Shown here: one piece after another, positions 1 to 32,907 of the stretch
How positions within the stretch are numbered: the stretch's first letter is position 1
How the letters are laid out: each line of letters starts with the position of its first letter
Source of the DNA: Oscillospiraceae bacterium
GTDB taxonomy: Bacteria > Bacillota > Clostridia > Oscillospirales > Ruminococcaceae
Length of the DNA: 32,907 nt
Direction: 5' to 3'
Assembly (NCBI GenBank): GCA_045595985.1
Contig: JAZOBK010000098.1
Span: forward strand, 1-32,907
Position numbers and translations under genes: made by a program
The notes under the pieces: model-generated
What the model was told of the DNA's origin: nothing
Databases searched by the model: none
The model's input: the letters and a program-made list of their open reading frames with translations, nothing else

Positions 1-1
1 G

Positions 2-127
2 CCCGACCTGCACAAGAGCCTGCTGTTCCCGAGCGTGCAGAAGGACGGCGTTCTCCCCAGAAAGACCTTCTCCATGGGTCATGCGGAGGATAAGAGATAC
101 TACATGGAATGCCGCAGGATCCGGTAA
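2..127 (+). CDS. 3' end of an unidentified CDS (start lies upstream of the window)
   Basis: Open frame from the window edge to TAA at 125-127 (…FSMGHAEDKRYYMECRRIR*). I do not recognise a family. Confidence 0.3.
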   Translation, partial: PDLHKSLLFPSVQKDGVLPRKTFSMGHAEDKRYYMECRRIR

Positions 128-225
128 AAAAGATTTTTTGAAAACATTGCAATACAGGAGAGATCATCTTATTTTGATGCTCACGGAAAAATTTTAGAAA
201 ATTTTGCATTTTTTGAAAAAAAGTC

Positions 226-254
226 TTGATTTCCGGTTTGAAACGTGATATAAT
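226..254 (+). promoter_or_regulatory. sigma-A type promoter of the rimP-nusA-infB operon
   Basis: TTGATT (226-231), 17-nt spacer, TATAAT (249-254), with an A/T-rich upstream tract. Confidence 0.5.
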
Positions 255-278
255 AATAGTATCATCATGTAAAGTCAA

Positions 279-307
279 AAGACCGGAGCAATCCGGTCTT
301 TCGTTTT
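279..307 (+). terminator. leader hairpin plus T-tract (candidate attenuator) upstream of rimP
   Basis: AAGACCGGA-gcaa-TCCGGTCTT, a 9-bp stem followed by TCGTTTT. It lies between the promoter and the rimP RBS. Confidence 0.45.
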
Positions 308-342
308 GCTTGTATCATATCTGCAAGGAGAGGAGAAATGCA

Positions 343-819
343 ATGAAACTGAAGAAATTCGGCAGTACCGAGCAGCGGATCTACGAGCTGGCAGCCCCGA
401 TCGTAACGGAGCTTGGCTATCTGGTATGGGACATCCGCTACGAAAAAGAAGGTGCGTCGTGGTATCTGCGTATTTTCATTGACAGCGAAACCGAAACCAT
501 CAGCATCAACGACTGTGAAAAGGTGACTGGTCCCATCAGCGATATGCTCGATGAAAAGGATCCGATCGCCCAGAGCTATATTCTGGAGATCAGTTCCGCA
601 GGACTGGAACGCGACCTGATCCGTGAGAGCCATTTCGACGCCTGCGTGGGCTGCGTTGTCCGTGCAAGGCTCATCCGTCCGATCGACGGCTGCCGTGAGA
701 TGGTGGGAACATTGACGGACTGGAACAAGGAACAGGTGGTTCTGGAAACTGAAAACGGTGCAGCGGAGATCCCGTTCAATGCACTGGCATTTGTAAAGCT
801 GTATTTTGAATTTGAATAA
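343..819 (+). CDS. rimP: ribosome maturation factor RimP
   Basis: The internal ATG at 343 is preceded by AAGGAGAGGAG. The MKLKKFGSTEQRIYELAAPIV… sequence is typical of RimP/YlxS, and the gene sits immediately upstream of nusA. Confidence 0.9.
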   Translation: MKLKKFGSTEQRIYELAAPIVTELGYLVWDIRYEKEGASWYLRIFIDSETETISINDCEKVTGPISDMLDEKDPIAQSYILEISSAGLERDLIRESHFDACVGCVVRARLIRPIDGCREMVGTLTDWNKEQVVLETENGAAEIPFNALAFVKLYFEFE

Positions 820-841
820 AAACATGGAGGCGTAACAAGCA

Positions 842-1954
842 ATGAACAACGAATTTTTTGAAGCACTGGCGGATCTGGGAACAGAAAACAGTGTGGATGC
901 CGAGATCATGATCGAGAAGGTAAAGAGTGCGATGCAGAAGGCTGCACAGCGTATTTACCCCGACTGCAAGGAGAATATCCGTGTGGACATTGATCCGGCA
1001 AACCGTATTTTCAATGTGGTGCTGCTGCAGGAGGTCGTGGATGAAGAACCGATCAACGCAACACAGATCCACATTGATGTGGCAAGAACCATTGATCCCG
1101 ATACCTATGTAGGTGCGATTCTGGAGCATCCGCTGGACATTTCCAAATTCGGCAGAGCGTCCGCACAGTCCGCAAAGCAGTCCATTAAGGGCGACCTGCG
1201 TGACATCAACCGTGACCGTCTGTTGGAGAAGTTCCAGGGTAAGGAGAATGATATTCTGTCCGCTACCGTCACACAGGTGGAACCCGGCAGAGGCTCTGCA
1301 ACACTGATGTATGACAAAACGGAGCTGTACCTGCTGCGTCAGGAGCAGATCCCCGGTGAAGTCCTGCGTGAAGGCATGATCATCAGAGTGTATGTGACGG
1401 GCATTGCCAACAAGAGCAAGAAACCCGTGATCAAGGTTTCCCGTGTGCACAGAGATCTGGTAAAGCGTCTGTTCGAGCTGGAGGTTCCGGAAATCTATGA
1501 CGGTACCGTGGAGGTCAAGGCGATTTCCCGTGAGGCAGGTTCCCGTTCCAAGATCGCAGTTGTTTCCCACGATCCGAACGTGGATGCCATCGGCTCCTGC
1601 ATCGGTCCGAAGCGTTCGAGAATTTCCGCCATCGTGCGTGAGCTTGGCGGCGAGAAGATCGACATCATCCCCTACAGCGAGGATCCGGCAGAGTTCATTG
1701 CCCATGCCCTTTCTCCCGCAAAGGTGCTGAAGGTGACGATTCTGGACGAGGAAGAACGCACCTGCGTTGCCATTGTTCCCAATGATCAGCTCTCCCTTGC
1801 CATTGGCAACCGTGGTCAGAATGCAAAGCTGGCTGCCAAGCTGACGGGCTTCAAGATCGACATCAAGTCCGATCAGGACGCAGCGGCAACGGAGATGGAA
1901 GCACTGGCTGAAGAACCGGCCGAAGAAATGGCTTCCGAAGAAAGTGCAGAATAA
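842..1954 (+). CDS. nusA: transcription termination/antitermination factor NusA
   Basis: 370 aa with S1/KH-type sequence (…VSRVHRDLVKRLFELEVPEI…, GPKRSRI, AIGNRGQNAKLAAKLTG). Conserved operon context and a GGAGG RBS. Confidence 0.95.
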   Translation: MNNEFFEALADLGTENSVDAEIMIEKVKSAMQKAAQRIYPDCKENIRVDIDPANRIFNVVLLQEVVDEEPINATQIHIDVARTIDPDTYVGAILEHPLDISKFGRASAQSAKQSIKGDLRDINRDRLLEKFQGKENDILSATVTQVEPGRGSATLMYDKTELYLLRQEQIPGEVLREGMIIRVYVTGIANKSKKPVIKVSRVHRDLVKRLFELEVPEIYDGTVEVKAISREAGSRSKIAVVSHDPNVDAIGSCIGPKRSRISAIVRELGGEKIDIIPYSEDPAEFIAHALSPAKVLKVTILDEEERTCVAIVPNDQLSLAIGNRGQNAKLAAKLTGFKIDIKSDQDAAATEMEALAEEPAEEMASEESAE

Positions 1955-1975
1955 TTCCGGTTCGGAGGTGTCCGT

Positions 1976-2251
1976 ATGGCAAAGAAAATTCCGATGCGTA
2001 TGTGCGTCGGCTGCGGAGAAATGAAACCGAAAAAGGAATTGATACGGGTGGTAAAATCCCCCGAGGGTGAGATCGCACTGGACTTTACAGGAAAGAAATC
2101 CGGCAGGGGTGCCTATATCTGCCGCAGTCAGGAATGCCTGCTGCAGGCACAGAAAACGCACAGGCTGGAAAAGAGCTTTTCCTGCAGGGTGGCACCGGAA
2201 GTATACGAGGTGATGATGAATGCATTGTCCGAAGCTGACGGGACTGATTAG
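1976..2251 (+). CDS. ylxR: YlxR/RnpM family (DUF448) RNA-binding protein
   Basis: MRMCVGCGEMKPKKELIRVV…GRGAYIC motif, with the conserved position after nusA. Confidence 0.85.
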   Translation: MAKKIPMRMCVGCGEMKPKKELIRVVKSPEGEIALDFTGKKSGRGAYICRSQECLLQAQKTHRLEKSFSCRVAPEVYEVMMNALSEADGTD

Positions 2252-2537
2252 TATCTGCCGCAAGGCAGGGAAGATGGCAATGGGGTTTGATCCCATGCTG
2301 GAGGCTCTGGCAGGCGGAAAGGCAAGCGGCGTGATCACGGCGGAGGATATTTCCCCGAAAACATATAAAGAAGTCTGCTTTCATTGCCGGAAGAACGAGA
2401 TTCCGGTCTGCCCCGTACCGCTGACACAGGCGGAGATCGGTGCATCAACAGGACGGCGTTCGGCAGTGATTGCAATTCTCGACAGAGGATTTTTTGACAG
2501 GATACAGACACTGTGTGCACAAGTACAGCAGCAGTGA
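2220..2537 (+). CDS. ylxQ: L7Ae/YlxQ family ribosomal-protein-like RNA-binding protein
   Basis: …LISICRKAGKMAMG…ASGVITAEDISPKT… pattern, located between ylxR and infB. The start is uncertain; the ATG at 2220 overlaps the end of ylxR. Confidence 0.7.
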   Translation: MHCPKLTGLISICRKAGKMAMGFDPMLEALAGGKASGVITAEDISPKTYKEVCFHCRKNEIPVCPVPLTQAEIGASTGRRSAVIAILDRGFFDRIQTLCAQVQQQ

Positions 2538-2595
2538 CCGATAGATCCGCAGCATTCGAATGCGGCGGATCGTGCGAGATAGGAGGTTTTTGCCT

Positions 2596-5178
2596 ATGGC
2601 AAAGAAAATCAAATTGAGCGATGCAGCGAAGGATCTGCAGATGCCCGTACAGGAGCTTGCAGAATTTTTTGAAGGTCATGGTGACGGCAAAAAGAAAAGC
2701 GGTTCATCCATCACAGAGCAGGAAATGAACCTTGCATTGGAATTTTTCAGCCAGAAGCACCATGTGGAAAGCTTCGATGCGTATTTTGCAACCAAGAATC
2801 AGCCGAAGCCCGAAGTGAAGGCGGAAAAGGAAACCAAGAAGCCGGCAAAGAAGGCGGAAAAGACCGAGAAACCGGCAAAGGCTGAAAAAACTGAAAAGAC
2901 TGAAAAGATCGAGAAGGCTGCAAAGCCCGAAGCACCTGCAAAGCAGGAAAAGCCTGCCGAGAGTGCAAAGCCGAAAGAGGCAGAGGCTCCCGCAGCGAAA
3001 CCCGTGAAGAAGGAAATTCCTGCTGAAAAGCCGGCAGAAAAACCAGCAGCTGAGAAGCCTGCCGCAGCACCGGAACAGCCCGCACAGCCTGCACCCAAGC
3101 AGCCGGAACGCCGCAAGGAAGAAAAGAAACGCAAGCAGCCGCAGGTTCACGGTGAAAAGACACGTCTTGGCGGCGTGATGAGCAGCGAGCGTATGGAGAG
3201 TACCGAAAAGCGTCGTACGGTAGATACCAGAGGCAGCTATGTGGATCTGGATAAGTACAATGAGCGTTATGAGCAGATCGCACCGGCGGATCGCCATAAG
3301 GATTATTCTACAAAGAAGCAGAAGATCAACCAGAAGTCCGCACAACGCGGCAAGCAGCGTTCGGGCAAGAAGGAAACCGAGGCACAGCGTCTGAACCGTC
3401 TGGAGCTGGAGCGTGCAAGAAAGCAGCAGCTCAAGGTTCGCATTCCTGACAGCATCACTGTCAGCGAGCTGGCAGCACGTCTGAAGGTAACAGTTTCCAA
3501 GGTGATCGGCAAGCTCATGGGACTTGGCGTAATGGCAAGCATCAATGAGGAGATCGACTTTGATACAGCAGCTCTGGTTGCAGAGGAGCTGGGTGCAAAG
3601 GTAGAGAAGGAAGTCATCGTTACCATCGAGGAACGACTGATCGAGGAGGATACCGACGACGAGTCCAAGCTCCTGCCCCGTTCTCCCGTTGTTGTGGTTA
3701 TGGGACACGTTGACCACGGTAAGACTTCCATTCTGGACAGAATCCGCCATGCAAATGTTACTGCATCCGAAGCCGGCGGTATCACCCAGCATATCGGTGC
3801 ATATCAGGTAAAATACGAGGGCAAGACCATTACGTTCCTCGATACCCCCGGACATGAGGCATTCACTTCCATGCGTGCAAGAGGTGCAAATATCACCGAT
3901 ATTGCAATTCTGGTCGTTGCTGCCGATGACGGCATCATGCCGCAGACCGTTGAATCCATCAACCATGCAAAGGCTGCGGGCGTATCCGTGATCGTTGCCA
4001 TCAACAAGATGGATAAGGAAGCTGCAAACCCCGATCGTGTACGTCAGGAACTGACGGAATATGGTCTTGTATGCGAAGAATGGGGCGGCGATACCATCTG
4101 TGTTGAGGTTTCCGCAAAAACAGGTGCGGGGATCGACACCCTGCTTGAAAACGTTCTGCTCGTTGCGGAATTCAAGGAGCTGACTGCAAATCCTGACCGT
4201 ATGGCACAGGGTACCGTTATCGAAGCTCGTCTGGATAAGGGCAGAGGCCCGATTGCCACAATGCTGGTACAGAAGGGCACGCTGAATACGGGCGACATCA
4301 TCATTGCGGGTACAACCGTGGGTAAGGTTCGTGTGATGACCAACTATAAGGGCTCCATCGTAAAGACTGCAGGTCCGTCCGTTCCGGTTGAGATCACCGG
4401 CATGGATGAGGTTCCGAGTGCAGGCGACATCTTCAATGCTGTTGAGGATGAGCGTCTGGCAAGAACACTCGTTGAGCAGAGAAAGCACGAAGCGAAGGAA
4501 GCACAGTTCCAGAGCACCACAAAGCTGACGCTTGACAACCTGTTCAGCCAGATGGCAGAGGGTGAGATCAAGGAACTGCCGATCATCGTCAAGGCTGACG
4601 TACAGGGCAGTGCGGAAGCAGTCAAGGCATCTCTGGAGAAGCTTTCCAACGACGAGGTGCGTGTCAGAGTCATCCATAGTGCCGTTGGTGCTGTTAAGGA
4701 AAGTGACGTAATGCTGGCGAATGCGTCCAATGCCATTATTGTCGGATTCAATGTACGTCCCGATAACGGTGCGGCGGAAAGTGCTGCACGCGACGGCGTG
4801 GACATTCGTCTGTACCGTATCATCTATGATGCGATCGAGGAAATATCCACTGCAATGAAGGGTATGCTGGCACCGAAGTTCCGTGAGGTAATTCTCGGTA
4901 AGGCAGAGGTTCGTGAAGTATTCAAGATCTCCAGCGTCGGCACGGTTGCCGGCAGCTATATTCTGGATGGCAAGCTGACCAGACAGTGCCAGATCAGAAT
5001 CGTTCGTGACGGCATCATCATTGCGGATGACCATATTGCTGGTCTGCAGCGTTTCAAGGATTCTGTCAAGGAAGTGGCAAGCGGCTATGAATGCGGTATC
5101 AGCCTTGAGAAGTTCAATGACCTGAAGGTCGGCGACATCTTTGAGGCGTATATCATGGAAGAATATCGTCCCGAATAA
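2596..5178 (+). CDS. infB: translation initiation factor IF-2
   Basis: ATG at 2596 follows a GGAGG RBS. Lys/Pro/Glu-rich N-terminal linker, then a GTPase domain ([21 protein letters not shown]) and a C-terminal IF2 domain. Confidence 0.95.
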
Positions 5179-5224
5179 TTCCGAAAGCAAGGAATGAAAA
5201 TCATAGATGAAAGGATGGAAATGT

Positions 5225-5545
5225 ATGGAATACAGCAGAATGAGCACAAAGGATATGCTCCAGTATTGCGATGAAGCACTGGCATGGGATGAGCTTGGCC
5301 CCGTAGATGTTTTCTTCTTCGAGTCCGTCAAGAGAATCCTGCTCGGACAGTGCAGTGCTGTGGAAAGAGCAGAAAGCGACGAGCCTGATGAACTGGCAAA
5401 TGTCAGCCAGCCCATCACAGCAGAAGAACTTCTCTCCTACGAGGAAAAATCCAGTCAGGCAAATTTTGGTGAATGCCTTGAAGCGGATGGATTCTTTGAG
5501 TCCGGTGCGGAATATGAGATCACGGACGGAAAGGCAGGCAATTAA
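5225..5545 (+). CDS. hypothetical small acidic protein (start 5207 or 5225)
   Basis: ORF between infB and rbfA. Its TAA stop overlaps the rbfA ATG (TAATG). I see no recognisable family; it is not DUF503-like by eye. Confidence 0.4.
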   Translation: MEYSRMSTKDMLQYCDEALAWDELGPVDVFFFESVKRILLGQCSAVERAESDEPDELANVSQPITAEELLSYEEKSSQANFGECLEADGFFESGAEYEITDGKAGN

Positions 5546-5919
5546 TGCCCAGTTACAAGAACAACCGGATGTCGGAGGACATCCACAGAGAGCTGCCGGA
5601 CATCATCCGACAGCTGAAGGATCCCCGTATCAGTTCCATGCTGACGGTTGTCCGTGTGGATCTGGCAGGGGACGGCTCCCACTGTAAGGTGTATATCTCC
5701 AGCCTGCTCGGCGAGGAGGATACCCGTCAGTCCGTCAGAGGACTTCGCAGTGCGGCAGGTTTTGTCAGACGTGAACTGTTTTCCCGATTGAAAATGCGTA
5801 AGAGTCCTGAGATCGAATTCATTGCGGATAATTCCATTGCAAAGGGTGCGGAGATCACAAAGAAGCTCCAGAGCCTTGCGGGGGAGCATGATACGGAGGG
5901 TGAAGATGCAGAGGATTGA
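5545..5919 (+). CDS. rbfA: ribosome-binding factor A
   Basis: MPSYKNNRMSEDIHRELPDIIR…VVRVDLAGDGSHCKVYIS is typical RbfA, in the conserved operon position. Confidence 0.9.
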   Translation: MPSYKNNRMSEDIHRELPDIIRQLKDPRISSMLTVVRVDLAGDGSHCKVYISSLLGEEDTRQSVRGLRSAAGFVRRELFSRLKMRKSPEIEFIADNSIAKGAEITKKLQSLAGEHDTEGEDAED

Positions 5920-6865
5920 TTTTCAGCAGGCGGCAGATTTTCTGCAAAACTGCGAAGACGCCTATATTCTGATCCACCAGAGCCCCGACGGGGACTGCAT
6001 CGGTTCCGGCTATTCCCTGCAGGCGGTGCTCCGTCTGATGGGAAAGCGGGCGAAGGTGCTTTGTTCCGATGAAATTCCGGCACGTTACGATTATCTCATG
6101 CCGGACGCACAGGAGGATTTTGAGCCGAAGTGCGTGATTTCCGTGGATGTGGCAGATCCCAAGCTCCTTGGCAGATACAAGGATATGTATGCAGACAAGG
6201 TGGATCTTTGCATTGACCACCATGTTTCCAATCTGCTGTATGCAGAGCGGACGCTGCTATTTGCCGATGCCGCAGCAGCTTGCGAGGTGCTTTACGCACT
6301 GTATCGTTTCATGAATGTGCAGTTCACCGAACAGATCGCCATGTGCCTGTATACGGGCATGGCAACCGATACGGGATGCTTTAAATTTGATAACACCACA
6401 CCCGAAACCCATATTTATACAGCGGAGCTGATGCGGGAATTTCCTGACATTCGCTATGGTCTGATCAACCGCAGTATGTTCGATGTCAGGTCACCCGCAC
6501 GTCTGCGTGCGGAAATGCTCATGCTGCAGGCGATGGAGTACTTCCTTGACGGAAAGTGTGCCATGATCTGCGTCACGCAGGAGCTGCGTGAACAGACGGG
6601 CATGGACGACAATGACAGTGAGGGGCTGACCAATCTTCCCACACAGCCCGAGGGCGTGGAAGTGGGGATCACCCTGCGTGAGCGTGAACCGAATGTATAT
6701 AAGGTTTCCCTGCGTTCCGCAAAAGATGTCAACGTTGCCGTGATCTGTCAGGAATTGGGCGGCGGCGGTCATGTCAAGGCAGCGGGATGCCTGCTCAAGG
6801 GGACACTCGCAGAGGTCAAGGCAACGATCCTTGCCGCCGTGGAGAAAGGACTGGCGAGAGCGTGA
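5906..6865 (+). CDS. nrnA: DHH/DHHA1 phosphoesterase (NrnA-like oligoribonuclease / pAp phosphatase)
   Basis: ATG at 5906 follows GGAGGG and overlaps the end of rbfA by 14 nt. Motifs HQSPDGDCIGS, DLCIDHH and GGGGH. Confidence 0.85.
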   Translation: MQRIDFQQAADFLQNCEDAYILIHQSPDGDCIGSGYSLQAVLRLMGKRAKVLCSDEIPARYDYLMPDAQEDFEPKCVISVDVADPKLLGRYKDMYADKVDLCIDHHVSNLLYAERTLLFADAAAACEVLYALYRFMNVQFTEQIAMCLYTGMATDTGCFKFDNTTPETHIYTAELMREFPDIRYGLINRSMFDVRSPARLRAEMLMLQAMEYFLDGKCAMICVTQELREQTGMDDNDSEGLTNLPTQPEGVEVGITLREREPNVYKVSLRSAKDVNVAVICQELGGGGHVKAAGCLLKGTLAEVKATILAAVEKGLARA

Positions 6866-7773
6866 ACGGAATTATCTGTATCGACAAACCGCAGGGATTC
6901 ACGTCCTTTGATGTGATCGGGAAGCTTCGCGGCATTCTGAAAATGCGGCGGCTCGGACACAGCGGTACGCTTGATCCCATGGCAACGGGTGTACTACCCG
7001 TCTTTGTGGGCTATGCCACGAAGGCGTGCGGCATTCTGCCCGACGACAGAAAGGCATATGTTGCGGATTTTCGTCTGGGGCAGGTGAGCGATACGCAGGA
7101 CAGTACGGGCGAGATTCTGGAGGAACATGATGCGTCGGGAATTACCGAGGCGATGATCCTTGCGGCACTACCGCAGTTTATTGGCGATATTTTGCAGATA
7201 CCGCCCATGTATTCGGCGGTTTCCGTGGATGGAAAACGACTGTACGAGCTTGCCCGTGAGGGCAAGACCATTGAACGCAAGGCACGTCAGGTGCAGGTGC
7301 ATGGCATTGACCTCACCGCATTTGATGCGGAAAAAGGCGAAGGTACGCTTACGATCCGCTGCGGTACGGGCGTGTATGTCCGCACCATCCTGCACGATTT
7401 GGGACAGGTTCTCGGATGCGGTGCAGTCATGACGGGGCTGCGTCGTACCATGTCCAACGGTCTGCCCATTGAAAAATGCTGTACATTTGAAGAAATCATG
7501 CAGCTTGCGGAGGAAAACCGTCTTTCGGAGGCAATCATCCCCATTGCGGAGGTGTTTGAGAGCCTGCCGAAGATCCGGCTCACCGAAACGCAGACGACGC
7601 ATTATCGAAACGGCGTAAAATTGGGACTTTCCCAGCTGAAATGCCAGATGACCGATGCGGATCGCTATGCTGTTTACGGACAGCCCGACGGATTCCTCGG
7701 AACTGCAGTCATAGACAGGACGCAGGACTGCCTGCGTGTGGAGCGAAATCTGTGCTCCCCGAAAGAACAATAA
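6862..7773 (+). CDS. truB: tRNA pseudouridine(55) synthase TruB
   Basis: GTG start at 6862 overlaps the nrnA stop (GTGA). NGIICIDKPQGFTSFDV…GHSGTLDPMATGVL motifs. The first in-frame ATG downstream would delete the conserved N-terminus. Confidence 0.9.
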   Translation: MNGIICIDKPQGFTSFDVIGKLRGILKMRRLGHSGTLDPMATGVLPVFVGYATKACGILPDDRKAYVADFRLGQVSDTQDSTGEILEEHDASGITEAMILAALPQFIGDILQIPPMYSAVSVDGKRLYELAREGKTIERKARQVQVHGIDLTAFDAEKGEGTLTIRCGTGVYVRTILHDLGQVLGCGAVMTGLRRTMSNGLPIEKCCTFEEIMQLAEENRLSEAIIPIAEVFESLPKIRLTETQTTHYRNGVKLGLSQLKCQMTDADRYAVYGQPDGFLGTAVIDRTQDCLRVERNLCSPKEQ

Positions 7774-7785
7774 CGAGGTGATACA

Positions 7786-8685
7786 GTGGGAATTTCACTG
7801 AAGCCTTCCGCCGTCGCACTCGGTCTGTTTGACGGCGTGCATCTCGGTCACCGCCGTGTGCTGGAGCTGGTTCTGGCACAGAGGAAAAACGGCATGAAAC
7901 CGTCGGTTTTTACATTTGCAACGGAATCGGTCGGCGTAAAGCATGATACTGCACTGGATTATCTTTACCCCACAACACAGAAATGCCGCATTCTGCAGGA
8001 TTGCGGCATGGAATGGATCTCCCATTACCCCTTTGCAGAGGTCTGCGATATGGATGGTGAGGAATTTGTGCGAAACATCCTCGTGCATCGCTTTTCAGCG
8101 GCGTATGTCTGCTGCGGACGGGATTTCCGTTTTGGCAGGAACGCTGCGTGGGATGTGCAGGATCTGCGGAAATTCGGGGAAAATTACGGATTCGCTGTGC
8201 AGATAGTCGATGATGTGTGCGTGGACGGGGAAACCGTTTCGTCCAGCCGCATCCGTGAGCTTTTGAAGAATGGGGAGGTGTCCCGTGCGGAAGTATTGCT
8301 CGGTGCTCCCTATACCATTGAGCTTGCAGTCGTCCACGGTGCACAGCTTGGGCGAACCATCGGCTTTCCGACGATGAATCAGGTGTTTGCCGAGGGGCAG
8401 CTTGTCCCGAAATTCGGTGTGTATGCGTCACGCACGGTTCTGGATGGCACAGTGTATCCATCCATTACGAATGTCGGCAGAAAGCCCACGGTGCAGTACG
8501 ACGGCAGACCGCTTGCGGAAACCTATGTCATTGGGGCAAAGGGCGATTTTTACGGAAAAACTATTTCCGTGTCCCTTTTGCAGTTCATCCGTCCCGAACA
8601 GAAATTTGATTCTCTGGAGGCTCTGACGGCACAGATGCAAAGGGATCTGGAAATTGCACGGACATACGGGATGCAGTCGGAATAA
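7786..8685 (+). CDS. ribF: bifunctional riboflavin kinase / FMN adenylyltransferase
   Basis: GTG start. LGLFDGVHLGHRRVL motif (nucleotidyltransferase HxGH) and a C-terminal riboflavin kinase region (GFPTMN). Confidence 0.9.
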   Translation: MGISLKPSAVALGLFDGVHLGHRRVLELVLAQRKNGMKPSVFTFATESVGVKHDTALDYLYPTTQKCRILQDCGMEWISHYPFAEVCDMDGEEFVRNILVHRFSAAYVCCGRDFRFGRNAAWDVQDLRKFGENYGFAVQIVDDVCVDGETVSSSRIRELLKNGEVSRAEVLLGAPYTIELAVVHGAQLGRTIGFPTMNQVFAEGQLVPKFGVYASRTVLDGTVYPSITNVGRKPTVQYDGRPLAETYVIGAKGDFYGKTISVSLLQFIRPEQKFDSLEALTAQMQRDLEIARTYGMQSE

Positions 8686-8707
8686 ATTTCGCTTTGCTGT
8701 CACGCAG

Positions 8708-8736
8708 TTGACACAAAGCTTTGTTATAGTTACAAT
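8708..8736 (+). promoter_or_regulatory. sigma-A type promoter for the ABC cassette
   Basis: TTGACA (8708-8713), 17 nt, TACAAT (8731-8736). Confidence 0.5.
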
Positions 8737-8820
8737 ACGAAAACGTTTGAGGAAACTTCCGGAGCTTGGTTTTCGGAAATTCCTGTTAAAATCAGTATAT
8801 CACAAAGGAGGCTATTTCGC

Positions 8821-9786
8821 ATGATTGAAGTCAGAAATCTGACGAAGCATTATGGCGACAAAAAAGCCGTGAATGACATTAGCTTTACGGTTGAGGATGG
8901 CCAGATTCTGGGATTTCTCGGCCCGAACGGTGCGGGAAAATCCACAACGATGAATATGCTTACGGGCTATATTTCCTCCACATCCGGACAGGCACTGATC
9001 AACGGTGTGGATATTCTGGAGGATCCCATCAAGGCAAAGTCCTACATCGGCTATCTGCCGGAGATCCCGCCGCTCTATCTGGATATGACCGTGAAGGCAT
9101 ATCTGAATTTCGTGTATGACCTGAAAAAGTGCAAGCTGCCCAGAAGATCCCATCTGAAGGACGTTTGCACGCTCTGCAAGATCAAGGACGTGGAAAATCG
9201 TCTGATCAAGAACCTCTCCAAGGGTTATAAGCAGCGTGTGGGTCTGGCACAGGCACTCATCGGCAATCCGCCGGTGCTGATTCTGGACGAACCGACCGTA
9301 GGTCTTGACCCGAAGCAGATCATTGACATCCGCACGCTCATCAAGCGTCTGGGCAAGAACCACACTGTCATTCTGTCCTCCCACATTCTGTCCGAAATTC
9401 AGGCAGTCTGTGACCGTGTGATCATCATCAACAAGGGCGTTGTGGCAGCGGATGATACCGCAACCAATCTTTCCAACAAGGTAACCACCGACCACCGTGT
9501 GATCGTTCGTATCGACGGCCCGAAGGCGGAGGTGCTGCAGGCGATCCGTACCATTGACAACCTCAAGTATGTCCGTGCGGATATGGAGCGTGAGGCAGGC
9601 ATTTTTGAATACGAGCTGGAAGCCGAACCGGGTGTTGACATCCGCCGTGAGATCAACCGTGTGGCAAGGGAGAACGACTGGAATATCCTCATGCTGCGTA
9701 CCATGGAAATGACGCTCGAGGACATCTTCCTCAAGATCACCATGGGTGAAAATATCTTGAATGAAAATAAGGAGGCAAAGGCATAA
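8821..9786 (+). CDS. ABC transporter ATP-binding protein (GldA-like, with C-terminal extension)
   Basis: Walker A GPNGAGKST, signature LSKGYKQR, Walker B ILILDEPT. Confidence 0.9.
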   Translation: MIEVRNLTKHYGDKKAVNDISFTVEDGQILGFLGPNGAGKSTTMNMLTGYISSTSGQALINGVDILEDPIKAKSYIGYLPEIPPLYLDMTVKAYLNFVYDLKKCKLPRRSHLKDVCTLCKIKDVENRLIKNLSKGYKQRVGLAQALIGNPPVLILDEPTVGLDPKQIIDIRTLIKRLGKNHTVILSSHILSEIQAVCDRVIIINKGVVAADDTATNLSNKVTTDHRVIVRIDGPKAEVLQAIRTIDNLKYVRADMEREAGIFEYELEAEPGVDIRREINRVARENDWNILMLRTMEMTLEDIFLKITMGENILNENKEAKA

Positions 9787-10490
9787 TGGGTGCAATTTAC
9801 AGACGTGAAATAGGTGCATTTTTTACATCCGGCATCGCCTATGTATTCCTTGCGGTATTCTATGTATTTGCCGGCTATTTCTTCTCCATCAACACACTGG
9901 CAATGGGCTCGACCAATATGTCAGGTATGTTTGCGAATCTCTTTCTGGTAATCATTTTCCTCATTCCGATCCTGACCATGCGTCTGTTCAGTGAGGAAAA
10001 GAAGCAGAAAACCGAACAGGGACTGCTCACAGCCCCCGTTTCGCTGACGTCCATCGTGCTCGGCAAGTATTTTGCCGCACTGACGCTCTACACCATCGGC
10101 ATCAGCATTGTGTTTGTGTACGGACTGATCTTGAGTCTGTTCGGTTCCGTGGCATGGCTGACGCTGCTGTCCAATTTTCTGGCATTGCTGCTGCTGGGCG
10201 GTGCATTCTGTGCAGTCGGCGTGTTCATTTCTTCCCTGACGGAAAATCAGGTGGTTGCAGCTGTCGGCGGCTTTGTATGCCTGATGCTGCTGTATATGAT
10301 TGATGTCATTGCATCTTCCGTTGGCGTGACATGGCTGCAGAATTTCCTGTACGATATGTCTTTCTATTCCCGTTATTATGAATTCACCTGCGGTATTTTC
10401 AACCTCTCCAGCGTGCTGTTCTATGTCAGCTGTGCTGTGCTGTTCAATTTCTTTACAGTAAGAGTGTTTGAAAAAAGACGCTGGAGCTAA
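9786..10490 (+). CDS. ABC-2 type permease (GldF-like)
   Basis: 234-aa polytopic hydrophobic protein. Its start overlaps the ATPase stop (TAATG). Confidence 0.8.
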   Translation: MGAIYRREIGAFFTSGIAYVFLAVFYVFAGYFFSINTLAMGSTNMSGMFANLFLVIIFLIPILTMRLFSEEKKQKTEQGLLTAPVSLTSIVLGKYFAALTLYTIGISIVFVYGLILSLFGSVAWLTLLSNFLALLLLGGAFCAVGVFISSLTENQVVAAVGGFVCLMLLYMIDVIASSVGVTWLQNFLYDMSFYSRYYEFTCGIFNLSSVLFYVSCAVLFNFFTVRVFEKRRWS

Positions 10491-10502
10491 GGAGGCAGTA
10501 AG

Positions 10503-12146
10503 ATGGCTGATATTGAAAAGGAAAATATTCAGGAAGCCGCTGCTCCCGAGGCAGCGGAGAGTGCGGCTCCTGCAAAGGAAACAAAATCCCGCAAAATGAG
10601 TGTTGCGGCAATTAAGAAATTCAAGTACGGCGGACTTGCGACTGCAATTACTGCTGTTGTGGTTGCCATTGTTGTGGTGCTGAACCTGCTGGTGAGTATG
10701 CTTGTGGAAAAGTATCCCCTCAAGCTTGACCTGACAGAGAGTGCAATGTATGAAATCTCCGATGATACCATCGGATATGTTGAGAGCCTTGATCAGGAAG
10801 TCAACTTCACCGTTCTGATGGACGAGAGCAACTTCCAGACCAGCGGTACCTATCTGAAGATGGTGCACGAGATCCTGCAGAAGTACACGCAGTATTCCGA
10901 CAAGATCAACCTGACCTATGTTGATCCCACCAAGAATCCCGATGTTGTCAATGCCTATCAGGCAAATTACAGCGGTACACTGGTAGCGGGTGACGTTGTC
11001 ATTGCAAATGCGGCTGACAATACCAAAATGCGTGTGGTAAACGTGGACAATATGTTCACTTACGATCAGGAAAAGTATTATTACTATTCCTACTATGGCT
11101 ATTACAGCCTTGAGGACTGCATTACGGCATTCACAGGCGAGCAGGAACTGACCTCCGCACTGATGTATGTTACCGACGCAGATCCCGTGAACGTCGGTGT
11201 TCTGGCACTGGCAAACGGACAGCCGCTGTTCAACGCCAACAACAATGCCTATTCTGTGGCTATGTTTGAACAGACGCTGAAAAAGAACGGCTATGATATT
11301 ACGGAAATCGACCTGTACGGCGATGCGATCGACCCTGAAAAGTATGATATGCTCGTTCTGCCCGCACCTGTGAATGATCTGACGGAGGACGCCATTGAGA
11401 AGCTTTCACAGTTCCTTCACAACGACGGCAAGTATGAACGTGATCTGATCTATTTTGCAGACATTTCCCAGTCCAACACCCCCAATCTGGATAATTTCCT
11501 TGCATCATGGGGACTTCAGGTGGAAAAGACTGTTGCCATTGAAAGCGATGAGAGTGCTGCACAGGTAGTCGGTATTGCCATGAACGGACAGAAGGTTCAG
11601 GCAGGTGTACCCGTGGCAACCATCGTCAATACGGACTACAGTGCCAATATGGCAAATACCAGTCTGCCGATTCCGGCACCGTTCTGCCGTCCGATCACCC
11701 TGCTGTGGGAGAGCAAGACAAGCGGTATTACTTCTGCCCTGCTCAACACCTCATCCACGGTATATCTGCGTGATCCCGGTACAGAGGAGGAATCTGACAC
11801 CGATCCCGACGGTGCACAGACCATTGTGGCTGTGTCACAGAGAAGGGACAGGGATAATGACGACAATATCATGGAAAGCAATATCATGGTGATCGGTTCC
11901 ATGATGCTGACCGACATTTATATCATGCAGGATACTGCGTACAACAACGCAGAATACCTGACAAGTGCGATCAATACCATGACCGGCAAGGGCGACGGCA
12001 TGATCATCTCCCAGAAGGATCTGTCCAAATCCACCATTGCCATTGAACAGGGACAGCTCAATGCAGTCAATGTGGTGCTGTACACCATTCCGTTCATTAT
12101 CGTTGTAATTGGTATTGTGGTATTTATAAGGAGAAAGAATCGATGA
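10503..12146 (+). CDS. GldG-like ABC transport auxiliary protein
   Basis: N- and C-terminal TM anchors and a large extracytoplasmic domain. The LKLDLTESAMYEISDDT…VNFTVL pattern is typical of the GldG family, and the gene follows the ABC-2 permease. Confidence 0.7.
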   Translation: MADIEKENIQEAAAPEAAESAAPAKETKSRKMSVAAIKKFKYGGLATAITAVVVAIVVVLNLLVSMLVEKYPLKLDLTESAMYEISDDTIGYVESLDQEVNFTVLMDESNFQTSGTYLKMVHEILQKYTQYSDKINLTYVDPTKNPDVVNAYQANYSGTLVAGDVVIANAADNTKMRVVNVDNMFTYDQEKYYYYSYYGYYSLEDCITAFTGEQELTSALMYVTDADPVNVGVLALANGQPLFNANNNAYSVAMFEQTLKKNGYDITEIDLYGDAIDPEKYDMLVLPAPVNDLTEDAIEKLSQFLHNDGKYERDLIYFADISQSNTPNLDNFLASWGLQVEKTVAIESDESAAQVVGIAMNGQKVQAGVPVATIVNTDYSANMANTSLPIPAPFCRPITLLWESKTSGITSALLNTSSTVYLRDPGTEEESDTDPDGAQTIVAVSQRRDRDNDDNIMESNIMVIGSMMLTDIYIMQDTAYNNAEYLTSAINTMTGKGDGMIISQKDLSKSTIAIEQGQLNAVNVVLYTIPFIIVVIGIVVFIRRKNR

Positions 12147-13735
12147 GCAACGAAGAAAAGCAGAGCTTGCAGGAGCAGGATGACGATCTGCAGGCGGGGA
12201 TGGACACGTTCTTTGCCGAGCCGTCACCCGAACAGGAAAAGCAGAAAAAGACCGGCGGTATATCCAAAACCACAAAAGGTCTGATCGCAGGTGTGGCTGT
12301 GCTTGTACTTCTGGGCGGCGGTCTGACCGCAGCCTTGTTGCTTCGCAAGCAGGATACGCCCCCTGTCGGCACCGGAGAATCCGAGAATGTGGATGCTACC
12401 GATGCGGAGGATCTGATCCCGCTGAACACGTCGCTTTCGGAGAATGTGACGCAGGTTGACATCAAGGGTGCGGACACCTTCACGATGTACCGTATTTCCG
12501 AAGCAACAGAAACCGAGAGTGCCGTATATGGCATCAAGGGGCTGGAGGATATTCCGCTGAGCAACAATCTGCTGTCCACGCTTGCCAATAATGCCAGTGA
12601 CCTGTACGGGTATCAGCTGGTGGAGGAGAATGCAGCGGATCTTGAAAAATACGGGCTTGCAAAGCCCAATGCAAAGATCACCATGCATTATGCGGACGGT
12701 GCGGAGTTTACCATGTCCATCGGCATGGAATCGCCGCTGGATAATATCTACACCTACGCACTGGTGAATGATGATGTTTATCTTGTCAAATCCTCTCTGA
12801 TGACGAATTACAGGAAGGATACGGCTTTCTTTGTTTCCACGACTGTGCTGGAGGAACCTGCGGAGGATGCATATCCGATCGTCAAATCGGTGCGGATCCA
12901 GCGTGAGGATCTGGACTACGACATTTATCTGGAGTACGATGATGATGCGGATGCGGACGCTTCGGGCGGTACTGCTGCAACTCATGTGATGGTGGAACCC
13001 GTGAAGGCATTCCTGACGCCGGATAAGTCCGTTGATGTGACCAACGGAATGTTCGGTCTGTATGCAGCACAGATCGCTGCGATCCACCCGACGGATGCAG
13101 AGCTTGAGGATGCAGGGATTACGGATCCGTTCTGCACGGTTACAATGAAATGTGACAACGGCAAGACCTATTCTCTGTATTTCGGCGACACCTATACAAA
13201 CGAATCCACAGATTCCGAGTGCTATTACGCATATCTTGACGGCGTAGATGTGCTGTACGGCATCTCTGCGGACAAAGCTGTATGGGCAACCATGCAGCCG
13301 AGCGATATTACTTCTGCAAACATCCTCAACAACTATGTATGGGATATTGCCACACTGGATGTAGCTGCAAACGGCAAAAAGATCAGCTTCAAGGGCAAGG
13401 GCGATAAGGATGACTATGAGGTAACCAAGGACGGCAAGGCTTGCAACAGCGAACGTTTCCGACTGTTCTATCGTTTCATGCTGTATATTTATGGTGAGGA
13501 GCTTTATCTGGATGGAGAAGTACCGGCAGGTGAACCGGATGCCTATATTCATCTGACGACGCAGGAGGGTGAAGACAACATGAACGTGGACTTCTACAAG
13601 CTGGATAATCTGAATCTGCTTGTGGTCGTTAACGGACAGCCCACCTACAAGACAAGAGCTTCCTGTCTGGATGCAATTGCACACAATATCGACATTTTCG
13701 ACACAACTGAAGAATTTAGTACAACATGGCGGTAA
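12143..13735 (+). CDS. DUF4340-like membrane-anchored protein
   Basis: ATGA overlap with the GldG-like gene. Single N-terminal TM segment and the usual position after gldG homologues. The family call rests on context and architecture only. Confidence 0.5.
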   Translation: MSNEEKQSLQEQDDDLQAGMDTFFAEPSPEQEKQKKTGGISKTTKGLIAGVAVLVLLGGGLTAALLLRKQDTPPVGTGESENVDATDAEDLIPLNTSLSENVTQVDIKGADTFTMYRISEATETESAVYGIKGLEDIPLSNNLLSTLANNASDLYGYQLVEENAADLEKYGLAKPNAKITMHYADGAEFTMSIGMESPLDNIYTYALVNDDVYLVKSSLMTNYRKDTAFFVSTTVLEEPAEDAYPIVKSVRIQREDLDYDIYLEYDDDADADASGGTAATHVMVEPVKAFLTPDKSVDVTNGMFGLYAAQIAAIHPTDAELEDAGITDPFCTVTMKCDNGKTYSLYFGDTYTNESTDSECYYAYLDGVDVLYGISADKAVWATMQPSDITSANILNNYVWDIATLDVAANGKKISFKGKGDKDDYEVTKDGKACNSERFRLFYRFMLYIYGEELYLDGEVPAGEPDAYIHLTTQEGEDNMNVDFYKLDNLNLLVVVNGQPTYKTRASCLDAIAHNIDIFDTTEEFSTTWR

Positions 13736-13761
13736 ACGAACGCCATGAGAAAGGAGCCGTT

Positions 13762-14043
13762 ATGGAATCCAAATTCATGACTTATAAGGGATACCCCTTG
13801 GTACGCAAGGGCGATGAGATTTATTTTGGCTATATGAGCGACGAATACGTTGTCTGGATGCAGATCGACAAGAAGCAGGCAGAGGGCGGCGTTGACGTAT
13901 CGCAGAAGATCCGTCTTTATCAGATGTCCACGGATGAAAAGCTCAGTCCGCTTGATGCGATCGTCAAGACCTCCGAGCGTGATACGCTGTATGATGCACT
14001 GGATGTTGCGGTTGCATGGCTGGAACGTGCAAACACGAAATAA
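13762..14043 (+). CDS. hypothetical protein (93 aa)
   Basis: ATG at 13762 is preceded by GAAAGGAG. It is the last gene of the unit and is followed by hairpins. Confidence 0.5.
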   Translation: MESKFMTYKGYPLVRKGDEIYFGYMSDEYVVWMQIDKKQAEGGVDVSQKIRLYQMSTDEKLSPLDAIVKTSERDTLYDALDVAVAWLERANTK

Positions 14044-14049
14044 GTAACA

Positions 14050-14075
14050 AAGGGCGATGCATATGCATCGCCCTT
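14050..14075. terminator. perfect 26-nt palindrome hairpin
   Basis: AAGGGCGATGCAT|ATGCATCGCCCTT, located between convergent genes. Confidence 0.5.
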
Positions 14076-14101
14076 CAGCTTGTCGAAAAGTAACGTTTTG
14101 A

Positions 14102-14136
14102 GTTCTCCCAGCCCGCCGTAGGCGGGCTGGGAGAAC
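14102..14136. terminator. 16-bp perfect stem hairpin (CCCGCC-GTA-GGCGGG core)
   Basis: GTTCTCCCAGCCCGCC-gta-GGCGGGCTGGGAGAAC, located between convergent genes. Confidence 0.55.
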
Positions 14137-14180
14137 GTATTTATGAGCTTTCCCCCGCCGCCTGCGGCATTGGGATTCAA

Positions 14181-15473
14181 TTATTTACCAGTTTTTCGCC
14201 CACGCTTCGGCATACCGATGAACAGGATATCCGACCGATACAGCTTCAGTGCCAGCAGCGTCATACCAATCAGGAATACCGTCTGATAGGCAAGACCGCC
14301 CCAGAACAGCGGCAGATCATGGAATCGCAGACAGGAGGTTGCCGCAAAGGTATGCGAGAACGGGATGATGTACATCACGATTCTGGCGAATCCCTCCATG
14401 TGACGGATGTCGGAAACCATCGACAGAATATAGGGGAACATCGTGCATACCAGTATCGGCAGGCTTGCCATCTGTGAGCCTTTGGCGTCCTGCACTAACG
14501 CACCCAGAACGATGGACGCCATCAGAGCAATGCCGATGGTCAGTGCCAGCTGCACGAATACCAAAGCCCAGCCCCACATGGGAATCTGCAGTCCCAGTGC
14601 AATCGTAGCCTGATTCATGCGTGCCATATCGGTAACCGCTTCGCCGAGGTTCACACTTTCGCCCGTTCCGCTGACTGTCATCACCATCGTCACCAGAAAT
14701 CCCACGCCGTAGGTCACCGCATAGATCAACGCCACGATCAGTGCGGCAAGCATTTTTGCACCGATGATGTGACCCCTCGGTACGGGGGAGGCAAGGAGTG
14801 TTTCCAGCGTTTTATCGGTTTTTTCTGCACCGACAGCCGTAATGATGGTCTGTGATGTCAGCACGATGAGCATGAACAGCACCAGAGGCATGAGCTTGTC
14901 AAACAGGGACAGGGAGCTGACCAGCAGTGTGCTGTTCACCTGTGCTTCCTTACCGTTTGCGACAGTGTAGGAAGTGCTTGTGACAGGTGCAGCAAGGAAT
15001 TCCATGTTGCTGCCCAGAGATTCCTCCATGAGCATTTCCTGCACTTTTTCCGTAACTGCGTCCGCACTCGTGTTTTCTGTCATCATTGCACTCATGGAGG
15101 TCGTGGATTTCAGTGCGGACACGCTGTAGATTTCGCCCGCCTGCATCTGTTCCAGAACAGATGCGGTAAAGCCCTTCGTGATAATGGCAGCCTCGTCCCA
15201 TTTCATGGAATCCATAAGCTTTGCAAGATCTTCGCTGCCTTCGGCGGTTTTCACGGTGTAGCCGTCCTCCTCCAGCTCCGAAAGAACCTTCTTTGTGAAA
15301 TCCGTGTTATCCATATCCACAATATGCAGCTCACCGCTGAATTCCAGTGTTTCGGAAACGGTATTCGTCATGATCACGCCCAACAGGACAATGAGCACGA
15401 GCGTTCCCAGGAGTCCGAGCAGCATCTGTTTGTTCAGAAGCTCCGATAATTCTTTTCGCAGCAAATGCATCAT
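14181..15473 (-). CDS. ABC-2 family permease (NatB/YhaP-like, large extracytoplasmic loop)
   Basis: 430 aa with an N-terminal TM, a roughly 150-aa loop and then 5 TM segments. ATGA overlap with the upstream ATPase. Confidence 0.8.
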   Translation of the reverse strand: MMHLLRKELSELLNKQMLLGLLGTLVLIVLLGVIMTNTVSETLEFSGELHIVDMDNTDFTKKVLSELEEDGYTVKTAEGSEDLAKLMDSMKWDEAAIITKGFTASVLEQMQAGEIYSVSALKSTTSMSAMMTENTSADAVTEKVQEMLMEESLGSNMEFLAAPVTSTSYTVANGKEAQVNSTLLVSSLSLFDKLMPLVLFMLIVLTSQTIITAVGAEKTDKTLETLLASPVPRGHIIGAKMLAALIVALIYAVTYGVGFLVTMVMTVSGTGESVNLGEAVTDMARMNQATIALGLQIPMWGWALVFVQLALTIGIALMASIVLGALVQDAKGSQMASLPILVCTMFPYILSMVSDIRHMEGFARIVMYIIPFSHTFAATSCLRFHDLPLFWGGLAYQTVFLIGMTLLALKLYRSDILFIGMPKRGRKTGK

Positions 15474-16201
15474 ACGCCTGTCACCGCCCTTTCAAACACT
15501 TCCTCAAGCGTTGCCGCTTCATATTTTGCAAGCAGTTCCTGCGGTGTACCCTCCGCAAGGAATACACCGTCCTTCATGATGCAGCAGCGGTCGGCAGTGG
15601 TCGAAATTTCCTGCATATGGTGGGAAGAAAGCAGGAATGCCGTACCGTATTCCTTCGCACAGCGGCGGATGGTCTTGCGGATGTCCAGTGAATTGAGCAC
15701 ATCCAGACCGCTGGTGGGTTCATCGAGGATCGCAAGTCTGGGCTTGGGCATGACGGTTCTTGCCAGTACCAGCTTTCGTGTCATGCCGCGGCTGTAGGTG
15801 CTGATCTTACGGTTGAGGGCGTCGCCCAGTCCGCAGATCTCCTCACCAAGTGCCACGCAAGCCTTTTGTTCGGATTCCTCCTTGAAATAAAGCCCCGCAA
15901 TGAATTGCAGGTACTTTCGTCCTGTCATGCTGCGGTATGCACCGGCCTCGTCGGGCAGGTAGCTGATATTGGCACGCACAAGCTCGGGTTCTTTGGTGAT
16001 GCTGTGCCCTGCGATGAATGCGTTGCCGCTGTCGGGATGCAGAAGCGTTGCCAGCATACGGAGAATGGTGGTTTTACCCGCACCGTTCATGCCCATCAGA
16101 CCGAAGATCTCACCCTCTCCGATCTGAAAGGAAACGTCATTCACGGCTTGTTTTTTGCCGTAGGCTTTGGAAATATGCTGCACATCAAGTGCCGGATTCA
16201 T
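15470..16201 (-). CDS. ABC transporter ATP-binding protein (NatA-like)
   Basis: Walker A GMNGAGKTT, signature YSRGMTRK, Walker B LAILDEPTSGLD. AAGGAGGA RBS. Confidence 0.9.
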   Translation of the reverse strand: MNPALDVQHISKAYGKKQAVNDVSFQIGEGEIFGLMGMNGAGKTTILRMLATLLHPDSGNAFIAGHSITKEPELVRANISYLPDEAGAYRSMTGRKYLQFIAGLYFKEESEQKACVALGEEICGLGDALNRKISTYSRGMTRKLVLARTVMPKPRLAILDEPTSGLDVLNSLDIRKTIRRCAKEYGTAFLLSSHHMQEISTTADRCCIMKDGVFLAEGTPQELLAKYEAATLEEVFERAVTGV

Positions 16202-16225
16202 GGGGATTCCTCCTTTATGTGATGA

Positions 16226-17566
16226 TTATAGATAGCGTGATAATTTTTCACCCCAGATACCAATGCGTTTGTAGGAAATGCATTTGCAGAGAAAATCGGA
16301 AAATTTCCCGAATTTTCGGTACAGGAGATTGAATGCGAGATAGGCAGCCCGCTGATCCTTGTGTTCCGGTATCCGTCGGATGATATTCTTCAGACTGTAG
16401 ATCTGCTTGTAGATGCGGATGTACCCGTCATACAATTCCTCCGCCGTCATGTTGGCGGGACGGAACACGACATTTGCCGTGTTGTACAGCGAGAGATCAT
16501 CCGTCACAATGCGTCCCTCCGCCTTCATGCGGTCATACAATGCCGTTCCCGGATAGGGGGTAAGAATATGAGAGGTGACGGTTTCAATTTTATTTCTGAC
16601 GATCCAGTCGAGTGTGGCGTCAAAGGTTTTCGGCGTGTCGCCGTCAAGTCCGAATACAAGGCTTGCATTGATCATAATGCCGCGGTCATGGATCGCTCTG
16701 ATTGCCTTTTCATAGCTGTCCGTTTTGTTCTGTACCTTGTGGACGTCGCTGATGGAATCGGGATTGATGCTTTCAAATCCGATGAACAGCCCCTGACAGC
16801 CGCTTTCCTTCATCAGGTCGAGCAGCTCGGAATCGTAGGCGGCATTGATGGAAACCGCCGCATTCCATTTGAGCTTCATCGGCGTGATGGCTTTGAGAAA
16901 TGCCCTCGTCCACTGTGGATTTCCCGCAAAATTATCATCAATGAACATGATGTGTCTGGACTTGACCGCTTTGATGTCCGCAATGACATCCTCAATTTCA
17001 CGGTTGAGGTATTTCTGGTCGTTTCCGCTGTTGTAGCAGAAATCACACCGGAACGGGCAGCCGCGGCTTGTATGTACCACGTTGCAGTAGAGGTATTCCT
17101 CTGGTTTTACCGTATCATAAGCGGGAGAAACGATGTCCGCACCGCACAGGGGTTTCCGGCAGCGGTATATTTTTTGCAGACAGCCATTCTGATGATCTCT
17201 GAGAATGTCCGGCCATGTGCCCTCCGCAGCCCCGATGCACAGCACATCAAAGCTGTCCTGCGGGATGAATGCTGTCGCCGTCGTGATATGGATGCCGCCT
17301 GCTACCACGGGGATACCCTGCCTCCGGAATCGCTTTGCGATCTCCACAGCCCTCGGCAGCGTATCAACCGTTACGGAGATTCCTACAATATCAGGCTTGT
17401 CATCGTAGCAGATCTCCTGTATGTTCTCGTTTTCAAGCGATACTCTGTGTTCCCTACGCACCATGTTTACAATGGTAAGCAGTCCAAGCGGCGGTGCCAT
17501 GTGCAGCTTGATGTCCGTGTCCATCGGTCTTTTTATCATTTTCGGCTGAATGAGCTTGATATACAT
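16226..17566 (-). CDS. B12-binding-domain radical SAM protein (class B)
   Basis: ATG at 17566 follows GGGGAGG. N-terminal B12-binding-like domain (…IVGISVTV…VVAGGIH…) and a CPFRCDFC CxxxCxxC motif. Confidence 0.85.
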   Translation of the reverse strand: MYIKLIQPKMIKRPMDTDIKLHMAPPLGLLTIVNMVRREHRVSLENENIQEICYDDKPDIVGISVTVDTLPRAVEIAKRFRRQGIPVVAGGIHITTATAFIPQDSFDVLCIGAAEGTWPDILRDHQNGCLQKIYRCRKPLCGADIVSPAYDTVKPEEYLYCNVVHTSRGCPFRCDFCYNSGNDQKYLNREIEDVIADIKAVKSRHIMFIDDNFAGNPQWTRAFLKAITPMKLKWNAAVSINAAYDSELLDLMKESGCQGLFIGFESINPDSISDVHKVQNKTDSYEKAIRAIHDRGIMINASLVFGLDGDTPKTFDATLDWIVRNKIETVTSHILTPYPGTALYDRMKAEGRIVTDDLSLYNTANVVFRPANMTAEELYDGYIRIYKQIYSLKNIIRRIPEHKDQRAAYLAFNLLYRKFGKFSDFLCKCISYKRIGIWGEKLSRYL

Positions 17567-17604
17567 ACTGTTCGCCTCCCCGGGCATTGTATTCCTGTAG
17601 TTAC

Positions 17605-17633
17605 AGTATAGCATATCAAATATCATTTGTCAA
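17605..17633 (-). promoter_or_regulatory. near-consensus sigma-A promoter of the radical SAM/ABC operon
   Basis: On the minus strand: TTGACA, 17 nt, TATACT, with a TGn extended -10. Confidence 0.55.
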
Positions 17634-17692
17634 GAGTTTTTTATTGAAAAACAATAAATATTTTCTTTTTTGCAAGAAGTAGGAATTTCGGG

Positions 17693-17721
17693 CTTGCATT
17701 TTTGGGGAAAGTATGTTAGAA
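17693..17721 (+). promoter_or_regulatory. promoter of the mntR-like/PPTase pair
   Basis: TTGCAT, 17 nt, TAGAAT, with a TGn extension. Confidence 0.45.
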
Positions 17722-17771
17722 TAAACATAATACATTACTTGAAGCATAGGGAATGCGGAAGGGAGCAAGCT

Positions 17772-18167
17772 ATGTCCTTACACGAATCGGGCGAGGATTA
17801 CCTCGAAACTATATATTTACTGTGCCGGAAGAACGCCCATGTCCGCTCTGTGGATATTGCCAACGAGCTGGGCTATACCAAAGCCAGCATCAGCCGTGCG
17901 ATGCGGATTCTCCGTGAGGAGGGACTGATTTCCGTTGCACAGGACGGTGCCATCAGACTGACCAAGGTAGGGGAGAAGAAGGCGGTGGAGGTGTACGAAC
18001 GCCACACACTCATCACGGATTTTTTCGAGCAGTTCCTCGGTGTCAATGAGGTGACAGCGGAAAAGGATGCCTGCAAGATCGAGCACGTGATCAGCGAAGA
18101 AACCTATCTGCGTCTGCGTTCCTACATGACAAAGCAGGGGTACGAGCCCAAGAAGCCGAAAGTATGA
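17772..18167 (+). CDS. mntR: DtxR/MntR family metal-dependent transcriptional regulator
   Basis: MSLHESGEDYLETIYLL…VRSVDIANELGYTKASISRAMRIL is the typical N-terminal wHTH. The ATG at 17772 follows GGAAGGGAG. Confidence 0.85.
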   Translation: MSLHESGEDYLETIYLLCRKNAHVRSVDIANELGYTKASISRAMRILREEGLISVAQDGAIRLTKVGEKKAVEVYERHTLITDFFEQFLGVNEVTAEKDACKIEHVISEETYLRLRSYMTKQGYEPKKPKV

Positions 18168-18775
18168 GTCATCGTCTGCCGATCCCCACGGAATGGGGAG
18201 CACTGTATGCCGCTGTGATTTCCAAAACGCTCAAGCATGAACAGCATGAAGCGGCACATCGGCTGCTGCAGGAATGTCTGCCGCTGTATGCACGGGAACA
18301 CGGCATTTCTGTTTCCAAAGCAGCACCCGTGCTGTCGTTCGGAGAAATGGGGAAGCCCGTTTTTCGGGACTATCCCCGGATCCACTTCAATTTAAGCCAT
18401 TGCATGGGACTTGCGGTCTGTCTGTTTTCGGAAACCGAATGCGGTGTGGACTGTGAGAGCATCCGCAAATACAAGCCCCGTACCGCACAGCGTGTCTGCA
18501 CACCGCAGGAGAACGCCACACTGGAAGCGGCGGAGGATCCCGACATTCTGTTCACACGCCTGTGGACGCTCAAGGAAGCCTATGTCAAAGCCATCGGCAT
18601 CGGAATTTCCTATCCGCTGCGTGAGGTCGGTTTTGTCATTGATGGTGAGAATATCGTGTCAAACCGCACGGATGCGTCATTTATGCAGCTCCTGCTGCCG
18701 GATCATGTCGTCAGCGTCTGCACCCTGAAACGGATGGAGCCGCAGACGGTCGTAAAAGCAGAAATTTTGCATTGA
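18164..18775 (+). CDS. Sfp-type 4'-phosphopantetheinyl transferase
   Basis: Motifs GKP, FNLSH, GVDCE and WTLKEAYVKAIG. ATGA overlap with the mntR-like stop. Confidence 0.85.
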   Translation: MSHRLPIPTEWGALYAAVISKTLKHEQHEAAHRLLQECLPLYAREHGISVSKAAPVLSFGEMGKPVFRDYPRIHFNLSHCMGLAVCLFSETECGVDCESIRKYKPRTAQRVCTPQENATLEAAEDPDILFTRLWTLKEAYVKAIGIGISYPLREVGFVIDGENIVSNRTDASFMQLLLPDHVVSVCTLKRMEPQTVVKAEILH

Positions 18776-18808
18776 TTCCTCGACCTATAGCAAGGAATCG
18801 GTGCTTTG

Positions 18809-18837
18809 AAATTCCCCCGCCGCAGGCGGGGGAATTT
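18809..18837. terminator. 13-bp perfect stem hairpin (CCCGCC-GCA-GGCGGG core), bidirectional terminator candidate
   Basis: AAATTCCCCCGCC-gca-GGCGGGGGAATTT with flanking T/A runs, between convergent genes. Confidence 0.6.
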
Positions 18838-18878
18838 TCATCAGTATGTACTTTCAACTCACCGAACGGTGATTTTTA

Positions 18879-20384
18879 TTAATATATCGGGCTTGTCCGA
18901 AACGGTGCCAGCGGCAGTCCGTTTTTTGCAAACACCGTCACAGCGGTGTAATTCCGCCAGCCGTACCTTGCTGCCACAGGATGGGGAACATCCTGACTTT
19001 GTACAAGGATCGTATCCTCGTTAATCTGTGCCTGTGCGGGGTGCCATACGCCATCCGTGCCGCAGATCTCAAATCCGCCCTCGTCCCGTGCTTCCAGTCC
19101 GCATTCCGCATGGTCAAAAAACAGCCGCAATCTGCCGTTTTCGGGGAGTGCATAGCGAAGCGTCGGTGCACAGGTATCCTCCGTCTGCAATCCGTATACA
19201 CGGTACAGTGCCTGCAAATACAGTCTGTGGGCAGGCGTCTGTTTATCTTTCGGGTGGATCTCATTCCATTCGCCGCACTCAAGGATCACCGCCAGCCCCG
19301 TATTCCGGATATTGCGATACACTTGTTCCTGTGCCTCACGGATACCGCACCAGTTCGTCAGATCAGGGTTGTCGTCCACGCCGTAGATCGGCAGCTGGAC
19401 AAGCAGAAACGGCATTTCCTCGTCACGGAAATCCTGCCGCCACTGGCGGATGAGTGATGTCAGCAGCAGATAGTAGCCATCGGGACGGTGATCGTCCGAT
19501 TCCCCCTGATAGTACAGCACGCCACGCAGCGTGTACGGGATGATGCGGCTCACCATCGTGTCGTACAGACCGTGCGGCCGCAGGGGATTTTTCGGAGCGT
19601 GCGGCCCGGGGTATCGGTTATCACCGCAGATCTTCAGAACCTCCGACCATTTGATATTGGGATTTGCCGCATAGCATTCCGCCGCACGTTCATTCCATTT
19701 GACATGGTAATCCATGTATTCGTCATAGGCACGATCGGCTTCTTCATCAGTCAGCCCCGCCGTGCCTTTGGCATAATCTTCCAGATACAGTCTGCCCACC
19801 GCAGTTTCCGAGAGCATTTCCCGGCTCATCCATGCACTTGCGGAGGTTCCGCCGTAATTGCAGTTCACCAGTCCCACCGTCACGCCGAGCTTCTGTGCAA
19901 GCTCACGGGCGAAGTAATAGCCCACCGCCGACCAGTAGGGACAGGTGTCAGCCGAAGGGAGATTCCAGCAGGATGCGGATTCTTCCTTGTAGAACTGTTC
20001 GTCAAAAAAACCACGCTTGCAGACATGGTAGAGCCGCACATTGCTGCTGTCGCAGGAATCCAGTGCATCCGGTGCACCGTTTGCATCTTTCAGATTCAGC
20101 TCCATATTGGACTGCCCGCCGCAGAGCCAAACTTCTCCAACCATAATATCGGACAGTGCGAGCGTGTCCGTTCCGTCCGAAACGGAAAGCGTGTACGGGC
20201 CTCCCGCAGGCAGGGGCGGCAGGATGATCTCCCATCTGCCGTTCAGAGCAGGGGAGCTTTTGTATACGAGGTTGCCCATTGTGAGGGCAACGACTGCACC
20301 GTCCGTGCAGGAACCCCAGATACAAACGGGCTTCTCACGCTGCAGTACAGCGTGATCCGTAAAAATGGGAGCGAGCGTCATCAT
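18879..20384 (-). CDS. SASA/DUF303-type carbohydrate (sialate-like) O-acetylesterase
   Basis: GEVWLCGGQSNME motif and overall SGNH-like layout. The start overlaps the rex stop (ATGA). Confidence 0.75.
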   Translation of the reverse strand: MMTLAPIFTDHAVLQREKPVCIWGSCTDGAVVALTMGNLVYKSSPALNGRWEIILPPLPAGGPYTLSVSDGTDTLALSDIMVGEVWLCGGQSNMELNLKDANGAPDALDSCDSSNVRLYHVCKRGFFDEQFYKEESASCWNLPSADTCPYWSAVGYYFARELAQKLGVTVGLVNCNYGGTSASAWMSREMLSETAVGRLYLEDYAKGTAGLTDEEADRAYDEYMDYHVKWNERAAECYAANPNIKWSEVLKICGDNRYPGPHAPKNPLRPHGLYDTMVSRIIPYTLRGVLYYQGESDDHRPDGYYLLLTSLIRQWRQDFRDEEMPFLLVQLPIYGVDDNPDLTNWCGIREAQEQVYRNIRNTGLAVILECGEWNEIHPKDKQTPAHRLYLQALYRVYGLQTEDTCAPTLRYALPENGRLRLFFDHAECGLEARDEGGFEICGTDGVWHPAQAQINEDTILVQSQDVPHPVAARYGWRNYTAVTVFAKNGLPLAPFRTSPIY

Positions 20385-21064
20385 TGAGTATCTTCCTTTC
20401 CGGCTTCCTGCTGCATCATCTGTTCAAGGTCGTGGGAAATCATGGCAAGAGATACAGCGAGATTCTCATTATGTACAATGACGTTTTCCGGTGTTTCAAG
20501 ATGTGCTGTGGAGAAATTCCAGATCGCACGAATATCACCCTCCAGCATGGTATTGCAGACGCCCTGTGCCTGATCGGGCTTTGTGGTAATGATGCCGATG
20601 TGCACATGGATGAGCTTGCAGATGTGGGGCAGATCCTGAATGTTGTAAATGCGGATGCCCGCAATCTCCGTGCCGATCTTGTTCGGATCGTTGTCAAATG
20701 CCGCAGCGATCCGCATACCACAGGCTTCAAATCCGCTGAAGGAAAGCAGGGAACTGCCGAGCTGTCCGACGCCGACGAGGATCGCCTCCTTTGTGCTGCG
20801 GTAGCCGAGGAAATCCTCCAGATCCGCTATCAGCTTTACAATGTTGTAGCCTGTTTTCGGTCTGCCGCCGTTTTTGCTGGCAGCCGACAGATCCTTTCGC
20901 ACCTGCACCTCGTTGAGTCCGAGTGCAGTCGCAACGGATGTTGCGGAAATGGTTTTCTTTCCTGCTGCTGCCTGTGTTTTCAGGTAATTCAGATAGATCG
21001 GCAGACGGCGAAGCGTGGGTTTGGATACCTCACGGCTTGTGGGATCGTTCTGTTTCATATTCAT
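20381..21064 (-). CDS. rex: redox-sensing transcriptional repressor Rex
   Basis: SKPTLRRLPIYLNYL wHTH, a Rossmann VGVGQLGSSL motif and a typical length. Confidence 0.9.
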   Translation of the reverse strand: MNMKQNDPTSREVSKPTLRRLPIYLNYLKTQAAAGKKTISATSVATALGLNEVQVRKDLSAASKNGGRPKTGYNIVKLIADLEDFLGYRSTKEAILVGVGQLGSSLLSFSGFEACGMRIAAAFDNDPNKIGTEIAGIRIYNIQDLPHICKLIHVHIGIITTKPDQAQGVCNTMLEGDIRAIWNFSTAHLETPENVIVHNENLAVSLAMISHDLEQMMQQEAGKEDTQ

Positions 21065-21122
21065 AAAAACCCCCTGTTCAGGTGAAAATACATGGGACTA
21101 TCCCGATATTTCTTCCTTTTTA

Positions 21123-21151
21123 ATTATACTACAGTGCATTCACTTTGTCAA
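21123..21151 (-). promoter_or_regulatory. consensus sigma-A promoter upstream of rex
   Basis: On the minus strand: TTGACA, 17 nt, TATAAT. Confidence 0.55.
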
Positions 21152-21201
21152 TGCAAATCGTAAAAGTGCTTCGAAAACCGAATTCCTGAACCGAAACGTC
21201 C

Positions 21202-21738
21202 TTACAGCTCATAAACCCGAAGCTCACAGTTGCCCATGAAGAAGTGCATGAACCTGTCCACCGTCATATCGTGGAAATAGCTGTCGATCACCCGACAGAT
21301 GCCGCCGTGACAAACAAGCAGCACGTTTTCGTCGGGATACAGCCGTTTGACGTCGTCGATCACGTTGTATGTACGCTGCACCACCTGAAAGACGGATTCG
21401 CCGCCGTCCGGCATCTTGCAGCCGAATTCAGCTTTGGTTTCGGAAAATCCCTTCGTGAAGCGGCTTTTGCCCTCAAAGCTGCCGTAGTCCCATTCCGTCA
21501 GCCGTTCATCCGTCTGCACGGGAAGTCCCAGTGTTTCCGCCGCAATGTTTGCCGTCATTTGTGCCCGTTTTAGAGGGGATGCGATAATGCGGTGAATATC
21601 ACCGTATTCCAGAGCCTTCTTTGCCATTGCCCTTGCCTGTGCAATGCCCTCCTCAGTCAGCAGAATATCCGTTACGCCGCTGATGCGGTCAAGTGCATTC
21701 CATTCGGTTTGCCCGTGTCTGGTTACATATAGTTTCAT
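21202..21738 (-). CDS. histidine phosphatase family protein (PGM/CobC-like)
   Basis: MKLYVTRHGQTEWN RHG motif and a C-terminal CHGG motif. Confidence 0.85.
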   Translation of the reverse strand: MKLYVTRHGQTEWNALDRISGVTDILLTEEGIAQARAMAKKALEYGDIHRIIASPLKRAQMTANIAAETLGLPVQTDERLTEWDYGSFEGKSRFTKGFSETKAEFGCKMPDGGESVFQVVQRTYNVIDDVKRLYPDENVLLVCHGGICRVIDSYFHDMTVDRFMHFFMGNCELRVYEL

Positions 21739-21780
21739 AGCTTGCCTCCGTATGTATACGCTGCATTCGCAGCGTGAGTA

Positions 21781-22221
21781 TTATTGCAAAAAGAAATAGT
21801 AAATGACGCCATACACCACCGATGCCGCACAGCCATACAGGATGACAGGTCCTGCAATGGTGAAGATCTTCGCACCGACGCCGAGGACAAAGCCCTCCGA
21901 TTTGGATTCGATGGCACTGGAGGAAATGGCATTTGCAAATCCCGTGATCGGCACGAGCGTTCCTGCACCTGCGTGCTTTGCAAGCTGTTCGTAGATGCCG
22001 AAGCCCGTCAGCAGAGCACTGAGGGACACCAGTGTAATGGAAGTCCATGCCGCTGCTGCGTCCTTTTCGAGTCCCAGTGCACTGTAGCCCTCCAGCAGGA
22101 GCTGTCCGACCACACAGATCAGACCGCCGATCAGAAATGCCATGGGGATGTTGATATAGCTTTTGGAGGGCGGCGACGCCTGTTTTTGCATTTTTTGGTA
22201 TTCTTCGGGTGTTACTTTCAT
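21781..22221 (-). CDS. spoVAC: stage V sporulation protein AC
   Basis: Characteristic SpoVAC sequence (…GAGTLVPITGFAN…GPVILYG…). The ATG at 22221 follows AGGTGA; a GTG at 22230 is an alternative start. Confidence 0.85.
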   Translation of the reverse strand: MKVTPEEYQKMQKQASPPSKSYINIPMAFLIGGLICVVGQLLLEGYSALGLEKDAAAAWTSITLVSLSALLTGFGIYEQLAKHAGAGTLVPITGFANAISSSAIESKSEGFVLGVGAKIFTIAGPVILYGCAASVVYGVIYYFFLQ

Positions 22222-22271
22222 ACCCTTCACCTGCCTTTCGTGAAAAGTATGCCCATTTTCTGCAAATTTAC

Positions 22272-22300
22272 TTGCAGAAAACGATTTTTTGTGCTATGAT
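22272..22300 (+). promoter_or_regulatory. candidate promoter of the two-component operon
   Basis: TTGCAG, 17 nt, TATGAT, with a TGn extension. The -35 lies inside an 8-bp inverted repeat. Confidence 0.35.
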
Positions 22301-22434
22301 TATAGTATAGCATAATTCTGCGGTTTCTGCAATGCTTTTTTGCACTGCTGATGAGATTCAAGCTTATTTCAAGCTCCTGCTGCTAAACTGAAAGCAGGGG
22401 ATGCTGTATCCCACTGCATGAGGAGGGAACTGAT

Positions 22435-23109
22435 ATGAAAATACTGATTGTTGAAGATGAAGTGGCTCTTGCCGAGGCATTGAGTGAGATTCTGAAACGA
22501 AACAAATATACGGTCGATGCCGTGCATGACGGAGAGGACGGTCTGGAATACGCCCTGACGGGTATCTATGACTGCATTATACTGGACATCATGCTGCCGA
22601 AAATGAACGGTCTTGATGTGCTGCGGATTCTCCGGAGCAAGCATATTTCCACGCCCGTTCTGCTGCTTACGGCAAAATCCGACATCGAGGACAAGATCAA
22701 CGGACTTGACAGCGGTGCGGATGATTTTCTCACAAAGCCCTTTGTTACGGGCGAACTGCTCGCCCGTGTCCGTGCGTTGATGCGTAGAAAGGGCGAGGTG
22801 ATCACCGATCAGTTCACATTCGGTGACATTGCACTGAACAAGAGCACCTTCAGCCTGAGCCGTAACGGACAGTTCGTCAAGCTGAGTCTGAAGGAATATC
22901 AGATCATGGAAATGATGATGGCAAACCCCAGACAGCTCATTCCAAAGGAACGTTTTATTGAGAAGATCTGGGGCTACGAGAGCGACGTGGAATACAATAA
23001 CGTGGAGGTTTACATATCCTTTTTGCGTAAAAAACTCACGGTTCTGGAATCCACGGTGATGATCCGTACTGCAAGAGGTATCGGGTATTTTCTGGAAGGC
23101 GGCGGTTGA
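22435..23109 (+). CDS. OmpR/PhoB family response regulator
   Basis: MKILIVEDE…DCIILDIMLP receiver domain and a C-terminal winged-helix domain (…VEVYISFLRKKL…IRTARGIGY). Confidence 0.9.
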   Translation: MKILIVEDEVALAEALSEILKRNKYTVDAVHDGEDGLEYALTGIYDCIILDIMLPKMNGLDVLRILRSKHISTPVLLLTAKSDIEDKINGLDSGADDFLTKPFVTGELLARVRALMRRKGEVITDQFTFGDIALNKSTFSLSRNGQFVKLSLKEYQIMEMMMANPRQLIPKERFIEKIWGYESDVEYNNVEVYISFLRKKLTVLESTVMIRTARGIGYFLEGGG

Positions 23110-23110
23110 A

Positions 23111-24856
23111 ATGAAGTTGTTTCCCAAACTGAAATTTGATATGATCCTGCTGATGCAGCTGAAATTTGTTGCGGTTGCAATGATCATTCTGATCGCCGTA
23201 TTTCTGGTCATGCTCAGTTCCATCAATATGATGATGCGTACTGTCAGCCAATCCCAGTCCCACCGACTGCTGGTACAGATTGCGGAAAGCGACCGTTACG
23301 ACACGTTGGAACCACCGGACGACTACAGGGGAGAACCACCCGTTCTCCCGCTGTCCGCAGGCAGCTCAAGTATGGGCGGAATTATGATGCTTGCGGAGAG
23401 CAACTGGTGGGAAGGCGGCTGGGGTCAGGAAGGTGGCTGGGGCGAACCCGAAAATCAGGAAACTACAGCACCGCCTGCAACGCAGCCGCAGTATATTCCC
23501 TTCCCTCCGCCATGGCCCGGCTGGGAAGGCTGGCAGCCTCCGTATCCTCCCAATCCTGAAACAAGTCCGCAGGAAACAAGTCCGCAGCAGGAAACACGTC
23601 CGCAGCAGGAAACACGTCCGCAGCCGACCAATCCTGTTCCACCGGCAACGTCCGTACCGCCTGCAAATACCAAGGTTACCACGACCGTACCTTCACAGGT
23701 GCCTGCCGTAATCGAAACACCGAAACAGACGCAGCCTCCCTCAACGAATCCGCCCACGGAAGCCGCAAAAACGGAATCCTCAACGGAAACGGAAACGACC
23801 ACACAGACCACAACGACCACCACCCCCGCACCTCCGCCAAAACCCGACAAATGGAACCTGACCATTTCGATCGACCATTTTGCATTGTTTGTCGGAAAGA
23901 ATAGTGAATACCTCGGACTGCGTAATACGGAGGATTATACTGACGAACAGGCAGAGGAGATCATGCAGGGGATTATCAAAACGGGAGAGCGTCAGGGAAT
24001 GTACGGCTGGCTGCAGTATTATACCACGCCAAAGGATTATGGCACGCTGATTCTGGTGACGGACAAGACCTCCGATCAGGGACTGCTGAACAATCTGTTC
24101 CGCATTACCGTACTGGTGGGCTGCCTGATGCTGATCGTGCTGTTTGTAGTGCTCTGCATTCTTTCCAAGTGGATCACCACGCCCGTGCAGACGGCATTTG
24201 CAAGACAGAAACAGTTTGTATCGGACGCCGGACATGAGCTGAAAACACCGCTGACGATTCTTTCCGCCAATGCGGACATTCTGCAGGATGAGATCGGCGA
24301 AAACAAGTGGCTCGGCTATATGCAGGAGCAGACCGGACGCATGAATCAGCTTGTGGGCGACCTTTTGCGGCTTGCACGCATGGACAATGCAGTGCAGGAA
24401 TATGAGCTTGTACCGTTCAACCTGAGTATGGCGGTCAATGCCACGGCACTGCCGTTTGAGAGTCAGGCGTTTGAGCTGAACAAGAATCTGGAGCTGGACA
24501 TCCAGCCCGGTGTGGAATACTGCGGAAGTGAACAGCACATTCGTCAGCTGATTGCGATTTTCATAGATAATGCAATGAAGTATTCCGACGAAAACGGCAT
24601 CATCAAGGTCACGCTTCTCAAGCGAGGGGACAAGTGCGTGCTGGAATTCTATAATACGGGCTGTGAAATTTCTCCCTCTGAAACCGAAAAGATGTTTGAA
24701 CGTTTTTACCGCGGCGATAAGGCGAGAAACAACAAGGGCAAGAGCGGCTACGGTCTGGGACTTGCCATTGCCAAGAGCATTATGGAAATTCACAAAATCA
24801 AAATTCACGTCACTTGTGAGCAGGGAAGATGGATACGCTTTCTGCTGACGATGTGA
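23111..24856 (+). CDS. sensor histidine kinase with a low-complexity extracytoplasmic loop
   Basis: H-box SDAGHELKTPLT, N-box DNAMKY and G-box GYGLGLAIAKS. Two TM segments flank a roughly 280-aa P/T/Q/W/G-rich region. Confidence 0.9.
   Translation: MKLFPKLKFDMILLMQLKFVAVAMIILIAVFLVMLSSINMMMRTVSQSQSHRLLVQIAESDRYDTLEPPDDYRGEPPVLPLSAGSSSMGGIMMLAESNWWEGGWGQEGGWGEPENQETTAPPATQPQYIPFPPPWPGWEGWQPPYPPNPETSPQETSPQQETRPQQETRPQPTNPVPPATSVPPANTKVTTTVPSQVPAVIETPKQTQPPSTNPPTEAAKTESSTETETTTQTTTTTTPAPPPKPDKWNLTISIDHFALFVGKNSEYLGLRNTEDYTDEQAEEIMQGIIKTGERQGMYGWLQYYTTPKDYGTLILVTDKTSDQGLLNNLFRITVLVGCLMLIVLFVVLCILSKWITTPVQTAFARQKQFVSDAGHELKTPLTILSANADILQDEIGENKWLGYMQEQTGRMNQLVGDLLRLARMDNAVQEYELVPFNLSMAVNATALPFESQAFELNKNLELDIQPGVEYCGSEQHIRQLIAIFIDNAMKYSDENGIIKVTLLKRGDKCVLEFYNTGCEISPSETEKMFERFYRGDKARNNKGKSGYGLGLAIAKSIMEIHKIKIHVTCEQGRWIRFLLTM
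23558..23626 (+). repeat. in-frame tandem 15/18-nt repeats inside the kinase sensor loop
   Basis: GAAACAAGTCCGCAG / GAAACAAGTCCGCAGCAG / GAAACACGTCCGCAGCAG / GAAACACGTCCGCAGCCG, encoding ETSPQ-ETSPQQ-ETRPQQ-ETRPQP. Confidence 0.85.
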
Positions 24857-24874
24857 TGGTAAAGGAGAATCATC

Positions 24875-25396
24875 ATGAATACACTGTACGAAGCGATTGT
24901 ATCACGCCGCAGCATCAAATCCTACACGGCTCAGCAGGTTCCGCAGGAGCTTCTGGAAAAGGTGATTGAAGCGGGACGCTATGCACCCACGGGTATGAAT
25001 GCCATGTCGCCCATTTTCATTGCTGTGCAAAATCCAGAGGTGATCGCAAAGCTGTCGAAAATGAATGCCGCAGTAATGGGATTTGACGGCGATCCGTTCT
25101 ATGGTGCACCCACGGTGGTGCTGGTGCTTGCCAACCGTGAACGCAGTACATGGCTGCAGGACGGTTCCCTTGCGATGGAGAATCTCCAGCTTGCCGCACA
25201 CGCACTGGGACTGGGAAGCTGCTGGATCCATCGCTGCTATGAGATGTTTGAGAGCGATGAAGGAAAGGCACTTCTGAGAGAATGGGGCGTGGAGGGCGAT
25301 TACGCAGGTGTTGGCTGCTGCATTCTCGGCTACGCCGCAGGTGAACCGAAGCCCCGCACAGAACGTCGGGAGAATCAGGTGTTTTATGTGAAGTAA
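24875..25396 (+). CDS. nitroreductase family protein
   Basis: …IVSRRSIKSYT…EAGRYAPTGMN… is the typical NfnB/NfsA-like fold signature. GGAG RBS. Confidence 0.85.
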   Translation: MNTLYEAIVSRRSIKSYTAQQVPQELLEKVIEAGRYAPTGMNAMSPIFIAVQNPEVIAKLSKMNAAVMGFDGDPFYGAPTVVLVLANRERSTWLQDGSLAMENLQLAAHALGLGSCWIHRCYEMFESDEGKALLREWGVEGDYAGVGCCILGYAAGEPKPRTERRENQVFYVK

Positions 25397-25464
25397 GGAC
25401 GGATAGATAAGCTTTCAGCCTGTAGAAAAAGTCCTTTTTCTTAGGGATAGGCATCCTGTGATTG

Positions 25465-25512
25465 CCCCACCCCAACCCCTCCCCGAGGGGAGGGGCTTTC
25501 TCCCCACTCCCC
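25465..25512. repeat. C4/G4-tract element with an embedded perfect palindrome
   Basis: CCCCACCCCAACCCCTCCCC-GA-GGGGAGGGG-CTTTCTCCCCACTCCCC. The arms CCCCTCCCC/GGGGAGGGG (25476-25495) are self-complementary. Confidence 0.7.
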
Positions 25513-25549
25513 ATTTTGAGGTTTTTCGACAGACTGAAGCTTTAATTTC

Positions 25550-25580
25550 GCTCCCGATGCACCACATCTGCATCGGGAGC
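25550..25580. terminator. 12-bp perfect stem hairpin
   Basis: GCTCCCGATGCA-ccacatc-TGCATCGGGAGC, in the intergenic region downstream of the nitroreductase. Confidence 0.45.
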
Positions 25581-25610
25581 ATCTCATTTACGCATGATCC
25601 GCAAAATCCC

Positions 25611-25639
25611 TTGCAATCCCACGCAGAATATGCTATAAT
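25611..25639 (+). promoter_or_regulatory. sigma-A promoter of glf
   Basis: TTGCAA, 17 nt, TATAAT, with a TGn extension. Confidence 0.5.
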
Positions 25640-25684
25640 AACAATAACCGCTGCGGCGGAAACTGAAATTTGATGGGAAGTACT

Positions 25685-26839
25685 ATGAAACATTATGATT
25701 ATCTGATCGTCGGCACAGGTCTGTTTGGTGCGGTCTTTGCATACGAAGCCGCAAAGCGTGGAAAGACCTGCCTTGTGATCGACAAGCGACCGCACATTGC
25801 CGGCAATATTTATACCCAAAAACTCACCGATGAAGGACTGGAGGGCATCAGCCGGCACGTCTATGGTGCCCATATTTTCCATACGCACAGCAAGGAAATC
25901 TGGGAGTATGTGAATCAGTTTTGTGAGTTCAACAATTATGTCAATTCCCCCGTTGCCATCTATCACAATCCCGAAACGGACGAGGATGAGCTGTACAACC
26001 TGCCGTTCAATATGAACACGTTCTACCAGCTGTTCGGTACGAAAACCCCTGCGGAAGCCAAGGCTGCCATTCAGAAGGAGATCGACGAGTGCGGTATTAC
26101 GGGAGAACCGAGGAATCTTGAGGAGCAGGGGATGCGTCTGAGCAAAACCGTGTTTACAAAGCTCGTCAAGGAATATACCGAAAAACAATGGCAGCGTGAC
26201 TGCAGTGAGCTGCCCGCAAGCACGATTCAAAGACTGCCGTTCCGCTTCCGTTATGACAACAACTACTTCAACGACCGCTATCAGGGAATTCCCATCGGCG
26301 GCTACACGCAGATCGTCGAGAAAATGCTGGCGGATGAGAAGATCGACGTGCTGCTGGAAACGGATTATTTTGAATTCATTAAAACAACGGACGCAGTATT
26401 CGGAAAAACCGTGTACACGGGACAGATCGACGCATTCTTTGGATTCAGCCTCGGCAGGCTCAACTGGCGTACTGTGTATTTTGAAGATGAAGTGCACGAT
26501 ACTGACAATTATCAGGGCAATGCGGTGGTGAATTACACCTCCCATGACCGCCCGTGGACGAGGATCATCGAGCATAAATTCTTTGAGATCGAAAGCTATG
26601 CGGATACACCCAGAACGCTGATCTCCAAGGAATATTCGACGGAGTGGAAGGATGGCATGGAGCCGTACTATCCTGTGAATGATGAGAAAAACACGGCACT
26701 GTATGCACAGTACAAGGCACTTGCGGACGCACGGGAAAATGTGATTTTCGGCGGCAGACTGGGCTTGTACAAGTACTACGATATGGACGACTGCATTATG
26801 GCGGCACTGGATGCAGTGCGTGCTGAATTCGGTGAATAA
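25685..26839 (+). CDS. glf: UDP-galactopyranose mutase
   Basis: MKHYDYLIVGTGLFGAVFAYEAAKRGK…IDKRPHIAGN FAD-binding N-terminus, and the overall Glf sequence through to …GRLGLYKYYDMD. Confidence 0.9.
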   Translation: MKHYDYLIVGTGLFGAVFAYEAAKRGKTCLVIDKRPHIAGNIYTQKLTDEGLEGISRHVYGAHIFHTHSKEIWEYVNQFCEFNNYVNSPVAIYHNPETDEDELYNLPFNMNTFYQLFGTKTPAEAKAAIQKEIDECGITGEPRNLEEQGMRLSKTVFTKLVKEYTEKQWQRDCSELPASTIQRLPFRFRYDNNYFNDRYQGIPIGGYTQIVEKMLADEKIDVLLETDYFEFIKTTDAVFGKTVYTGQIDAFFGFSLGRLNWRTVYFEDEVHDTDNYQGNAVVNYTSHDRPWTRIIEHKFFEIESYADTPRTLISKEYSTEWKDGMEPYYPVNDEKNTALYAQYKALADARENVIFGGRLGLYKYYDMDDCIMAALDAVRAEFGE

Positions 26840-26892
26840 GCCTGCGGCGGAATAACCGTTTCTGCGAACAACGGACGGAGAGGAAGATTGTC

Positions 26893-27561
26893 ATGCATGG
26901 AAAAATAATTGTGATCGAGGGGCTTGACGGCTGCGGAAAAACCACCCAGCTGGAGCTGCTGAAGGAGCGTTTCACGGAATGCCGATTTATTACATTCCCG
27001 AATTACGAATCACCGAGCGGTGAACTGATAACGCAGTATCTGCACGGGGAATTCCACGAGGAGGATGTGCAGCGGAGTGCCTATTCCGCAAGTTCGTTCT
27101 ATGCGGTTGACCGTTATGCAAGCTTCAAGAAGGACTGGGAAGCAGATTATCGCTCCGGAAAGACGATCATTTCGGCGAGATACACGACGTCCAACGCATT
27201 CTACCAGATGACAAAGCTTGATCGTGCACAGTGGGCAGAATACTGCAGCTGGCTGTATGATTTTGAGTATGCAAAGCTGGGACTCCCAAGACCGGATGCA
27301 GTCATTTTTCTGGATGTTCCGGTGGAGGTATCGCAGCGTTTGCTGACGGAGCGGTATCAGGGAAATGAGGGAAAGAAGGACATCCACGAAGCGGATGTGA
27401 ACTATCTGAAGAAATGTCGGGATGCGGCGATGTATGCGTATGAGCAGCGTGGAGAAGAATGCTGGTATTTGATCGGATGCTGTGAAAATGGCGAAATGCG
27501 GAGTATTGCCGATATTCAGACGGAAATTGCAGGCGTTGTGCAGCAGCTTGCCGGAAAATAA
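26893..27561 (+). CDS. tmk: thymidylate kinase-like nucleotide kinase
   Basis: P-loop IVIEGLDGCGKTTQ followed by FPNYESPSGELITQYL, which resembles the type I TMPK pattern. The substrate is not proven. Confidence 0.7.
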   Translation: MHGKIIVIEGLDGCGKTTQLELLKERFTECRFITFPNYESPSGELITQYLHGEFHEEDVQRSAYSASSFYAVDRYASFKKDWEADYRSGKTIISARYTTSNAFYQMTKLDRAQWAEYCSWLYDFEYAKLGLPRPDAVIFLDVPVEVSQRLLTERYQGNEGKKDIHEADVNYLKKCRDAAMYAYEQRGEECWYLIGCCENGEMRSIADIQTEIAGVVQQLAGK

Positions 27562-27710
27562 CGGGGGTACACCATGAGAATCACTGTGATTTTCACTGAT
27601 ATTGATGATCACGATCTTCCGCAGAATGAATATGTACTGTGACAAAAAAATCAAAGCAAGGCTTTCTTTTTATACAAGAAATATTTTCTGATAACTTGAG
27701 GTGACCTGCC

Positions 27711-28034
27711 ATGAAGTATAAATACATCCCCCTTCTTCTCTGCACCCTCCTCCTTACCGCCTGCGGACAGGAACACCGTCTGTCATGCAATCCGGAGGAG
27801 CCGGGGAAATTGGCAGAAAGCATGGTGCAGGAAATTTCCACCGAAACGGAGTATTTCTACGATGCACAGGATCGTGTCACCCGTGAGATCGTCCGTTCGA
27901 CCTATCTGGACGGAATGCTTTATGATACGATGTACGGCTATGACGAAGCCGGACGAAGACTCGAATTGACAAGCGATCATAGTGATTCGGAGGTGTCCGT
28001 GCATTTGTGGTATGGATATGTATACTTTTATTAA
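27711..28034 (+). CDS. small lipoprotein with YD-repeat-like motifs
   Basis: Signal peptide with lipobox LLTAC. YDAQDRVTRE and YGYDEAGRRLEL resemble the YD/RHS repeat consensus. Confidence 0.6.
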   Translation: MKYKYIPLLLCTLLLTACGQEHRLSCNPEEPGKLAESMVQEISTETEYFYDAQDRVTREIVRSTYLDGMLYDTMYGYDEAGRRLELTSDHSDSEVSVHLWYGYVYFY

Positions 28035-28186
28035 TTTGGCAATTAGCCATTGATAAATTCATTTTTCCTATTTTATAAAGCGGCTTTTTGAGGTGCCCGT
28101 AGAATAACACTTGTAAGCAAAATGAATATAATTGCGTTTTTTGCCCACAATAGAATTGTACAGAGTTACAAAAAACAAAAAAAAGC

Positions 28187-28215
28187 TTGACATTGCACCT
28201 GTATTGTGATATACT
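28187..28215 (+). promoter_or_regulatory. strong sigma-A promoter of the tRNA gene
   Basis: A-tract (UP-like), then TTGACA, 17 nt, TATACT, with a TGn extension. Confidence 0.55.
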
Positions 28216-28252
28216 TATATAGTACTTGACACATAACGTCCTGTACTCATAT

Positions 28253-28329
<77 letters not shown>

Positions 28330-28333
28330 CACC

Positions 28334-28400
28334 GAAAAGCACTATGCAATTGTTTTGGAGAAGGGCCAGAAAACTCCGCGACTTTTGCATAGTGCTTTTC
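28334..28400 (+). terminator. 16-bp perfect inverted repeat with a 35-nt loop, then a T-run
   Basis: GAAAAGCACTATGCAA … TTGCATAGTGCTTTTC followed by TT. It starts 5 nt after the tRNA. Confidence 0.4.
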
Positions 28401-28627
28401 TTATGCCTATTTTACTACATTTTTTGAGGTTTGTCAAGAGGTGGGATTGAAAATCCAAACCGGACTCTACATCAAAATTTTGTCATAGTGAGGTAGATGA
28501 GTGATGTAACTGGTAGCGTGCCAAACTCAAAAATACAGCTACCGTACAGCTACGCAAAAAAATCAGTAAAAATTCATTTCATATCATTGCGTGCCATCAG
28601 GTGTCTCAACAAAAATTAACATCTTCT

Positions 28628-28653
28628 GAAAGGCTCCCACTCGGGAGCCTTTC
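28628..28653. terminator. 11-bp stem hairpin downstream of the amidotransferase-like gene
   Basis: GAAAGGCTCCC-actc-GGGAGCCTTTC. Confidence 0.5.
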
Positions 28654-28687
28654 GTCATGCCGCTTCATACCATGTTTCTGTATCCTG

Positions 28688-29632
28688 TTAAACTTCCGCC
28701 ATCTCCAACTCCTCCTCCAACACCGAAGGCTCCCACAACATTATCTCAATTTCATCATACGAGAACCCCAGATCAATCAGCCGCCGTACCTCCTCCGGTG
28801 TCACGCAGAAATACCCGCACATCTCCAACAGAATTGCATAATCATCCGTGCTTTCGGGATATTCATCCTCCCATCCGAAGATACTCCCAGAATATCTGCC
28901 GTAGCTGTATGTCTGCGCCATTGTAAATGTATCACGGCTGAAACTGCCATTCTTGCTGATCTTCAAAATCTCCCCATCCTGCACCTCAATCACGGAATAA
29001 TTCAGATGATTCAGCGATACTGCCTTCAATGCCTTGTGCATGATCCCGGCAGTCGAGGCATATGCATAAAGCCTGAAATCCGGGAAATAAACCAGATACA
29101 GCGGACTCGAACCCTTGACAAAATACAGATTGTTTTGCTCGTCCAGAAGCGTGAATGTAAAGCTCCCACGCACAGATTCCGCCATGCTGCGCAGACTCTC
29201 AAAATTCAGCTTCCCTTCACGCTCAATCAGCTGCACGGCAACATAGCTGTCGGTTTCGATCGGCGTATGGGGGAGCTGTTTTTCCTTGCGCAGCTCCGCA
29301 TCATTGTACAAAACACCGTTGTGGGCGAGGGCGAATTCTTTCCCAGCATTCCCATGAAACGGATGATTGTTGTAATTCTTCTTCTGGTCGCCCTGCGTCG
29401 TGAAACGAGTATGCCCCATCACAGCGGTCGTACCTTTCGGGATGCGGAATCTCATCTTGTGAGCCGGACGGGGACGCTTGTAAATCGTCAGCTTTCCGCC
29501 ACACTTGTAGGCAATGCCGCTTGCATGATCGCCCCGTTCTTCCGAGGCATTTGCCAGTGCCTGCACCAGCTTTTGCAGGACTTTATGCGGAATTTTCTTG
29601 CCGCAGTCAAGGTATCCAAATAATGCACACAT
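28688..29632 (-). CDS. stand-alone class II (Ntn) glutamine amidotransferase-like protein with an acidic C-terminal extension
   Basis: N-terminal MC (Cys2 nucleophile). GHTRFTTQG…NNHPF…LAHNGVLYN motifs are typical of Ntn GATases. TAGGAGG RBS. No synthase domain is present. Confidence 0.75.
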   Translation of the reverse strand: MCALFGYLDCGKKIPHKVLQKLVQALANASEERGDHASGIAYKCGGKLTIYKRPRPAHKMRFRIPKGTTAVMGHTRFTTQGDQKKNYNNHPFHGNAGKEFALAHNGVLYNDAELRKEKQLPHTPIETDSYVAVQLIEREGKLNFESLRSMAESVRGSFTFTLLDEQNNLYFVKGSSPLYLVYFPDFRLYAYASTAGIMHKALKAVSLNHLNYSVIEVQDGEILKISKNGSFSRDTFTMAQTYSYGRYSGSIFGWEDEYPESTDDYAILLEMCGYFCVTPEEVRRLIDLGFSYDEIEIMLWEPSVLEEELEMAEV

Positions 29633-29643
29633 GATTGTTCCTC

Positions 29644-29910
29644 CTATTTTCTATTTTTCAGAATGTCCGAAATATCGATCGTTCGCAACTCCTCAGCAGT
29701 CAGCAGGATCATCGTGTCGCAGAGATGGATGAGCGTTTGCAGGACGCTGTAAACTTTGTTCAGGTTGATGGTCGTGCCGAGAATTTCAATCCTCGCCCGA
29801 CCGGTGGTGATCAGGTACAGGCAGACTTTTGAAAGCATCTGCACCGTGCCACGAATCATGCCCCAGGGGACTTTCCGGAGGTACTCCATCAGTCCAACAG
29901 TTGCTTTCAT
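29644..29910 (-). CDS. hypothetical protein (88 aa)
   Basis: Tightly packed upstream of the amidotransferase-like gene (11-nt gap). I do not recognise a family. Confidence 0.45.
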   Translation of the reverse strand: MKATVGLMEYLRKVPWGMIRGTVQMLSKVCLYLITTGRARIEILGTTINLNKVYSVLQTLIHLCDTMILLTAEELRTIDISDILKNRK

Positions 29911-30030
29911 TTACATCTCCTCCTCGCCTGTGATCTCCTCATTGATGTACAGCCGCCGTTCCTTCAGGTACTGAATCAGCTCCGGTTCCGTGACGGATGC
30001 CACAAAATCCGACCACGACAGTGATTGCAT
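29911..30030 (-). CDS. possible 39-aa ORF (MQSLSWSDFVASVTEPELIQYLKERRLYINEEITGEEEM)
   Basis: Found by manual translation. Its TAA is directly followed by the ATG of the 88-aa ORF. It is below the ORF-track size cutoff and could be a gene fragment. Confidence 0.25.
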   Translation of the reverse strand: MQSLSWSDFVASVTEPELIQYLKERRLYINEEITGEEEM

Positions 30031-30050
30031 TTCCTCGTCGGACAAAGTAA

Positions 30051-30173
30051 AAGCCACATCACAGATCCAAGATACTCGGACACAGCAGCGTTGGATTTAC
30101 TCTCGATGTCTATGCGCATGTGACGGAGACGTTGAAGGTGGAGGAGATCGGCAAGCTGCAGGGATTTTTGTGA
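30051..30173 (+). pseudogene. C-terminal remnant of a tyrosine recombinase/integrase
   Basis: Manual translation gives KPHHRSKILGHSSVGFTLDVYAHVTETLKVEEIGKLQGFL*. The LGHS…T…YxH block containing the catalytic Tyr is present. A stop lies immediately upstream and there is no N-terminal body. Confidence 0.7.
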
Positions 30174-30184
30174 TTGCTTAAAAA

Positions 30185-30204
30185 TGCCTCCCGTTAGGGA
30201 GGCA
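30185..30204 (-). terminator. rho-independent terminator (second of two) after the PIWI-like gene
   Basis: The minus strand reads TGCCTCCC-taac-GGGAGGCA followed by TTTTT. Confidence 0.65.
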
Positions 30205-30220
30205 GAACAATAAAAAGATA

Positions 30221-30250
30221 AGGACTGATACACTGCCATGCATCAGTCCT
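30221..30250 (-). terminator. hairpin plus T-run (first of two) after the PIWI-like gene
   Basis: AGGACTGAT-12 nt-ATCAGTCCT, followed on the minus strand by TATCTTTTTATT. Confidence 0.5.
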
Positions 30251-30261
30251 ATCATTCAAAT

Positions 30262-31182
30262 TCAATTTACATCCAACCCCAAAGTCCGTACATACTCTCT
30301 CAAATACTTGAATGGAAACGGCAGAACAGTCAGCTGCCCATTCCGTACAAATGTCACATTCATGAGCGGTAGCAGATTATCAAACATCATCGGTGCATCT
30401 TCATAAGGCTCAATTCTGCGAATATTAACTGCAGTGTGCAATGTGTATTTCATGCCTGCTCCAATTGCACCAACAAAATAGAAGGTACTATTTCCATCAT
30501 AGAGTTGCTTGATGTCAATGCTGGCAGAAAGCAGCTCCTCACGCATTTGTTTTCCACGCAGAGCGGTATTACCATTTTTCAGTTCTTCACGGATTCTGAA
30601 CAATTCAGGAATCGTCACCCATCCGGTATCCTTGATGATGTTGATATTACCATTGTGATCACGAATCAGTCCCTTGATCGTTTCTGAATTACTTTTTGCA
30701 TCTGCAAAGATCTGTACACATCGGCTGAACTGCTGTTCTTCGAACAAATCCAGCTCCTGTTCGGAGATGGCAAAGCTTCCGTCCGGATGAATCTGCATAA
30801 AGAAATATCTCTCCGTAGTTTCATTCTCTGCCATCATGCCAAAGGAGATATCCTCCTGAAGACCAAGCTTTTCCCAGTCAAACAAGCGGATGCGCTGTTC
30901 CTGCAAATCTGCCTTGATAAGCAGTTCATGTACAACTGTAGAAATGGCATACTCCGCATGATCGCCAAAATCCTCAAAGGTGATATGCTGTACAGCTGCA
31001 TCGGGGTATTGCTTCTGATGCGGATCATTCCCATCCAGATAATACGATGCATTGTGAATCAGGCAAAGATTCAGATGCTTCTTTAATACACGCTTCCCAA
31101 TCGGAGCTGAGATATTGTATTTTTCCAGAAGTAAAGCCTGCATCTTTTTGCAAAACTCCTGTGAGTACACATCATCAATCAT
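30262..31182 (-). CDS. hypothetical 306-aa protein; candidate minimal PIWI/RNase H-like (Argonaute-type C-terminal motifs)
   Basis: The ATG at 31182 overlaps the upstream stop by 8 nt (ATGATTGA). The longer 418-aa ORF start lies inside the upstream gene. C-terminal motifs: IIKDTG…ELFRIREEL, FYFVGAIG, and TFVR-x7-PFPFKYL. Confidence 0.5.
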   Translation of the reverse strand: MIDDVYSQEFCKKMQALLLEKYNISAPIGKRVLKKHLNLCLIHNASYYLDGNDPHQKQYPDAAVQHITFEDFGDHAEYAISTVVHELLIKADLQEQRIRLFDWEKLGLQEDISFGMMAENETTERYFFMQIHPDGSFAISEQELDLFEEQQFSRCVQIFADAKSNSETIKGLIRDHNGNINIIKDTGWVTIPELFRIREELKNGNTALRGKQMREELLSASIDIKQLYDGNSTFYFVGAIGAGMKYTLHTAVNIRRIEPYEDAPMMFDNLLPLMNVTFVRNGQLTVLPFPFKYLREYVRTLGLDVN

Positions 31183-32907
31183 ATGCCATGGCAATACGAA
31201 AATACCGTTCTTTGTTATAGTTGTTCTGACTGTTTTCCAGAACTGAACGTTCCAGATCATGATAAATTTTTTCAGCAAGATCACGATCTGAAACGACCTG
31301 CATCCATGTATCCAGTGAATAATCTCGACTGCCAAGCAGCTCCGTGTGGATCTGAATATCGTTCTGATACCCGGTCTGTGCCTCCTGGAATTCTGCACGC
31401 AGCCGTTCATAATCTGAATTGGGAAGCTGATAATACACGGGCTGCATTTTTGAACGCAGATAATCCAGATCAAAGTTTCCGATGACTGTCGGAACTGTTG
31501 CGGTTGCAGAAATACCAATCACTTTTGCGCGCTCACAGAAACGAAGCAAAAATTTCTCCGGCGTATTCTGGAACGAATACATCATGATATGGGACTGCAT
31601 ATCATGCATGGAATCATCCTCAAAGCAATAATATCGGAATCCATGCTCGTAGAGTGAACGGTCAAATTCGGTTCCGGCGATCGTATCACTTTTTGATTTC
31701 CTTGTGGAAATCATGATCTGGGAGGTGAGATAATCCGCATCATGCTGACGAAGATGGAACAAGGAAAGAACAGTACGAATCGCAGATTCCTGTGAAAATT
31801 CGTCCTCACCTTCCTGACGTCTTTCATTTTTGCATTGCCTGTAATTGATGGCAAGAATATTGACTGTCATCTGGAACCAACGCATGAACCCACGCAGTTT
31901 TCCCAGCATGACCTGAATATTACTACGATCGGATTCTGGTTTTGTTTCTGTAAATCGGATAGCATTGATTTTATTCTTGCGATCGCTGACAGTAGAAACA
32001 TAATTGTTGGAACCGTTCAGAATGGAATGAAACTGGTGATCCTGAAAGAGGAAGTTTTTTGATGCTGGTTCTGTTTCAACAGTGGTACGATGGCTGAACT
32101 GCAGGGAATAGTTCTGATAGATTTCGTCAGCGAGTTGCTTTGTATCCTCCAAAACGGATTGGAGGGATTGATTTCTGTAGCTGCTCTCCATTCTTTGGCG
32201 TGATGGTGTTGTCAATGCAGCAGGGAACTCGTTTGTCTGCATTGCAGCATAGATGGACTTGAAAAGTTCAATAAAGTCAATTTTATCACGCAGACCGTTC
32301 TGAATGATATTTTTGAGCATGGTATCCTTGGTAGAATCGAATTCATCAATAAAAATAACAGCCTTTTCTACAAGTTTTGAGTTGTAGAACATATAGGAAG
32401 GCTCAACAATGGTCGCATTCCGAACAAGAAATTTATCCATGCTCATGAAGAAAATCTGTCTGTCCCGCGTGAATACTGCGGGGTATAATAACCCCAGCCA
32501 TTGCCAGCGTTTTTCTGTCTTGATAGCAGTGATACGCTGTCTGACACTGCTGTATTCATGGGCAAGCAGTTTTTCCAGCTTTCTGCGAAAGGCTGGTTCC
32601 GTGCGTTCACGGAAATTTTTTTCGATTCCTTTTGCCATTTCTCGTGACCGATAGTCCCTATCAGCTTTCTGAAGAAAGCTGATTTCCAGAGAGAATGCTT
32701 TGTACTCGTCGGTCTTTCGAATGTCATCGGGGATTGCATTATGTAGAGCATCTGTGAAATTCGTTACAGCACTTTCCCAATTAGAATCAAGAAACAGAAA
32801 CTTTTCATGAAACTCTGTCAGTTTTCCGGCTTGTGCAAAGAAGTCTTGCAGGTCTTTCTGGGGAAGATTTTTCTTGAGCGGGGTAATGAAGTCGGAGGCC
32901 AAGCGGT
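31175..32907 (-). CDS. helicase/NTPase-like protein, 5'-truncated by the window edge
   Basis: The frame is open to the window end and no Walker A motif is in view. It has a Walker B/motif II-like VIFIDEFD, then about 275 aa later a motif III-like VIGISATA. AT-rich codon usage. Confidence 0.55.
   Translation of the reverse strand, partial: RLASDFITPLKKNLPQKDLQDFFAQAGKLTEFHEKFLFLDSNWESAVTNFTDALHNAIPDDIRKTDEYKAFSLEISFLQKADRDYRSREMAKGIEKNFRERTEPAFRRKLEKLLAHEYSSVRQRITAIKTEKRWQWLGLLYPAVFTRDRQIFFMSMDKFLVRNATIVEPSYMFYNSKLVEKAVIFIDEFDSTKDTMLKNIIQNGLRDKIDFIELFKSIYAAMQTNEFPAALTTPSRQRMESSYRNQSLQSVLEDTKQLADEIYQNYSLQFSHRTTVETEPASKNFLFQDHQFHSILNGSNNYVSTVSDRKNKINAIRFTETKPESDRSNIQVMLGKLRGFMRWFQMTVNILAINYRQCKNERRQEGEDEFSQESAIRTVLSLFHLRQHDADYLTSQIMISTRKSKSDTIAGTEFDRSLYEHGFRYYCFEDDSMHDMQSHIMMYSFQNTPEKFLLRFCERAKVIGISATATVPTVIGNFDLDYLRSKMQPVYYQLPNSDYERLRAEFQEAQTGYQNDIQIHTELLGSRDYSLDTWMQVVSDRDLAEKIYHDLERSVLENSQNNYNKERYFRIAMAYD

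Follow-up and report, generated by a model that had tools for sequence, protein, structure and literature searches.

The window, by which we mean the whole 32,907-nucleotide stretch analysed, carries on its minus strand an ATG-started open reading frame (ORF) of 306 codons at 30262..31182, as the first-pass annotation had recorded. An upstream ORF at 31175..32907 overlaps it by 8 nt and runs past the window edge. Elsewhere the window has the gene content of an ordinary chromosome: nusA, infB, truB, ribF, ABC transporter genes, and genes for a DHH phosphoesterase, UDP-galactopyranose mutase, thymidylate kinase and a histidine kinase. The features of the locus and its flank are given below.

31175..32907, minus strand: 5' remnant of a ddmD-like helicase-nuclease gene, its start beyond the window edge; ends 'D-stop' two codons past the junction
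31179..31181, minus strand: deletion junction, located to ~3 nt within GCATAT/G/ATTGATGAT from alignment ends and three-frame translation
30262..31182, minus strand: 3' remnant of a ddmE-like gene (long-C pAgo), equivalent to residues ~300-602 of a ~602-aa protein by tblastn to the E-like proteins of relatives L004, L005 and L001
30877..31182, minus strand: MID domain without its first ~23 residues (ORF residues 1 to ~102, boundary approximate; HMM alignment to LcDdmE pairs S7 with S288 and K90 with K395)
30913..31020, minus strand: guide 5'-phosphate/Mg2+ pocket (H55, Q65, E86 and K90, equivalent to VcDdmE Y363, Q376, E401 and K405)
30265..30876, minus strand: PIWI domain without the INS insertion (ORF residues ~103-306, aligning with LcDdmE PIWI 408-509 and 617-715)
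30292..30354, minus strand: PIWI C-terminal block TFVRNGQLTVLPFPFKYLREY (residues 277-297), with K292 and E296 equivalent to VcDdmE K674 and E678, and R295 at the human Ago2 His807 position
30185..30250, minus strand: two terminator-like hairpins directly 3' of the stop of the 306-aa ORF (consensus scan, pattern match only)
28253..28329, plus strand: tRNA-Met gene, where GC content drops from ~0.50-0.54 to ~0.42-0.44 (low-GC stretch 28000-32907)

The 306-aa ORF encodes a homologue of DdmE, a catalytically dead 'long-C' pAgo, and sequence, profile and predicted structure agree on this assignment. Searched against the PDB as a single sequence, it matched Lactobacillus casei DdmE (LcDdmE; 9iw3_A, E = 1.2e-11) and Vibrio cholerae DdmE (VcDdmE; E = 4e-5); a profile of 34 homologues matched the same two proteins at E = 2.4e-42 (9iw3_A) and E ~1.5e-22. 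The PADLOC DdmE model recognized the C-terminus (E = 1.8e-6, profile 595-681 of 687). An AlphaFold2 model (pLDDT 82.6, pTM 0.78) was compared with solved structures using Foldseek, a check proposed in the first-pass annotation, and retrieved LcDdmE 9iw3_A as best match (E = 6.6e-13, TM 0.68 on the query), followed by Marinitoga piezophila Argonaute (5ux0_D, E = 3.4e-4, probability 1.00) and, weakly, by a SPARDA short pAgo (9qbq_B, E = 0.07). By sequence, the protein grouped with DdmE and not with short pAgos.

The significant matches to solved DdmE Argonautes were driven by the C-terminal block TFVRNGQLTVLPFPFKYLREY, and the earlier proposal that the C-terminal half is the end of an Argonaute PIWI domain is borne out far beyond chance. 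Its pairing of TFVR..PFPFKY with TYVR..PAPAYY of human Ago2 is indeed the best local BLASTP alignment between the two proteins, although the pairing alone is not significant (E = 0.14). That E value, together with Pfam (no family at E<=1, the Piwi family PF02171 that had been suggested as a check included) and NCBIfam scans that returned nothing, is what could be said for a chance motif match in an unrelated family. Solved DdmE is matched significantly at the level of sequence, profile and structure, Foldseek also retrieves the Marinitoga protein, and the neighbouring gene is DdmD-like, as in the known system; we regard such a coincidence as extremely improbable.

Conserved residues were assessed across 70 full-length homologues. 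In VcDdmE, the guide 5'-phosphate and Mg2+ are held by Y363, Q376, E401, K405, K674 and E678 (Loeff et al. preprint); profile alignment to 8u0j_A placed these six at H55, Q65, E86, K90, K292 and E296 of the 306-aa ORF. Q65, K292 and E296 were invariant (70/70), K90 and E86 were conserved in 69/70 and 62/70, and position 55 was His in 50 and Tyr in 20. On these alignments, the MID 5'-phosphate pocket is intact in the remnant. The first-pass annotation had seen no obvious MID; residues 1 to ~102 correspond to most of that domain (259-407 in the published LcDdmE limits), pocket included. Conservation of the TFVR...PxPxxY block among homologues was confirmed, with eight of its residues invariant in 70/70 (F278, T285, P288, F289, P290, K292, Y293 and E296), and overall the remnant retains 47 of the 48 columns that are >=90% conserved.

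The catalytic residues proposed earlier fared less well. Alignment of the 70 homologues for a DEDX-like set found no conserved tetrad: of the Asp positions suggested, D134 is Asp in 47 and Asn in 21, D185 is variable (D35/N12/E10/K6/G4), and the fourth position is Arg295 (R in 62/70), in agreement with the DEDX absence reported for DdmE. The claim that the catalytic His is replaced by Ala in FYFVGAIG rested on a misplaced residue. When the human Ago2 C-terminus was checked against PDB chains (residues 753-859), His807 proved to be the H of PAPAYYAH, not that of FYLCSHAG, and in the single BLASTP alignment obtained it lies opposite Arg295. LcDdmE residues ~510-616 are unmatched by the 306-aa ORF, which has a 19-aa linker there instead. 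The ORF begins at about LcDdmE residue 282 and lacks the N-terminal lobe (N, L1, short PAZ/C-APAZ and L2), which in DdmE makes up the duplex channel and recruits DdmD; full-length relatives carry ~300 further N-terminal residues.

The upstream ORF is similarly incomplete. It matched PADLOC DdmD (E = 2e-9, profile 264-613 of 1190) and, in the PDB, LcDdmD (9ix4_A, E = 5e-27) and VcDdmD (E = 1.5e-9, query 237-536 equivalent to chain 307-613). In tblastn, it aligned with residues 52-623 of the 1160- and 1162-aa D proteins of L004 and L005 at 58-59% identity, and the homology stopped at nt 31181. The remnant keeps Walker B (FIDEFD, DEFD) and motif III (SAT), stops at residue 623 of ~1160, near VcDdmD residue ~650, and is without most of HD2 and the whole PD-(D/E)xK nuclease. 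Absent from it are R709, the gate residue Q781, the arginine finger R855/R858 and nuclease residues 1059-1102 (Vc numbering). In VcDdmD, the arginine finger is needed for ATPase activity and nuclease residues E1059-K1102 for plasmid elimination; the C-APAZ of DdmE contacts DdmD, and this contact is required for activity.

Both genes are cut at one common junction, in different frames. D-frame homology ends in RIAMAY at nt 31181 (NYNKERYFRIAMAY), where D of intact relatives runs on as RIALAY-KQFI. E homology starts from about residue 292-300, at nt 31197-31179, first reading IDDVYSQEF in a frame that differs from that of D; in the E proteins of intact relatives, ~300 residues precede the corresponding stretch (IVDQIGDTYSEQF; also IVDQIGDTYS or CINDKYS). 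No further D or E pieces were found in the window. With D cut at residue 623 and E begun at ~300 at a single junction, ~2.5 kb has therefore been deleted (~2.47-2.5 kb in L005 coordinates), most simply in one event. Rather than at domain borders, the two genes are broken within the MID domain and within the helicase. The ATG of the 306-aa ORF consists of the last two bases of a Tyr codon of D and the next base. No Shine-Dalgarno sequence was found in the 25 nt upstream of this ATG (CGGTATTTTCGTATTGCCATGGCAT); intact E genes have GGGAG, GGAGG or GAGGAGG 6-9 nt before theirs. BLASTP to P0008 and P0074 had hinted at E-frame homology for ~18 codons upstream of the ATG, which we rejected: tblastn with closer relatives identified this stretch as 59%-identical DdmD in the other frame.

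Could the junction be an error of assembly or scaffolding, in an organism that carries an intact DdmDE-like pair? The exact 306-aa protein had no copy in the sequence collection searched, the junction 26-mer was absent from JGI metagenomes, and one short homologue (P0015, L087) is itself a scaffold-gap artefact; a junction seen once is compatible with such an error. Against it, the join is clean to ~3 nt, the junction has neither a run of N nor a repeat, D and E have no sequence in common on which an assembly graph might collapse, and genuine deletions of a similar kind are present in independent assemblies (L086 and L034). We consider an artefact unlikely, at long odds. A near-identical intact allele was not found (best relative 61% identical), and for this reason the sequence of the ancestor, like any microhomology at the breakpoints, is inferred rather than seen. 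A 'CATAT' microhomology is suggested by a single 58%-identical relative, and we do not claim it.

The normal form of the locus was established from relatives. The 306-aa protein had 91 homologues at E<=1e-3, of varied lengths and with a best identity of 60%. On long contigs, they belong to one standard locus: L001 has a DdmD-like gene of 1158 aa and, behind it, a DdmE-like gene of 535 aa, and in L004 and L005 a D gene of 1160-1162 aa is followed by ~600 aa of E. A scan of GTDB with one genome per species yielded 248 relatives. Architecture was counted in 67 fetched loci (from the GTDB scan and contig look-ups) with >=3.6 kb upstream: a full D gene (~1155-1160 aa) lies directly before a full E gene (~600 aa) in 62/67, usually with an overlap of a few bases. 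An exhaustive profile search gave 1218 cluster representatives at 50% identity, from Clostridia, Bacteroidales, Fibrobacter and Treponema; 127 of the 150 best of these are >=580 aa long, with the profile region at residues ~160-600. No other locus has the D623/E300 architecture of the window.

The 306-aa length, taken at first as native, reflects an ORF start at a deletion breakpoint in a gene whose full-length relatives are ~600 aa. The suggestion of an undescribed minimal PIWI family does not survive the finding that these ~600-aa relatives lie behind a ~1160-aa DdmD-like gene and that both genes are cut at a common junction here: the locus is a known kind of system in a degenerate copy, not a new minimal Argonaute. 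Nor do ~300-aa forms recur as a class: P0015 is the scaffold-gap artefact, P0013 is a different D/E deletion, and P0086, P0002 and P0005 come from the 3' portions of genes that an in-frame stop or a frameshift has divided.

At least five further independent truncations of the DdmDE-like system were found (L086, L034, L002, L043 and L039). Separate D/E fusion deletions are present in L086 (3-1165; D391/E244, P0013) and L034 (1633-3410; D341/E125). Orphan C-terminal DdmE fragments lie in L002 (7837-9216), L043 (7001-7675, equivalent to L088-L091; L043/L088) and L039 (1216-1896, equivalent to L092/L093). The 215-aa fragment P0039 recurs unchanged in 15 contigs, flanked by a GmrSD-like gene and an SLFN/AlbA_2 gene, and a 217-aa DdmE fragment sits between spoIVB-like and recN genes. 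In L038 (2955-4220), a 1.26-kb insertion splits the ddmE-like gene at residues ~379-387; it holds two transposase-like ORFs, one of 149 aa whose N-terminus resembles a helix-turn-helix and one of 245 aa, and looks like an IS element. In-frame stops interrupt the ddmE-like genes of L003 (6992-6994), L005 (6980-6982), L016, L046 and L083, and a frameshift that of L004; these may be true nonsense mutations or may stem from errors in sequencing. In Enterococcus cecorum, the interruption is common to a 12-member protein cluster. A breakpoint hot spot at DdmE ~363-387 (L043/L088, L039/L092 and the IS in L038) was considered and dropped: the clustering is mild, and a search anchored on the C-terminal motif brings ascertainment bias.

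We conclude, with a probability of roughly 88%, that the window holds an inactivated DdmDE-like anti-plasmid locus made by one ~2.5-kb deletion. Judging from relatives, the ancestor would have had two overlapping genes, for a ~1160-aa DdmD-like SF2/XPD-type helicase with a C-terminal PD-(D/E)xK nuclease and for a ~600-aa DdmE-like dead Argonaute. By homology with V. cholerae and L. casei, the MID pocket of DdmE would bind short 5'-phosphorylated DNA guides and pair them with plasmid DNA, and its N-terminal lobe (C-APAZ) would recruit and unlock DdmD, leading to 5'-3' translocation and plasmid degradation. A single deletion took DdmD codons ~624-1160 and DdmE codons 1 to ~299 and joined the remnants out of frame. 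The leftover DdmE frame starts by chance with the junction ATG, giving the 306-aa MID-PIWI ORF.

The locus probably no longer defends against plasmids: by homology it cannot work as DdmDE, because the arginine finger, the nuclease and the C-APAZ are gone. Since the native ribosome-binding site is lost, translation of the 306-aa ORF is presumably weak at most and would depend on coupling to the upstream stop, at a distance of 5 nt. The hairpins 3' of the ORF are probably the native ddmE-like terminator. The deletion appears to be recent, because both remnants are open and undecayed. Mean identity to 35 distant homologues was 0.392 for the remnant vs 0.401 +/- 0.007 for the 12 nearest intact relatives, with no rate acceleration; absence of detectable relaxed evolution means either that the deletion is recent, which we favour, or that the fragment is still constrained. 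Remnants free of stops and frameshifts, with their conserved residues in place, are also expected under continued selection, and to that extent they speak against inactivation.

On a rival reading, the 306-aa MID-PIWI protein is a functional stand-alone mini-Argonaute, analogous to short pAgos, that might partner the truncated helicase or bind guides in the role of a decoy or regulator. Its ORF is intact, all mapped 5'-phosphate-pocket residues are kept along with nearly all conserved columns, MID plus PIWI is the exact core of a short pAgo, and the predicted structure is confident for the isolated unit. The 8-nt overlap with the end of the upstream ORF would permit translational coupling, and C-terminal DdmE fragments such as P0039 persist elsewhere. 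However, the architecture is unique to the window, other short forms having different breakpoints or being artefacts; the breakpoints lie within domains; the ATG has no Shine-Dalgarno sequence; there is no APAZ or effector partner; the DdmD remnant is without arginine finger and nuclease; and the surface that recruits DdmD is gone. Functional autonomy of this kind therefore seems to us improbable, and we give equally little credence to the version in which the fragment is translated by coupling, still loads 5'-phosphorylated DNA guides and has been retained as an accidental mini-Argonaute. If this were so, the protein could serve as a sponge for guides, as a regulator or as starting material from which a new short-pAgo-like system arises, and recurrent C-terminal DdmE fragments elsewhere would reflect selection, not slow decay. 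On the favoured reading, the locus is a pseudogenised DdmDE, and an example of a deletion scar posing as an intact ORF with good motifs.

Preprints present DdmE as a 'long-C' pAgo that has no catalytic activity, uses DNA guides against DNA targets and brings in the DdmD helicase-nuclease to destroy plasmids (10.1101/2024.05.10.593530, 10.1101/2024.10.09.617351). The V. cholerae system (DdmE 687 aa; DdmD 1190 aa; PDB 8u3k, 9ezy) has homologous proteins and likewise the gene order D then E, and both it and the window copy share five pocket residues and lack the DEDX tetrad. The window copy differs in having no DdmE before mid-MID and no DdmD after ~650 (Vc), in a His in place of VcDdmE Y363, and in low sequence similarity (PADLOC DdmE E ~1e-6). 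L. casei DdmDE (LcDdmE 715 aa, PDB 9iw3/9ixm; LcDdmD 9ix4), also from Firmicutes, is the closest solved relative, at ~17% identity between LcDdmE and the window ORF in the structural alignment; the window ORF has no counterpart to LcDdmE residues 1-258 (N, L1, short PAZ and L2) or to its insertion domain (510-616). Short pAgos (SPARTA, SPARSA and SPARDA) resemble the surviving ORF in their MID and PIWI content and dead catalytic site, but they are natively short with an APAZ-fused effector, whereas the window ORF is short by deletion and has no APAZ partner. With human Ago2 and Marinitoga piezophila Argonaute, the ORF shares the PIWI fold and the C-terminal strand-helix P-x-P-x-(Y/K)-Y. Unlike canonical slicers, it has no Pfam Piwi match, Arg at the His807 position and variable Asp positions, and by homology with DdmE its family would be expected to use a DNA guide and not to slice.

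INS lies within PIWI and is reported to be conserved in long-C pAgos, and its deletion abolishes VcDdmDE activity (Loeff et al. preprint). Most of the window's clade is without it. Among the 70 full-length relatives, INS is absent in 59, which have an 18-20-aa linker vs the 107-aa LcDdmE insertion, and an insert of 85-94 aa is retained in nine (Enterococcus, Carnobacterium, Streptococcus, Polaribacter and two Clostridia); the comparison set L006-L085 (for example, L018 6101-7900 and L023 6101-7900) against L003, L074, L076 and L080-L085. Because Vibrio needs INS, the INS-less clade must contact or recruit DdmD differently. Our literature search found no paper describing an INS-less gut clade.

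Detection of this clade is poor. The PADLOC v2.0.0 DdmE model gave no match at E<=0.1 for P0074 and P0010, which are full or near-full-length, and others matched only at E ~1e-6; their DdmD partners scored E = 1e-31 to 1e-48. Standard defence finders thus probably under-call the gut and rumen DdmDE-like clade, which is large and barely detected by the PADLOC DdmE model. Its loci are often decayed, by deletions, IS insertion and premature stops, a pattern that fits frequent loss of anti-plasmid immunity.

The 5 kb around the 306-aa ORF have a GC content of ~0.42-0.44 vs 0.49-0.56 in the remaining window. A low-GC stretch beside a tRNA-Met gene fits a horizontally acquired island inserted at this site. 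The window itself shows no integrase. Neighbouring genes of the remnant locus had no PADLOC match. Immediately downstream of the remnant, a 314-aa protein (28688-29632, minus strand) with an N-terminal Cys and class-II glutamine amidotransferase domains (GATase_6/7), likewise without a PADLOC match, is encoded; an 88-aa ORF (29644-29910, minus strand) precedes its gene. Homologues of the 314-aa protein at 42-50% identity occur 3-4 kb downstream of intact DdmDE-like genes in L069 (12127-12993) and L040 (10169-10810), both Oscillospiraceae MAGs, and the gene may be a further island gene or conserved flank. Just before the tRNA-Met gene, a 107-aa ORF (27711-28034, plus strand) begins like a lipoprotein and matches an RHS repeat once (E = 3e-5), and may be a piece of a larger RHS/YD protein.
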